A stretch of DNA of 64,000 bases from positions 793 through 64,792 of the forward strand of contig JAONBD010000004.1 in assembly GCA_028376765.1 (NCBI GenBank). The letters are read 5' to 3'. Below the pieces are notes generated by a model. It worked only from the letters and a program-made list of their open reading frames with translations. It did no database searches and was not told the DNA's origin. Below, in pieces: positions 1-64,000 of the stretch. How positions within the stretch are numbered: position 1 is the stretch's first letter; each line of letters opens with the position of its first letter. Both the position numbers and the translations under genes were made by a program. The DNA comes from Candidatus Kapaibacterium sp. (lineage in GTDB: Bacteria > Bacteroidota > Ignavibacteria > Kapaibacteriales > UBA2268).

Positions 1-957
1 CTTAACCATATTGATTTTGTAAATAAAAATAGAGTCACAAACCCAATGATTGCTTCAAATGGTATATTTGAAAGTGTAAGTTGGGATACTGCTCATAAAA
101 CTGTTAAAGAAAAATTATCAAGATTTATTCCTGAATCTATATTTGTACTTGGTTCGGCTTATGCAACAACTGAATCAAATTTTGCACTTAAAAAGTTCGC
201 AAATGATGTTCTAAAAACTAAGAATGTAGATTTCTTAGCTCATAATGACAAATCATTTGAAGACGATTTTTTAGGTGTTGCAGATAGAACACCAAATTCT
301 ATGGGAGCTAAAACTATAGGAATAAACTCCAATAAAGGTATTTCTGCAAGTGAATTAATTGAAAAAATCCAATCAGGAAGAATACAAGCACTTATTGTAA
401 TGGAAGAAAATTTTAATGGTTATAAAGAAATTCTAAAATCATTAGATAAACTTGAGCTCTTAATTAGTTTGTCCTATAACCTTGATGATGCCGCACGCAA
501 ATCTGATATAATTTTACCAGCTTCTACATTTGCAGAATCAGAAGGAACATATATTAATAAAGATAATAGAGTTCAGCATTTAGAGCCAGCATTAATCACT
601 AAAGAAAATTTAAGAACGATGGGTATGAAGCTATCGAGATGGGATAACTTTGGTGAAACTAATGATAGATGGACAAATCAAGAATTAAGAATATGCAGAC
701 AAAGTTGGAGAATTTTTCAAAATCTTGCCAAAGAGTTTGGTCAAGAATGGAATTGGATAAATTCTAAAGATGTATTCAAAGAAATAACAGATAATCACGA
801 TGATTTTAAAGGTATGGACTATAAGCTATTAGATGAGTATCAGGGACTAACCCTTGGCAAAGCAGATAATCCTGATAATAAGGTTCCAACTTATGTATCA
901 CATAAAATGAAGCCTCAGAATTTAAAACATCAATTTCAATTTACTAAAGCAAATTAA
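1..957 (+). CDS. nuoG: NADH-quinone oxidoreductase subunit G, C-terminal molybdopterin-oxidoreductase-like part (5' truncated by the window)
   Basis: Frame is open from base 1; ADxILPASTFAESEGTYINxDxRVQ-type motif; directly upstream of nuoH-nuoI. Confidence 0.85.
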   Translation, partial: LNHIDFVNKNRVTNPMIASNGIFESVSWDTAHKTVKEKLSRFIPESIFVLGSAYATTESNFALKKFANDVLKTKNVDFLAHNDKSFEDDFLGVADRTPNSMGAKTIGINSNKGISASELIEKIQSGRIQALIVMEENFNGYKEILKSLDKLELLISLSYNLDDAARKSDIILPASTFAESEGTYINKDNRVQHLEPALITKENLRTMGMKLSRWDNFGETNDRWTNQELRICRQSWRIFQNLAKEFGQEWNWINSKDVFKEITDNHDDFKGMDYKLLDEYQGLTLGKADNPDNKVPTYVSHKMKPQNLKHQFQFTKAN

Positions 958-977
958 TTTAAGGGACAATCAAAAAC

Positions 978-2054
978 ATGAGTGATTTAAACTCTTTAAT
1001 TATAGAGGCAAGTATCAAAGGACTAGTAATTGTAGGTATTGTACAAACACTTGCAGCCTTTGAAGTTTGGCTAGAACGAAAAATATCAGCATGGATACAA
1101 AATAGAATTGGTCCAAATAGAGTAGGCCCTATGGGTCTATTACAACCGTTTGCTGATGTAGTGAAACTTTTTATGAAAGAAGATTTGGTACCTGATGCAG
1201 CCCACAAAGGGTTTCATAGGTTAGCACCTGCTCTTTCATTAGCAATAGCTACAGCGGTTTATGCTGTTATTCCTTATGCACATTATTGGGATGCAGACCT
1301 TACTGGTATTGGTCTCGACTTTCAACAGCGAATTTACTTTGGAATAGCTCCAAATGTTAATATTGGTGTGTTATTTATGCTTGCAATGACATCAATCGGT
1401 GTTTATGGAATAACACTCGCAGGATGGTCATCAAATTCAAAATACTCACTCCTTGGTGGATTGAGGAGTGCTGCTCAAATGATTTCATACGAACTTGCTA
1501 TGGGTATTTCGGTTTTGGCAGTTGTATTATGGGCAAGTACTTTATCGATTAATGGAATAATTGTAGAACAAGAAGGTTGGGCTGTAAATTGGTATATATT
1601 CAGAAATCCAATTGCATTTTTCATATTTTTGATATGTGCTTTTGCTGAAACAAACAGAGCCCCTTTTGACCTGCCAGAAGCAGAACCTGAGCTAGTAGGT
1701 GGTTTTAACACAGAATATTCCGGGATGAAATTTGGGATGTTTTTCTTAGCTGAGTACGCCAACATGGCAACAGCATCTGCTTTTATTATTATACTATTTT
1801 TGGGTGGATGGCAATTACCATTCCCAGCAGAAATGGTAGGGCTTGAGGCAGGATCACTTGCATTAACCTTAGCTCAAATTGGAGCATTTGCAATTAAACT
1901 ATTAATTTTATTATTCTTCTTTGTTCAGGTTAGATGGTCAATTCCACGATTTAGATATGATCAATTAATGAACTTAGGTTGGAAAATTTTATTACCATTA
2001 TCAATTGTTAATTTACTTATCACAGCAATTATAATTTTTGTTTTTGACGCATAA
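978..2054 (+). CDS. nuoH: NADH-quinone oxidoreductase subunit H
   Basis: ERKISAWIQNRIGPNRVGP, LQPFADVVKL, AETNRAPFDLPEAEPELV and PRFRYDQLM motifs; multiple TM helices. Confidence 0.97.
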   Translation: MSDLNSLIIEASIKGLVIVGIVQTLAAFEVWLERKISAWIQNRIGPNRVGPMGLLQPFADVVKLFMKEDLVPDAAHKGFHRLAPALSLAIATAVYAVIPYAHYWDADLTGIGLDFQQRIYFGIAPNVNIGVLFMLAMTSIGVYGITLAGWSSNSKYSLLGGLRSAAQMISYELAMGISVLAVVLWASTLSINGIIVEQEGWAVNWYIFRNPIAFFIFLICAFAETNRAPFDLPEAEPELVGGFNTEYSGMKFGMFFLAEYANMATASAFIIILFLGGWQLPFPAEMVGLEAGSLALTLAQIGAFAIKLLILLFFFVQVRWSIPRFRYDQLMNLGWKILLPLSIVNLLITAIIIFVFDA

Positions 2055-2069
2055 ATTAGAAAGGAACAA

Positions 2070-2567
2070 ATGAATAATACTAAAAATACTGAAGCAGAAA
2101 GACTTAATTTTTGGGAAAGAATGTACCTTCCAGAAATTGGTAGAGGTCTTGCATTAACTTTTAAACAATTATTTAAACCAAAATTCACAAGACAATATCC
2201 AGAAGTTCGATGGGAACCAGAAGGATCATATAGAGGTCGCCCAGTACTTGTAGAAGAAGAATCGGGTGAAAGATGTGTAGCTTGTGGTTTATGTTCAAGG
2301 GTTTGCCCTGCATTGGCAATTGAAGTTCAAGCAGGTGAAACTGAGCGAGAAAAGGAACGCTACCCAGAACTATTTGAAATAAATATGTTGAGATGTATTT
2401 ACTGTGCTTATTGCGAAGAGGTATGTCCCGAAGAAGCAATCGTAATGAGTAAAGATTACGATATTGTCTTTACTAACCAAGAAGATGCTATCCTTGGTAA
2501 AGAGGACTTGCTAGTCCCAGTTGAAAAACTGCAAGATAGATTAGAGTTTTTAAGACAATATAAATAA
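2070..2567 (+). CDS. nuoI: NADH-quinone oxidoreductase subunit I
   Basis: Two CxxCxxCxxxCP 4Fe-4S motifs; follows nuoH. Confidence 0.96.
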
Positions 2568-2572
2568 TAATT

Positions 2573-2600
2573 AAGGGTAGCAAATTAGCTACCCTTTCTT
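2573..2600 (+). terminator. Intrinsic terminator after nuoI
   Basis: AAGGGTAGC-loop-GCTACCCTT stem followed by T-rich tail. Confidence 0.75.
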
Positions 2601-2652
2601 CTTAAAATATATTTTTTTTTGCAACATTTTTTTTTGAGTAGTTATTTTTTGT

Positions 2653-2660
2653 TAATTTTG
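2653..2660 (+). promoter_or_regulatory. Bacteroidota-type -7 promoter box (TAATTTTG) for hppA
   Basis: Exact TAnnTTTG match upstream of the structured leader. Confidence 0.6.
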
Positions 2661-2683
2661 CAATCGAATGAGAAATAAGTTTC

Positions 2684-2762
2684 AAAATTCCGGCCAAGCG
2701 GTTATCGCAGAAGCGGTTAAATACCAATTCAAACGAAAGACCACCTTGCCGGAATTTTTTTT
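2684..2762 (+). promoter_or_regulatory. Structured 5' leader / candidate attenuator upstream of hppA
   Basis: AAAATTCCGG...CCGGAATTTT closing stem, internal hairpins, T8 tail. Confidence 0.55.
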
Positions 2763-2801
2763 ATACGGTAAATATTTTGTTCAAATAATTTAAATAATAC
2801 T

Positions 2802-4973
2802 ATGTTAAATCAACTAATTTGGCTAGTTCCTGCATGCGGTGTCATTGCGTTACTATTCACATACATAAAATCGGCCTGGGTCAAAAATCAAGATCCTGGT
2901 AACGATAAAATGAAAAATATTGCAAAATTCATCTCTGATGGTGCAATGGCTTTCTTAAAAGCAGAATACAAAATCTTAGGAATATTTGTAGTCTTAGTGG
3001 CAATTTTACTAGCATGGAAAGGATCTAACGAAGCTGGATCTCACTCTATGATTGCTTTATCATTTATAGTTGGAGCAGTTTTCTCTGCTTTAGCTGGTTA
3101 CATTGGTATGAAAGTAGCAACTAACGCAAATGTTAGAACAACAAATGCTGCTATTAGTGGGCTAAATAAAGCATTAGCAGTTGCCTTTACAGGTGGTTCA
3201 GTAATGGGAATGGGCGTGGTAGGTCTTGGTGTTATAGGACTTTCTGGCTTATTTATTCTTTATTCTAATATGTTTGGTATAGGCACGCCAGAAGAACTAC
3301 AGAAAGTAATTACTGTTGTAACTGGATTCTCTTTTGGAGCTTCTTCAATTGCATTATTTGCTCGTGTTGGTGGTGGTATTTATACTAAAGCTGCTGACGT
3401 TGGAGCTGACCTTGTAGGTAAAGTTGAAGCTGGAATACCAGAAGATCATCCTTTAAACCCTGCAACTATTGCAGATAATGTTGGAGATAACGTAGGTGAT
3501 GTTGCTGGTATGGGTGCTGATTTATTTGAATCTTATGTTGGTTCAATAATTGGAACAATGGTTTTAGGTGCTGCATTTTTCTCAGTTGGTGCTTTTACTG
3601 ACACTCCATTTGGAGCTTTATCTGCTGTAATGTTACCTTTAATTCTTGCTGCTGTTGGAATCTTAGTTTCTATTTTTGGTACTTTCTTTGTAAAAGTTAA
3701 GGAAGGTGGAAACCCACAAACAGCACTAAATATTGGTGAATTTGGTGCCGCTGGGTTGATGCTTGTTCTAACATACTTCATTATTAAATGGATGCTACCA
3801 GAAACTTGGATGTTAAATGATTTCCAATTTACTTCTAATGGTGTATTTATTGCAACTATTTCTGGTTTATTATCAGGTGTTGCTATTGGTAAAGTAACTG
3901 AATATTACACTGGTTTTGGTACAAAGCCAGTTCTTGGCATTGCAAAACAATCATTAACAGGTTCAGCAACTAATATTATTTCTGGTTTAGGTGTTGGTAT
4001 GATGTCAACAGCTTGGCCAATACTATTTATTGCGGCTGCTATTATGGTATCTTACGAATTTTCTGGATTATATGGTATAGCAATAGCTGCTGTTGGTATG
4101 TTATCTACAACTGGTATTCAGCTTGCAGTTGATGCTTATGGACCTATTTCTGATAATGCTGGTGGTATCGCTGAAATGGCTGAACTTCCTTCTGAAGTTA
4201 GAAGTAGAACAGATAAGTTAGATGCTGTTGGTAATACAACTGCTGCAATCGGAAAAGGTTTTGCAATCGGTTCAGCTGCTCTTACTGCTCTTGCTTTATT
4301 TGCGGCATTTATGCAACAAGCTGGAATTCAAACAATTGATATTGCTAACCCGAATGTTATGGCTGGTTTATTAGTTGGTGGTATGTTGCCTTTCGTATTT
4401 TCTGCAATGGCTATGAATGCTGTGGGTAGAGCTGCGATGGCTATGATAAAAGAAGTTAGAAGACAGTTTAGAGATATTCCTCAATTAAAAGCTGCACTTG
4501 ATGTTATGAGAACTAAAGGTGACGACTCTTCTAAATGGTCTGATTCTGACAAAAAAACTTATGACTCTGCTGAAGGAAAAGCTGAATATGCTAAATGTGT
4601 TGAAATTTCTACTCAAGCTTCAATTAAAGAAATGATGATACCAGGATTACTTGCTGTGGTTGCACCAGTAATTGTTGGTTTCACTTTTGGTCCTGAAACT
4701 CTTGGAGGTTTGCTTGCTGGTGTTACTGTAACTGGTGTATTAATGGCAATTTTCCAATCAAACGCAGGTGGTGCTTGGGATAACGCTAAAAAGATGTTCG
4801 AAGATGGTATCCAAGTTGATGGTGTTACTTACAAAAAAGGCTCAGATGCTCACAAAGCAGCTGTAACTGGAGATACTGTAGGTGATCCATTTAAAGATAC
4901 TTCTGGACCTTCAATCAATATTTTAATTAAATTAATGTCAGTAGTTGCACTTGTTATTGCTACATCTATTTAA
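2802..4973 (+). CDS. hppA: Membrane-bound pyrophosphatase, K+-dependent, probably Na+-translocating
   Basis: [20 protein letters not shown] and [14 protein letters not shown] motifs; GNTTAA (K+-dependent Ala); DLFESY with the Glu at the Na+-PPase position. Confidence 0.93.
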
Positions 4974-4996
4974 TTACCAAGTTTATTTTTACGCAT

Positions 4997-5031
4997 AAAA
5001 AAAGGTGACCAAATTGGTCACCTTTTTTTTT
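4997..5031. terminator. Bidirectional intrinsic terminator
   Basis: A7-GGTGACCA...TGGTCACC-T9 between convergent genes. Confidence 0.85.
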
Positions 5032-5055
5032 GATTAGAAAAAATTTATAATTGTA

Positions 5056-6159
5056 TTAATTTTTACATTCATGGATTTGATACTTTAAATTACTAGATAG
5101 CAGTCTATGGTTATTAAATATTTTAGATAAATGTGTCCCATAATTTAAATGAGTATTAGCTACTAGTACAAATCTTCCATCAGAATTTAGCTTCGCTTTA
5201 GATTCTTTAAATAAACCTATCGAAATTTCTATGTTTGTTTCATAACCAAAATGGAACGGTGGATTACAAACAATTAAGTCAAACTTTTTGTTTTCAAAAG
5301 ATTTTAGTGTATCATCACAATGGAAAAATACATTATCACCTTTTATATTCATCTTTGCTGATTCAATAGCTAGGATAGAATCATCAATAAGGTGAATTTC
5401 TGAATCTGCTGATTGTTTTTGTAGTGATTTAGCAATTATTCCATTTCCTGATCCTAAATCTAAAATAGTAGATTCAGATTCTAACACTTTGAGTTTATTC
5501 AATAAAAATTCAGTTCCTCTATCAATTTTATTTGAAGAGAAAACTCCATAATATTGTGAAATCTCATCATCATCAATAGTTCGGAAAGTATTTACAATCG
5601 AGCTTTTTTCGGTTTTTATAGGTTTTCTTAAGATTAGCAATCTTGACTTTTTCCAAGCTAAACTTTGACTTATATCTTCAAAATATAATTTAGCAATATC
5701 AATTAACTGATTGTTGAAGTGTTTTGTCATAAACCCACAAACTACAGTTGTATTTTCATCTATATTATCAATAATTTGATTAAGATATAACTTAAACAAA
5801 TCATTTGATTTTGGGATTTTTAATAGAATTAAGTCAATAATTTGACTAGATTTTTCTAAAGGAGTCAAAAACTTTAAATTATCAAGATTCAGTGAATTTA
5901 GCTTATAGTTTTCACTGATAGATTTTTTTTGACTCTCTTGTTCTATTATAACATTTGGATTATTTTCTGATAATAGACACGATAAGAACCCAAATCTATC
6001 ATTAATAATTAATATACCAGATTGCGAACTAAGTAAATTATTATCATGTAGATAATTTAGAATGTGTTCTTCCGATGAATTCCAAGGTAAAAGAGATGTA
6101 TTATTTGTTTTCGGGTATCTCTTAATTTCAAATTTTTTGTCTTTGTTTATATATTTCAT
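5056..6159 (-). CDS. rRNA guanine-N2 methyltransferase, RlmG/RsmC family
   Basis: GVFSSNKIDRGT, LDLGSGNG and CNPPFH motifs; two-domain layout like RlmG. Confidence 0.8.
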   Translation of the reverse strand: MKYINKDKKFEIKRYPKTNNTSLLPWNSSEEHILNYLHDNNLLSSQSGILIINDRFGFLSCLLSENNPNVIIEQESQKKSISENYKLNSLNLDNLKFLTPLEKSSQIIDLILLKIPKSNDLFKLYLNQIIDNIDENTTVVCGFMTKHFNNQLIDIAKLYFEDISQSLAWKKSRLLILRKPIKTEKSSIVNTFRTIDDDEISQYYGVFSSNKIDRGTEFLLNKLKVLESESTILDLGSGNGIIAKSLQKQSADSEIHLIDDSILAIESAKMNIKGDNVFFHCDDTLKSFENKKFDLIVCNPPFHFGYETNIEISIGLFKESKAKLNSDGRFVLVANTHLNYGTHLSKIFNNHRLLSSNLKYQIHECKN

Positions 6160-6178
6160 TTTATTTGATATTTTAAAT

Positions 6179-6204
6179 AAAAAAGCCTCAAATTTCTTTG
6201 AGGC
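6179..6204 (-). terminator. Intrinsic terminator after lipA
   Basis: GCCTCAAA/TTTGAGGC stem with T tail on the minus strand. Confidence 0.6.
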
Positions 6205-6231
6205 CTAAAGTAATATTTTATTCAATTCCCA

Positions 6232-7200
6232 TTAAACATGTTTTTCGGCATGATAGCTTGATCTAACTAGTGGTCCTGATTCAACGTGTTCGATACCCAT
6301 TTTCTCACCAATTTCTTTATATTTTCTGAAGGTATCGGGGTGAACAAATCTATCAACTGGAGCGTGATTTACACTTGGTTGAAGATATTGACCAATTGTA
6401 AAAACATTCAATTTGATATCTATCAAATCTTCCATCATTTCATAGACTTCATCATCAGTTTCACCAATTCCTACCATTATACCAGCTTTTGTTCTGAATC
6501 CAGCTTTTTTAGAATATTCCAAAACGTCTAATGATCTTTGGTATTTGGCCTGTGGTCGTATTCTTTTGTAAAGTCTGGGAACAGTTTCTATGTTATGGTT
6601 CAATAAATCAGGTTTTGCATCTAATACAGTTTGAAGACAATCAAAATCGCCTTTAAAATCTGGTATTAATACTTCAACTGTTGTATTTGGGTTAAATTCT
6701 TTAATTTTAAGAATAGTATTAGCCCATTGAACAGAGCCTTGGTCATCTAATTCATCTCTATTAACTGATGTAATAACAGCATGTTTTATATCCATCTTTT
6801 GAATAGATTTTGCAACATCGAGTGGCTCGTGAGGGTTAACTGTGTTAGGTCTACCTGTTTTGATAGCACAAAACGAACAGCTTCTTGTACAGGTATCACC
6901 CAATATCATAAAAGTAGCAGTCCCAGCTGCCCAGCATTCACCAATATTTGGGCATCTTGCTTCTTCACAGACACTATGAAGAGATTTTGCTCTCATCATT
7001 TTTTTTAGGTCGGCAAATTTTTCACCACCAGGAGCTTTCACTTTCAACCATTCAGGTCTTCTACCTCTTGTTGTAGAACCACTAGGGTTATTTTTTTTCT
7101 GATTTCCAGAAAAAACAGGAAGTGATATCGACCCACTACCATTATTTACTTTAAGAGTATTTGTGCTTTTATCAGCATCCGATAATTTTACATTTTGCAT
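6232..7200 (-). CDS. lipA: Lipoyl synthase
   Basis: CX4CX5C (CEEARCPNIGEC), radical-SAM CTRSCSFC and C-terminal RSSY. Confidence 0.97.
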   Translation of the reverse strand: MQNVKLSDADKSTNTLKVNNGSGSISLPVFSGNQKKNNPSGSTTRGRRPEWLKVKAPGGEKFADLKKMMRAKSLHSVCEEARCPNIGECWAAGTATFMILGDTCTRSCSFCAIKTGRPNTVNPHEPLDVAKSIQKMDIKHAVITSVNRDELDDQGSVQWANTILKIKEFNPNTTVEVLIPDFKGDFDCLQTVLDAKPDLLNHNIETVPRLYKRIRPQAKYQRSLDVLEYSKKAGFRTKAGIMVGIGETDDEVYEMMEDLIDIKLNVFTIGQYLQPSVNHAPVDRFVHPDTFRKYKEIGEKMGIEHVESGPLVRSSYHAEKHV

Positions 7201-7215
7201 GATTACCTTTTTGAA

Positions 7216-8076
7216 TTACCCAAGGAAAGTTCTTAACGATTTTGACCTTGAGGCATGTCTTAATCTTCTAATTGCTTTTTCTTTAATCTGTCTTACTCTT
7301 TCTCTTGTTAAATTAAATTTCTCGCCAATTTCTTCAAGAGTTAAAGCCTGCTCATCTAAACCAAAGTAAAGTTTTATTACATCAGCTTCTCTGGCAGAAA
7401 GTGTATTTAATACCTGTTTAACTTCAAGCCTTAAAGACTCTTGAATAAGTTCAGTATCAGGTGGTGGTTGTTGTTCGTTAGGAAGTACATCCAACAATCT
7501 GTTATCTTCACCCTGAACAAATGGAGCATCTACAGATAAATGCCTACCAGATATCTTTATAGTTTCACTTATTTCGGAAACACTCATTCCAAGCTCTTCA
7601 GCCAGTTCGGCAGCTGTGGGTTCTCTTTCAAACTCTTGTTCAAGCTGACTAAATTTCTTCCCAATTTTATTAAGTGCCCCTACTCTATTTAATGGCAACC
7701 TTACAATCCTTGATTGTTCAGCTAATGCCTGTAGAATAGATTGGCGAATCCACCATACTGCGTATGATATAAATTTGAAACCTCTTGTTTCGTCAAATCT
7801 CTTTGCAGCCTTGATTAGACCGAGATTCCCTTCATTGATAAGGTCTCCTAAGGAAAGACCTTGATTTTGATATTGCTTTGCAACCGATACAACAAATCTC
7901 AAGTTGGCTTTTACTAATCTTTCTAAAGCTCTAACACCTTTTCTTCCACCAGCTTTAATCAGCTTGGCAAGATCAATTTCATCTTCGGCGTTAAGTAACT
8001 CTACTCTACCAATTTCTTGTAAATATTTGTCTAAAGATTGACTTTCTCTGTTCGTATATTGTTTGGTTATTCTCAT
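7216..8076 (-). CDS. rpoD: Primary sigma-70 factor, short Bacteroidota/Chlorobiota type lacking region 1.1
   Basis: [41 protein letters not shown] and TRERVRQI motifs; 286 aa. Confidence 0.9.
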
Positions 8077-8145
8077 TAAAAGCTCTAAAAAACCTTAAAT
8101 GGTACAAGTATGGGGATACGTTTTACTAAAAATTATATTTTTTAT

Positions 8146-9795
8146 TTAATGACTTTTATTATTAATTAACTTTCCACTAAGAATTCTAGAGTAAGTTTTA
8201 TCGGACAAAATGGTCTCGGCAGATTTTACAACTGAATCTTGAGTAGTAAATATTCTAGTTAAATCAGTCAAATTATGAAATCTTCTTAATATCTCATATC
8301 TAATCAAATCTACTATTTCATTTTTGTTATTATCTACTAAAACACCTTTATCTAGTTTAAACTTCCTATCTAAATCATCTAATAAAGCATCAACTGTACT
8401 ATCTAATTTTAAGTCAATTGCTTGTATATAAAGATCTTCAATCAGCTTATTAGATTTAGTTTTATAGATATAATCCGAATCAGAGATAAATTCTTTAAAT
8501 ACATTTAATAGCGAATCACTAATTTCGAAATTATGATTGGGAACAAAACCTGTTTTATCAAATTCGTATGAAATACGATTTCCAAACTTAAAAATCAAGT
8601 CATCATTATAAATTTTAGTTACAAAGTCGGTGAATTTCTTTTTAGCAATAATAGAATCTGGTGAAATTCCTCTTCTTTCGAACATTGGTCTTCCACCAAC
8701 TGTGTAAAAAGTAGCTGTGTCGCTTTTAATTTTATTATAGTAATCTTTTCGCTGGATAGATCTGCCAGAGGGGGTGTAATACCTCGCAGTTGTAATTTTC
8801 ATTGATGAATTGTAAGGAAGTTTAATAATTGTTTGAACAAGTCCTTTTCCAAATGAATTTCTACCAATTATTACTCCCCTATCATTATCTTGTAGACAGC
8901 CTGCTACAATTTCACTAGCACTAGCAGATCCTTTATTTATTAGAACTGCAATGGGAATTGTGCTATTTATTGGCTCTGATCTGGATTGGTAATTAAAACT
9001 TTTATTGATATTTTTTGATTTAGTAGAAACAATCATCGTATTTTTAGGAACAAATAACTCACAAATTCTTACTGCTTCATCAAGTAAACCACCAGGGTTA
9101 TCTCTTAAATCGATGATTATACCTTTAATATTTCGCTTTTGTAGATCTAAAACTGCACTTTCTAGCTCATCAGCAGCTCCACGAGTAAATCTAGAAAGCT
9201 TAATATATCCCATTCCTTTTTGAGTTCTACCATAATAAGCAATGTTTTCCATCTCAACTTTATGTCGCTTAAGCAATAATGATAAAGTATCAGATTTTCT
9301 AATCACTTTTACATCTGCAATTGAACCAGGTGTCCCTTGCGAATATTTTTTTAGCTCAGAAGAATTTAGATTTAGTACAACAGTAGAGTCAACTTTATAA
9401 AGAATATCACCTATCCGAAGACCATCATTAAAAGCAATAAAATCGTTGGCAAATCCAGATACAACTATTTGGTTATCAATCTTCTTAATGTTAATCCCAA
9501 AACCAACATAATTTCCATTTGTTATAATTTCAATTTTTTCTTTGTCTTGCTCTTCATAGTATTCTGTGTAAGGATCTAATTCTTTTAACATCCCGGTTAG
9601 ACTATTTTTCAATAGTAGTTCAGGATTTACATCCTCAACATAATATTCATTAATATCTCGAACCACAGCTCCGTAAATATCAAATGTTTTATTTAGCTTA
9701 AAAAGATCTTCGTTTTGCGAAGAAGTTAGTAAACCCAATAAAAAAATAGCAGTAATTATTTTAATAATTTTCATCATTATTTCTAAACGATTCAA
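8146..9795 (-). CDS. S41A carboxy-terminal processing protease (CtpA/Prc) with PDZ domain
   Basis: LDPY, DLRDNPGG, SASASEI, GKGLVQ and YYTPSGRSIQ motifs. Confidence 0.93.
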   Translation of the reverse strand: MNRLEIMMKIIKIITAIFLLGLLTSSQNEDLFKLNKTFDIYGAVVRDINEYYVEDVNPELLLKNSLTGMLKELDPYTEYYEEQDKEKIEIITNGNYVGFGINIKKIDNQIVVSGFANDFIAFNDGLRIGDILYKVDSTVVLNLNSSELKKYSQGTPGSIADVKVIRKSDTLSLLLKRHKVEMENIAYYGRTQKGMGYIKLSRFTRGAADELESAVLDLQKRNIKGIIIDLRDNPGGLLDEAVRICELFVPKNTMIVSTKSKNINKSFNYQSRSEPINSTIPIAVLINKGSASASEIVAGCLQDNDRGVIIGRNSFGKGLVQTIIKLPYNSSMKITTARYYTPSGRSIQRKDYYNKIKSDTATFYTVGGRPMFERRGISPDSIIAKKKFTDFVTKIYNDDLIFKFGNRISYEFDKTGFVPNHNFEISDSLLNVFKEFISDSDYIYKTKSNKLIEDLYIQAIDLKLDSTVDALLDDLDRKFKLDKGVLVDNNKNEIVDLIRYEILRRFHNLTDLTRIFTTQDSVVKSAETILSDKTYSRILSGKLINNKSH

Positions 9796-9813
9796 AGATC
9801 CTATTTGTTTTAT

Positions 9814-10626
9814 CTAGTTAGCAGATCGCCAATTATTGATTATCATATTTAGTTTATCTAAACCATCGGTTAAAGCTGCTGGTCCAGGTTGAAGAATATC
9901 AGCTGAAGCAATTTCGTAAATTTGTTCATTTTGAACAAAGCTAATTTCATCCCAATTTTGCCTTTCAATTACTCTACTTTTTCTAAAAGGCTTTCCGCAC
10001 CAAGATGCTATCATTATATCTGGGTTACGTTCTACAACTTCATCAAAAGATGATAAAATCCTATTTTTTGCAAGAGAATGTTTTGCATACTCCGGGAAAG
10101 CTTCCCTCCCACCAGCAATTTCAACTAGTTCAGAGACCCATTCAATACCTGTAATTAAGGGATCGAACCATTCTTCAAAATATACTAATGGTTTCTTAGT
10201 ATGATTAATATTTGATTGGTAAATTGATAATACCCTATCTTCAAGTGTTCTAGAGTATGCTTGGGATTCATCATTAAATCCTATGAGAGAGCCAAGTTTT
10301 TTTATCATTGAAAGAATGCCAGATATTGATCTATGGTTAAAACAAACTACCTCAACACCTTCTTTGATTAGTTGTTGGCAAATATTAGCTTGCAAATCGC
10401 TCCACGCAAAAACTATATCAGGTTTTAAAGATAGAATTTGTTTAATATTTGCTTCCGTAAAATGTGAGACTTTTGTTTTCTCTTTTGAAGCAATTGCTGG
10501 TCTTACCGTGTATTTAGATATACCAACTAATTTATCTTGAGCACCGATTTCATAAATTGTCTCTGTTGTCTCCTCTGTTAAACAAATTATTCGTTCGGGG
10601 TATTTCGCTTTTATTAATATTTCCAT
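9814..10626 (-). CDS. Cobalamin/Fe-siderophore-type substrate-binding protein (BtuF-like), no obvious signal peptide
   Basis: PERIICLTEETTE, LKPDIV, YFEEWFDP and ILQPGPA motifs. Confidence 0.8.
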   Translation of the reverse strand: MEILIKAKYPERIICLTEETTETIYEIGAQDKLVGISKYTVRPAIASKEKTKVSHFTEANIKQILSLKPDIVFAWSDLQANICQQLIKEGVEVVCFNHRSISGILSMIKKLGSLIGFNDESQAYSRTLEDRVLSIYQSNINHTKKPLVYFEEWFDPLITGIEWVSELVEIAGGREAFPEYAKHSLAKNRILSSFDEVVERNPDIMIASWCGKPFRKSRVIERQNWDEISFVQNEQIYEIASADILQPGPAALTDGLDKLNMIINNWRSAN

Positions 10627-10661
10627 GATAGGCTAATTGAAGAAAATATTAGAATTTTAGT

Positions 10662-11057
10662 TTATAGTTTGTTTAGGTATGCAACTAAACTATCTGTCTT
10701 AAAATCACTAGAGAAGGTATTTATTTTTTTTAGAATACTATCTTTATTATCTAAAATAAAAAGATTATACTTCTCTGAGTGGCTTGATAATCCAATAGTA
10801 TCCCTAGCAATTTTGTAATTCCAATAAAAGTTCGATTCAAAAACTTTCAGCTCCCTATTTCGTCTACATCGAACATAAGCCCATACCTCATAGGTTTTTA
10901 CAGTTTTCTCCAATGCATCAGATATTATTTTATCAGGTAAAACAATACACTTGACACAAGGCCCAATACTCGTAGATAATACAATTTTTTCAGATGCTAT
11001 TTCTTTATTATGAAGAACTGAGCAAAGTATAATTATTACGATTATTAATTTTTTCAT
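10662..11057 (-). CDS. Secreted hypothetical protein with CxxC (CVKC)
   Basis: N-terminal signal peptide; 4-nt overlap with upstream gene. Confidence 0.6.
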   Translation of the reverse strand: MKKLIIVIIILCSVLHNKEIASEKIVLSTSIGPCVKCIVLPDKIISDALEKTVKTYEVWAYVRCRRNRELKVFESNFYWNYKIARDTIGLSSHSEKYNLFILDNKDSILKKINTFSSDFKTDSLVAYLNKL

Positions 11058-12262
11058 ATTTCAATCTCCTGCATCAAAATATTTTCTCCTTCCAAGTAGA
11101 AAATATTAATTGAATTAAGATTATCTCTTTGTGTTTTTATTTTATAAATAGAAATTTCTTTGGTATTGTATATAATTTGCCCTAACAAATTCCCATCAAA
11201 ATCATATTTTTGAATTATAGATTTATTTTTTAGAGATTCTTTAGTAAAAGTACTATTAGTTTTTATCAAAACAAATATGAAATTTTCATTTAAACTAATA
11301 TCACTAAAAGTATATTCAAATTTATTTATTAAATCTAGATTTATTTTAGATTGTTTTTCAAGCATAATCGGATTTAATGAAAACAAATCATTAGGCTTTA
11401 ATTGAAAAGCTATTCTATCATTTTTATAAATATAAGGAAGTAAAAAATATTTTGAGTATAAATTATTTCCCCTCATTTCTCCCCGAAAATCTGTGGCAGT
11501 ATAATTAAAACCAGATTTAGTATAGTAATTAGATAATTCCAAATAATTTGTTTTGTTATTACCTTCAATAATTTTAGATAGAAGTATTGGTGGTCTTTTG
11601 TTAATAGTATCTAATGTTAACAATTCATTATGATTATGAATTATGATATTTTTATTATCATCCAATAAGAGATTAAAATGGCGAAACGAAAAGTTTTCAT
11701 TGTAATATTTTGATTTTAATCCATCGGTATTAATATAAAATAGTTTAAATAGTTTTTCTTTAATATTATACTTAAAAACTACAGTTTGATTTATGTAGTA
11801 TTTTTTTATTCTTTTATTTTCTAGAAATTCTAGACCTACAAAATAGACATGTGTTGCTACTAATAAATTTTCATCATCATATTTTTCTACAGATCCAAAT
11901 TCATTATTTATATTTTTATAAAATTCGGTTGGCTCAATATCATTATTCATAAGTAGTTTATAATCTATAAATGAAATTACTTCAACAGGTTTTCCCGTAA
12001 TCCAAAGGCTATCTTCAGAAAAGTTCTTTTTATAGTAATGAACAACTAATTCAGATAATTTGTAGCTAGGTTTTTCAGAAAATAAAAGTTTTCCAGAATC
12101 ATTATAAAAAAGAAGTTGCCTTCCATCTCTATCGACAATAACCAATTTATGATCATCATAGTACTCAACATCACTTATGCTTACTATCGATACAGTGTCA
12201 TTTTCCTCTAAAATAATAGGGCTTAAATTTAACAGCAATATTAATAAAATTGATAAAATCAT
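11054..12262 (-). CDS. Exported hypothetical protein, probable 6-bladed beta-propeller-like fold
   Basis: Signal peptide; beta-rich with LLFYNDSGKLL and IIQKYDFDGNLL blade-end motifs; very AT-rich. Confidence 0.55.
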   Translation of the reverse strand: MILSILLILLLNLSPIILEENDTVSIVSISDVEYYDDHKLVIVDRDGRQLLFYNDSGKLLFSEKPSYKLSELVVHYYKKNFSEDSLWITGKPVEVISFIDYKLLMNNDIEPTEFYKNINNEFGSVEKYDDENLLVATHVYFVGLEFLENKRIKKYYINQTVVFKYNIKEKLFKLFYINTDGLKSKYYNENFSFRHFNLLLDDNKNIIIHNHNELLTLDTINKRPPILLSKIIEGNNKTNYLELSNYYTKSGFNYTATDFRGEMRGNNLYSKYFLLPYIYKNDRIAFQLKPNDLFSLNPIMLEKQSKINLDLINKFEYTFSDISLNENFIFVLIKTNSTFTKESLKNKSIIQKYDFDGNLLGQIIYNTKEISIYKIKTQRDNLNSINIFYLEGENILMQEIEI

Positions 12263-12282
12263 AATGTTGAAATTTAAAATAT

Positions 12283-12319
12283 AGAAAAAGATACAGTCTC
12301 AAAAGTATTCAAGACTGTA
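12283..12319 (-). terminator. Hairpin/terminator between the small secreted protein gene and the propeller gene
   Basis: TACAGTCT...AGACTGTA stem followed by TCTTTTTCT on the minus strand. Confidence 0.55.
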
Positions 12320-12328
12320 CCAAATAAA

Positions 12329-12667
12329 TTAATTCCCCGATTGATTTTCTGCCTCTAAAATGATAGGGGGCATACTAGTTGAAGATTGACCACTTGGAAC
12401 TGTAATGTTTTCTCCAGTTTCTAGAGTCTTACCGCCATCTCTGATTTCCCAACAGGTGTCTACAAAACCATAACATTTAGGATTCCAATCTACAAAATCA
12501 TCATTAGAATCAGTGTTTGGTCCTGGTGCAGTAGCATCAACTTTACCAGGCTGACTAGTTTCACCATCTGTTGATGCTATTATATATCCTTCTGGTGGGT
12601 GGTAAATATCAGAGAATAAACTTCCTGTAAATATAAAAAAAACTGCGATTAATAAGTTGTTTAGCAT
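12329..12667 (-). CDS. Small secreted acidic protein/peptide with a Cys pair
   Basis: Signal peptide, AAGGA RBS, KCYGFVDTCW motif. Confidence 0.7.
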   Translation of the reverse strand: MLNNLLIAVFFIFTGSLFSDIYHPPEGYIIASTDGETSQPGKVDATAPGPNTDSNDDFVDWNPKCYGFVDTCWEIRDGGKTLETGENITVPSGQSSTSMPPIILEAENQSGN

Positions 12668-12801
12668 AATAAATCCTTAAATTTAATAATAAAAATAGTT
12701 ATAAAATAAATTAGTCCACAAAAATGAATCCTAGGATTAAATCGTCACTTTGTGGGATAACAGAAATAATTCCAACATACATCACTAATTGCACGCAACA
12801 T

Positions 12802-12818
12802 AAAAAAAAAAAAAAAAA
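12802..12818. repeat. Homopolymer A17 tract in divergent intergenic region
   Basis: 17 consecutive A. Confidence 0.9.
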
Positions 12819-12853
12819 GATTTACAAATATTATTTTATTTTTCTAAATTTAA

Positions 12854-13816
12854 ATGAAAATACTCATAAACTATCTCATTTTAATCATATTATTTTTACA
12901 AGCATCTTACACACAAGATTCAAAACATTTAGAAATTAGTGAAAAAAGTTGGGGAGATAAATTTTTAAAAAATACTGGATTTCCTAAAAGAGTCTACATA
13001 ATGGACTTTACAGTTAGCTATCAGCTTTTGGTGAACTTAATCAAGCCAAAAAGTTTAAAAAATAAAAACAGTAAGGCTAAACAACTTTTGCTTGGTATAA
13101 CTAGCTTAGATGAAATTGATTTAAAACAAATTACAGACTCATTGTATAACAATTTCTTAAATTCGCTAAGGGAGAAAGGATACATTCCCACATCCCTTGA
13201 TTTGGTTTCCGAATCTAATATTTGGGAGAACTACGAATTAATTAAAGGTGGGGTTCCTCAAAAAACAAAATACAATGGAGTAGTAAAATATAGCCCGTCA
13301 CATGAAAAATATTATAGAAGAAAAGAAAGAAAATTATTTGATTTCATATCTAGGAGCAGAGCATCAAACCACCCTCACGAAATTGCTGAAGAGTTCAATA
13401 TAGCTGTAGCTAGAGTTCACCTAATATTTTCTATTACCGACAATTCAATACTTGATTTTAGTAATAATTCAAAAAAAACAAAGAGGGATTCAAAGCTAAA
13501 AATCATTACTAATTTAAAACTGAACAAACTTTCCGAAATCGATTTTAAATACCCCAACAGCAATTTTAGCTTTAAGCTAAAAGACAATTTATTGATTAAT
13601 AATGTAATAGAAAATAAGGAGTATGGAACTGTAAAAAGAGTTAACAATACTAAAAAGATGAATTTAGGATCCCTAAATTTCTTTTCAAATCATAAAGATT
13701 CATATAAAAATTTACAGGTGATAGATTGCATTCCCATAGACTTTCAAAATGAATCGATAGGAGCTACCAAACTATTTTTTAATGAAGTTCTAAAAAGTAT
13801 GAACAATAAATATTAA
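12854..13816 (+). CDS. Exported hypothetical protein
   Basis: 320-aa ORF with signal peptide followed by Gln. Confidence 0.7.
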   Translation: MKILINYLILIILFLQASYTQDSKHLEISEKSWGDKFLKNTGFPKRVYIMDFTVSYQLLVNLIKPKSLKNKNSKAKQLLLGITSLDEIDLKQITDSLYNNFLNSLREKGYIPTSLDLVSESNIWENYELIKGGVPQKTKYNGVVKYSPSHEKYYRRKERKLFDFISRSRASNHPHEIAEEFNIAVARVHLIFSITDNSILDFSNNSKKTKRDSKLKIITNLKLNKLSEIDFKYPNSNFSFKLKDNLLINNVIENKEYGTVKRVNNTKKMNLGSLNFFSNHKDSYKNLQVIDCIPIDFQNESIGATKLFFNEVLKSMNNKY

Positions 13817-14688
13817 CGCCTCGATTCTCTTTTTTTGAAGAATCTTTGAAGTGGGGCAATGTATGATTCGCCTGTATTAATTTGAATATGATCTACATTT
13901 GATTTCAAAAAATGATATTCCAAATCATCTTGTTTCTTTTTCCACCAATCCGAATAAGCTAGCCTAACCCTTTTGTTAGTAGAATCAATCCATTTTGTGC
14001 CACCAGTTTCGGGGTCTGTAATCTGAATCAATCCTAACTTTGGCAATTCATACTCGCCTTTATCATTTACTTGAAGTGCTATTGTGTCATGTCTTCGAGC
14101 GGCAATTTTCATTGGTTTAATAAAATCATCATCGATAAAATCGGACAATACAAAAGCAATACTTCTTTTTTTAATTACACTATTAAAGTAGCTCATTGCT
14201 TCAGAAATATTTGTTCCAGATTTTTTAGGTTTAAAATCAATAAGTTCTCTGATAATTCTTAAAACATGAGATTTCCCTTTTTTAGGAGGAATATAAAGCT
14301 CCACTTCACTTGAAAATAAAATCAATCCAATTTTATCATTATTTTGGATGGCAGAAAAAGCTAAGATCGCACAAATTTCTGTTACTAATTCTCTTTTGAA
14401 TTGCTCCTTTGTACCGAAATTTTCAGAGGCGGATACATCTACAATCAGCATTAAAGTAAGCTCTCTCTCCTCTTCAAAAACTTTTACATAAGGCTCTCCT
14501 GTTCTAGCAGTCACATTCCAGTCTATTGTCCTAATTTCATCGCCAGGGTAATAGTTTCTAACCTCGCTAAAAGCCATCCCCCTACCTTTAAATGCAGAGT
14601 GATACTCCCCAGAGAAAAGTTGTTTAGATAATCCTCTAGTTTTAATTTCAATTTTTCTTACTTTTTTTATTAGCTCGCTAGTTTCCAT
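13813..14688 (-). CDS. DUF58 domain protein (MoxR-associated, vWA-like)
   Basis: GRGMAFSEVRNYYPGDEIRTIDWNVTAR, FEEERE and DVSAS motifs. Confidence 0.93.
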   Translation of the reverse strand: METSELIKKVRKIEIKTRGLSKQLFSGEYHSAFKGRGMAFSEVRNYYPGDEIRTIDWNVTARTGEPYVKVFEEERELTLMLIVDVSASENFGTKEQFKRELVTEICAILAFSAIQNNDKIGLILFSSEVELYIPPKKGKSHVLRIIRELIDFKPKKSGTNISEAMSYFNSVIKKRSIAFVLSDFIDDDFIKPMKIAARRHDTIALQVNDKGEYELPKLGLIQITDPETGGTKWIDSTNKRVRLAYSDWWKKKQDDLEYHFLKSNVDHIQINTGESYIAPLQRFFKKRESRR

Positions 14689-15674
14689 TATGGTACTTGA
14701 ACTTTATTTAAAATTTCTTTAACAATATCTTCTTGAGTAATGTTTTCTGCTTCTGCTTCGTAGGTAATACCAACTCTGTGTCTCATTACATCTAATGCCA
14801 CAGCTCTTATATCCTCTGGAATAACATATCCCCTTCTTTTGATAAAAGCGTATGATTTTGCTGCCTTTGCTAAATTAACAGTTGCCCTTGGAGAGCCACC
14901 AAATGCTATTAATTCTTTAAGGTTACCCATTCCATAAGATTCAGGGTTTCTACTAGCAAACACTATATCTAAGATATATTTTTCAATTTTTTCATCTAAA
15001 TATACTTGCTGTACAGACTTTCTGGCATTTAATATATCTTCTGGTTTTAATATCTGTGATACCTTTGGAAATGTTTTTCCAAGATTCATTCTTAAAATTT
15101 GTCTTTCATCTTCTAGCTCGGGATATTCTACAACTAATTTGAGCATAAACCTATCTACCTGTGCTTCTGGCAGTGGATATGTTCCCTCTTGTTCAATAGG
15201 ATTTTGGGTAGCCAATACTAAAAATGGTTCTGGTAATTTATAGGTTTTATCGCCAATTGTTACTTGCCTTTCTTGCATCGACTCGAGCAATGCTGATTGA
15301 ACTTTTGCAGGTGCACGGTTGATTTCATCTGCTAATACAAAATTTGCAAATAATGGACCTTTCCTTACAATAAATTCTTCCTTACTCTGAGAAAATATCA
15401 TGGTACCAACTAAATCTGCAGGAAGTAAATCGGGTGTAAACTGAATTCGTTTAAAACTTGCATCAATAGAACTTGCTAAAGTATTAATGGCTAAAGTCTT
15501 AGCTAAGCCTGGCAGGCCTTCGAGCAAAACATGACCATTTGATAGTAAGCCAAGCATTAATCTTTCAATCATATATTTCTGACCAACTATAACCTTACCT
15601 ATTTCCATAAGTAGCATATCTACAAATTCAGATTCTTTCTCTACAAGTTCATTAATTACTCTAATATCATTCAT
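14688..15674 (-). CDS. MoxR-family AAA+ ATPase
   Basis: GLPGLAKT, RIQFTPDLLPAD, LADEINRAPAKVQSALLE and ATQNPIEQEGTYPLPEAQ motifs. Confidence 0.95.
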   Translation of the reverse strand: MNDIRVINELVEKESEFVDMLLMEIGKVIVGQKYMIERLMLGLLSNGHVLLEGLPGLAKTLAINTLASSIDASFKRIQFTPDLLPADLVGTMIFSQSKEEFIVRKGPLFANFVLADEINRAPAKVQSALLESMQERQVTIGDKTYKLPEPFLVLATQNPIEQEGTYPLPEAQVDRFMLKLVVEYPELEDERQILRMNLGKTFPKVSQILKPEDILNARKSVQQVYLDEKIEKYILDIVFASRNPESYGMGNLKELIAFGGSPRATVNLAKAAKSYAFIKRRGYVIPEDIRAVALDVMRHRVGITYEAEAENITQEDIVKEILNKVQVP

Positions 15675-15743
15675 TTCTTTTCTCCTTAAATCCTAATTAA
15701 GAATTTTTACATTTTCCATATACGAATTAAATTGAATTTGGTT

Positions 15744-17048
15744 TTAAATTTTAATATTTTCTCCACTTCGTGCAGCTCCTTCAATAGTTGAGGGGAAATC
15801 AGAATAAGTCCAATCACCTACAAAGGAGATTTTTGGATGGACTGAAGGCAAATTTTTTCTAATTATCTGATTTTCTACTGTAGCATCGAATGTTGCAAAC
15901 CGTTCTTTGATTACCTTAAACTGCATTAATTTAGCTTTTTCTGCATCATGAAAGATAGATTTAAGCTCTAAATCACAAATTTCAGCTATCTCTTTTGACG
16001 ATTTTCTTATTAAACTATCGGCAGCAGAAATTGTAATTGATAGATATTCTGGAAATTTATCGAATCCTTCTAAAAATCCAATTTTTCTTTTGTTAAAGAC
16101 CCATTGAATATTTGTTCCTAAAAATGCAGCGAAATCCTGCTCAAAAAAACATTTATCATACCATAAGTACACAGATATAATAGCCCTGGAGGATAATTTA
16201 TTTGATATTTCTGATAACATTTCATTTTTTAATAATGAGGCAGATTTCCTAATTGGCAAAGCAAGAATTATTTTATCATATTCTATTTCCACACCATTAA
16301 TTTTTGCAGAAACTTTTTCATTATTGTATGCAATAGCTGTACAAGTAGTCTTTAACTTTAAATTTATTTTATTATCTAAGTATTTTTGTGAGTTAATCAT
16401 TAATTCAGATAAGCCTACATTAGGTAAAATAAATTGTCTTTTTTTACTATTTGCAAAAAATCCCATCTTTAATACATTTACAAATAATTCTGCAGAGGCT
16501 GTATCTACAGGTGTATTAAGTGTAGCTAAGATTAATGGCTCCCAAAATATATTAATTACACTATCATTTTGATTATATTTTTTTAAAAACTCTTTACATG
16601 TTAAGCTTTCATATCTAACAAACCCTAATTTTATTTTAATAATAAACCGCAACATTTTCCTTAAATGTTTTTTAGGAAGGGGTAAATCCCATAAGGCTTT
16701 TAAAAGACCTAAATCACCCTTAATTTTAGTAGCATCTAAGGTGAAGTTTTGATTTTTAGAATAGTAAGGAATTTTAAATTGATCATAATATTTCAAATTA
16801 GATTGGGAGTTTGTAATTGACATCATCTCTAAAAATGATGTATAAGCACCAATTAATAGGTGTTGTCCATTATCAATTGAATCCCCAGTTAATTTATCAA
16901 ATCGAGAATTAATTCTCCCACCCAATTTTGAAGATGATTCGCATAAAGTAACATTCGCAGAGCCTTGTAATTTTATAGCTGCTGAAACGCCAGCAACACC
17001 TCCACCTACAATTAGAATATTTTTATATTTAGTGTTTGTGGTTAAAAT
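15744..17048 (-). CDS. HpnE-like FAD-dependent oxidoreductase (hydroxysqualene dehydroxylase family); start probably non-canonical ATT
   Basis: DNGQHLLIGAY and GDWT..PSTIEGAARSG motifs; the ILIVGGGVAG FAD motif lies in frame upstream of the ORF-track TTG at 16925. Confidence 0.8.
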   Translation of the reverse strand: MLTTNTKYKNILIVGGGVAGVSAAIKLQGSANVTLCESSSKLGGRINSRFDKLTGDSIDNGQHLLIGAYTSFLEMMSITNSQSNLKYYDQFKIPYYSKNQNFTLDATKIKGDLGLLKALWDLPLPKKHLRKMLRFIIKIKLGFVRYESLTCKEFLKKYNQNDSVINIFWEPLILATLNTPVDTASAELFVNVLKMGFFANSKKRQFILPNVGLSELMINSQKYLDNKINLKLKTTCTAIAYNNEKVSAKINGVEIEYDKIILALPIRKSASLLKNEMLSEISNKLSSRAIISVYLWYDKCFFEQDFAAFLGTNIQWVFNKRKIGFLEGFDKFPEYLSITISAADSLIRKSSKEIAEICDLELKSIFHDAEKAKLMQFKVIKERFATFDATVENQIIRKNLPSVHPKISFVGDWTYSDFPSTIEGAARSGENIKI

Positions 17049-17058
17049 AATTTTACCT

Positions 17059-17066
17059 TATATTTG
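17059..17066 (+). promoter_or_regulatory. -7 promoter box (TATATTTG) for tRNA-Leu/tig
   Basis: TAnnTTTG match upstream of the tRNA. Confidence 0.55.
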
Positions 17067-17119
17067 TAATCTGTTTTTTGAGCAATTCAAAAATACAAAT
17101 TAGTTCTTAATAAAAACAA

Positions 17120-17203
17120 GCGGACGTGGCGGAATTTGGTAGACGCGCTAGATTTAGGATCTAGTGGGCTCAGCCCGTGAGAGTTCGAGTCTCTCCGTCC
17201 GTA
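17120..17203 (+). tRNA. tRNA-Leu(TAG)
   Basis: GCGGACG/CGTCCGT acceptor, CTAGA-TTTAGGA-TCTAG anticodon arm, long variable arm, GTTCGAG T loop; CCA not encoded. Confidence 0.95.
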
Positions 17204-17215
17204 CATAATTATAAC

Positions 17216-17247
17216 AGCTCCGAATGGCTTTTCACTCGGAGCTTTTT
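17216..17247 (+). terminator. Terminator/processing hairpin between tRNA-Leu and tig
   Basis: AGCTCCGA...TCGGAGCT plus T run. Confidence 0.65.
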
Positions 17248-17270
17248 AGTATTAGATAGGCGAATTTATA

Positions 17271-18569
17271 ATGGATAAGAAAATATCAACTTCTGAAAAT
17301 GGCAAACAATTAATGGAAATTATCATCGGTGAAGATGAGTTTCAAGTTTACCATAAAAAAGCATATAATAAATTAAAAAAAGATATTCAACTCCCTGGCT
17401 TCAGAAGAGGCAAGGTACCGTATCCGATGGCAATCAAAGCCTATGGTAAGGCCCTTGAAGCTGATGCAATGGAAATTGCTTCACAGGAAGAGTTTCAAAA
17501 AGTTGTAGAGCAAGATAAAATCAATCTTATATCTCAACCATCTATTATTGATATAATTAGAGAAAATGGTGCTATCAAGTTTAAAGTAGAATATGAAATA
17601 TATCCAAGCATAGTACTAACCGACTATAAAGGTATTACTTTAGACGAACCTACTCATACTGTTACCGATGAGGAAATTCAGGAAGACATTACTAAGATAC
17701 TTAATGCAAAAGGCGATATAGTCGAATCTGATGTAATCGAAGATGAAAATCACGTTATCACTGCCGATTTTGTTGAGCTAGATTCTGAAACTAAAGAACC
17801 AGTTGAAGGTGCTGAATCAAAAGAAGATCATTTCTACCTTAATAACGAAAAAATCGATACAAATTTAGTTGATGCTCTATTAACTCACAAAACTGGTGAT
17901 ACTGTTATCTATGAATTTGAACACGAAGGTGGTCATGATGGAGAAGACAATCCTGATTTAGAGGGGCAACATTCTCACTTCTATAATGTAACGATAAAGC
18001 AAGTTCAAAAAATTGTACCAAAAGAATTGAACGAAGAGTTTATAAAAGAATATTCCGATGGTAGATTTGATAACGAAGACGATTTTAAAGAAGAAATAGA
18101 GTTCCAACTACAAGAACAATGGGATCAAAAAAGTAAAGAGCTTTTAGAACAACAAATCGTAACAAAATTAGTAAACGATAATGAATTTGATGTTCCAGAA
18201 GCATTCGTAAAAAATGCTTTAGATCAGATGATTGGTAATTTCCAACAGCAATTTGGTCAGGCACCTCAATTTAAAAATGCAGATAGCCAAGCTCTAAGAG
18301 ATGAATTTAGACCAATGGCAGTGCAAAATGTTAAATGGGAATTAATCAGAAATTCAATTGTCGAAAATGAAGGCATCAAAGTTGAAGATTATGATATTGA
18401 ACAACTAGCTAACAAAGAAGCTGAAAGAACTGGACAAACTCCAGAACAACTTATTGAAGTAATTAAAAATAATGATCAAGTTCAATCTAGCATATTAGCT
18501 AAAAAAGCGATGGAATTTATCATGGATTTTGCTATTACTAACGAAGTTGATTTTGAAGATATTGACTAA
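17271..18569 (+). CDS. tig: Trigger factor
   Basis: GFRRGKVP ribosome-binding signature; 432 aa; adjacent to tRNA-Leu. Confidence 0.93.
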   Translation: MDKKISTSENGKQLMEIIIGEDEFQVYHKKAYNKLKKDIQLPGFRRGKVPYPMAIKAYGKALEADAMEIASQEEFQKVVEQDKINLISQPSIIDIIRENGAIKFKVEYEIYPSIVLTDYKGITLDEPTHTVTDEEIQEDITKILNAKGDIVESDVIEDENHVITADFVELDSETKEPVEGAESKEDHFYLNNEKIDTNLVDALLTHKTGDTVIYEFEHEGGHDGEDNPDLEGQHSHFYNVTIKQVQKIVPKELNEEFIKEYSDGRFDNEDDFKEEIEFQLQEQWDQKSKELLEQQIVTKLVNDNEFDVPEAFVKNALDQMIGNFQQQFGQAPQFKNADSQALRDEFRPMAVQNVKWELIRNSIVENEGIKVEDYDIEQLANKEAERTGQTPEQLIEVIKNNDQVQSSILAKKAMEFIMDFAITNEVDFEDID

Positions 18570-18576
18570 TATTTTC

Positions 18577-21189
18577 TTAATAGTAATTTGAAGTTGTTTT
18601 TTCGTACATAAAGTCTTTAAGCTGAGCTGCATTTAAACCAATGCTAAATCTAAAATGCTTATGTACTCCTGTTGGAACCCATGTAAAATTCATACCCCAA
18701 CAGCCTAAATCTTTGCTGATGTTAATATTAGGGGTTAATAGCTCTCTTTCTAAAAGATCAATATTGAAGGAGCCATTTATCAGCCAACCCTCTGCAGGTT
18801 CTATACCAACAGAAAAATTTGCATTAACAGATTCACTTTTTTGAATAGGCGAACTTCTATTATATGAGTAGTTTACTCCCATACTAATATTCCATGGAAT
18901 CGAAATTGAGTTCCAGCCCGGAGATGAATCACCATATTTATCAAATGAATTGGCTTTTAAGTTTCTCCTTTGAGCAAACCTAGAACCCAACTGCTTTTCA
19001 GCAACATTTAAAGTATCTGGTAATGTTTGATCTACAATTGGATCTACCTTATCCAAGGATATTCCTTCGTTAGAAAAAGATGTATTTATCCCAATCCTAA
19101 TACTTGTAAGCCTTACAAGACCTTTTCCAGAACTATAAAAAAGCCTATCAACATTATTATAAGATGTTATATTACCATCATCATCAAAGGTAGGATCTTG
19201 ATCATAAAAAGAAAAATTACCGCCACCCGATAAATTTATTATCTTCAATGCAGGTGTTCTTATATTAAAGCTAACATCAGATAAATTTAAAGAATCTGCT
19301 GTAAAATTATAATTTCCATTTAATGAAAAATTCATCAATTCTAATTTTTTTGCCTCAAGTGTATCCCCTTGATCCAATTTAATCTCAACTTTATTATTTA
19401 AGCTATATATTAAGGTTTGCTCTTCTCTCCTGCTAGAACCTCCACCTCCATCTTTTTCAAATACATTATAGCTAATTTCTCTTCCAGCACTATCTACAAA
19501 TGAATTATAAAAGCCATATCCGTTTCCAGATTGATCTGGTCTAAAGCGGTAAGTTACAGTTGGTTGAAATGTATGCCTAATTGATTTTATTTTACCAATA
19601 TTTGGGTTCGATATACCATAAATTGTAGTCTGAAAAGCAACATTATAATTATACCAATATTCTGAAAATATTCCGTATTGAAGTGATTCAGCTATTGAAT
19701 CATTCTCAGAAAAATAATTTTTTGTTAACTTTCGGTTATACAAATTCATTCCAGTAGACACCGATGGTGTTATCGCTATATGGTATATTTTGGGGAGATT
19801 AAAGCTAATTGTAGGTCTTAAAGTAATTTTACCACTCTCTCTAAATCTGAAATTTGTATCTACATAAGTAGAATCTTCATTAACATTTATACTTTCGGTA
19901 TTAATTAATTTTTCGTGTGTATAATCTAGTCCTGTTGAGCCCGAAAGATTAAAATCATTCCCATAGATTGAAAAAAGTCTTTTATTAGGAAGTGAATAAC
20001 TAAATTTAGGGGATTGAGTATATTCATCGGTGATAATGTTTTGATCTCTGTTATACCCAGTTGAAATATTCCCCCACTTCAATAAGTTTATATTATAGCT
20101 GGCATTTGATCTTATATTTTGTTGTACTCTTCTACCAATACTTGATTGGGTATTTTGATTAAAATTATTAGATGCAAATCTAAGATCAGCAGAAAATTGT
20201 TGATATGGGTTGACTTTCCATGAATTATCAAAGTTGAAATTATAGGCATTAGCAAAAGATTCATTTGTATTTCGCCTTGTTTTACCATATTCAACATTTA
20301 TTTTACCATTCAAAGTATTACCATTTTTCCATTGAGTAGAGTTTGAGAATAAATATCCGCCTTTTGTGTAATAATCTGCTAGGAATTTTGTGTCCCAATA
20401 TTCCGAAGCAGCCCAATAAAAACCAAAATCTTCTAATACCACTCCCCTTGCATCTGAGAAGTCATAAGATGGTACGACCAATCCCGAGCGGCGACCAGAT
20501 TGAGTAGAAAAAAACAAACCAAATGGATAAACTAAAAATGGTAAATCTTGTATATAAAACACTATTGGATCCATATATATTTTATTATTATTTTCCAATT
20601 TCATTTGTTCTGAACCAAAATAAGTACTTGGTTCAAGCTCATCACATGGAGTGTAATAACCCTCCTGAATAAAAAAATCTTCTTTATTCACTTTCTTGAT
20701 TTTTTTTCCATAATAAAAACCTTCATCTAACTCTGTTTCACCTTGAGTTATTACCCCTTTATCAGTTTTGAAATTAAATCTTATACGCTCTCCCATAAAC
20801 TCCTCCTCATTATCTATCATAAGAGGAAATCCATATTCAATTCCATTAGTATCAACTCCCGGATAAGCGTCTAAAGTGCTTTTATTAAAATCAATTTCAA
20901 TATACTTTGCCTGAAGATTTCTTGAACCCATTTTAAGGTCAGCTTTTTCAATTAGCTTCATAGTTTTAGATTTCAAATTAATCTTAATAGAATCTTGTGC
21001 CTTAAAAAAAACTAAAGTATCTAAACTACTTTTTGGTTTTGTTTTAATAGTTAGAGAGTCCTCATTCTGAAGATCAACCTTTTGTATAAAATTAGATGTA
21101 TCTAAGGTATCAGAATTAGGACTAACTCCTTGAAATGAGAAAATCAATCTTGGAATTAAAAATATAAATATTGGATAAATCAATTTCAA
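18577..21189 (-). CDS. Putative LPS-assembly protein LptD (Bacteroidota type)
   Basis: 870 aa; RRSGLVVPSY and KDLGCWGMNFTWVP motifs; beta-strand pattern. Confidence 0.8.
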   Translation of the reverse strand: MKLIYPIFIFLIPRLIFSFQGVSPNSDTLDTSNFIQKVDLQNEDSLTIKTKPKSSLDTLVFFKAQDSIKINLKSKTMKLIEKADLKMGSRNLQAKYIEIDFNKSTLDAYPGVDTNGIEYGFPLMIDNEEEFMGERIRFNFKTDKGVITQGETELDEGFYYGKKIKKVNKEDFFIQEGYYTPCDELEPSTYFGSEQMKLENNNKIYMDPIVFYIQDLPFLVYPFGLFFSTQSGRRSGLVVPSYDFSDARGVVLEDFGFYWAASEYWDTKFLADYYTKGGYLFSNSTQWKNGNTLNGKINVEYGKTRRNTNESFANAYNFNFDNSWKVNPYQQFSADLRFASNNFNQNTQSSIGRRVQQNIRSNASYNINLLKWGNISTGYNRDQNIITDEYTQSPKFSYSLPNKRLFSIYGNDFNLSGSTGLDYTHEKLINTESINVNEDSTYVDTNFRFRESGKITLRPTISFNLPKIYHIAITPSVSTGMNLYNRKLTKNYFSENDSIAESLQYGIFSEYWYNYNVAFQTTIYGISNPNIGKIKSIRHTFQPTVTYRFRPDQSGNGYGFYNSFVDSAGREISYNVFEKDGGGGSSRREEQTLIYSLNNKVEIKLDQGDTLEAKKLELMNFSLNGNYNFTADSLNLSDVSFNIRTPALKIINLSGGGNFSFYDQDPTFDDDGNITSYNNVDRLFYSSGKGLVRLTSIRIGINTSFSNEGISLDKVDPIVDQTLPDTLNVAEKQLGSRFAQRRNLKANSFDKYGDSSPGWNSISIPWNISMGVNYSYNRSSPIQKSESVNANFSVGIEPAEGWLINGSFNIDLLERELLTPNINISKDLGCWGMNFTWVPTGVHKHFRFSIGLNAAQLKDFMYEKTTSNYY

Positions 21190-21191
21190 AA

Positions 21192-21935
21192 TTATTTATT
21201 CAATTCCCTAATTTGAATTTTCGAGGGTATAGAAATTGACATATCATCAATCCCTTCTGGAAATGTATATTTGTCAGAAATAATTGTTATTTCAGATTCA
21301 TTGTTAGGTAATTTAATTACAACCTCTTTAGCTAAGTTATAATCTCCCTGAAGCTGGTAATCATTGAAAAATACATTAATTAGAGTTTCACCATCAGAAT
21401 TTATTTGCTGATATTGAGCTAAATCGCCATTAGGGTTTAAAGTTGCAAATTCAACAAAATTCTTTTTTTGTTTGCTCCTATATAGCGATAGTCCTCCATC
21501 TAATTCTTTTTCGTACTTATAAGTATTTGGGTTTCCTGGGATTTCACTTCTGGTAAAACTAATTAAATCATCAAAATTCAAATTAATATTAATAGCTTTA
21601 GCCAATGCATCGGGGCTAGGCTTACCTTTAAATGCCTCACCACCAAGAACATTATAAGCAATAAAGTTTTCTTTTGATGAAAATATTCTTGCTACTTCGA
21701 TACCAAAAGGTCCGTAAACCTGCATTTTAATTGAATCTCTACCAGCAACTTCAATTAACGAACTTAATGAACCACTATACTGCGGCGTATTTGGTTTAAT
21801 TTCACCTTCAATTTTCATAAATTTCAGTTTTTCATGTTTTGTAAGTAAGCCTTTATAAGCTTTTTGTTCGTTTTCAATAACTGTTTTACATGATATAGTT
21901 ATTAGCATCAACAATAAGAATACTATTCTTAACAT
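21192..21935 (-). CDS. Lipoprotein, DUF4292/LolB-like
   Basis: Lipobox ISC; RDSIKMQVYGPFGIEVAR motif. Confidence 0.7.
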   Translation of the reverse strand: MLRIVFLLLMLITISCKTVIENEQKAYKGLLTKHEKLKFMKIEGEIKPNTPQYSGSLSSLIEVAGRDSIKMQVYGPFGIEVARIFSSKENFIAYNVLGGEAFKGKPSPDALAKAININLNFDDLISFTRSEIPGNPNTYKYEKELDGGLSLYRSKQKKNFVEFATLNPNGDLAQYQQINSDGETLINVFFNDYQLQGDYNLAKEVVIKLPNNESEITIISDKYTFPEGIDDMSISIPSKIQIRELNK

Positions 21936-22007
21936 CTATTCTCCAAATAAATAAAAATTGATAACGTCAGAACTGCAAATTACTTAATAATATTTATACG
22001 GTGAATA

Positions 22008-22442
22008 ATGGTTTACGTTACTAGACGAACTACTTTTTCTGCTTCTCACAGATTATTTAATCCAAATTGGACTGATGAAAAAAATCAAGAAGTATTTGAT
22101 AAATGTAATAATCCTAATGGGCATGGTCACAACTACGTGTTAGAAGTTACTGTAGGTGGTATTCCAGATCCAGAGACAGGATATGTAATCGACCTAAAAG
22201 TATTAAAAAATATTATAAAAGAAAAAATTGAAAAAGAAGTTGACCACAAACATCTAAATTATGATGTTGATTTTTTAAGCGGTATTATTCCTACTGTTGA
22301 AAACATTGTTGTCGCATTTTGGAATATTTTAAAAGAATCTTTGACAGAACAGCAAAAATTAATCAAGCTGAAGCTTTGGGAAACTGAAAGTAATATTGCT
22401 GAATATTACGGAGAGGACGCTAACATAACTTCTTACAAATAG
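22008..22442 (+). CDS. queD: 6-carboxytetrahydropterin / 6-pyruvoyl-tetrahydropterin synthase
   Basis: FSASHRL, CNNPNGHGHNY, DHKHLN and LWETE motifs. Confidence 0.85.
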   Translation: MVYVTRRTTFSASHRLFNPNWTDEKNQEVFDKCNNPNGHGHNYVLEVTVGGIPDPETGYVIDLKVLKNIIKEKIEKEVDHKHLNYDVDFLSGIIPTVENIVVAFWNILKESLTEQQKLIKLKLWETESNIAEYYGEDANITSYK

Positions 22443-22445
22443 ATT

Positions 22446-23063
22446 ATGCCCAACTTAGAATTTGAAAAAATATATTGGAAAAAAAAATTGCTAGTTGGCG
22501 GTTGCGATGAAGCAGGAAGGGGCCCATTGGCAGGACCAGTTTTTGCAGCTTGCATTTTGCTTAATCCAAATGATAAATACCCAGATGGAATTGATGATTC
22601 AAAAAAATTATCTCATTCCAAAAGATCCATCTTGTTTGAAAAAATTAAAAATTCTGGACTTACTTTTTCAATTTCACAAAAGTCTAATGATTATATTGAC
22701 GAACATAATATACTTCAATCATCAATTGATGCTATGAATGATGCAGCTGACTCACTTGCAACTAAACCAGAATTTCTTTTAATTGATGGTAATAGGTTTA
22801 ATAGTAAATACAGTTTTGAGACAATAGTAAAGGGTGATGCTAAATCAATAACAATTGCTATGGCTTCCATCCTTGCAAAGGTTGCAAGAGATGAATTTAT
22901 GATTGACCTAGATAAAAAGTACCCCGAATATAACTTTAAAAATAACAAGGGATATCCTACAAAATCTCATTTTAAGGCTATATCAGAGTATGGCATAACA
23001 CCATTTCATAGAAAAACTTTTTTAAAAAAATATTACAAAAGGCAAATCAGTATATTTTCTTAA
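22446..23063 (+). CDS. rnhB: Ribonuclease HII
   Basis: DEAGRGPLAGPV, DSKKL, KGD and ASILAKVARD motifs. Confidence 0.96.
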   Translation: MPNLEFEKIYWKKKLLVGGCDEAGRGPLAGPVFAACILLNPNDKYPDGIDDSKKLSHSKRSILFEKIKNSGLTFSISQKSNDYIDEHNILQSSIDAMNDAADSLATKPEFLLIDGNRFNSKYSFETIVKGDAKSITIAMASILAKVARDEFMIDLDKKYPEYNFKNNKGYPTKSHFKAISEYGITPFHRKTFLKKYYKRQISIFS

Positions 23064-23093
23064 TTGAGTTTCAGAAAAAAATAACTAATTTAC

Positions 23094-24173
23094 ATGATGA
23101 ATTTATTAATAATTGAAGATAAAGACCTAGATTTAATTTTTATCAAAAAAACATTAGAGTTTACTGGTGAAATAATCAATATTGACTCAGCTGGGTCAAT
23201 TGAAATTGGACTTGATAAGTTATCTAGCAAAAATTTTGATTGCGTTCTATTAGACCTGCATTTACCTGATGCAGAAAATCATCATGCTTTTGATTTAATA
23301 TATAATAGTTACTCCAACATTCCAATTATACTTCTTACTGGTTCTAACGATGATGATCTAGCTTTAGATCTTATAGATAAGGGTGCTCAAGACTATATTT
23401 CTAAAAATGGCATCAACGCAAAAGACCTTATAAAAGCTATCAAATTTGCTATAAGAAGGATAAGAACTGATAATAAACTTCGAGAATTAAATGCCACAAA
23501 GGATAAATTTTTCTCGATTATGGCTCATGATTTAAAGAACCCCCTATCAATTTTTGCTCTTGCAACTGAAACTCTTCATAAAGAATTTGATTTGCTAGAA
23601 AAAGAAGAGATGATGGAATATTTAGAGGATTTAAAAATAAATGCCCAAAATATTTTTAAATTATTAGAGAATCTTCTTACTTGGTCACGAACTCAAAGAA
23701 AAAAAATAGGATTTCAGCCAGATATAGTAGATTTGAGCTTCATCATTAAAAATATTTATGAATTGTTTAATGAGACAGCAAAAGTAAAAAATATAAATCT
23801 TACCCAGCCTAAATTAGATGAATGGAAAGTTTATTCAGACTCTAATCTAATAAACACAATATTAAGAAATTTAGTGAACAATGCTCTTAAATACACCAGA
23901 GAAGGTGGTAACGTAAAAATTCTAATCGAATCTAAGCCTAAACATTATATTATAAGTGTTCAAGATGATGGTGTCGGAATGAGCGATCACGTTGCTGATA
24001 GTCTATTCAGAATAGATGTTAATACTTCTACACCAGGAACTAATAATGAAAAAGGGACTGGACTTGGATTGATTGTCTGCAAAGAGTTTTCTAACCTTTT
24101 ACAAGGTGAAATTGGAGCGAAAAGCAAGCTAGGTGAAGGGTCAACTTTCTACTTTACGGTTCCAAAGAACTAG
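23094..24173 (+). CDS. Cytoplasmic hybrid sensor kinase (REC-HisKA-HATPase)
   Basis: LLDLHLPD receiver, AHDLKNPL H-box, and N, G1, G2 boxes. Confidence 0.92.
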   Translation: MMNLLIIEDKDLDLIFIKKTLEFTGEIINIDSAGSIEIGLDKLSSKNFDCVLLDLHLPDAENHHAFDLIYNSYSNIPIILLTGSNDDDLALDLIDKGAQDYISKNGINAKDLIKAIKFAIRRIRTDNKLRELNATKDKFFSIMAHDLKNPLSIFALATETLHKEFDLLEKEEMMEYLEDLKINAQNIFKLLENLLTWSRTQRKKIGFQPDIVDLSFIIKNIYELFNETAKVKNINLTQPKLDEWKVYSDSNLINTILRNLVNNALKYTREGGNVKILIESKPKHYIISVQDDGVGMSDHVADSLFRIDVNTSTPGTNNEKGTGLGLIVCKEFSNLLQGEIGAKSKLGEGSTFYFTVPKN

Positions 24174-25438
24174 GAAACAAATTCATCGAATATAGCTATA
24201 AATTTCCCTTCAGTCTCATCTTTTACTCTTACTTTAAATTCAAATCCAAAATCATCTTCAATCCTTTCGAGAACTTCTCCAAATTGATATAAATCACTTA
24301 ATAAATTGCTTTTTTCATAAGGGAGCTTCAAAGAAATCTCTTTGGAAAGTATATTATGTTTGTCTTGTAATAGCTCTCTTAACTTTTCGAGTTGTAGTCC
24401 TTTTGAAGCTGAAATATAAATCGAATCGGGGTACTCTTCTTTAATAATTGAAAGCTCATCCATATCCTCAAGCAAATCAATTTTATTAAATATTAGAATT
24501 ATATTATCACCTTCAATTCCTAGAGATAATAATGTTTTATCAACAGTATTAATGTGATCTCTAAAAAATTCATTTGACACATCTACAACATGTAGCAGAT
24601 AATCTGATTCTCTAGCCTCAGATAATGTAGATCTAAAAGATGCTACTAAATGCGTTGGTAATTTTTTAATAAATCCAACAGTATCGGATAATAGAACATC
24701 TTGACCTTCAGGTAGCTGAAACTTCCTAACCGTAGTATCAAGAGTAGCAAAAAGCTTATCCTTAATATACACATTTGATTGGGTTAGTAATTTCATTAGT
24801 GTAGATTTACCAGCATTGGTATAACCTACTAAACCAAATCTCACCATTCCCTTATGGCTTAATCTTTTTTGGACACTTTGTTTTTCAATCGAATCAAGTT
24901 TGCGTTTTAAATGCTCTATCCTAGTTCTTATTAATCTTCTATCAGTTTCGATTTGTGTTTCACCAGGTCCTTTTGTACCAATTCCACCATGCTGTTTTGA
25001 TAGGTGAGTCCACATTCTTGTTAATCTTGGTAATAGATATTGTAATTGAGCCAGCTCTACCTGAGTTTTGGCTTCGTTACTTTTAGCTCTTTCAGCAAAA
25101 ATATCTAAAATCACCCCACTGCGATCCATTACTTTTATGCCAAGTCCATCTTCCAAATTTCTAATCTGCATGGGAGTTAGTTCATCATCAAACACTGCTA
25201 AATCAATATTTTCTTCAGAAATAAAATCTTTTATCTCTTCTACTTTACCTTTTCCAATAAGAGTAGATCTATTTGGCCTTTCCAATTCTTGCCAAAATTT
25301 CTCAATAACAGTAGCCCCAGCAGTTTCGATCAAAAAGGACAATTCATTTAAATTTTCTTGTAATATTTCTCTATCATTACCTTTTTTCATGTACGATATA
25401 GCAATTGCCAATTCTTGCTTTTCTTTCAATTCTATCAT
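24170..25438 (-). CDS. hflX: GTPase HflX
   Basis: GYTNAGKST, LFATLDTT, DTVGFI, NKID and GPGETQIETDRR motifs. Confidence 0.97.
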   Translation of the reverse strand: MIELKEKQELAIAISYMKKGNDREILQENLNELSFLIETAGATVIEKFWQELERPNRSTLIGKGKVEEIKDFISEENIDLAVFDDELTPMQIRNLEDGLGIKVMDRSGVILDIFAERAKSNEAKTQVELAQLQYLLPRLTRMWTHLSKQHGGIGTKGPGETQIETDRRLIRTRIEHLKRKLDSIEKQSVQKRLSHKGMVRFGLVGYTNAGKSTLMKLLTQSNVYIKDKLFATLDTTVRKFQLPEGQDVLLSDTVGFIKKLPTHLVASFRSTLSEARESDYLLHVVDVSNEFFRDHINTVDKTLLSLGIEGDNIILIFNKIDLLEDMDELSIIKEEYPDSIYISASKGLQLEKLRELLQDKHNILSKEISLKLPYEKSNLLSDLYQFGEVLERIEDDFGFEFKVRVKDETEGKFIAIFDEFVS

Positions 25439-26940
25439 AAAATTTCAAATCCAATTAGCGTAATGTCATCTCTTTGATCTTCATTACCAATATGTTCATT
25501 AAACATTTTCATTAAAGATTCTTCTTGAATACTTATATCTAAACTAAGATTTCTCAGTTCATTTTTTAATTTTTTAGAGCCTAATTTTTTTCCACTTGTA
25601 CCCATTTGATCTACAAGTCCATCACTTGATAGGTAAAATTTTTGATTATTTAATATTTCTAATTTATGATTTTCAAATGTTTTAATTCTTCCAGTCCTAG
25701 TTAGACCACCAACATGATATTTACTACCTTTAATTTCTGTAAGCTTCTTATTTTGAACAATATATAATGGTCTCATAGCTCCCGAATATTCTAAGGATTC
25801 ATTAGATTTGTCTATCACAACAACACCTATATCCATACCATCAGATGAAAATGATTCTTCACTTTCTTGGCTAAGTGATCTAATCAACTCCTTATCAAGT
25901 TTGTGCAATATTTCCGATGGGTTAGTTATTCTATCTTTAATAATAATATCATTAAGAATCATATTACCCATAAGACTTATCATTGCACCAGGAACACCAT
26001 GACCTGTACAATCTGCAACAATTACAATTGTTTTATCATTAAATTTATCAATCCAGAAAAAATCTCCAGATACAATATCTTTTGGTTTATAAATAATAAA
26101 GCTATTAAGGTTTAAAGATTCAAATTGACTTTTACTAGGTAAAATTGCATTTTGAATAGTAGAAGCATATCTAATTGAACTAATAATTTGTTCGTTTTTA
26201 TCTTCTAAAGTTTTATTCCAGCTTGAAAGCTCATCAACCCTTTGTCGTTGTAAAATATCTAACTTATCTAGCATTGAGTTAAAAGTTGTAGATAATACCT
26301 TAATATCCTTCCCACCTTTATTAATATCGGCTCTAATTTCAAGATTACCTGAGCCAACCCCTTTTGATACTTGAATTAGCTTATTAATTGGACCTACTAT
26401 ACTATTGCTAAATATATATGCAATAACAACTCCAATCACCACAAATATAATTAACCTTATAAATGTCCAAAAAGAAGATTCCGCAATTCTACCCCTAATA
26501 TTTTCAGTTGTAAAACCAACCAATACTGATCCATTAACACCCCCAGCCTCAAAGTCTCTTAAGCTATATATTGTATCAGATTCAATTAAGAGCGTATTAT
26601 TAATAATATGATTCTTTATGTAACTGTGTGTTTCATTAAATCCTTCTGGTAGGGACACATCTATAGATGAAGTAGAATCATCGTGATAAATGATTGCCGA
26701 AACAACTACATCTTCTTGGGATTGGGTGTAATATACTGATTGATAAAGGGCTTCGTAGTTTTCTTCTTTAAGTGAGAACTCAATTCCAAAGGTTAAGGAT
26801 TCGACTGTTAAGTCCATGTATTTTTCGAATTCAGATTGGAATATATCTACCTGATCTCTAACACTTAAGCCATAGAAAAGTATTGAGCTAACAGTGAGAA
26901 TAGAAACTATAATTAATATTGTAGCTGATCTAATATTCAT
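25435..26940 (-). CDS. Membrane sensor: periplasmic domain + HAMP + SpoIIE/PP2C phosphatase (RsbU-like)
   Basis: Two TMs; HAMP; VSGDF, ADCTGHGVPGA, DGMD, SDG and DDIT motifs. Confidence 0.9.
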   Translation of the reverse strand: MNIRSATILIIVSILTVSSILFYGLSVRDQVDIFQSEFEKYMDLTVESLTFGIEFSLKEENYEALYQSVYYTQSQEDVVVSAIIYHDDSTSSIDVSLPEGFNETHSYIKNHIINNTLLIESDTIYSLRDFEAGGVNGSVLVGFTTENIRGRIAESSFWTFIRLIIFVVIGVVIAYIFSNSIVGPINKLIQVSKGVGSGNLEIRADINKGGKDIKVLSTTFNSMLDKLDILQRQRVDELSSWNKTLEDKNEQIISSIRYASTIQNAILPSKSQFESLNLNSFIIYKPKDIVSGDFFWIDKFNDKTIVIVADCTGHGVPGAMISLMGNMILNDIIIKDRITNPSEILHKLDKELIRSLSQESEESFSSDGMDIGVVVIDKSNESLEYSGAMRPLYIVQNKKLTEIKGSKYHVGGLTRTGRIKTFENHKLEILNNQKFYLSSDGLVDQMGTSGKKLGSKKLKNELRNLSLDISIQEESLMKMFNEHIGNEDQRDDITLIGFEIL

Positions 26941-27362
26941 ATATCAAGAACTGCTACCACTTTGATATTTTTAATTGAAGTATCTAAACTGTTTTTATCG
27001 ATATAACCAACGGCACCAGGGGTTTTAGAAACCAAATCAAGTATTTCTAAATCTGAAGTTGCAGATTTTGGTGGTTTTGCTGATCCAGTAAATAATTTTT
27101 TTAATCTTATTTTCTTAACAGCTTTTTGATTAATTTTAATACATTCATAAAATACGGATTTAGAATTTTCATCACCCTTATGATCTATAACAGTTATTCT
27201 ACCTCCGTCATCCCAGTTATTGGTATTTAAGGTATATATTTCTAGTAATTTTTCACAATCAACAGAATCACTTTCTACACTAGTGTTTACAACAACGTAC
27301 ACCTGTGAATTAGCTAAAGAGCTAACTAATATTGTGAATAATATGATAATTATTTTTTTCAT
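26937..27362 (-). CDS. Small periplasmic protein, single-lobe PstS/PBP2-like
   Basis: Signal peptide + Gln; VVVN..IY..W..G and VSKTPGAVGYI motifs. Confidence 0.75.
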   Translation of the reverse strand: MKKIIIILFTILVSSLANSQVYVVVNTSVESDSVDCEKLLEIYTLNTNNWDDGGRITVIDHKGDENSKSVFYECIKINQKAVKKIRLKKLFTGSAKPPKSATSDLEILDLVSKTPGAVGYIDKNSLDTSIKNIKVVAVLDI

Positions 27363-28643
27363 TTAAAATTGTGCCGAAAACCCTACAATTGTAATAGAAT
27401 TTTTTAATTTCATAGTCTGAAGTCTTGGTCTTCTCTCCCCTTGTGGATTTTCCCAAAGTATTGGATAATCTACCTGTTGTTGATATGCAATAAATTGAGC
27501 TTTTAAAGTAAGCCAAGGGTTAATTCTATAACCTGCACCAAGTGTTACATAATCTGAATCAGAATTAAAATTTAAAATACCTATTAAAATTTCAGAATAG
27601 CCAATATAAGTAAAAATGTCATCATTGATGTCATAAGACAGATTTACATAATAGAACCTATTCCAACATTCATCACTACTATAAATATTAAATTCACTAT
27701 TCTTAAAAATAATATCTTCCATGTGAGAAAATGAGTATTCTGATTCAATAGAAAAACCTTTATAGTTTGCAGAAAGATCTGCCCCAATTCGGTATCTTAA
27801 TTGATCTTCAATTGGTAAAACTGGGTAATCGTTTACTAGGTCTAATTTCAATATTTTAAGGTAGGAGTTACCATCATTATAATCTCGAGTTCCTGAAACT
27901 CCAATTTTAAAATTTTCTTTTTTAGTTCTTAGACCAATTCTAGCACCATATAATTTTTTTTCTAAATCATTTGGATCGCTACCAGATAAATATCCATCAC
28001 TTGATGGTGAAGTATTTGATATTAAAAAAGAGCCTTCGCTATTTCCCATGTAGGCAGCCCAATCTATAAAAAAGTTACTTATTGGTATTTGTCCATGTAA
28101 TTGTAGAAAGGCTGTTTCTGGGATAAAATCTTCTGATGAAATTACATCGGATAATATTTTTTCATAAACGATAGGTCTAAAAAGGTAATTAAGCAGATTC
28201 AGACGGTTTTTTACTTCATTTAAATTGTTAAATGCAGGAAATAATTGCCCTGCTTTTATTTGAAATTGATTACTTAGTTTATAATTTACCCATGCTTCTT
28301 GTATAGAAAAACTACCCAAATCTTCAGACGAGTTATAGTTCTGATTGAATTGCATATCAAAAAAGAAATTTAATTTGTCTTCATAAAATTTATTTACAAA
28401 CAAATTAACTTGCTGAGTCATAAACGAATTTCTATTTTTATTAAAGGAAGTATCTTGACTATCTATCCTTTGACCAATTATGCCACCTTGTTGTAATTGA
28501 TTTTGGCTAAATGATTGTTGAAAGTTCTCGTTTAAAAAAATAGTTTGAGCAGCACCATAAATATACAAATCATCAGAAAATTCTGAATATGAAAATTCTG
28601 TGAAAATGATAAATGCTATTATAAATGTGCTTATTTTTTTCAT
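27363..28643 (-). CDS. Outer-membrane beta-barrel (porin-like)
   Basis: Signal peptide, QEAWVNY..IKAGQ strands, C-terminal alternating pattern ending in Phe. Confidence 0.75.
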   Translation of the reverse strand: MKKISTFIIAFIIFTEFSYSEFSDDLYIYGAAQTIFLNENFQQSFSQNQLQQGGIIGQRIDSQDTSFNKNRNSFMTQQVNLFVNKFYEDKLNFFFDMQFNQNYNSSEDLGSFSIQEAWVNYKLSNQFQIKAGQLFPAFNNLNEVKNRLNLLNYLFRPIVYEKILSDVISSEDFIPETAFLQLHGQIPISNFFIDWAAYMGNSEGSFLISNTSPSSDGYLSGSDPNDLEKKLYGARIGLRTKKENFKIGVSGTRDYNDGNSYLKILKLDLVNDYPVLPIEDQLRYRIGADLSANYKGFSIESEYSFSHMEDIIFKNSEFNIYSSDECWNRFYYVNLSYDINDDIFTYIGYSEILIGILNFNSDSDYVTLGAGYRINPWLTLKAQFIAYQQQVDYPILWENPQGERRPRLQTMKLKNSITIVGFSAQF

Positions 28644-28657
28644 CGTTGTGCAATTTA

Positions 28658-28840
28658 CTATTTTTTTAATTTACTACTAGGGAATCCAATAATAAAACCT
28701 ATCATTCCACCATAAAAAGATATTGTATAAGGGTTCGATTTGATAGCACATCCGCTATCACAACCCCAAAAGGTATAATATGTATAACCAGATACTACTC
28801 CTAGTAAAATTAGTGTTGCAAGTTTAATGTATTTTTTCAT
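28658..28840 (-). CDS. Small membrane protein, DUF6132-like
   Basis: GYTYYTFWGCDSGCAIKSNP..YGG motif between two TMs. Confidence 0.7.
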   Translation of the reverse strand: MKKYIKLATLILLGVVSGYTYYTFWGCDSGCAIKSNPYTISFYGGMIGFIIGFPSSKLKK

Positions 28841-28928
28841 AATTTGTTTAACTTTTCTTTAACCTAATAATAATTTTAGTGACTATCAAACACTTAGCAA
28901 TATTGCAATATTTTTTATTTTTCAAATT

Positions 28929-29819
28929 ATGTTGAATGAATTAATTATAAAGCTTCTACCAGTAGTTCCAAAACCAATTATACGCTATTTTGCAAACAAC
29001 TATATAGCTGGTGAAACCATTGATGAAGCATTTGAAAAAACACAAAAAGTTTTGGATAAAGGTGCTCATATCACTCTTGATGTACTTGGTGAATATGTTA
29101 CCTCTAAAGATCAAACCCTCAAAGATATGAGAATTAGGTTGGATGTTATTGATAGAATTGCTTCTACTGAGAAAAATATCACTCAATCTATCAAACTTAC
29201 ATCTTTAGGTCTTGGTCTTGATGATTTGTTTGCCTACGATAATACTAAGCAAATAGTAAAACACGCAAACGAAAATAATGTATTTATACAATTCGATATG
29301 GAAGACTCTCCATTTCACGATAAAACCATTCAATTTTATAAAGATTTGAGAGAAGAAGGGTTTGAAAATATTGGATTAGTTTTTCAATCTTATATGAGAA
29401 GAGCAGAAAATGATATTCTAAGTTTAATCGACTACAAGCCAACGTTACGACTTACGAAGGGAATATATATCGAGCCAGAAAATATTGCATTTAAAACCCA
29501 TGAAGAAATAAATTTAAACTATCAGAATTTATTACATATTATGCTTGATAATGATATGAAAGTTGGGATGGCAACCCACGATGAAGAGTTAATTCAATAC
29601 TGTATTAGTCAAATAGAACAACGAAACCTTACTGAAGACAATTATGAATTTCAGATGCTTTTAGGTGTCCGAGAAGATAAACGTGATGAGCTTATTAGTG
29701 CTGGCCATCCTTTAAGAGTCTACATCTCTTTTGGGAAAGATTGGTACGGATATTCGATTAGAAGATTTAAAGAAAACCCGAAAGTGGCAGGACATGTATT
29801 CAAAGCTATTTTTTCTTAG
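28929..29819 (+). CDS. Monofunctional proline dehydrogenase
   Basis: YIAGE, SIKLT, DMED, KGIY, ATHD, EFQMLLGVR and YSIRR motifs. Confidence 0.93.
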   Translation: MLNELIIKLLPVVPKPIIRYFANNYIAGETIDEAFEKTQKVLDKGAHITLDVLGEYVTSKDQTLKDMRIRLDVIDRIASTEKNITQSIKLTSLGLGLDDLFAYDNTKQIVKHANENNVFIQFDMEDSPFHDKTIQFYKDLREEGFENIGLVFQSYMRRAENDILSLIDYKPTLRLTKGIYIEPENIAFKTHEEINLNYQNLLHIMLDNDMKVGMATHDEELIQYCISQIEQRNLTEDNYEFQMLLGVREDKRDELISAGHPLRVYISFGKDWYGYSIRRFKENPKVAGHVFKAIFS

Positions 29820-30660
29820 TTTCATTTTAATAATTTGTTCTTGTGGAAATCCTCAAAGCAATCAATCCATAACAATTGGAACATTCAACATTCAATGGCT
29901 GGGTGATGGAATAAATGACAAAGTAAAAAGAAGTGAAGGTGATTATCAAAGAATTGCTCAATCAATTGAAGATACTGGAGCTGAAATAATTGCATTGCAA
30001 GAAGTTGAAAATGAAGCTGCATTAAATAGAATTTTAAAATATCTCGATGGGTGGAATTATATTTTTGAAAAAGATGATTACATTCTAAACCTAGCTTTTA
30101 TCGCAAAAAATGATATAAAATTAGAATCAATTGGACTCTATTCACCCTTAAAAGTCCTAGAAGGTAAATCAAGATCTGGTTTAATTGCCAAAGCTCAAAA
30201 AGGAAATTTTGATTTTTACATAATGAACCTACATTTCAAATCCACTTCTAGGTACGATAACACTGCTCAAAAAAAAGAGCTCTCTCACTTTTTAAGGAAA
30301 CAACAATCGGACGTGCTATCTGCTTGGGTTGATTCTGTTTTAGTATATAAAGAACAAGATTTAATAATTCTTGGTGATTTTAATGACAATCCCAAACGTG
30401 ATTGGTCGGATAATCTAAATTCCCTTATTCAAAACAACAATATTAACTTTATCTCATCAAATCTTGAATCCTGTAAAAATCCAAATTGGGATAATATTGA
30501 CCATATTTTATTAAGCAAATCTGCCTTAAAGCGTTATTTAATGGGTTCTGTTGGTATGTATAATATTAATTCTACTATGCCAGATAAACAAGCAAAACTT
30601 GTTTCTGATCACTGCCCAGTTACCGCAATTTTCAATATCGCAGCTGACGATAACGATTAA
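29794..30660 (+). CDS. Endonuclease/exonuclease/phosphatase-family lipoprotein
   Basis: Start reassigned to ATG 29794 to give a signal peptide with lipobox; TFNI, LQEV, GDFND, IDHI and SDHCP motifs. Confidence 0.88.
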
Positions 30661-31955
30661 GTTGTTTTCTTAATTATTGCTTTAATATTTGCATGAACAA
30701 TTGGTATTTCTTCCCAATATGTCGAGTACTTGGGTGATAGAAACTCTCTTTTCATACTCCACTTTCTAACGTTCCCTGTAGAAGCAATTGAAATAGTATT
30801 ACTTCCAAATTTCTTGTTTATTGAATCAAGGGTATCAGTTGCTAACTTTCCTTTCAATCTAGATTTACTTTCAAACAATCCGTATTGAGCAGTATCTTCT
30901 GGTACTAGCTCAGCCAACATAACACCAACCTTTTGATATAAGTACCCTTTTCGAAAAATCTGTTCGAAACCTTTTAGTGCATATTTTACAATCTCACTTG
31001 TAATAGAGCTAGGAATTGGTAAATTGATTTGAACTCCATTATGATACTGAGCTAGCTCAGTTTTAAATTTATTTGTTCTTAGATATACTGACATAACTTT
31101 TACAGCACTTCCTTGTTCTCGTATCTTAACAGCTGCTCTCGAGGCAAAAAATGCAACAGCTTCTTTAACTTCTGCTTTAGAATCTGTCATTTTACCAAAT
31201 GATCTACTTGATATAATTACTTTTTTTGGCGGTGCTTGTTCTTCTTGAGCAATACATTCTTGACCATTTAGCTCTCGCCAAGTTCTCTCTCCCACAACAG
31301 TCATTTTTTTTCGTACCCACTTGGAATCAGTACTAATAAAATCCAAGGCACTTTCGACTCCAAATGTATTCAACATTTTTTTATATTTTCCGCCAACTCC
31401 CCAAACATCACCAATAGGTGTTAATTCTAAAAATTTGTTAATATCTTTAAAATCACAAAGGTTCAAAACACCAGAATATTTTTCATTCTTTTTGGCAAAT
31501 CGGTTAGCAAGCTTGGCTAAAGTTTTCGTTTTTGCTACACCAATTGTAACTGGCATACCAGTCCATTTTTTAACTGTCTCTCTAATTTTAATACAATAAT
31601 CAGTAATATTTTTTATATGGAAAATATCAAAAAATAGAAATGCTTCATCAATAGAATAAACTTCAATCTCAGGACAAAACATTTCTAGGGTTTCCATTAC
31701 TCTTTGTGACATATCGCCATAAAGAGCATAGTTTGATGAAAACACAGCCACATTATTTTTTTTAATTTGGTCTTTAACTTTAAAGTAAGGCTTTCCATTT
31801 AGCCCTAATGCTTTTGCTTCTGGACTTGCAGCAATAACAACACCATCATTATTGGATAAAACCACTACTGGTTTATCTGCTAAATCGGGTCTAAACACTT
31901 TCTCGCATGATGCGTAAAAGCTATTACAATCTACAATTGCTATATATTTTGACAT
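30657..31955 (-). CDS. umuC: Y-family DNA polymerase, UmuC type
   Basis: [27 protein letters not shown] and YSIDE motifs; C-terminal [14 protein letters not shown]. Confidence 0.9.
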
Positions 31956-31967
31956 ACTTATTATTAG

Positions 31968-32048
31968 TTTTGTACAAAATTATACTAAAATTTTGTAACA
32001 TCTGGTAACACTTGGTAACACTTTTTCGCTTTTAAAAAAGTGTTACCA
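31968..32048. repeat. Palindrome TTTTGTACAAAA over a -7 box, three GTAACA direct repeats (10-bp period) and a 14-bp inverted repeat upstream of umuC
   Basis: Read directly from sequence. Confidence 0.8.
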
Positions 32049-32070
32049 CTTCCACTTTTTTTGCTTGCTC

Positions 32071-32166
32071 GTCATTCAGAAAGAGGACTTCAGTCAGATT
32101 GAAGAATCCAGTATGTGCTTTTTTTACTGGATTCTTCCTAACGCTTCACTACAGTCAGAATTATGA
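32071..32166. repeat. Degenerate REP/MITE-like palindromic element
   Basis: GTCATTC...GAAGAATCCAGTA / TACTGGATTCTTC...CAGAAT; perfect 13-bp inner inverted repeat. Confidence 0.6.
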
Positions 32167-32280
32167 GAACACTTTACAGAATGCTTCTACCAAAGTATTC
32201 GTTGACTCTTTTTTGGGCGAAAGCTACCAATCCCAAAACAAAATACTAGAAAACGGTTTATCCATATTTTAAAAATGTTT

Positions 32281-32319
32281 AATAAAAAAAAGCCCAAGAA
32301 CAGTACTTCTTGAGCTTTA
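32281..32319 (-). terminator. Intrinsic terminator, near-duplicate of 37279..37316
   Basis: AAAGCTCAAGA-AGTACTGT-TCTTGGGCTTT plus T run on the minus strand. Confidence 0.75.
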
Positions 32320-32363
32320 GATATTTTTATATTAAGTCTCTATAAATGAAAAGAGTAAGCTTT

Positions 32364-32543
32364 TTAACTTCTTCTAGCGTACCACACACCACTGATTAGC
32401 ATCAAACCCATAAAAGCGTACATTCCCCAATCGCCAAGAGTTGGGATAGTAAACCCAGTTGTCTGTGGAGCATTTGCTGTAAAGTAGTTTGCTGTAGCTT
32501 GATTAGCACCAGTTGCGAAAGGAATTAGTGCAAATCTGAAAGT
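32364..32543 (-). pseudogene. 3' remnant of an IPTL-CTERM surface-protein gene, paralog of 35535..37220
   Basis: Translates to ..FRFALIPFATGANQATANYFTANAPQTTGFTIPTLGDWGMYAFMGLMLISGVWYARRS*; no start codon before the upstream stop. Confidence 0.85.
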
Positions 32544-32567
32544 AGGGGTAAAAAATTAAATTATAAA

Positions 32568-32816
32568 ATGCTCAAGAATGACGAATTATTTATTTGGGTT
32601 ACTCACTACTATCCATCAGAAAACCCATATAATTCAAACGAATATACTGATTTGATTATGTATAATTATAATTCAAATACAATTACTTGGGATACAACAT
32701 TTAGCAAGTACTTTTCCTTAAACCATTTTAGTTTTGATACAACGCACCATTTTATGACATATATTTATGATAAAAATCATGTGTACGATGATAAGACTCA
32801 AAAATGGAGAAGCTAG
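32568..32816 (+). pseudogene. Probable gene fragment (82 aa)
   Basis: Short ORF inside a mosaic region; reads like an internal piece of a beta-rich protein. Confidence 0.35.
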
Positions 32817-32918
32817 GCAAACTTAAAGGACAAATGACTCCAGCCCAGTCTGCTAATTTCATTAAACTACAAGCTAAGTATTTGCATTCTATGCAAAATA
32901 TGTCTTGGTTTTAATAAA

Positions 32919-32926
32919 TATATTTG
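32919..32926 (+). promoter_or_regulatory. -7 promoter box (TATATTTG) for the TerB operon
   Basis: TAnnTTTG match; overlaps the ORF-track TTG start, favouring ATG 33002. Confidence 0.55.
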
Positions 32927-33001
32927 CCCCACCGAATAATTTATATATTGCGATATGGAAGAATACAAATAAATACTTTTAATACAATAAATGGAGTACT
33001 G

Positions 33002-33460
33002 ATGGACTATAACATAAATGAGGTTTTTGAAACCTTAGATTCAAAACAAAATTTTCTAAAGGGAATTATCTCTCTTATTTGGGCAGATGGTGTCATAAAA
33101 ATAGAGGAAGACGAATTCTTAAAAGATTTATCTCTTCATCTTAAATTGACTACCGAACAATTAACTCAATTATATAGTTTACTAAAAGATGATAATGCTG
33201 AGTTGGCATTAAAATTTGAGAATGATATTCAACGATTAGTATTTCTAAAAGAAGGAATTCAACTTTGCTATATTGATGGTAATTACGATAGTAGGGAGAA
33301 AAAAATGATGCGTGATTATTCTAAACAATTTAATATAAGTGAGGAATTTATAACTAATTTGGAAAATTGGGTTATTGATGGTCTGGCGTGGTATAAGAAA
33401 GGTTTAGAACTGTTTGGTCATACAGAAGAATTATCAATTATAAATAAAGTAGGTGTCTAA
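33002..33460 (+). CDS. TerB-like protein
   Basis: Two TerB-type motifs (WADGVIKIEE; YIDGNYDSREK); GGAG RBS before ATG 33002. Confidence 0.8.
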   Translation: MDYNINEVFETLDSKQNFLKGIISLIWADGVIKIEEDEFLKDLSLHLKLTTEQLTQLYSLLKDDNAELALKFENDIQRLVFLKEGIQLCYIDGNYDSREKKMMRDYSKQFNISEEFITNLENWVIDGLAWYKKGLELFGHTEELSIINKVGV

Positions 33461-34019
33461 TATGTCTAAATCAAAAATGAAATATAAATCATCAGAATCT
33501 TTAAATTCAATAAATATTGTACTTGAAGAAGCAGACTCTGCAGTTAAAGATACTACTAGGACTATACAAAAAAGTGCAATACCTGAATTACTAGGTGTAG
33601 CAGTTGGTGCTGGTGTTGGAGGTGCGGCATCATTTGCTGGCTTGTATTTTGGTGGGTCAATTATTGGATTGAGTGGAGCAGGAATTACCTCAGGACTTGC
33701 TGCAGCTGGCGGAATAGTTGGTGGAGGAATGACAGCAGGTATTTTTGTTCTTGCAGCCCCTGTTGCATTTCTAGGCGTAGCAGGATATGGTCTTGTATCT
33801 AGGTATAAAAAAAATAAACTACGTGAAGAAAAAGAAGCTATGCTTCAAGAGGTAATGAAGAGACATGACGCAATTATAAATGCTATTAAAGATGAATCAA
33901 ACCAGACTAAACAAAGAGCTGACTATCTTAATGCTTTGAACATTTTGTTACAAGGTGTAATTAATGATTTAAGAGAAGACCTAGGTTTAGATAACAAGCT
34001 ATTACCACAAGGGACATGA
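33453..34019 (+). CDS. Glycine-zipper membrane protein with C-terminal coiled coil
   Basis: GLSGAGITSGLAAAGGIVGGGMTAGI hydrophobic hairpin then heptad-rich helix; start may be ATG 33462. Confidence 0.8.
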   Translation: MSNMSKSKMKYKSSESLNSINIVLEEADSAVKDTTRTIQKSAIPELLGVAVGAGVGGAASFAGLYFGGSIIGLSGAGITSGLAAAGGIVGGGMTAGIFVLAAPVAFLGVAGYGLVSRYKKNKLREEKEAMLQEVMKRHDAIINAIKDESNQTKQRADYLNALNILLQGVINDLREDLGLDNKLLPQGT

Positions 34020-35473
34020 TGGGTAAGAAAAATGTGAAAGAACAAGAGCAAGAGCTATTAAAGGTTGCAAAACATCAATCAAATGAACTTTCAGAAATCA
34101 AGAATGTTAATCAAGAGACTAAATCTAGTTTAGTCTCTTCGATAGATAGTTCAGAGAAATTACTAAAAGAGCTTGGTGCAAAAGTCAATAAAAATGATAT
34201 GGAGAATGAAAATACTTCAACAAATACTCCAGTTAAAGTTACTAAAATTAGAAGCTGGGATGAGATTAGCTCTGAAGCCAAAGAACAAATTCTAGGTGAG
34301 GTTTCTTTTACTGATTTGTTAAGTGCTGAAGATATTGAAAAATCAGTTTCAAAAGTAGCATTTCTTCGTGAAGAATTCGATAAAGAATATAATCCTCAAT
34401 GTGATAAGTATGATTATATGATTGCGGCTGCTTGTGGCTCTATTGGTGGTTTGATTGATGCTATATTTGTTGATATTCCTAAAGAAGGAATGTTAAGTAA
34501 AAAAATTGATAAAAAGTCAGATAAGGTAGTTGAAAAAATCGCAGAATATTTTGGATGGAATAAGTCTAAAGCTGTAGAAAAAGGTTCAAACACAACAAAA
34601 TCAGCTATTGGTTTTTTAGAAAAAATATTTCCTGTTAATTATGACCACAGACATGGAGGTGATGTTAAACATTTATTTAAAATGTCAACGAAAAACCACC
34701 ATTTAAAGTCTATAGCTCATTCTCCTGATATATTTGGACTTGTTTATTCCATATTTAATCAGTTTACAAATACAGCTTCATTTATTGATAATGGGAAAAT
34801 AATCACCATTAAAACTGATACCTTTGAACTACAAGGGTCTAACGTGGCATCTAAAATATTTTCAGGTTTTGTGAATTGGATTGGACATTTAGCTTCTGAC
34901 TTCAATGGTTCAAGTGGTAATGTAAATCGTGGGACTGGTATTCCAATTCCTTTTTATGAATTGTTCCAATTCTTGAACTTTGGAAACTTTGGTAAACATA
35001 AACAATCATTTGCTGATATAGCTACTCAAGTCTTTGAGCAAGGATATGATTTGAGACATGGTATTGCTATGTCTATACCTACAATCATAACTGAATTATT
35101 AGTTAGATTTATGTTCACAATAAAGCAGAAGTTCTACCACAATAAAACTTGGAAGGAGTCTTTACCTATTGGGAATAATCTTGAACTACAACGTATGTTA
35201 TTAACTGCTCATGGTTGTTTCTTTCTAATTGACGTTGCTGATGCAGCTTTAAAATCTGGCGGGAATTGGGTTATGTTCTTTACTAGGATGAATTTAGTTG
35301 AGAGTGTGAGGTTTGCTCAACTTGGGTTTAAAGAAGCCAAAAGATTAGCACTACGAGAATCGAAAAGACATGAGCAAGTAATGGACAACCTGAATGAAGA
35401 TTGGACAAAGTTAAATAAATCACTTGAAGAAACTTGGGCTTTAATGTCCGAAGAGTATGTGTTTGTAGAATGA
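34016..35473 (+). CDS. Hypothetical protein: N-terminal coiled coil plus hydrophobic His-rich core
   Basis: 485 aa; DYMIAAACGSIGGLID, YDHRHG, HHLKSIAH, WIGHLASD and GYDLRH motifs; ATGA overlap with previous gene. Confidence 0.8.
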   Translation: MMGKKNVKEQEQELLKVAKHQSNELSEIKNVNQETKSSLVSSIDSSEKLLKELGAKVNKNDMENENTSTNTPVKVTKIRSWDEISSEAKEQILGEVSFTDLLSAEDIEKSVSKVAFLREEFDKEYNPQCDKYDYMIAAACGSIGGLIDAIFVDIPKEGMLSKKIDKKSDKVVEKIAEYFGWNKSKAVEKGSNTTKSAIGFLEKIFPVNYDHRHGGDVKHLFKMSTKNHHLKSIAHSPDIFGLVYSIFNQFTNTASFIDNGKIITIKTDTFELQGSNVASKIFSGFVNWIGHLASDFNGSSGNVNRGTGIPIPFYELFQFLNFGNFGKHKQSFADIATQVFEQGYDLRHGIAMSIPTIITELLVRFMFTIKQKFYHNKTWKESLPIGNNLELQRMLLTAHGCFFLIDVADAALKSGGNWVMFFTRMNLVESVRFAQLGFKEAKRLALRESKRHEQVMDNLNEDWTKLNKSLEETWALMSEEYVFVE

Positions 35474-35534
35474 ATCATCCTTAAATATTTCATATTAAGA
35501 AAGTCAATTATCAACTGATATTTGGCTTTCCTTT

Positions 35535-37220
35535 TTAACTTCTTCTCACATACCACACACCACCGATTAGCATTAAACCCATAAAAGCGTACATTCCCCA
35601 ATCGCCAAGAGTTGGGATAGTAAATGCTCTTAATGTTGGAGGGTTGGCTGTTAGATAATTTGTGGTTGCAATATTACTACCAACCTTGTAAGGTATTAAT
35701 ACAAAATTATAATCCTGCTGTGCTACTAAACTACTAACTGTAAAGCTAGTTGCTGTATTATTAGTTATTTTTGCAACTACTGTCCCATTACCTATATTAT
35801 CAGTTACAGAATAATCTGAGCCATCAACTGGGTAGTTACTTGAGCTAACATTACTACTAGTTTGAATGATCAAATATCCATCAGCATTAGCTCCAAAAGC
35901 TGCGAACCCTAATACTATTTCATTTTTATTTTGACCAATTTGATAAAATGTATTAGAATGAACACTTGGCTCAGCATCTAATGTCCAGAAACTTGTTTCG
36001 TTGCTTTCCGTCCAAGAAACAGAATTTGTAGCACTTGCTCTTATAAAATATTGTGTAGCAGCTGTTAATGTTGTTGGATTAATCCCAACATTTACCGTGG
36101 AGCTAGATCCAGATATTGTTGCTGATTCCGAATCAATATAATTGCCAGAGCTTAACCCTATATCAAAAGTATAAGTTGTAGTCACATTCCCTGAATATAA
36201 ATCCATAGAAATAGTCGCAGAAGTAGAATTGTTTAAACCAACTCCTGTTAAGTTATAAATTACTGGTTTCATCGGTGGTTCTGTATCAAATATCCAAGTC
36301 TCATCAAAATTTACACCATCAGAACCACCAAAAAGAAGAATTTCAGTATCGCTAATACGATCCATCATTGCAAGTCTTCTAATACTTGGTTGTGAAGGAG
36401 TAGCAAGCTGTGACCATGAGCCACTTGTTCTTTCAAATAACCATGTATCATTATTATCAACACTTGTTCTCCCACCAAATAATAACGCTTCATTATTACT
36501 TATTCTTGCCATCATAGCGTCCCGTCTTGCACTTGGTTGTGAGGGAGTGATTAATTCAGTCCAAGATCCACTACTTCTATCAAATAACCAGGTCTCATCT
36601 ATATTATTACCATCATGCCCACCAAAAAGAAGAACTTCGGTATCGCTAATGCGGCTCATCATACCCTGATTTCTAACACTTGGTTGGGAAGGAGTAGCCA
36701 GCTGTGTCCATGAGCCACTATTATTATCAAACAGCCAAGTGTCATTAAAACGTGAATCATCAAAACCTCCAAAAAGTAATACTTCTGAATCGCTAATTCT
36801 ACTCATCATTGCATAGCGTCTTGCACTTGGTTGTGTAGGTGTTGCAAGCTGAGTCCATGAGCCACTGTTGTTATTAAATCTCCACGTTTCATTGTTATAA
36901 GTCCCATTATCTCCTCCAAATAGCAAAACATCATTTTCGCTAATGCGTGACATCATAGATCCATATCTTGCACTTGGTTGTGTAGGTGTAGAAAGTTGCG
37001 TCCAAGAACCACTACTTCTATCAAATCGCCAAGTTTCGTTATTATTGCCCCCTCCGTCAATACCTCCAAACAGCAATGCTTCAGTTTCACTTATTCGGGC
37101 CATCATTCCAATTCTTCTTGCACTTGGCTCCGTTGGGGTCTCCAACTGAGTCCAAGAACCTGAGGATTGCCCAAAAGCTACACCGCTAAGAAATATGACA
37201 AATAGAAATATTTTTTTCAT
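35535..37220 (-). CDS. Secreted Kelch-repeat + FN3-like surface protein with IPTL-CTERM sorting signal
   Basis: Signal peptide + Gln; six ~49-aa Kelch repeats (LLFGG..TW); C-terminal IPTLGDWG-TM-RR. Confidence 0.88.
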   Translation of the reverse strand: MKKIFLFVIFLSGVAFGQSSGSWTQLETPTEPSARRIGMMARISETEALLFGGIDGGGNNNETWRFDRSSGSWTQLSTPTQPSARYGSMMSRISENDVLLFGGDNGTYNNETWRFNNNSGSWTQLATPTQPSARRYAMMSRISDSEVLLFGGFDDSRFNDTWLFDNNSGSWTQLATPSQPSVRNQGMMSRISDTEVLLFGGHDGNNIDETWLFDRSSGSWTELITPSQPSARRDAMMARISNNEALLFGGRTSVDNNDTWLFERTSGSWSQLATPSQPSIRRLAMMDRISDTEILLFGGSDGVNFDETWIFDTEPPMKPVIYNLTGVGLNNSTSATISMDLYSGNVTTTYTFDIGLSSGNYIDSESATISGSSSTVNVGINPTTLTAATQYFIRASATNSVSWTESNETSFWTLDAEPSVHSNTFYQIGQNKNEIVLGFAAFGANADGYLIIQTSSNVSSSNYPVDGSDYSVTDNIGNGTVVAKITNNTATSFTVSSLVAQQDYNFVLIPYKVGSNIATTNYLTANPPTLRAFTIPTLGDWGMYAFMGLMLIGGVWYVRRS

Positions 37221-37253
37221 TTTTCGTACCTTGATTTAATTTTGCTATTTATA

Positions 37254-37261
37254 CAAATATA
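37254..37261 (-). promoter_or_regulatory. -7 promoter box (TATATTTG) for the Kelch gene
   Basis: TAnnTTTG on the minus strand 33 nt upstream of ATG. Confidence 0.55.
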
Positions 37262-37278
37262 ACTATTTATTCATAACT

Positions 37279-37316
37279 AATAAAAAAAGCCCAAGAACAG
37301 TACTTCCCCGAGCTTT
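37279..37316 (-). terminator. Intrinsic terminator after the glycosyltransferase, near-duplicate of 32281..32319
   Basis: AGCTCGGGGA-AGTACTGT-TCTTGGGCT plus T run. Confidence 0.7.
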
Positions 37317-37356
37317 TATATCTATAAATTTATTCTGATAAATTGGATAGTATTTT

Positions 37357-38517
37357 TTAATCAAATAATTTTTGAATTTTCTCTTTTTGGGATTCAAAAC
37401 CATAATTTTTTGCAACTTTTTTGCATTTTTCAATGTAAGGTTGTCTGTTTTGGTGGAGTTGCAAATAAGCAATTTTGTCTGCTATTTCTTCTGGATCACA
37501 TTTCTGGTCTACTAAAATACCAACTTCTTCTTTGTTAATAACATTTTCCATTTGTTGTAAATTTGTAACAACAGATGGCTTATTTGCTATTATATACTCA
37601 AATAATTTATTTGGCAGTGCAAGCTCATAAGATTTAGAAATTGGTTCAAATAGTGCAAGACCTACATCGGCACTACAAGTAATCTCATGAAGCCTCATAT
37701 ATGGTACTAAACCAGCAAATATTACTTTTCTAGCTAAATTATTAGAATCAACATATTGTTTTAATTCTGGATAATAATCGCCCTGCCCAACAATTACAAG
37801 CCTTACATCATCTAATTTCTGAATTGCTTTTATAGCTGGCAAAATTCCCCTTCCTTTCATAAGCATACCTTGGTAAATAACGATTAAATCATTATCGCCA
37901 AATTTTAATTTTTTCCTCAATAAATCTGATTTTACAGCTGCTTGGTAGGGTGGCAAGTTTAAAATCTCAGTATATGGTAAATTATGCCTAAAGTATTCCT
38001 TTAAATAGATTGAATCGAATGGACCAGATGTAACCATCTTGTTTACATTCTTGACATACATTTTTTCAGCTTGTGATAAAATTGCTTGTTTTATTCCTCT
38101 CCCTTCATAAGTCCCTAATTCAGAATAGATTTCCCTACTATCATAAATCATTTTTGAATGGGCACCCATAAAAGTAGATTGTTTTTTCAAATCGTTTGTT
38201 ATTGGCAGGCTATATAAATCGCAAGCGTAGTAAAATTTTGCAGTTATATTGTTATAATATTTTTTTGCATCAGCTTTGAATTTTGTCCACCTAACAGAAG
38301 CTTTCGAATGTGTTGATTTTTCGCAGTTATAAAATTGTACTCTATGACCTTTCAAATTTCTTGCATCATTCTCATTACCAATAGCGATAAGACAAACTGA
38401 TTTTCCAAGCTTTGCAGTTAGTTTTACAATATTGAGAGTTCTGCCATCAGTAAAGGGTTCTGAAAAGCTAATAAAACACACATCGTGTGTATATGTTTTT
38501 GGTGCTGTATCTGCCAT
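37357..38517 (-). CDS. GT4-family glycosyltransferase
   Basis: YDSRE, YQG..GRG and LPNKLFEY motifs; start placed at ATG 38517 because a TAnnTTTG box (38544-38551) lies in the longer extension. Confidence 0.88.
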   Translation of the reverse strand: MADTAPKTYTHDVCFISFSEPFTDGRTLNIVKLTAKLGKSVCLIAIGNENDARNLKGHRVQFYNCEKSTHSKASVRWTKFKADAKKYYNNITAKFYYACDLYSLPITNDLKKQSTFMGAHSKMIYDSREIYSELGTYEGRGIKQAILSQAEKMYVKNVNKMVTSGPFDSIYLKEYFRHNLPYTEILNLPPYQAAVKSDLLRKKLKFGDNDLIVIYQGMLMKGRGILPAIKAIQKLDDVRLVIVGQGDYYPELKQYVDSNNLARKVIFAGLVPYMRLHEITCSADVGLALFEPISKSYELALPNKLFEYIIANKPSVVTNLQQMENVINKEEVGILVDQKCDPEEIADKIAYLQLHQNRQPYIEKCKKVAKNYGFESQKEKIQKLFD

Positions 38518-38678
38518 AGTACTTTTTAATTGTGATTTAATAGCAAAAATAGTCATTTGTTATCTTTAAATAAAATTTAATGAAAGATAAGTTTTCAAAT
38601 CAGTTTTGCTAATTTATTTGTAATTTAGAATAAATAGACCTAAATTTAAAGGTATACATCAACTATAACTGGTAACAA

Positions 38679-40712
38679 ATGTTTGAATTTGGACTCAAAA
38701 ACTGGATTTTTATAAGTGTTTTTATCTTTGCATTAGCATTCTTTTTAAGAAGCTATTCAAAGTTAATAGCTCATTTACAGCTTGCTAGAGCTGATGATAG
38801 AATGGATAATATCATTGATAGGCTCATAAATACTTTTGTAGTAGCAATAGCTCAAAAGAAAATTTTAAGGGATAAAAAAGCTGGTCCAATTCACGCCATG
38901 ATATTTTGGGGATTTTTAATTCTTGGATTATCTGCAGTAAATTCAGTACTAACAGGATTTGGGGTTCAAGGTATTTTAAATTACTTAGGTCCAATTTTCA
39001 CAGCAATTACCGTATTAACTGATATCTTCATAATCCTAATTATAGCAGGGGTAATTGCATCTGGATATAGAAGACTTGTTATAAAGGTACCAAGACTTCA
39101 CCGAGAAGGACATAGCCAAACGGAGGCGACTGTAATCTTAGCAATGATTTTTACTATTGTGACTTCATTAATGTTTGAAAATGCTGCTCATATTGTAATG
39201 CATGGCACTGATACTTTTGAAGTTAGACCAATAGCTTACGCACTTTCTGGATTAATTTCAGCTGATTCTGCACCAATTATTTACGAAGCTGGTTGGTGGA
39301 TTCATATTATTGTGATATTAGCCTTTACGAATTTATTGCCATATTCTAAACATTTACATGTTTTAACATCAGTACCAAATGTATTTTTTTCAAATACTGG
39401 CCCTACAAACAAATTATCGGTAATTAACTTTGAAGATGATAGTATTGAATCCTATGGTGTTACTGAAATTGAAGACTTTTCTTGGAAGACCCTGCACGAT
39501 TCATACACCTGTACAGAATGTGGTAGGTGTACTAGTGTTTGCCCTGCTAATCAAACTGGAAAGATTCTGGACCCAAGAGAGATAATGGTTCAGATTAGAT
39601 CTCGAACTATGGATAGAGCTCCAATTCTTCATAAATTAGAAAAATGGGGAAAAACTGCCGAAAATTGGGAAGAAGCAAATCTCGAAGAAGCTGAAAAAGA
39701 AATAATGAATAAAAAGCTTATTGGTGATTATGTTAACCCTGAAGCTCTTTGGCAATGTACTACTTGTTCTGCTTGTATGCAAGAATGCCCCGTTAATATT
39801 GAGCATGTACCAGCTATTGTAGAAATGAGAAGAAGCCTAGTAATGATGGAAGCCGAATTTCCAGAAGAATTACAAACTCCATTTAATAACATTGAAAATA
39901 ATGCCGCTCCTTGGGCATTTGCTCAAGACCAACGAGCAGATTGGACCGAGGGAACGACAGTTAAAGAAGCAGCTAATAAGCCTGATTTTGATATACTGTT
40001 TTGGGTTGGTTGTGCTGGTTCATTCGATGATAGGACAAAGAATGTTACTAAAGCCTTTGCTAAGTTGATGGATCATGCTGATATTAATTTTGCCATTCTT
40101 GGGAAAGAAGAAGCATGTACGGGAGACCCAGCTAGAAGAGCTGGTAATGAGTATTTAGCAGATTCTTTTGTTAGAATGAATGTAGAAACTATGAATGGTT
40201 ATGATGTTAAAAAAATTGTAACTACTTGCCCACATTGCTTGAATACCTTAAAAAATGAGTACCCACAATTTGGTGGTAACTACGAAGTTGAACTCCATAC
40301 TGAGTTTTTAGACCGCTTAATGGACGAAGGGAAAATTCCTGTAAATAATTCTACAAGAGCCGCTAAAGACGTAACTATTCATGATTCTTGCTATGCTGGT
40401 AGATTAAATAATATTTACAAAGAGCCAAGAAACTTACTTAAAACTTCTGGACTCAATATCCTTGAAACCCGACGAACTGAAGATAAAGGTCTTTGCTGCG
40501 GTGCTGGTGGTGGACAAATGTTTATGGAAGAAAATGAAGGTAAACGTGTAAACATGGAACGTACTGAGGAGCTACTAGAAACTGGAGCAGAAACTATAGC
40601 TTTGAATTGCCCATTCTGTATGACAATGATAACCGATGGTGTTAAAACTCTTGAATCCAAAGTTCAAGTAAAAGACATCTCCGAAATAATTTTAGAATCA
40701 ATTGAAGCATAA
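38679..40712 (+). CDS. Membrane-anchored Fe-S oxidoreductase, FadF/HdrD-like (TM + 2x4Fe-4S + CCG domains)
   Basis: CTECGRCTSVCP, CTTCSACMQECP, CTG, CPHC, CCGAGG and CPFC motifs. Confidence 0.9.
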   Translation: MFEFGLKNWIFISVFIFALAFFLRSYSKLIAHLQLARADDRMDNIIDRLINTFVVAIAQKKILRDKKAGPIHAMIFWGFLILGLSAVNSVLTGFGVQGILNYLGPIFTAITVLTDIFIILIIAGVIASGYRRLVIKVPRLHREGHSQTEATVILAMIFTIVTSLMFENAAHIVMHGTDTFEVRPIAYALSGLISADSAPIIYEAGWWIHIIVILAFTNLLPYSKHLHVLTSVPNVFFSNTGPTNKLSVINFEDDSIESYGVTEIEDFSWKTLHDSYTCTECGRCTSVCPANQTGKILDPREIMVQIRSRTMDRAPILHKLEKWGKTAENWEEANLEEAEKEIMNKKLIGDYVNPEALWQCTTCSACMQECPVNIEHVPAIVEMRRSLVMMEAEFPEELQTPFNNIENNAAPWAFAQDQRADWTEGTTVKEAANKPDFDILFWVGCAGSFDDRTKNVTKAFAKLMDHADINFAILGKEEACTGDPARRAGNEYLADSFVRMNVETMNGYDVKKIVTTCPHCLNTLKNEYPQFGGNYEVELHTEFLDRLMDEGKIPVNNSTRAAKDVTIHDSCYAGRLNNIYKEPRNLLKTSGLNILETRRTEDKGLCCGAGGGQMFMEENEGKRVNMERTEELLETGAETIALNCPFCMTMITDGVKTLESKVQVKDISEIILESIEA

Positions 40713-40717
40713 ATATA

Positions 40718-40948
40718 ATGAATGAAAAAGATAAAAGCCTGGAATTGATTGCTGGAACTTTTCTTGGCTTTATTATTCAAGGAGCCTTTATGCTCTTGTC
40801 TCTTTTAATTTATTATTTGTACGAGACAAAAATAGGTCTAATAGTGGCAATTATAGTTTTTACAGTTGGCTTAATCCTCTCTATTCTTGTTTTTATAAAC
40901 ATAAAAAAGAAAGGACTTATTTCAATACTACCAAAAATCAAAAAATAG
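40718..40948 (+). CDS. Small 2-TM hypothetical protein
   Basis: 5 nt after the previous stop; two hydrophobic helices. Confidence 0.55.
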   Translation: MNEKDKSLELIAGTFLGFIIQGAFMLLSLLIYYLYETKIGLIVAIIVFTVGLILSILVFINIKKKGLISILPKIKK

Positions 40949-40995
40949 AATAGTTGAGCAAAAATTTAAAAAAATGCTTCCATGTTTAATATTTA

Positions 40996-42019
40996 ACGTG
41001 AGTTCGATATAATTTAATAAAGAATTAGTTGATTAGTGTCGTTAAAATTGTTTTTTAAAGAAGGCTTTTTATCTTTGAAATTATAAGCAATAAGTGCAGA
41101 AAATATATTATTAAAATAATTAGCTTCACTTCTATGCCTTGAATGTTCTACTTGGCAAATATTTTTTAGTTGGTCAAAAATAGTCTCTATAATAGCCCTT
41201 TTCCTCAGATGATATGCATCATAAATTGGAGTAAGTAGTTTAGTTTTCATATTCTTTTTGAGTTTGGTTACAAGATGCACACCATTGGAGAATAAGCTAT
41301 TAAATAAATCTTTAGAAATATACCCTTTATCACCAAAAAGTTTACCGTGTAATTTATCGACAAAACCCTTGAACTTCAATGGTTTCCTGTCATCAGTATT
41401 ACCTGGAGTAATCATCACATCAATTATTCCACCGGTGTCATTAGTAATAATATGAAGTTTGAAGCCGTAAAACCATCCAAGAGAACACTGTCCTCTTTGT
41501 GCAAGACCTTTGAAAGTTTTATGTTGGTGTATTCTTCTGTTATGGCAGACTCTTAGCGGAGTAGAATCAATAAAACTAATGCCAGTACAGTCGTTAAGAG
41601 CAGAGCTTTTGAGATAAGTAGCAAGGGGGACAAAGCTTTGTTGCTTGAGCTCTGTCATTCGATTGTAAGAAACAAGTTTGGGAAATTCTTTTCTAAGATG
41701 CTTTGCAACATACCCAAGGTAGAACTCTTTGAATGTTTTATATCCAGAAAGGTGAAATAAAACTTCAATGGTCATAACTTCAGAGAGTGATAATTTAGAA
41801 GGTTTGAACCTTTTTTTACCATTTGCAATGAGTTTTTTGTTCCAAAAAGGGAGAAAAGATTTACAAAAGTCATCAATGTTACAGAATATTTGAGTAATTT
41901 TGTTAATATCGATCATGGCGGAATGTTTAGTTAAGTTATTAAATTTCAGTACTTTAATATACTAAATATTTCGCCTTCTTTATCCAATTATTACTAACAT
42001 CTTTATATCGAACTCACGT
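40996..42019 (-). mobile_element. IS982-family insertion sequence (1024 bp)
   Basis: Terminal IRs ACGTGAGTTCGATATAA / TTATATCGAACTCACGT; flanking 6-bp direct repeat TATTTA (40990-40995 and 42020-42025). Confidence 0.93.
41014..41916 (-). CDS. IS982-family DDE transposase
   Basis: FIDSTP, GWFYGFKLH, GDKGY and RAIIETIFDQLK motifs. Confidence 0.95.
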   Translation of the reverse strand: MIDINKITQIFCNIDDFCKSFLPFWNKKLIANGKKRFKPSKLSLSEVMTIEVLFHLSGYKTFKEFYLGYVAKHLRKEFPKLVSYNRMTELKQQSFVPLATYLKSSALNDCTGISFIDSTPLRVCHNRRIHQHKTFKGLAQRGQCSLGWFYGFKLHIITNDTGGIIDVMITPGNTDDRKPLKFKGFVDKLHGKLFGDKGYISKDLFNSLFSNGVHLVTKLKKNMKTKLLTPIYDAYHLRKRAIIETIFDQLKNICQVEHSRHRSEANYFNNIFSALIAYNFKDKKPSLKNNFNDTNQLILY

Positions 42020-42196
42020 TATTTATAGTCCTTTCCTATTTTTAGTTTTATCTTTTTGAACAATCAAAAAAAGCTATAATCAAAACCATTAAAAAGTAAT
42101 TAATTAATATTCTAAATTATAGTTTAGACAATTATTGCTTAAAATCATATATATGCTTAATTTGGCAAAAAAATAATTAAATAGTTTGAGGACATA

Positions 42197-43261
42197 ATGA
42201 TAGAGCAAATTAACAATTACCTTGGTGATAAATCTGAATACTTACTTGGATTCGATAAACCAAAAATCTCAAAAGAGATGATTCATTTACCAGGTAGTGA
42301 TTACGTTGATCGAATTTATTCGCATAGTGATAGAAATAACAGAGTGATAGGTAATATTCAGAGGATTCTTAACAATGGTAGATTAGGCAATACAGGCTAC
42401 GTCTCGATATTACCTGTAGATCAGGGAATTGAACATTCTGCTGGAGCTTCTTTCGCCAAAAATCCAATTTATTTTGATGCTGAAAACATTGTAAAATTAG
42501 CTATAGAAGGTGAATGCAATGCAGTTGCTTCCACCTTTGGTGTACTTGGAATGACAGCTAGAAAATATGCTCACAAAATTCCATTTATTGTGAAAATAAA
42601 TCATAATCAATTGCTATCTGTACCAAATCAATTCGATCAAATAATGTTTGGTAGTATTGAACAGGCATATAATATGGGAGCCGCTGCAGTAGGTGCAACT
42701 ATTTACTTCGGTTCAGAAGAATCTAACAGACAAATCCAAGAAGTAGCAGCCGCTTTTGCCTATGCACATGAACTTGGAATGGCAACTGTATTATGGTGTT
42801 ATTTAAGAAACTCCGAATTTAAAAAAGATAAGGATTATCACACAGCAACTGATTTAACAGCTCAAGCAAATCATTTGGGAGTTACTATTCAGGCTGATAT
42901 TATTAAACAAAAATTACCTACAAATAATGGTGGTTACAAAGCATTAAATATGGGTGATTCAAGCTATGGAAAGTTTGACGATCGAATCTATACCGAGCTT
43001 GCTTCAGAGCATCCTATCGATTTGACAAGATACCAAGTAGCAAATTGCTACATGGGTAGAGCTGGTTTAATAAATAGTGGTGGCGCGTCTGGCACTAATG
43101 ATTTTGCACAAGCTGTAGAAACTGCTGTGATAAATAAAAGAGCTGGTGGCATGGGACTAATTTCAGGTAGAAAGGCTTTCCAAAGACCTATGGCTGAAGG
43201 TGTAAAACTGCTGAATGCTATTCAAGATGTTTATCTTTGTGATGATGTTACAATAGCTTAA
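42197..43261 (+). CDS. fbaB: Class I fructose-bisphosphate aldolase
   Basis: [17 protein letters not shown] and [10 protein letters not shown] motifs. Confidence 0.95.
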
Positions 43262-43277
43262 ATTTAATACAAGTTGT

Positions 43278-43313
43278 AAAAAAAGAGGGGTGTAGTTTCT
43301 ACACTCCTTTTTT
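43278..43313 (+). terminator. Intrinsic terminator after fbaB
   Basis: GGGGTGTAG/CTACACTCC stem with A and T flanks. Confidence 0.75.
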
Positions 43314-43505
43314 GTGTTATTTATTCTTTTTTTAATACTTATAAATTCTGCTCAAAAAAAAGAAGATACCAACCCTTTTTTATATTTCTTCGATTTATAA
43401 AATGAGGTTTACTTAGAATTTCTTAATTTTGCAATCTAATTTAACACTAATTTTAAAATTGTGTTTAGCAATTAAACGTCAATAAAAATTAATACAGAGG
43501 ATAAG

Positions 43506-44207
43506 ATGGAAAACAATCGGCCATTAAGGCAATCTTCTAATAAAAAAAGAGATATACGAAATACTTATATGAAAAATCAAGATTCAGAAAATACTAATCA
43601 GAAAAATGATGACGAAATCTTGGAAAACCTTGAAGAAAAAATTGGTGCTGCCATGAAAGAAGATGAAATGGAAAACGAAATACATATAGAACTAGAAGAA
43701 GAATTAAATCAGGATGATAGCTCTGATGGAGATTTTAAAGGTTTAGAAGAATCTATAACTAATCTAAGCAAAGAAAATGATCAGTTAAAAGATCAATTAG
43801 CTCGCAGAACAGCTGAAATGGAAAATATGCGAAAAAGAACCGAAAAAGAAAGAATGGATTTAGTCCAATTTGCAAATGAAAAGCTTCTTAATAATCTATT
43901 AGAAATTCCAGATAATATTAAGCAGGCTTTAACATCTGCTAAAGCTTCAAAAGACCTTGATGCAATTATTCAGGGAGTGGATTTAATTAACTCTAAAGCT
44001 GTTAAATTGTTCGAAGAAGCTGGTGTTAAAATCATGGAGGTTAAACCTGGTGATGAATTTGATGTAGATTTGCACGAAGCACTTATGCACACACCAAATC
44101 CAGATTTTGAAGAAGGGCAAATTATCCAAGTTGTACAAGATGGATACTATTACAAAGAAAGAATTTTAAGACACGCTAAAGTTATTACTTCAAGCGGAAA
44201 TGAATAA
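43506..44207 (+). CDS. grpE: Nucleotide exchange factor GrpE (start may be a later ATG)
   Basis: [17 protein letters not shown] and [10 protein letters not shown] motifs; TAnnTTTG box at 43424-43431. Confidence 0.93.
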
Positions 44208-44215
44208 AAATTATT

Positions 44216-45382
44216 ATGGCTAAAAGAGATTATTACGAAATACTAGGAGTTTCTAAACAAGCTTCTAAAGAAGAGATGAAATCAGCTTATAGAAAACTAG
44301 CTATAAAGTTTCACCCAGATAAAAATCCTGGTGATAAATCAGCTGAAGATAAGTTCAAAGAGGCTTCTGAAGCCTACGACGTTCTTTCAGATGGCGATAA
44401 ACGTGCTAGATATGATAGGTTTGGTCATGATGGAATGAGAGGATCTGCTGGCGGGTCTCAAGGATTTTCTAACGTTGATGATATCTTCTCAACTTTTTCG
44501 GATATATTTGGCGGAAGAGGCAGTTCCATCTTTGATGATTTTTTTGGTGGGCAGCAAGGCGGCGGTAAACGTAGGTCGAGAGGTGAACGTGGTGGCGACA
44601 TAAAAATTAAAATGCCGCTAACTCTCGAAGAAATTGCAAAAGGAACTAAAAAAACAATTAAAATTAAAAAATGGGATACTTGTGGCGTTTGTACTGGAAG
44701 TGGTGCAAAATCAGGGTCTGGAACAAGCTCATGTCCAACATGTGGTGGTGCGGGTGAAGTTCGCCAAGTCTCTAAATCTTTATTTGGTCAGTTTGTAAAT
44801 GTTTCTGTTTGCCCTCAATGTAGTGGTGCTGGAGAGATTATTAAAGAGAAATGTACAAGTTGCTCTGGTTCTGGTAGAGAGAAAAAGGATGATGAAATTA
44901 AAGTGGATATTCCTGCTGGAGTTGAAGAAGGGAATTATTTACCGCTTCAAGGTAAAGGAAACGCAGGCGTAAAAGGTGGCCCAGCTGGCGACCTGATTGT
45001 AATTATGGAAGAAAAAGAGCATGAGCATTTTTCAAGAGAAAATGACGATATAATTTACAACCTAGATATTAGCTTTCCAGAGGCAGCCCTTGGTACTGAT
45101 GTAGAAGTGCCTACTATTCACGGCACCGAAAAAATTGAAATTCAGTCAGGTACTCAACCTGGTGCTACTATAACCCTAAATGAAAAAGGTATCCCTCATT
45201 TAAATTCTTATGGTAAAGGCGATCAAGTAGTTCTAGTAAATATTCACGTACCCACAAAACTTGGATCTCAGGAAAAAGAATTAATAGAAAAGTTAGCAGA
45301 ATTTGAAAAAATTCATCCTAACAAAAAAAATAAATCTCATAAATCAAGCTTTTTTGATAAAGTAAAAGATCTATTTGATTAA
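44216..45382 (+). CDS. dnaJ: Chaperone DnaJ
   Basis: J domain with HPD, G/F region, four CxxCxGxG repeats. Confidence 0.97.
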
Positions 45383-45388
45383 TATTTT

Positions 45389-46201
45389 ATGAAGACTCTT
45401 TTAATATTTTTATTGATAAGTTTTCTTGCTTGTAGTAAGAATAATAATCAATCAAAATTACTCGATGATGAAAAACCAATAGAAAATAAAACTTCAGAAT
45501 TCAGTTTTAAAAAAGGTGATTTGAGATTTGAATTAATCAATGAGTTTCCACACAATGCCAATTCATACACTCAAGGATTGTTTTTTCTCGACTCCGTACT
45601 TTACGAAAGTTCCGGTGGCTATGGCAAGTCTAAACTCTACAAATTTGATAATAAAAATGGAAGCACAATTAATGATTCAAGATTATCCATTTCTATTTTT
45701 GCCGAAGGAATTGAACTCGTAAATAATAAAATCTATATGCTTACCTGGAAATCAGGGGTGTGCATTGTTCACGATTTAGAATTTAACCAAGAAAATATTT
45801 TTAAATATGAAGGTGAAGGGTGGGGAATCTGTACCGATAACAAATTTATTTATATGAGCGACGGTTCCCATAGAATCCAAGTAAGAGATATTAATAGCTT
45901 TGATTTAATTAAAAGAATTGATGTTCTTGATAAATTTGGTATGCCCTTAACAGATATAAATGAACTAGAATATGTGGATGGCGAAATCTTTGCTAATATT
46001 TGGTTACAAGACCGTATTGTCAGAATTGACCCAATTACTGGTGAATTTAGGGGCGAAATCGACCTAACTCCATTACGAAAAAGGCTAGTGGATAACCCCG
46101 AAGCTGAAGCTTTAAACGGCATCGCCTTTGACAATCAAAATAAATACTTTTATTTGACTGGTAAAAATTGGAATTCATATTTTGTTGTGAAATTCAATTA
46201 A
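45389..46201 (+). CDS. Glutaminyl-peptide cyclotransferase (type I, beta-propeller), lipoprotein
   Basis: YTQGL, FAEG, EGWG, SDGS, INELE and LNGIA motifs; lipobox LAC. Confidence 0.9.
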   Translation: MKTLLIFLLISFLACSKNNNQSKLLDDEKPIENKTSEFSFKKGDLRFELINEFPHNANSYTQGLFFLDSVLYESSGGYGKSKLYKFDNKNGSTINDSRLSISIFAEGIELVNNKIYMLTWKSGVCIVHDLEFNQENIFKYEGEGWGICTDNKFIYMSDGSHRIQVRDINSFDLIKRIDVLDKFGMPLTDINELEYVDGEIFANIWLQDRIVRIDPITGEFRGEIDLTPLRKRLVDNPEAEALNGIAFDNQNKYFYLTGKNWNSYFVVKFN

Positions 46202-46232
46202 TTTTTTTTTAAAAACTAATATAGGGATTTAT

Positions 46233-46673
46233 ATGTTAAATCTTAAAACTCTTCTTTTGGCTTTTGCCCTTTTATTTCTAGTATCTTGTGATGATGATGA
46301 TGATGACAATGATGATACAAACATTTCAACAGAAGTTACTGTTAATGTTACAAACCTATCACATTCATGGACTTTAGAATCAGCAAAATTAGACAACCAG
46401 GAATCACAAATATTAGACCTTTTAACACCAAAAGGTATTTTATTCAATAGTGATTTTACTTGTGTTATTGATACATATTCTGGTACATGGTCATTGAACG
46501 AATCCAATAAATCTGTTAGTTACGGATATAGTGTTGAACTTGAAGATGGAACTATTGAAACATTAGAAGCTATAGATCAGTCTGTTTATAGCCTAACAGA
46601 TTCTAGTCTTCATTTCAGAGATACATTTGAAAATTCAGTTGCAGACATAATCTACAATAAAATCTCTAATTAA
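46233..46673 (+). CDS. Lipocalin-like lipoprotein with Asp-rich tract after the lipidated Cys
   Basis: VSC-DDDDDD; W..L..F.SD.T...GTW motif. Confidence 0.65.
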   Translation: MLNLKTLLLAFALLFLVSCDDDDDDNDDTNISTEVTVNVTNLSHSWTLESAKLDNQESQILDLLTPKGILFNSDFTCVIDTYSGTWSLNESNKSVSYGYSVELEDGTIETLEAIDQSVYSLTDSSLHFRDTFENSVADIIYNKISN

Positions 46674-46705
46674 TTTAGACACACTAAAATCTTGAATAAG
46701 ATTAT

Positions 46706-46732
46706 GGGGCAAGATAAATTTTATTTTGCCCC
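46706..46732. terminator. Hairpin between convergent genes
   Basis: GGGGCAA...TTGCCCC stem. Confidence 0.6.
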
Positions 46733-46733
46733 T

Positions 46734-47843
46734 TTATTTATTCCACCATTCTTGTTTTGGGAAGTCTTTCCCTAATTCAAATCTTTCACCAATAAATGGG
46801 TGAATTACTTCCATTCCTAATTCTTCTGATTTTTTCTTAAATCTCAAAATTGGATCCGTCCATTCGTGAATTGATAATTGAAAAGCACCCCAATGAATTG
46901 GCATCAACATCTCACCTTTTACATCTTTACCAGCTAAAGCACTTTCTTCTGGCATCATGTGAATATCTTTCCAAGCTAAATTGTACTGACCACATTCTAT
47001 CATAGCTAAATCAAATGGGCCATATTTATCTCCAATCTCTTTAAAATGTGGACCATAGCCACCGTCTCCACTGAAATATAGCTTATGCTCTCCAGATTGT
47101 ATTACCCAGCTACCCCATTGTGTTGTAAATCTATCAGAGAATCCTCTCCCTGAAAAATGCCTCGAAGGGCAAGCAACTAATTCCAAATTATCTAGTTTTA
47201 TAGATTGCCACCAATCCAGTTCTGTTATCTTATCAGAATTGACACCCCATCTTTGAAGGTGTGAACCAACCCCTAACATTGTATAAAAATGTTTAACATT
47301 CTTTTTTATCTTTTTAATAGTTGGATAATCCAAATGGTCATAATGATCGTGAGATATAATTACAGCATCAATATCTTTTAAATCATCTAAAGGGATAGGT
47401 TTTTCATAATCAAATCTTTTGGTTGTAACATAAATTGGAGACGACGATTCGCCTAACATTGGATCAATTAATATTCTTTTACCATTAATTTCAAGTAGGA
47501 ATGCTGAATGACCATACCAAGTAATGAAGCAGGAACTATCATTTGCTGGCCTATTATTTTCTCCAAATTTAACTGGAACTGATTTTTCTGGCGAACCATT
47601 TTCTCCAAAAATAAATTTTGGAAGCGTTTTTAATGCTTCCATTGGTTCAGCTTCGTGAGTTTCAATTAAATTAACAAATATCTCACCATTGTGATTTGGT
47701 GATTGTTTTATTCTTGCCAAATGTTCACCTTCTGGTTTTTTGCCAAGTTGAGGAGCAAACTTTATAAAAATAAAAACTGCAACTATAAGGGTGGCTATAA
47801 AACCAACTATGAAGTATAACATAATTTTCAATTTATTTTTCAT
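46734..47843 (-). CDS. MBL-fold metallo-hydrolase (RomA/NAPE-PLD-like)
   Basis: TWYGHS, ISHDHYDHLD, PSRHFSGR, GDGGY and PIHWG motifs; start ATG 47843 preferred. Confidence 0.9.
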   Translation of the reverse strand: MKNKLKIMLYFIVGFIATLIVAVFIFIKFAPQLGKKPEGEHLARIKQSPNHNGEIFVNLIETHEAEPMEALKTLPKFIFGENGSPEKSVPVKFGENNRPANDSSCFITWYGHSAFLLEINGKRILIDPMLGESSSPIYVTTKRFDYEKPIPLDDLKDIDAVIISHDHYDHLDYPTIKKIKKNVKHFYTMLGVGSHLQRWGVNSDKITELDWWQSIKLDNLELVACPSRHFSGRGFSDRFTTQWGSWVIQSGEHKLYFSGDGGYGPHFKEIGDKYGPFDLAMIECGQYNLAWKDIHMMPEESALAGKDVKGEMLMPIHWGAFQLSIHEWTDPILRFKKKSEELGMEVIHPFIGERFELGKDFPKQEWWNK

Positions 47844-47989
47844 GATGATAATTTTTTTAATTAAAAGCACAGGCTAAGCTAATAAATATTGTAATATTTT
47901 TCTGTATTGCTTGATTAAAACTATAGAATGATATTAATTTAAAAAGAGTTCTTAAAAGTGATTTGTATTAGGAACTGCTTAGAAGAAAT

Positions 47990-48019
47990 AAAAAAAGCTC
48001 TCAATTTTGAGAGCTTTTT
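47990..48019 (-). terminator. Intrinsic terminator after tRNA-Ser
   Basis: AAAAAGCTCTCAA/TTGAGAGCTTTTT. Confidence 0.8.
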
Positions 48020-48021
48020 AT

Positions 48022-48107
48022 TGGCGGAAGATGAGGGACTCGAACCCCCATGCCCTTGCGGACGGCAGTTTTCAAGACTGCTGCAATACCAATTATGCGA
48101 ATCTTCC
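48022..48107 (-). tRNA. tRNA-Ser(TGA)
   Basis: GGAAGAT/ATCTTCC acceptor, GCAGT-CTTGAAA-ACTGC anticodon arm, long variable arm, G discriminator, encoded CCA; TAnnTTTG at 48121-48128. Confidence 0.95.
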
Positions 48108-48426
48108 ATTTAAGAAGACACAAAAATAGGTGCTTAAATCTATAATTCCAAATATTATTTATTTTATTTTTTAAATCACTAAGTTTTAGTGCCTTAACAG
48201 GTCTAATTTGATAATAAAGGATTCATGTAATCCATTATTTTACATATCTTTACACTTCATAGCTCTTAAGAGTAGAAGTCATTTATATTATCAACAATCA
48301 ATAAATATATACTTTTTTAAAAAATTAATAAATAATATTTGCAAGTGAACTATTTTTCAATTACTTTTGATGGAAATTAAGCAGCAAAAAGAGGAATACC
48401 TGCCTTAGGATTCCCAACTACGAAAA

Positions 48427-49128
48427 ATGAACAAAGTAATTGTAACTGTATTGGTATCGGTAATCTTGATATCATTGGGTTTACTTATATACGCATCAAA
48501 TTCTTGGAACAAAGACCAAAGAATTGATGAGGTTAGGGTAATTGGCAATGATATTTTGAACGAAAATGAGATTGTAAATCTTACAGATTCCCTGTGTTTT
48601 AAATCTTCTTTCTCCACTCAAGACTTCCTAGAAATAAAGGAAAGAATCTTGACCAATTCGTATATAAAGAATGCTGATATTTATACTAATTCAAATAAAT
48701 TAATCATCGAAATTGATGAAAGAGCCCCAGTTGCATACTACATCTCAAAAGGCGAAGTGTTTCTTTTATCTGCTGATATGACTACACTACCAATGAGAGA
48801 TGATATTAGCGATTACAATCTTCCCGTTTTAAGAATCAAAAATGGTGCAATTAATAAATCAAATGAAATATTAATTGACATATTTAAATTAATAGTTAAT
48901 AATAATAATTTAAACCTATTATTATCTGAAATTATTTTTAACAAACAAACTGGTGAGTTTGATTTAGTTTTAAATCAGAATTCAATTTTAGTTAAAGTAG
49001 GAAGAAAAGAACTTTTAGCAGAAAAATTTAAAAAATTCAATGAGTTTTGGTTTAAAGTCGCTTTGAAAGAAGGCATCAACTTTAAAATCATTGATTTAAG
49101 ATGGGATAAAAAAATATTAGTTTCTTAA
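48427..49128 (+). CDS. ftsQ: Cell division protein FtsQ/DivIB
   Basis: N-terminal TM, POTRA (VIGN..L..E, ERAPVA), C-terminal IDLRW; precedes ftsA. Confidence 0.85.
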   Translation: MNKVIVTVLVSVILISLGLLIYASNSWNKDQRIDEVRVIGNDILNENEIVNLTDSLCFKSSFSTQDFLEIKERILTNSYIKNADIYTNSNKLIIEIDERAPVAYYISKGEVFLLSADMTTLPMRDDISDYNLPVLRIKNGAINKSNEILIDIFKLIVNNNNLNLLLSEIIFNKQTGEFDLVLNQNSILVKVGRKELLAEKFKKFNEFWFKVALKEGINFKIIDLRWDKKILVS

Positions 49129-49140
49129 GTAAGGTTAAGC

Positions 49141-50526
49141 ATGATCAACAATAACAACATAGTAGTAGGCTTAGATATAGGAACAAACAAAGTTTGTGCT
49201 TTGGTTGCAAAACCTGGGAAATCTAAAGGTGAATTAGAAATTCTAGGAATAGGAATTACTGAAAGCGAAGGGCTAACAAGAGGTGTAATTAGCAACATTG
49301 AAAAAACAGTAAAGACTATTAATGTAGCAATAGATCAGGCTGAACAGCAATCAGGAATGAAAATCAAAAATGTTGTTGTAGGTATCGCTGGTGATCATGT
49401 TGAATCATTCCAAACTAGAGGAATTATCGGAATATCATCCGAATCTCAAGAAATCACTCAATCGGATATTGATAGATTAATGGAAAATGCTAGGAATGTA
49501 AAAATACCTAGCGAGAGAAGAATTTTACATGTGATGGCACAAGAGTTTATAATAGACGGTCAAGACGGAATTTCCGATCCGATTGGAATGAGTGGGGTTA
49601 GATTAGAAGCTGAAGTACATATTATAACTGGTCTTGAAACTGCGATAAAAAACATTTATAAATGCGTGGAAAGATGCGGTCTAACTGTCGAAGATGTAGT
49701 ACTTGAACCAATTGCTTCTAGCAGAGCACTTCTAAGCGACGAAGAAATGGAAGTAGGAGTAGGAATAATTGATATTGGTGGTGGTACTACTGATATTGCT
49801 GTATTCGAAGATAACATAATTAGATTTTCATCTATTATAGGTATCGCAGGACACCTAGTTACAGAAGATGTAAGGAAAGGTTTAGGAATTATTGCAAAGC
49901 AGGCAGAAAGAGTAAAAAGAGAATATGGACACAGTTACTTGCCTTCTATTATGAAAGATGATGTATTTATGATCCCGGGGATTGGTGGCAGAAAACCGAT
50001 GGAAGTTTCAAAATCTGAATTATGTAGAATTATCCAACCGAGAATGGAAGAGCTTTTTGAGTTCGCAATGGTTGAACTATCTAGATCAGGCTTTCTTGAT
50101 AAATTGGGAGCTGGTCTTATAATAACTGGTGGAACTTGTTTGCTAAAAGGTTCTGAAGAACTTGCGAGAGAAATATTTGGCGTACCTGTTAAATTAGGAA
50201 TACCAACTGGAATTTCTTATTCAGGTTTAGCTCCAATGGTTGAAAGCCCTGTGTATTCAACTGGAGTTGGCCTCGCTTTATTTGCTTTAGATAAATTAGA
50301 CATAGATTACGACAATCTAAACTCTGATGAAGAAATTGCAGAACCTAGTATTATTCAGAATTCAGTAAAAAAAGACATTTCTGAAACTAAAAAAAATAAT
50401 ACAAAAGCTAATCTAAAAAGTAGTGATGCAACAAAAGCAAAAGTTGATGCTGAGGAATCAAATAATGACAAAAATTCTAAACCTTCATTTATGAAAAAAA
50501 TGAAGAATTTTATTGAGCAATTATAA
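49141..50526 (+). CDS. ftsA: Cell division protein FtsA
   Basis: GLDIGT, DIGGGTTD and TGG motifs; C-terminal amphipathic helix. Confidence 0.97.
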   Translation: MINNNNIVVGLDIGTNKVCALVAKPGKSKGELEILGIGITESEGLTRGVISNIEKTVKTINVAIDQAEQQSGMKIKNVVVGIAGDHVESFQTRGIIGISSESQEITQSDIDRLMENARNVKIPSERRILHVMAQEFIIDGQDGISDPIGMSGVRLEAEVHIITGLETAIKNIYKCVERCGLTVEDVVLEPIASSRALLSDEEMEVGVGIIDIGGGTTDIAVFEDNIIRFSSIIGIAGHLVTEDVRKGLGIIAKQAERVKREYGHSYLPSIMKDDVFMIPGIGGRKPMEVSKSELCRIIQPRMEELFEFAMVELSRSGFLDKLGAGLIITGGTCLLKGSEELAREIFGVPVKLGIPTGISYSGLAPMVESPVYSTGVGLALFALDKLDIDYDNLNSDEEIAEPSIIQNSVKKDISETKKNNTKANLKSSDATKAKVDAEESNNDKNSKPSFMKKMKNFIEQL

Positions 50527-50559
50527 ATTTAAATTTTCAAACTATAAAGAGGAAGTAAC

Positions 50560-51834
50560 ATGTCGGATAATCAACCGCGTATTCTGCTAGACGACACAGC
50601 TCTGGGGGGAGCAAAAATCAAGGTCATAGGTGTCGGTGGCGGTGGTGGAAACGCTATTAACAATATGATTGAAAGAGGTCTTACTGGTGTTGAGTTTATT
50701 GCTGCAAATACAGATAAACAAGCATTAGAGCATAATCTTGCTGATGTTAAAATACAAATTGGAAGAGAGACTACTCGAGGATTGGGTGCTGGAGCAAACC
50801 CTGAGCGAGGAAAAGAATCTATTTTAGAAAGCGAGAACGAAGTTAAAGAAGCCCTTAAGGGTGCCGACATGATATTTGTTACTTGTGGTATGGGTGGAGG
50901 AACTGGTACAGGTTCTGCTCCAGAAATTGCAAAAATTGGACAAAGTATCGGTGCACTAGTTGTCGGTATTGTTACTAAACCATTTATTTTTGAAGGTAAA
51001 AGAAGAGTAAATATTGCTGATACTTGGATAGACCAGTTAAGAGAAAATGTTGATGCACTTATTGTAATCCCTAATCAAAAATTATTAGAAATAATTGATA
51101 AAAATACTGGGTTTAAAGAAGCTTTTTCTAAAGTTGATGAAGTATTATACAATGCTACAAGGGGTATATCTGATATTATCTCTAGACATGGTTATGTAAA
51201 CGTCGATTTTGCTGATGTTGTAACAATAATGAAAGGAATGGGTGATGCACTAATGGGTATTGGTATTGCTTCTGGTGAACACAGAGCTGTACAAGCCGCA
51301 GAAAAAGCATTAAACTCTCCCCTATTAGATGGAATTTCCATCGAAGGTGCAAAAGGATTGCTTGTAAATATTACTGGTGGTCAAGAAATGACTATGCACG
51401 AAATTTCTGATGCTGTTACCCTTATTGAGGAAAAAGCAGGTGGAGATGCAAATCTTATTAAAGGTATCGTTTTTGATGAATCTATGAACGATGAATTTAT
51501 GGTAACTGTTGTTGCAACGGGGTTTAACTGTATCAAAGAAGAAGAAGAAACTGAAGTTAATGAACCTGAACAAATGACTATTCCTAAAAATGTTTTTGGT
51601 GGAAGAACGGTATTCGGTGAAGGTAGATTTGATAATATTCAAAAGCCATCTGGTCAGAGAGCTTTAAAAAAATACGATACTCCTACCTACTTGAGAAATG
51701 GTAAAAGTGGAGTTCCACTTGGCGATAATTCAAATACCACTGCTTCAAAAATACAAAGTAGTAATGTTAAAGATGAAGCAAAATCCAAAACAATACAGGC
51801 TGAACCAGCTTTTTTGAGAAGAATTAGAGACTAA
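50560..51834 (+). CDS. ftsZ: Cell division protein FtsZ
   Basis: GVGGGGGNA, GMGGGTGTG, NVDFAD and PAFLRR motifs. Confidence 0.98.
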   Translation: MSDNQPRILLDDTALGGAKIKVIGVGGGGGNAINNMIERGLTGVEFIAANTDKQALEHNLADVKIQIGRETTRGLGAGANPERGKESILESENEVKEALKGADMIFVTCGMGGGTGTGSAPEIAKIGQSIGALVVGIVTKPFIFEGKRRVNIADTWIDQLRENVDALIVIPNQKLLEIIDKNTGFKEAFSKVDEVLYNATRGISDIISRHGYVNVDFADVVTIMKGMGDALMGIGIASGEHRAVQAAEKALNSPLLDGISIEGAKGLLVNITGGQEMTMHEISDAVTLIEEKAGGDANLIKGIVFDESMNDEFMVTVVATGFNCIKEEEETEVNEPEQMTIPKNVFGGRTVFGEGRFDNIQKPSGQRALKKYDTPTYLRNGKSGVPLGDNSNTTASKIQSSNVKDEAKSKTIQAEPAFLRRIRD

Positions 51835-51877
51835 TTTGTGTTCGGAAAATGTTATATTCGTTAGTACATAAATCCTT

Positions 51878-51910
51878 ACTCCTGTCTATTTTATAGATGG
51901 GAGTTTTTTT
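51878..51910 (+). terminator. Intrinsic terminator after ftsZ
   Basis: ACTCCTGTCTA/TAGATGGGAGT plus T run. Confidence 0.75.
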
Positions 51911-51957
51911 ATTTGTTAATATTTAATTAGCTAATAGTATCATAAAAATATATATAA

Positions 51958-52641
51958 TTGCAAAACAATAATAAAAAATTGAAAAACAAGCTATTTAAAT
52001 ATTTTCTTATTTCATTTTCAATCATTTTTTGGATGATTGTATTTGTAATGCTTTGTAATGAAGGTGTAAACTATAATGCAAATGGAAAAGTCTATTCCTC
52101 CCCAAATAATACTCCTAAAAGAAAAACTGCTCTCCTTTTAGGAACATCAAAATTTCTTTCTTGGCAAAAAGAAAACCTATATTATAAATTCAGAATTGAT
52201 GCCGCTATAGATTTATGGAACAATCAAAAAATAGATTTTTTTCTAATCAGTGGTGATAATAGTAATGTAAATTACAATGAGCCACAAATGATGAAAGATG
52301 ATTTAGTTAGCTTAGGTGTTCCACCAAATAGAATTTATCTCGATTATGCAGGTTTCAGAACATTCGACTCGGTTATTAGATCTAAAGATATATTTGGACA
52401 AGATTCACTAATAATAATTTCACAAAAGTTCCATATTCAAAGAGCAATTTATTTAGCTGAAAATTATAATATGAATGCAATAGGATTTGTGGCAAAATCA
52501 CCAATTGATCAAACTTCTTTTCTTAACTATAGAGAAATTGCAGCAAGAACTAAGATGATATTAGATATATATCTTCTTGGAACTAAACCAAAATTTGATG
52601 GTGATAAAATAAAAATAAGTGCAGAATCACCCCAATTTTAA
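51958..52641 (+). CDS. SanA/YdcF (DUF218) family protein
   Basis: LLGTS, SGDN..YNEP, DYAGFRTFDS and SQKFHIQRA motifs. Confidence 0.9.
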   Translation: MQNNNKKLKNKLFKYFLISFSIIFWMIVFVMLCNEGVNYNANGKVYSSPNNTPKRKTALLLGTSKFLSWQKENLYYKFRIDAAIDLWNNQKIDFFLISGDNSNVNYNEPQMMKDDLVSLGVPPNRIYLDYAGFRTFDSVIRSKDIFGQDSLIIISQKFHIQRAIYLAENYNMNAIGFVAKSPIDQTSFLNYREIAARTKMILDIYLLGTKPKFDGDKIKISAESPQF

Positions 52642-52706
52642 GAAACATATTATAATTTAGAGAGTACTATTTTTAAATAACAACTTTAAAATTAATTAGG
52701 AAATAC

Positions 52707-55169
52707 ATGAAACAATTCTTACTAGCTTTTATAGTTACTTCGTCAGTTCTGATTGGTCAATCCATTCAAAGTAGTTTTTTAAATTATTATCAAACAAGCC
52801 AATACACTCAAGGGTCACCTGGTTCTTTCAAATTTGGACTTTATGGATTTAATAATCCTGCTATAACAAATTATTTAACCGACTCAGATGCATTAATCGG
52901 ACTTTCAAGTAATAATTACACATTTGATAAAATCACTGATTGGACTTTTCAGTCAGCTTCCGAAGGAAATGGTTTTGGTGTGGTTTCCACATCTGCCAAT
53001 GGTAATACAGTTTATGATTATAGACTTTCTACTGCATTTGGTAGCAAAAAATTCAGCTTAGGACTAGGTTACGGTTTTGTAGGTGGAGATAAATCAAAAA
53101 TGGGTAGATCAAATTCAGCTCATTGGGGTTTTATTTATAGACCTGCTAGTTTTATTAGTATTGGTGGTGCCCAAACATGGGCTTTAAATGGCGACATTAC
53201 AGAAACTGTAGCCGAAATGGCAATAAGACCTCTGGGAAATGAGTTAATCACATTTTTCGGAGATGTCGCTGCTTTAGCAAATACTCAAGGTTTTAATTAC
53301 AGTTTTGACAAAAAAATAAACTATTCTGCTGGTGCAGTTATAGAACCACTTAGTGGAATTAGATTATCTGGTAGATATTTAAATCTTCAAGGTAATGAAA
53401 GTTTTGCTTTTGGTTTAGACCTAAGCTACGGCTTAAGCGGATTCGGAATAACAACTAATGCTCCATCAAATTCTGACTTAGATGAATCTCTAACAGTATT
53501 ATCTAGGTTTGGAGCAAAAGACAGAACTATATTTGATGATATTTCTCCTATTAAATATTATGTAAAAGTAAATCTAGCTGGGGCATATAAATATCAAAAA
53601 AATAAATATTTCGATAATTCTAAAACATTACTAAATACTCTAGTATCTCTTGATAGGATTAAAGAAAGTAATGCTATTAAGGGTGTTATCATAAATACTA
53701 TTGGTTTTTCTGCTAATCAATCAATGAAATGGGAAATCAGAGAAAAAATAAAAGAAATTAAAAGAACTGGAAAAAAAGTATATATCTTCATGGAAAGAGG
53801 TGATTTAAATGATTACCACTTCGCTTCTGTAGCTGATAAAATTATTTTAGATGATTATGGGAATCTAATGCTTTTAGGTTATAATTCTGGAAGAACATTT
53901 TACAAAAATTTATTCGATAAATATGATATTGGCTACAATGAAATAAGACTCTTTAAATATAAATCTGCTGTTGAAGCTTTTTCTAGAGAGAGTTTTTCTG
54001 AAGGCTCAATAGAACAAAATCAAGCATTGATTGATAGCTGGTATAATACTACACTTACAGAAATTTCTGAATCAAGGTCTGATCTAAACTATGAGCAGAT
54101 TGATGATATAATTAATACAAAGTTGTTTATTAATTCTGATTATGCTATTTCCAATAAATTAGTTGATGCAAAAGGTAGATGGAATGATTTAGATTCAACT
54201 ATGAAGAAGTTTGATAAAGATTTTGCCTTTGCTGTTGATTTTGGATTTATTTCACAAAACCCAATACCTATTGATGATAAATGGGGGTATTCGGCAAAAA
54301 GTATTGCTGTAATATATGTGGATGGTGTTTGTGCAATGGAACAAGGAATAAAAGCCAGAAAGCTTGTATCTTATGTTGAAAGTGTTATAAAAAATCCAAA
54401 TATTAAAGCAGTCGTATTAAGGGTTGATTCACCAGGTGGTGATGTACTTGCCTCTGAATATATAGCTGATATAGTTAGAAAAAATAAAGGTAAGAAACCA
54501 ATTATCATTTCACAGGGAATGCTAGCAGCATCGGGTGGATACTGGCTTTCTATGGACGGTGATGAAATTTTTGCTTCGCCATATACAATAACAGGTTCTA
54601 TCGGTGTAATATCTAGCTGGATTTATGATAAGGGAGCAGCAAAACGATTGGGTCTTACAACCGATAATGTTAAAGTTGGTAAATATGCCGATTTAGGATT
54701 TTCTTGGAGAGATCCTTTGATTGGTTTAGGCTTACCTGTTAGAAATATTACTGAAGACGAAGAGGGCCAATGGAAGGCAAATATATTAGATTTGTATGGC
54801 GATTTTGTTAACAAAGTAGCAGATGGAAGAGATATGGATTCATTATCGGTTCATAAAGTAGCACAGGGAAGAGTATGGACTGGTAAAGATGCTATAGAAA
54901 AAGGGCTTGTTGATAAAATAGGTGGTTTATCCGCTGCAATTGAACAAGCTAAATTGGCTGCAAAATTTGATGATGATGAGGAAGTTTTAATCTATGAATA
55001 CCCTAAACCAGAAGTTTTTGATTTTCAAAATTTTCTAGGTGGTATGATTGGTGTTGAAACTGAAAAAGTATCTGAAAGAATTGAAACTTTACAATGGCTC
55101 TATAATAACAAAGGTATAGCTATGCCTATGCTACCACTTGAATATTTAGAATATGGTATTGATAATTAA
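52707..55169 (+). CDS. S49 peptidase (two-domain SppA) with extra N-terminal beta-strand-rich domain
   Basis: KYKSAVE, LRVDSPGG, AASGGY, TGSIGV and AQGRVWTG motifs; about 270-aa N-terminal Gly/aromatic strand region. Confidence 0.85.
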   Translation: MKQFLLAFIVTSSVLIGQSIQSSFLNYYQTSQYTQGSPGSFKFGLYGFNNPAITNYLTDSDALIGLSSNNYTFDKITDWTFQSASEGNGFGVVSTSANGNTVYDYRLSTAFGSKKFSLGLGYGFVGGDKSKMGRSNSAHWGFIYRPASFISIGGAQTWALNGDITETVAEMAIRPLGNELITFFGDVAALANTQGFNYSFDKKINYSAGAVIEPLSGIRLSGRYLNLQGNESFAFGLDLSYGLSGFGITTNAPSNSDLDESLTVLSRFGAKDRTIFDDISPIKYYVKVNLAGAYKYQKNKYFDNSKTLLNTLVSLDRIKESNAIKGVIINTIGFSANQSMKWEIREKIKEIKRTGKKVYIFMERGDLNDYHFASVADKIILDDYGNLMLLGYNSGRTFYKNLFDKYDIGYNEIRLFKYKSAVEAFSRESFSEGSIEQNQALIDSWYNTTLTEISESRSDLNYEQIDDIINTKLFINSDYAISNKLVDAKGRWNDLDSTMKKFDKDFAFAVDFGFISQNPIPIDDKWGYSAKSIAVIYVDGVCAMEQGIKARKLVSYVESVIKNPNIKAVVLRVDSPGGDVLASEYIADIVRKNKGKKPIIISQGMLAASGGYWLSMDGDEIFASPYTITGSIGVISSWIYDKGAAKRLGLTTDNVKVGKYADLGFSWRDPLIGLGLPVRNITEDEEGQWKANILDLYGDFVNKVADGRDMDSLSVHKVAQGRVWTGKDAIEKGLVDKIGGLSAAIEQAKLAAKFDDDEEVLIYEYPKPEVFDFQNFLGGMIGVETEKVSERIETLQWLYNNKGIAMPMLPLEYLEYGIDN

Positions 55170-55200
55170 AACATTTTAGTTAAATATAACTTAATAAAAG

Positions 55201-55234
55201 AAACCCTACTTCTATAAAAAATAAAGTAGGGTTT
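55201..55234. terminator. Bidirectional terminator
   Basis: AAACCCTACTT/AAGTAGGGTTT between convergent genes. Confidence 0.7.
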
Positions 55235-55262
55235 TCTTTATAATTAGAAAGAAATTCAGATT

Positions 55263-55934
55263 CTATGCGAATGAACCTCTCGAATAGTTATTACTATTAT
55301 ATTGCTTTTTCTTAGCGAAGCTTCTATATATAATAAAACCTAAGATTGATAAAATTACTAAAGTAAAAAAGACTCTAGAAAAGCTAAACCTTGGTGGATA
55401 TACTCCAACCGAACCATCGGGGTTTGTAACGTAAGCTGGTCTTCCATAATAAAATGCTGGATGGAATGGCATTGACCAATACCACATTGAACTACCCATC
55501 ATATATCCTGTCATTAAACCAGAGCCATAACCGCCATAGCTATTCATAACATATCTTTGGTTTGTTCCATTAGCTGACTTTCTAGAAATTGTTTCTTGTT
55601 TTCTTGGAGTGGAATATGTTTTTCTTGCTTGAGATTGAGACATACGCTTACCTCCAAAACTAGGTCTTTTGGGAGATTGAGCTAGACCAGATTTTGAACT
55701 ACTTCTTCTTGAACTTGTATTTCTTTTTGATCTACTAGATGTACTCCTCCTTGATGATGACCTTCTTGAAGAACTTCTTCTACTTCCTCCAAAGCTTCTC
55801 CCCCTTCTTAAAGAAGTTCCTTCTTTCCAATCCCCTACATCCGAAAAATCGACAAAACTAGTTAGCTCTTGAAATGACTGTGCGTTGCCATCAAATACTA
55901 AAATTAAGCTCAATATTATTATAAAATACTTCAT
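55263..55934 (-). CDS. Exported Ser/Arg- and Gly/Tyr-rich protein with C-terminal TM
   Basis: Signal peptide + Gln; RRSSS repeats; single TM followed by basic residues. Confidence 0.7.
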   Translation of the reverse strand: MKYFIIILSLILVFDGNAQSFQELTSFVDFSDVGDWKEGTSLRRGRSFGGSRRSSSRRSSSRRSTSSRSKRNTSSRRSSSKSGLAQSPKRPSFGGKRMSQSQARKTYSTPRKQETISRKSANGTNQRYVMNSYGGYGSGLMTGYMMGSSMWYWSMPFHPAFYYGRPAYVTNPDGSVGVYPPRFSFSRVFFTLVILSILGFIIYRSFAKKKQYNSNNYSRGSFA

Positions 55935-55936
55935 AT

Positions 55937-56413
55937 TTAAAATACTCTTTCAGTTTCTAAAGAATCATCATCATTTCTAAAAACAATTTCCGCTTTGCAA
56001 ACTGAATCTTCAACTGTTTTTGCTCTACTAAATAAATTAGAGAGTCCTTTTTTTTCTTTTGTTGGTGTTTTGATATGAACTAGAAGGCTAACAACTCCAT
56101 CTAAATCCTCCTCATCCCACATTAAAATTGTATTCTCAATTTGCCCATCACTTTCAATTGTAAGCTCTTCTAATTCATTTGCTTCTTCTTCTGTAAATGA
56201 AGGCTCAGTTACTTTTAGTTCTGTGAGGTTATCAGAAAATATATTTTTAGTGTAAAGCTCTCCATCGCCCCCAACATATTGAACTACTGAATCGTAAGTC
56301 CCTTCCTCGTCTAAATTGAGGAATAACTCTTTAAGACCATCTAGTTGTTCTCCATTAAGATAGACAGCAGTTTTGCCTAATCTTCCATTTGATTCTATTG
56401 TAAGTGTTTTCAT
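55937..56413 (-). CDS. Acidic hypothetical protein with twofold internal repeat
   Basis: LTIES(N/D)G...LDG occurs twice. Confidence 0.75.
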   Translation of the reverse strand: MKTLTIESNGRLGKTAVYLNGEQLDGLKELFLNLDEEGTYDSVVQYVGGDGELYTKNIFSDNLTELKVTEPSFTEEEANELEELTIESDGQIENTILMWDEEDLDGVVSLLVHIKTPTKEKKGLSNLFSRAKTVEDSVCKAEIVFRNDDDSLETERVF

Positions 56414-56447
56414 ATAAATATTTACGTATTAATTGAATATTTGGTTT

Positions 56448-58292
56448 TTAATCTAATCTAAATTTTTCTTGCCATTTTTCTTTATCATCATAATTTGGCT
56501 GATTATTTTTATAAAAAATATAATTTTCTATTACTAATACATCCATTTCTGTTCTCATAAAGCATTTATAGCTATCCTCTGCTGTACATACAATTGGCTC
56601 TCCCCTAACATTGAATGAAGTATTTACAAGTACTGGACAAGAAGTTTTTTTATGAAATGAATTAATTAACCCATAGTATTTTGGATTTGTATCCTTGGAA
56701 ACTGTTTGGATTCTTGCCGAATAGTCAACATGAGTAATTGCAGGGATTGTAGATCTAGGAATTTTTAATTTGTCTATTCCAAATAGTTTTTCAGTTTCTT
56801 CAGTTTCAATAATTTTCTTTGCATCATTTATATCTGCAACTAATAGCATATATGGAGATTTAACATCAATATCAAACCAATTTTGTAGTTCATCTATTAA
56901 AATTGAAGGAGCAAAAGGTCTGAAACTCTCCCTATATTTTATTTTCAAATTCATGATTGATTGCATTTTTGTACTTCTTGGATCTCCTAAAATGCTTCTC
57001 CCACCCAAGGCTCTTGGACCAAATTCCATTCTTCCCTGATGCCAACCAACAACTTTTTCATTTATTAAGTGATCAGAAACAAGATCATACAAGGATTCTT
57101 CATCTGTGAATTTTTGAAACTTTGCATTATATTTTTTAGCCATTGTTTCTATTTCAACACTATTAGTTTGTGGACCTAGATATGCTCCCTTCATAGCATC
57201 TGGTTCAGATATTACTCTTGCATTATTAAAATGAGTGTGGTATGCAAATAACGCAGCCCCTAATGCACCTCCAGCATCTCCAGCTGCAGGTTGAATCCAA
57301 ATATTTTTAAATATATTATTTTTCAATAATTTACCATTAGCAACACAATTTAAGGCTACACCACCAGCTAAACACAGATTTTCTGAATTAGTCTTCAATT
57401 TAGCGTTCTTTGCTAAAAGTATTACAATCTCTTCTGTTAGTTCCTGAATAGATCTAGCAATATTCATTTCTTTTTGTGTGACCTCAGTTTCACTTTGCCT
57501 TGGAGCTCCACCAAATAAATCATGGAACTTGCTATTTGTCATAGTTAATCCACTATTGAAATTAAAATAATCCATATTTAACTTAAAAGAGCCGTCTTCT
57601 TTTATATCAATGAGATGCTCTTTTATTCTTTCAAGATAAACTGGCTCACCATAAGGTGCTAAACCCATAATTTTATATTCACCAGAATTTACTTTAAAAC
57701 CAGTATAATATGTAAATGCAGAATAAAGTAGCCCTAAGGAATGTGGAAAATGAATTTCTGAAATAATCTCAATATTATTGCCACTACCATGAGATAGTGA
57801 TGTGGTTGACCATTCGCCTACTCCATCTATTGTTAAAATGGCTGAGTCTTTAAAAGGAGATGGATAAAATGCGCTAGCAGAATGAGAAATATGGTGTTCT
57901 GTAAATAATATTTTAGGGAGAACACTACTTTTTTTGACATCAAAATTTGTCGATAACTCTTTAGCTATAGTTGATTTTAAAAATAATTTATCTTTTAGCC
58001 AAACAGGAATTGACATTAAAAATGATTTTAGTCCTTTTGGAGCTTCTGCTAAATAGGTTTCGAGCAATCTTTCAAATTTCAATAATGGTTTATCATAAAA
58101 TACTATTGATTCAATTTCATCAAAAGATATACTTGAATTGTTTATACAATATTTAATTGCTTGTATTGGAAAGCGAGGATCATGTTTTATTCTTGTAAAT
58201 CGCTCTTCTTGTGCAGCTGAAATAATATTGCCATTATGTATTAGGCAAGCTGCAGAATCATGGTAATAAGCTGATATTCCTAGAATGTACAT
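56448..58292 (-). CDS. O-carbamoyltransferase, NodU/CmcH family (SxtI-like)
   Basis: ILGISAYYHDSAA, EERFTRIKH, EHHISH, GEYKIMGLAPYG, EFGPRALG and NTSFNVRGEP motifs. Confidence 0.95.
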   Translation of the reverse strand: MYILGISAYYHDSAACLIHNGNIISAAQEERFTRIKHDPRFPIQAIKYCINNSSISFDEIESIVFYDKPLLKFERLLETYLAEAPKGLKSFLMSIPVWLKDKLFLKSTIAKELSTNFDVKKSSVLPKILFTEHHISHSASAFYPSPFKDSAILTIDGVGEWSTTSLSHGSGNNIEIISEIHFPHSLGLLYSAFTYYTGFKVNSGEYKIMGLAPYGEPVYLERIKEHLIDIKEDGSFKLNMDYFNFNSGLTMTNSKFHDLFGGAPRQSETEVTQKEMNIARSIQELTEEIVILLAKNAKLKTNSENLCLAGGVALNCVANGKLLKNNIFKNIWIQPAAGDAGGALGAALFAYHTHFNNARVISEPDAMKGAYLGPQTNSVEIETMAKKYNAKFQKFTDEESLYDLVSDHLINEKVVGWHQGRMEFGPRALGGRSILGDPRSTKMQSIMNLKIKYRESFRPFAPSILIDELQNWFDIDVKSPYMLLVADINDAKKIIETEETEKLFGIDKLKIPRSTIPAITHVDYSARIQTVSKDTNPKYYGLINSFHKKTSCPVLVNTSFNVRGEPIVCTAEDSYKCFMRTEMDVLVIENYIFYKNNQPNYDDKEKWQEKFRLD

Positions 58293-58301
58293 TCAGTATT
58301 T

Positions 58302-58451
58302 TTAAAAAAGAGTATAAATAAATGGAGCTATTGCAGGTAGGCTAGATAGTATAATTAAGCCACCTAGTAATAAAAGAACAATAATTATTGGAGCAAGCCA
58401 ATATTTTTTTCTTTCTTTAAAAAATGCAAAAAGTTGTGATAAAAAGTCCAT
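58302..58451 (-). CDS. DUF5989 / SxtK-like small membrane protein (49 aa)
   Basis: RKKYWLAP...APFIYTLF; start reassigned to ATG 58451. Confidence 0.85.
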   Translation of the reverse strand: MDFLSQLFAFFKERKKYWLAPIIIVLLLLGGLIILSSLPAIAPFIYTLF

Positions 58452-58452
58452 A

Positions 58453-58836
58453 TTAAAACTGATTGGTGAGTTTTCCAGCTTGTTTTTTTCTTGTAATCCA
58501 GTAGCTTGTTGCTTGTTTGTCAATTTTTTTATTTAGTAAATCTTGCCCCATAGTTCTTTGCAAAATCCCAATTGGTGTAATTACTAAATAAAATATTAAT
58601 CCTAAAATAAGTTTTGATGTAATATTACCAATAAAACTAGCAATAAACATCTGATATTTATAAATATATTTAATGGGCTTTTGCCAGAAAAAAGAAAAAA
58701 CAACAAAAATGGTAGCAGTTGTTAAAGTATAAATATTTAAAAACGAAATTTCATCAAATTTGTATGGGATGATTATTGCAATTATGCTTGCCCAAATTAA
58801 CCCAAAAGTTCTTAATAATTTTGTTTTTGTTTTCAT
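58453..58836 (-). CDS. SxtJ-family membrane protein
   Basis: LRTFG..ILGLIFYLVITPIG..DLL..SYW..QF motif; adjacent to SxtK-like and carbamoyltransferase genes. Confidence 0.85.
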   Translation of the reverse strand: MKTKTKLLRTFGLIWASIIAIIIPYKFDEISFLNIYTLTTATIFVVFSFFWQKPIKYIYKYQMFIASFIGNITSKLILGLIFYLVITPIGILQRTMGQDLLNKKIDKQATSYWITRKKQAGKLTNQF

Positions 58837-58864
58837 AAAAAAATGGGGTAGAAATATCTACCCC
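58837..58864 (-). terminator. Intrinsic terminator after the POT transporter
   Basis: GGGGTAGA/TCTACCCC stem, T7 tail on the minus strand. Confidence 0.65.
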
Positions 58865-58893
58865 TTTTATCTCATAATTGATAAATACTTAAT

Positions 58894-60378
58894 TTATTCT
58901 ACGCCATGCATTAATTTTTTAAGTGGCTTATTGAGTATTATTATTATTACTGCAACACCAAGTAATACAAATCCAATTGTAGAAAATATACTAACATAGT
59001 TTGTTAATCCATCAGCAACACTTAGCGGTTCAGTACCGTCATGAGCTCCGCTCATCGCTGCAATTTTACCACCAAGATAATTTGCCATTGCAAAGCTTAA
59101 AAACCATGCACCCATAGCAGTTCCTGCAATTTTTTTAGGGGCTAACTTAGTAACCATCGAGAGTCCAATGGGTGATAAGAAAAGCTCACCAGATGTATGT
59201 AACATATAAAGGAATACAAGAGTTAATAATGGTACTTGAGAAGCATCATTAACAAACATAACACCAATTTGTGTTAACAAGAAACCCAAAGCTAATTGAA
59301 TAATACCAAATGCAAATTTTAATGGAATACTAGGATTCTTGCCAATAGCAGCTAGTTTAACCCACATTACTGAAAATATTGATCCAAATACTACAATGAA
59401 AAATGGATTGAAAAATTGTGTCATTGAAGCTGGCATAGTCCAACCTAATACTTCACGGTTTACATTTCTATCAGCAAATAATGTTAAAGATGTTCCAGCT
59501 TGTTCGAAGCATGCCCAAAATGTAATATTTATAACCATAAATATTATTAGAGCAACCATTCTATCTTTCCAAACTTTTGTACCAGATTCAATATCTTCAT
59601 CTTTTCCAGCTTTTATCATGGAAATACTAATATATAGGAAAAGACCTAATAAAAGATAATCCAAAATCTGATTTTGCATAATTAAAAAATAACATACTGG
59701 GATTAATAACAATGAGAATATTGTTATTGACTGTACATTATTAAGTGGACCAAATGATTTTTTATAACCAATTTCTGGAATATCAACACCAGGAGCACTA
59801 GCAAACCTAGATCTTCTTACATAAAATATTAAAATACCTAAAAGCATCCCAAATCCAGCAAGCCCGAACCCTTTGTCGAATCCGTAAGTCTCCCCTACAT
59901 AAGCAACAAGAGTAGTAGCTAGAAGCGCTCCTAAGTTAATTCCAATATAAAATATTGTAAAACCTGAATCTCTTCTAGGATCTCCATCGTCATAAAGCTT
60001 TCCTACGATAGTGGATATATTTGCTTTAAAGTATCCATTACCCAAAATTAATGCACCCATACCAATCATTAGAGTAGTTTCTGTGCCGCCTAAAATTATA
60101 AACTCGCCCACTGCCATTAGCAGACCACCAAGAATTACAGCATATCGGTAACCGAGGTATTTATCAGCAAGTCTTCCACCTAAAATTGGTGCCGCATATA
60201 CAAGTCCGGTATATGCACCGTAAATTAATGATGCCTCTGCATCACCCATCAAAAGTGACTTTACCAAATATAATGTAAGAAGGGTTCGCATACCATAGTA
60301 GCAAAATCTTTCCCACATCTCCGAAAAAAATAGGGCATATAAACCGCTAGGTTGACCCTGTTTTATATTTTCTGACAT
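58894..60378 (-). CDS. POT-family proton-dependent oligopeptide transporter (MFS)
   Basis: EMWERFCYYGMR (ExxER) and GFTIFYIGINLG motifs. Confidence 0.95.
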   Translation of the reverse strand: MSENIKQGQPSGLYALFFSEMWERFCYYGMRTLLTLYLVKSLLMGDAEASLIYGAYTGLVYAAPILGGRLADKYLGYRYAVILGGLLMAVGEFIILGGTETTLMIGMGALILGNGYFKANISTIVGKLYDDGDPRRDSGFTIFYIGINLGALLATTLVAYVGETYGFDKGFGLAGFGMLLGILIFYVRRSRFASAPGVDIPEIGYKKSFGPLNNVQSITIFSLLLIPVCYFLIMQNQILDYLLLGLFLYISISMIKAGKDEDIESGTKVWKDRMVALIIFMVINITFWACFEQAGTSLTLFADRNVNREVLGWTMPASMTQFFNPFFIVVFGSIFSVMWVKLAAIGKNPSIPLKFAFGIIQLALGFLLTQIGVMFVNDASQVPLLTLVFLYMLHTSGELFLSPIGLSMVTKLAPKKIAGTAMGAWFLSFAMANYLGGKIAAMSGAHDGTEPLSVADGLTNYVSIFSTIGFVLLGVAVIIIILNKPLKKLMHGVE

Positions 60379-60457
60379 TAATTTTCTCCGTTTTTGTTTG
60401 TTTCTATTCTAAATAATTTCTTAAGTTAATAAAATTTTCAATCAAAAAGATAAAATT

Positions 60458-61378
60458 ATGAAATCAATTTTAATACTACTACTTGTTTCAGCGTTAACAT
60501 TTGCCGAAGAAATAGAAATTGTTACCCCAGACGGTACCTTAAGCGGTACTCTTCAAGTCGCTAAAAAGGAATCTGATATTGGCATTCTAATATTAGCAGA
60601 TTCGGGACCTATAGATAGAGATGGTAATTCAACTAAAGAGCAAGGTAGTAATAACTCGCTTAAATTAATTGCTGATGGACTCCAAGAAAATGGTTATTCT
60701 TCATTAAGATATGACAAAAGATTGGTTGGTAAAAGCAAAGGCTTTCCAATAGATTACAAAACAGTTTTTACAAATTTCATTTCAGATGCAACATTTGCCG
60801 TTGAAAAACTAAAATCTCTAGGTTATAAAAAAGTAGTAATTATTGGTCATGGTGAAGGCTCGTTAATAGCAACAGTGACAGCAAGAAAAGCTAATGCTGA
60901 TGCATTAATTTCAGTTTGCGGTATTGTAAACGATGGGTCTGAACAAATACTTAATCAAATCAAAGAAAAAACACCAAATCTTTATGAAGAATCAAAATTA
61001 ATAGTTGATACACTTAAAATGGGGAAGATTGTGGAAAATATGAATCCTAAACTAGAATTACTGTTTAGCAAGTCAGTTCAACCATTTATGATTAATTTTT
61101 TCAAATATAACCCAGAAAAAGAAATTGCAAAATTAGATATTCCTATTTTAGTTCTTGTTGGTAAAAATGATATTCAAATTTCAGCAGAAGAGAGCAAAAT
61201 ATTACTAGCTGCCACTAAATCAGGTAGTTATGTTTCTATTGAAGGTATGAACCACATTTTAAAGACTGTTAGTATGGATCCTGAAAAACAATTACGTTCT
61301 TTTTCAGATCCTACATTAGAACTAAATGGTAATCTAGTTGAAAGTATTGTTGAATATTTAGAAACAATTGAAAATTAA
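60458..61378 (+). CDS. Secreted alpha/beta-hydrolase homologue lacking the nucleophile Ser
   Basis: SGPIDRDGN, RYDKR, GHGEG (expected GHSEG), NDIQI and GMNH motifs. Confidence 0.8.
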   Translation: MKSILILLLVSALTFAEEIEIVTPDGTLSGTLQVAKKESDIGILILADSGPIDRDGNSTKEQGSNNSLKLIADGLQENGYSSLRYDKRLVGKSKGFPIDYKTVFTNFISDATFAVEKLKSLGYKKVVIIGHGEGSLIATVTARKANADALISVCGIVNDGSEQILNQIKEKTPNLYEESKLIVDTLKMGKIVENMNPKLELLFSKSVQPFMINFFKYNPEKEIAKLDIPILVLVGKNDIQISAEESKILLAATKSGSYVSIEGMNHILKTVSMDPEKQLRSFSDPTLELNGNLVESIVEYLETIEN

Positions 61379-61438
61379 TCTATCATGGCATAATATTGGT
61401 TAAGTAATAAGAAATATATAAACTAATAAAACCGCCAA

Positions 61439-62050
61439 ATGAAAGATATTAGCATGCTAAGTCCTTTTGTGAACCCTAAGAGCATTGAAATTCCAGATGA
61501 ATTTCATTCCTTTGAAACAAAAAAACCGTTTACAAACTGTGTAGTTTGTGAAAAGAACCTGATTGAAATTGGGATACACTATTTCGTTGAAAAATCTGTA
61601 AAAAAATATCCAAATTCTAGTGCTTTCGATATTATTTTCGAATATGCTATTTGCCTAGAATGTGCATTAGAAATGAGAGAAACTCTATCTAAAGATTCTA
61701 TGGAAAAAATTGATTCATTTTTTGATGAAAAAGTGAATCTACTTTCCAGATGGAAAAGCTTGACTAGAGATGGCAAATATGATATAAATGATTGGGTTTC
61801 AAATTGTTTAATTACTAATAAGCCAGTAAAAGACCTTAACGAATATCAAATTTATGCCCATTGCGAGTCCGATAGAATGCTTTTTTCTCTTATGCCTTAT
61901 GTTGTATCAGGTGAAGTAATAGATCACGTTTCTGGTTTATTATCACAAAAAACCAAAGATGAGCTAGATGGATTTATGGGCAAATATCTTGGGCCTCCTC
62001 CTTCTATTAGAGAAATATTAAAAGACAAAACACCTGTCTTTATTTTTTAG
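61439..62050 (+). CDS. Hypothetical cytoplasmic protein, possible Zn-binding
   Basis: CVVC and CLEC pairs. Confidence 0.7.
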   Translation: MKDISMLSPFVNPKSIEIPDEFHSFETKKPFTNCVVCEKNLIEIGIHYFVEKSVKKYPNSSAFDIIFEYAICLECALEMRETLSKDSMEKIDSFFDEKVNLLSRWKSLTRDGKYDINDWVSNCLITNKPVKDLNEYQIYAHCESDRMLFSLMPYVVSGEVIDHVSGLLSQKTKDELDGFMGKYLGPPPSIREILKDKTPVFIF

Positions 62051-62053
62051 TTC

Positions 62054-62093
62054 AAAAAAAATGGTAAAACAAAATTCTTTGCTTTACCATTTT
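62054..62093. terminator. Bidirectional terminator
   Basis: AAAATGGTAAA...TTTACCATTTT. Confidence 0.6.
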
Positions 62094-62117
62094 ATTCTAT
62101 CTGCTATTAATGTTTAA

Positions 62118-64000
62118 TTAATTCTTAATGAATTTACTCACAAAATAATCCTTATCATTAGATAGTTTTACTACATAAAAGCCTGAATGTAAACTTTTAT
62201 CAGCTAGTGAAAAACTTAGTTTTCCATTTGAAATTTGTACTTTCTCATTTACAAGTGAATTACCCGTATTATCAATAACTTCAAGAGAATACTCTCCATT
62301 AATATTATCATTTGTAAATATTGTTAGTTGATCTGATACTGGGTTAGGAGCAATATTCAACATATTAGAAAAACTTTTTTCATCAACACTCGCAAAAATA
62401 TCTATTTCTGCTTTTAAATCTACCTGAAAAGATAATCTTCTTCGGGGCTCATCAAAAAATACTGTTAATACATCAGAAAAGCTACCATCAGCATAAGGTA
62501 AAAATTCTACCTCCATAACAATTGTATCACCTGGTAAAAGTGTGACAGGTAGATTGTAATTCAATCTGAAATTTTCTGTATTTAGATTAGATCCATTAAA
62601 TTGAACTTCTTCATCTAGCAGGTTTGTTACGGAAAATGTCCTGCTAAGGGTTGTATTATCTATATTATAAGAAAAATCTAGGTTTTCTATGTTCGTTGAA
62701 AATACCTCTGGCATAAAATCAAATTTAAAAGATCTGTAGCCATAACCGTTATAATCTACAAATGCAACTAAATTAGCAAGGCTATCAAATTCAGTCACAT
62801 AACCACCAGAACCCCAACCAACAACCTTATTACCATTATCTAATGTTTGCATGTTACCCATTATCTGACCATAATTATTAAATTTATTCTCATCAAATTC
62901 ATTGAACTCTCTAATTAGAGTTGCAGTTTTTTTATCATAGTCAATAAAATATGTACAACCCCTTGAATAACCTAAGTGCGGTCCATTATCGAAAATAGTA
63001 AATGACGTTTCATCCATCATTCGTGCATCATGTTGTGTTTCAAATAAAGGATTAACATTTTCTAGATCTGAAATAATCTCATAATCAGAATGTTGAGCAT
63101 TTGCAATTCTCCAAAAATAATCGCCAGTATTTTTATTGATTTTACAAACTTCATTCAGATTTCTTTGGGAAAATACTAAACTAGTATCAGTATCAAATTC
63201 AAAAGAATTCATGTGGATTAAATCTAAGAAAGTAGTAGAATTGTCATAATTTTCTAAAAATTGTAGTGGTATTTCAGAAACATCTACATGCTCATAGCCA
63301 TTCCATTCAAATATTAGATTGTTATCTTCATCAATTTCTTGAACAATAGAACCCTGAACAACTACCTCATCATTCCCCCAGGTAGTAGAATTTGTAAGGT
63401 CCATAAATATTCTTGGATAAGACATAATACCATAATTCCCATTCTCCAAAATGGTAAAATCATGAATATCTATTGTTAAATAATAATCCTGTGATTGATT
63501 CATTTTTGTTGTGTCAATAAAGTTCATTTTAGAATCCAATAGGAAATGATCATCCCCGAACAAAGCAAAATATCCAAACTTATTACCATCAAGTAATTTA
63601 AAATCCATAGCATTAAAGAAAGTACCGTCATCAGCTATTGTTGGCTCCCAATACACAACAGTACCATAATTATCAATAATTGCTCTTGCTTGTTCAGTAT
63701 TTGGAAATTTTTGATTTGCTGGATTAAAAAACTTGCTTGGTGTAACATAATAATACCCCTTAGCTTGTTCCCCATAAGTTTCAACCTTAATATCTGGGAT
63801 TTTAAATTCTTGAGTACTAAGCAAATGACTGTAATTATTCTTATTGTAATTATCTTTTAGATCATCTGGGATTAAAGTTTGAGAATCGTTGAGAACATAT
63901 TTTGCAACCTGAAAATTAAGATTGAAGTTCCCATTAGGTAAATTTATATTGCAATTCACAGACTCATTAATTTTAAAAGATTTATCTGCTCTAATATTTA
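62118..64000 (-). CDS. Aryl-sulfate sulfotransferase-like propeller + Ig-like domain + T9SS C-terminal sorting domain (5' truncated by the window)
   Basis: DIHD, IHMNS, QHDAR and FDNG motifs; IAPNPVSD..GFYVVKL..KFIK CTD; frame open to window end. Confidence 0.8.
   Translation of the reverse strand, partial: NIRADKSFKINESVNCNINLPNGNFNLNFQVAKYVLNDSQTLIPDDLKDNYNKNNYSHLLSTQEFKIPDIKVETYGEQAKGYYYVTPSKFFNPANQKFPNTEQARAIIDNYGTVVYWEPTIADDGTFFNAMDFKLLDGNKFGYFALFGDDHFLLDSKMNFIDTTKMNQSQDYYLTIDIHDFTILENGNYGIMSYPRIFMDLTNSTTWGNDEVVVQGSIVQEIDEDNNLIFEWNGYEHVDVSEIPLQFLENYDNSTTFLDLIHMNSFEFDTDTSLVFSQRNLNEVCKINKNTGDYFWRIANAQHSDYEIISDLENVNPLFETQHDARMMDETSFTIFDNGPHLGYSRGCTYFIDYDKKTATLIREFNEFDENKFNNYGQIMGNMQTLDNGNKVVGWGSGGYVTEFDSLANLVAFVDYNGYGYRSFKFDFMPEVFSTNIENLDFSYNIDNTTLSRTFSVTNLLDEEVQFNGSNLNTENFRLNYNLPVTLLPGDTIVMEVEFLPYADGSFSDVLTVFFDEPRRRLSFQVDLKAEIDIFASVDEKSFSNMLNIAPNPVSDQLTIFTNDNINGEYSLEVIDNTGNSLVNEKVQISNGKLSFSLADKSLHSGFYVVKLSNDKDYFVSKFIKN

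Follow-up and report, generated by a model that had tools for sequence, protein, structure and literature searches.

The described system closest to the locus analysed here is Bunzi, which consists of two proteins, BnzA and BnzB (Millman et al. 2022, 10.1101/2022.05.11.491447). According to its discoverers, BnzA combines TerB with transmembrane helices and a domain that interacts with lipids; the transplanted system is credited with protection against phages, and the TerB domain is said to have been linked first to tellurite and stress resistance. A lactococcal plasmid Bunzi of canonical layout gave no protection against the phages tested, according to a separate study (PMC11381338). Another TerB-containing system, Dionysus, is made up of DinA (MAEBL and TM), DinB (TerB-like) and DinC (a four-TM pore-forming toxin), and its description states that the stand-alone TerB-like protein is required for activity (10.1101/2025.09.30.679545). 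In Shango, a TerB protein (SngA) is accompanied by an ATPase (SngB) and a helicase (SngC). In tellurite-resistance clusters, TerB lies beside ter genes such as terC, terD and terZ.

Within the window (the whole 64,000-nt stretch of Candidatus Kapaibacterium sp. DNA that was analysed), three tightly coupled genes on the + strand span positions 33002-35473, and the neighbouring genes on both sides (30657-31955 and 35535-37220 in the ORF list) lie on the - strand. The stop codon of gene 1 (TAA, 33458-33460) is separated by a single nucleotide from the ATG of gene 2 at 33462 (junction TAAtATG), and an ATGA overlap at 34016-34019 joins gene 2 to gene 3. A TAtaTTTG box at 32919-32926 (+), which could serve as the -7 element of the operon promoter, is located 76 nt upstream of the ATG of gene 1. 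As the TAnnTTTG motif occurs in the window at about the frequency expected by chance (120 matches vs 106.6 ± 10.7), the box is weak evidence by itself and only its position counts. The first-pass annotation, made from the sequence alone, had described three coupled genes opposite in strand to their flanks and preceded by a TAnnTTTG box of their own; this description holds, though the motif is not enriched. Our best explanation of the operon, to which we assign a probability of about 0.72, is that of a Bunzi-family member with an unusual layout, in which BnzB is complete and BnzA is replaced by a TerB protein plus a short hairpin protein. That the operon belongs to the Bunzi family, whatever the role of its individual genes, appears highly probable.

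The assignment to Bunzi was made with the PADLOC HMMs (PDLC03833 and PDLC03834), and is most direct for gene 3 (34016-35473, +), which encodes a 485-aa protein with a long N-terminal helix and a helical core. The BnzB model PDLC03834 matches it at E 2.7e-150, with residues 4-468 aligned to positions 27-502 of 504. It is the sole BnzB copy in the genome, is ∼45-49% identical to canonical BnzB proteins and has at least 1004 homologues. Its helical core bears a conserved set of Asp, His, Ser, Tyr and Glu residues, in line with the His/Asp motifs noticed in the first reading. Conservation reaches 90% or more for D210, H228, H235, H291, S294, D295, Y344 and D345, in canonical as well as short-type BnzB clades (see below). 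The predicted structure (pLDDT 72.7) retrieved nothing from the PDB at E 0.001 or better with Foldseek (best E 0.2), and the best of 48,161 chains compared with VIA-align was a designed helical protein at Z 8.7 (rmsd 3.0 over 105 residues), a value in the range common for helical models. Both fold searches used the whole 485-residue model, with which a match to a separate domain could be missed. A BnzB sequence profile found no match in the PDB, and the ESM Atlas returned only clusters labelled ‘hypothetical protein’; overall, no match among PDB folds, PDB profile comparisons or the ESM Atlas names an activity for BnzB.

Gene 2 (33462-34019, +; 185 aa, or 188 aa at 33453-34019 if the alternative GTG start at 33453 is used) was identified as a short BnzA by three approaches. 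The PADLOC BnzA model matches it at E 2.6e-13 over positions 296-411 of 544 only, corresponding to the transmembrane hairpin and the first helix; our canonical BnzA HMM aligns it at positions 312-414 (E 6.4e-15); and an hhalign comparison of short with canonical BnzA gave a probability of 98.7%. A filter on coverage might therefore exclude gene 2, which spans about one fifth of the BnzA model. In the protein, an N-terminal helix precedes a Gly/Ala-zipper membrane hairpin (residues 43-117), and a coiled coil follows at the C-terminal end. The hydrophobic Gly/Ala-rich stretch reaches a maximum Kyte-Doolittle 19-residue score of 2.18, and 30 homologues show no change at many of its Gly, Ala and Ser positions, in agreement with the zipper hairpin that the first reading had recognized. 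On this architecture, we infer that gene 2 might have the role of a pore-forming effector. No credible solved relative was found among PDB sequences with either the long or the short BnzA profile. The family of gene 2 is large (2366 stand-alone short BnzA proteins of ∼180 aa, the best of them 55-61% identical over 91-97% of the length), and 100 other short proteins map to the same segment of BnzA (∼290-415 of the canonical HMM).

Compared with canonical Bunzi, the operon shares the complete BnzB, the membrane hairpin and first helix of BnzA (in gene 2), and a membrane-protein gene that immediately precedes BnzB in the same orientation and overlaps its start. A TerB domain is present too, on the separate gene 1 protein, with a weak relation to the TerB-like segment of BnzA. 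Of 73 genome loci with enough upstream DNA, 61 likewise have a long BnzA immediately before BnzB. On the other hand, canonical BnzA is a single protein of 543-604 aa with the order N-terminal domain, TerB-like segment, membrane hairpin, coiled coil and C-terminal domain, whereas genes 1 and 2 together encode only 340 aa, and TerB has a gene to itself, for which the PADLOC BnzA model gives no match at E 1 or better. In a comparison PADLOC scan, a canonical BnzA (locus L033) spanned model positions 1-543 at E 1.9e-165. The N-terminal (∼1-150) and C-terminal (∼415-544) parts of BnzA are lacking from the operon, as neither gene 1 nor gene 2 aligns to positions 1-150 or past ∼415; the lipid-interacting domain of the original description may lie in one of these two regions. 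The module suspected beforehand of an anti-phage or membrane function, with Bunzi named for comparison, does contain a full-length BnzB and the membrane part of BnzA, and the suggested scan with Bunzi HMMs thus gave a positive answer for both proteins. With one full-length and one partial match of this type, the system is not new in kind, a result for which the first reading had left room.

The small combined size of genes 1 and 2 (340 aa vs ∼550 aa for BnzA) could also be read as decay, that is, a canonical BnzA broken and shortened by deletions and leaving genes that no longer work. Fragmented BnzA genes are indeed known elsewhere (loci L022, L043 and L058, where the pieces sum to ∼520-580 aa), and a remnant of a Kelch paralogue adjoins the operon. 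We consider decay the least probable of all the readings discussed here, given that the three frames are open with coupled junctions, that gene 2 aligns over its entire length to a family of 2366 similarly sized proteins, and that gene 1 is a full-length member of its own family and not detectably a piece of BnzA. A simple frameshift within BnzA was rejected on similar grounds: the real cases sum to ∼520-580 aa, in contrast to the 340 aa of genes 1 and 2, each of which matches a stand-alone family of its own over the full length.

Gene 1 (33002-33460, +) encodes an acidic, soluble, TerB-fold protein of 152 aa in which no hydrophobic segment was found. Its open reading frame is 32924-33460, with ATG 33002 as the probable start because a close relative (P0243) opens with the same residues. 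Pfam PF05099 (TerB) matches it in two stretches at E 1.6e-6 (28.8 bits vs a cut-off of 24.4), and the glutamates of its two DG-x5-E motifs, E36 and E99, are invariant across 43 family members, as would be expected of the stand-alone protein with two TerB-type motifs that had been proposed from the sequence. The predicted structure (pLDDT 90) has 2ou3_A as its top fold match, and the family profile searched against the PDB likewise finds 2ou3 (8.8e-12) and the TerB structure 2jxu (0.0059). An exhaustive HMMER search yielded 222 relatives, mostly of 135-150 aa (a word-index search returned gene 1 itself only), and gene 1 aligns to this family over its full length, including the C-terminal W-x3-G-x2-W helix.

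The relationship of gene 1 to the TerB part of canonical BnzA is faint and positionally consistent. When the gene 1 family HMM was run against 5296 ORFs of canonical loci, it matched BnzA-derived ORFs only, 11 of them at E 1 or better (E 0.0017-0.41) and always at residues ∼160-220, just before the hairpin. In addition, a weak match to DUF533, which we take to be TerB-related, was seen in 7 of the 29 canonical BnzA proteins (best E 1.3e-4). With a weak TerB-like segment of this kind ahead of the hairpin, genes 1 and 2 would together reproduce, as two proteins, the TerB and membrane-anchor core of BnzA.

Whether gene 1 takes part in the system is the point on which the preferred reading differs from a simpler one, in which the short BnzA and BnzB form the entire working core and gene 1 is a bystander TerB stress protein upstream of them or on the same transcript. 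A bystander would be in line with the occurrence of small TerB proteins, distantly similar to gene 1, standing alone in 54 of 400 genomes of the phylum that have no Bunzi, with the lack of significance when profiles of the gene 1 family and of canonical BnzA were compared (3.5% and 4.5% probability), and with the short-type loci described below. On the other hand, gene 1 ends 1 nt before the ATG of gene 2, the sole promoter-like box is upstream of gene 1, and a TerB-like segment occupies the matching position of canonical BnzA. Gene 1 is also closer to its best relatives P0242 and P0243 (116 and 114 bits) than to the TerB proteins of the phylum (at most 60 bits). Like P0242, the nearest relative of gene 2 (P0122) occurs on two contigs (longest 5328 nt), a pattern suggesting that they share a contig, and hence a second locus carrying the gene 1-gene 2 pair.

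Complex prediction gives weak support to a partnership. With gene 1 as the partner of BnzB the score was 0.47 (runs 0.47, 0.00 and 0.48) vs 0.01 for the best control, and it dropped to 0.01 once BnzB was replaced; the partner had a pLDDT of at least 65, and the contacts agreed between runs to at least 0%. When the tool was calibrated, 58 of 80 solved complexes passed, along with 2 of 110 mismatched pairs, but only 7 of the 80, and both of the passing mismatches, did so at a score of 0.60 or less. Overall, we lean towards gene 1 being a working part of the system, and regard the bystander reading as unlikely.

The wider family places the operon among a large group of two-gene loci. Where enough downstream DNA is available, the gene after a short BnzA is BnzB-like in 60 of 65 metagenome loci and in 33 of 33 viral loci, which bears out the co-occurrence of homologues that had been proposed as a check. 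Like gene 2, the short proteins of these operons precede a BnzB-like gene, and they are 55-61% identical to gene 2 over nearly the whole length. Their BnzB-like proteins, by contrast, are distant from gene 3, at ∼24-27% identity (phmmer E 1e-5 to 1e-50), and in many of these operons a further gene, for 95-130 aa, separates the pair. Upstream, an HTH regulator is frequent and a TerB protein of the gene 1 type never occurs: a scan of 34 upstream ORFs identified 15 HTH regulators and no TerB, so TerB is not a general part of short-type systems. A gene-1-type TerB was found in none of the 115 other short-type loci examined, 91 of them with at least 600 nt of upstream DNA. While this fits a bystander, it also means that the three-gene layout is rare; we take the split three-gene layout as a rare form of the known Bunzi system.

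In a FastTree phylogeny, the short-type BnzB-like proteins form a clade of their own, and gene 3 falls outside the well-supported clade of all 73 BnzB paired with a long BnzA. The position of gene 3 between the short-type and the canonical clades is provisional, as the tree was rooted at the midpoint and flagged for long-branch joins and uneven composition.

Short-type operons are mostly found in Bacillota, on phages and plasmids (e.g. the Acutalibacteraceae phage PV036426.1 and the Limosilactobacillus mucosae plasmid NZ_CP058956.1). Relatives of the short type are common on viral contigs and phage genomes (36 loci) and at times lie near holin or lysozyme genes, which raises the question of whether the operon is anti-phage in its host at all, or rather a membrane-stress or ion-homeostasis device, or a displaced set of prophage genes for lysis timing or superinfection. 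The early association of TerB with tellurite and stress resistance, reported in the Bunzi description, and the lack of flanking defence genes would agree with such a role. Yet the system whose signature protein is BnzB is described in the same text as protective when transplanted, phage-borne copies would also be expected of a defence carried by prophages, and no other ter or lysis genes were detected by Pfam among the flanking genes. A non-defence function is accordingly viewed as very improbable, albeit not quite as improbable as decay. A viral-contig scan with the gene 3 protein alone as query found no relative.

The surroundings of the operon conform in part to the ‘island’ that had been suggested for it. 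Direct repeats do bound it: a 175-nt element is present at 32360-32534 (-) and 35531-35705 (-), the copies being 78% alike with a near-identical core, and an exact 25-mer recurs at 32285-32309 and 37282-37306. The downstream copy, by its position and the Kelch domains of the gene, is the 3′ end of an intact Kelch-repeat gene (35535-37220). Translation of the upstream copy identified it as the 3′ remnant of a paralogue of this gene, encoding only the C-terminal 58 residues (ending ...IPTLGDWGMYAFMGLMLISGVWYARRS) and followed by a terminator-like hairpin at 32318-32289 (-). This remnant is the one gene fragment found, and the others that had been supposed to surround the operon were not confirmed. 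The GC content of the operon does not differ from that of its surroundings, and the neighbours are of a housekeeping kind, with Pfam assignments to a porin, a proline dehydrogenase, an EEP nuclease/phosphatase, a Y-family polymerase, the Kelch-repeat protein, a glycosyltransferase and an Fe-S oxidoreductase. No other defence system was found nearby, a PADLOC scan of the 50 other ORFs of the window giving generic MzaA, mad2 and PDC-M43B matches only. The repeats and the fragment thus stand, and neither the GC content nor the neighbouring genes lend backing to an island. Orthologues of the flanking genes in four genomes of the same genus are 43-54% identical and lie on different contigs. A look-up of sequencing runs for 32200-35700 listed none, which does not show that none exist. 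Horizontal acquisition, as already suspected, fits the sporadic distribution of the genes (BnzB in 0 of 60 related genomes; just three weak matches to gene 2-like sequence in 400 genomes of the phylum).

With Shango, which had been named as another candidate, the operon has nothing but TerB in common; it lacks the ATPase and helicase partners, and none of its three proteins gave a PADLOC Shango match at E 1 or better. It also differs from tellurite ter clusters, as Pfam found no Ter families in the flanking genes. Dionysus, compared here by the published outline, is similar in comprising three genes, with a stand-alone TerB-like protein and membrane proteins, and different in that gene 3 is BnzB, which argues against membership; there is no sign that genes 2 and 3 are homologous to DinA or DinC. 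It provides a useful analogy for a TerB subunit working in trans.

A possible mode of action can be drawn from the domain content of the three proteins. The glycine-zipper hairpin of gene 2 may anchor the complex in the inner membrane and hold BnzB through helical contacts, with the TerB protein of gene 1 acting as a sensing or regulatory subunit, possibly seated on BnzB. A disturbance of the membrane or of the ion balance by an infecting phage would switch the complex on, and the cell would be killed or arrested before phage maturation, an abortive defence at the membrane. Killing could proceed through ion-leaking oligomers of the hairpin, or through an activity of BnzB that uses the conserved Asp/His site. 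Membrane damage as such we hold to be a doubtful mode of action.

Although Bunzi is validated as a defence, we found no mechanism for it in the literature searched, and no solved structure matched the Bunzi proteins. By splitting TerB from the membrane anchor, the operon allows the idea of TerB as a sensor, and its action on BnzB, to be tested without cutting a multidomain protein. The survey turned up many pairs of a short BnzA and a BnzB-like protein (2366 short proteins; 115 loci examined), often on phages. As the BnzA model recognizes the short proteins incompletely, the family may be larger than present Bunzi counts suggest. We tentatively suggest, at somewhat less than even odds, that Bunzi is the visible part of a larger modular family, with a core of a ∼180-aa glycine-zipper hairpin protein and a BnzB-like protein, to which TerB is fused, supplied in trans or absent. 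If so, the core would be abundant on Bacillota phages and plasmids, usually without TerB, and TerB would be an exchangeable sensor or regulator. The operon would then represent a natural fission or an intermediate form, and a ready-made system in which sensing is separated from killing in Bunzi. For the host genome, it amounts to one sporadically distributed defence operon rather than a new kind of system.

The operon comprises three plus-strand ORFs (32924-35473) enclosed by minus-strand genes. The tight coupling described in the first-pass annotation is evident: gene 1, encoding a stand-alone TerB protein, stops at TAA 33458-33460, leaving a 1-nt gap to the ATG of gene 2 (33462; alternative start GTG 33453), and genes 2 and 3 share an ATGA overlap (34016-34019). 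ATG 33002, giving a product of 152 aa, is favored as the start of gene 1 because a relative, P0243, opens with the same residues and the upstream TTG 32924 overlaps a promoter-like TAtaTTTG box (32919-32926). The box proposed earlier as the operon's own is thus present, but the TAnnTTTG motif occurs in the window no more often than expected (120 matches versus 106.6 ± 10.7 by chance), so that only its position speaks for it.

The comparison with PADLOC models suggested earlier linked the operon to Bunzi, a known two-gene (BnzA and BnzB) anti-phage system. Gene 3 matched BnzB over model positions 27-502 of 504 (E 2.7e-150) and is the sole BnzB of the genome (a 1.77-Mb assembly rated 76% complete). 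The match of gene 2 to BnzA (E 2.6e-13) was confined to positions 296-411 of 544, and gene 1 showed no match to BnzA at E ≤1. Judged by sequence, these genes form a defence operon of the Bunzi family in which BnzA appears split and trimmed, a rare form of a known system.

According to the discoverers of Bunzi, BnzA is a TerB protein bearing a lipid-interacting domain and predicted transmembrane helices; they propose a role in membrane surveillance (10.1101/2022.05.11.491447). Our survey of the canonical form, in which each species was represented by a single genome, yielded 80 BnzB loci. An ORF of at least 480 aa matching gene 2 and ending at the BnzB start was found in 61 of the 73 loci with at least 1800 nt upstream. 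Among the 12 others, two (L004, L013) had the BnzB start extended by the ORF-calling rule, three (L030, L072, L081) had a long upstream ORF (435-570 aa) missed by the single-sequence search, and several (L022, L043, L058) had a visibly fragmented BnzA with pieces totalling about 520-580 aa. Canonical BnzA spans the PADLOC model end to end (E 1.9e-165); Pfam TerB was detected in none of five such proteins at E 0.1, and DUF533 was weakly matched by 7 of 29. When all 5296 ORFs of these loci were searched with the gene 1 family HMM, the only matches were BnzA-derived ORFs, 11 of them at E ≤1 (0.0017-0.41), each at residues about 160-220, just ahead of the hairpin (about 310-370). The evidence for a TerB-like segment in BnzA is thus weak, though consistent; the alignments of the gene 1 family and of BnzA, compared profile to profile, gave no significant result. 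We conclude that genes 1 and 2 would together be the counterpart of the BnzA core (TerB, hairpin and first helix), the two TerB parts being possible homologues, whereas the N-terminal ~150 and C-terminal ~130 residues of canonical BnzA have no counterpart in them.

For gene 2, 2366 relatives of comparable length were retrieved; the top 120 (174-231 aa) show 53-61% identity at 84-98% query coverage. The Gly/Ala/Ser pattern of its hydrophobic stretch is nearly invariant among homologues, in keeping with the glycine/alanine zipper noted earlier. One hundred short proteins, including gene 2, map onto a single segment (about 290-415) of the canonical BnzA HMM, the two families aligning with 98.7% probability. 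Across 80 metagenome loci, 79 gene-2-like ORFs measured at most 260 aa; a BnzB-like gene lay downstream in 60 of the 65 loci with enough downstream DNA, immediately so in 39 and beyond a small gene or a gap in the other 21. On viral contigs (35 loci) it followed in all 33 with enough downstream DNA. From its sequence family, gene 2 is judged to be no fragment. Publicly annotated short-type examples include an Acutalibacteraceae phage and a Limosilactobacillus plasmid, whose BnzB-like proteins reach E ~1e-64 against the PADLOC BnzB model, yet have only ~24-27% identity to gene 3. The operon in the window differs from short-type loci in lacking both the extra gene of 95-130 aa that often separates short BnzA from the BnzB-like gene (L087, phage PV036426.1; L088, plasmid NZ_CP058956.1; many of L089-L168 and L197-L232) and the HTH gene frequently found upstream. 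The extra gene faintly resembles gene 2 (E 1e-3 to 1e-17). Another arrangement has a 369-aa gene behind, rather than ahead of, a 480-aa BnzB-like gene, with no BnzA-like gene annotated directly upstream (L195, L. plantarum plasmid NZ_CP020097.1; L196, phage PV036416.1). The hairpin region of the PADLOC model for the dynamin-like LeoBC was weakly matched by gene 2 (33453-34019; E 2.5e-4) and by the canonical BnzA of locus L033 (E 4.2e-5); the membrane hairpins of Bunzi and LeoBC may be distantly related.

The predicted structure of BnzB is all-helical (pLDDT 72.7), with a long N-terminal helix and three moderately hydrophobic helices; the most conserved motifs fall in low-confidence loops (residues 208-237, 256-275 and 299-309). 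Conservation reaches at least 90% in both BnzB clades at 16 residues (D133, D210, H228, H235, P237, G241, H291, S294, D295, G308, P310, P312, Y344, D345, E360 and L395), and the Asp/His/Ser/Tyr/Glu set among them suggests a putative metal or catalytic site; fold and family searches returned no match naming one. A midpoint-rooted FastTree of 138 BnzB-type proteins, which carries warnings on long branches and composition, places the 52 short-BnzA partners to one side of a branch with full support, and the 73 long-BnzA partners all inside a clade of 79 that also has full support. Gene 3 is placed between the two, subject to the same warnings, alongside P0013 and a five-member group of 469-480 aa (P0002, P0011, P0076, P0096 and P0113). 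P0113 and a short-BnzA relative, P0233, share the same longest contig (14,879 nt), which hints that this in-between group is also paired with short BnzA.

Gene 1 exceeds the Pfam TerB threshold (28.8 versus 24.4 bits), and the glutamates of both DG-x5-E motifs reported earlier (E36, E99) do not vary across the aligned family. Its model, built from 43 family members (mean pLDDT 90), has as top fold match the TerB-like protein 2ou3_A (probability 1.00, TM 0.58, Foldseek E 0.067), and the family profile finds 2ou3 at 8.8e-12 and TerB 2jxu at 0.0059. We consider it somewhat probable that gene 1 functions as a subunit of the system. In its favor are the 1-nt gap to gene 2 and a position corresponding to the TerB-like segment of BnzA; against it, none of 115 other short-type loci (91 with at least 600 nt upstream) has a gene-1-type ORF, and scanned upstream ORFs gave HTH regulators in 15 of 34 cases and TerB in 0 of 34. 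Three-chain complex prediction lent weak support to gene 1 as a partner (score 0.47; runs 0.47, 0.00 and 0.48; best control 0.01; partner pLDDT at least 65, between-run contact agreement at least 0%), and the score fell to 0.01 on replacing BnzB. Of the 80 solved complexes and 110 mismatched pairs used to calibrate the tool, 58 and 2, respectively, reached the mark; just 7 of those 80, and both passing mismatches, did so at scores ≤0.60. Also in favor of gene 1 are its scores of 116 and 114 bits against P0242 and P0243, versus at most 60 bits against small TerB proteins of its own phylum (54 of 400 genomes), and the finding that P0242 and the closest gene 2 relative, P0122 (61% identity), each occur on 2 contigs, with the longest at 5328 nt. 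A 389-aa protein, P0309, carries an N-terminal Gly-rich hydrophobic stretch fused to a gene-1-type TerB domain (residues 66-186), combining membrane segment and TerB in one chain in the order opposite to BnzA.

The direct repeats said to bound the operon correspond to a 175-nt pair (32360-32534 and 35531-35705), 78% identical with a near-identical core. The upstream copy is a defunct 3' remnant of a paralogue of the Kelch gene, a gene fragment of the kind reported earlier, and is followed by a minus-strand terminator-like hairpin (within 32285-32534) whose 25-nt core recurs exactly at 37282-37306, past a glycosyltransferase gene. An insertion or recombination event in which one of a tandem pair of paralogues was largely lost would fit the pattern; the same-genus genomes examined were too diverged to decide. 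The intact Kelch-repeat protein (35535-37220, minus strand; Pfam) has five to six tandem 147-nt units (65-79% identity), a sorting-signal-like C-terminal hydrophobic tail (...IPTLGDWGMYAFMGLMLIGGVWYVRRS) and many paralogues in same-genus genomes. Between the remnant and the operon lies a plus-strand, Tyr/Asn/Thr/His-rich ORF of 82 aa (32568-32816) with no Pfam match, which may be a gene, a fragment or a piece of the cassette. Directly upstream of a minus-strand umuC-like Y-family polymerase gene (30657-31955), region 31995-32050 contains three copies of TGGTAACA and then a perfect 14-nt inverted repeat (32013-32026/32035-32048), possibly serving a damage-response regulator as its operator.

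No BnzB was detected in any of 60 related genomes (51 of the 61 searched, own genome included, being rated at least 90% complete), and in 400 genomes of the phylum gene-2-like sequence was limited to three matches, all weak and partial. BnzB relatives occur on 489 plasmid records, 435 of them predicted conjugative, and on 3 phage records. The operon is flanked by housekeeping genes, and PADLOC returned nothing but generic matches among the 50 other ORFs of the window, two checked ones matching in most control genomes as well. These findings make the operon a sporadic cassette, probably acquired by transfer, that lies outside any defence island. Of the horizontally acquired island proposed earlier, the acquisition stands as probable and the island is supported only in part, there being no defence genes beside the operon and no GC difference (0.31-0.33, as in the surroundings).

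The available portions of the literature searched give no mechanism for Bunzi. We envisage that the gene 2 protein would be a membrane anchor oligomerizing via its glycine zipper and holding BnzB, with TerB as a sensor or brake; infection would then trigger membrane damage or BnzB activity and so be aborted. Dionysus, a different system, offers an analogy for the separate TerB protein: there, a stand-alone TerB-like protein is required along with membrane proteins (10.1101/2025.09.30.679545). The operon would be valuable as a natural dissection of Bunzi, and it points to a large family of short BnzA and BnzB-like proteins, mostly lacking TerB and often phage-borne.
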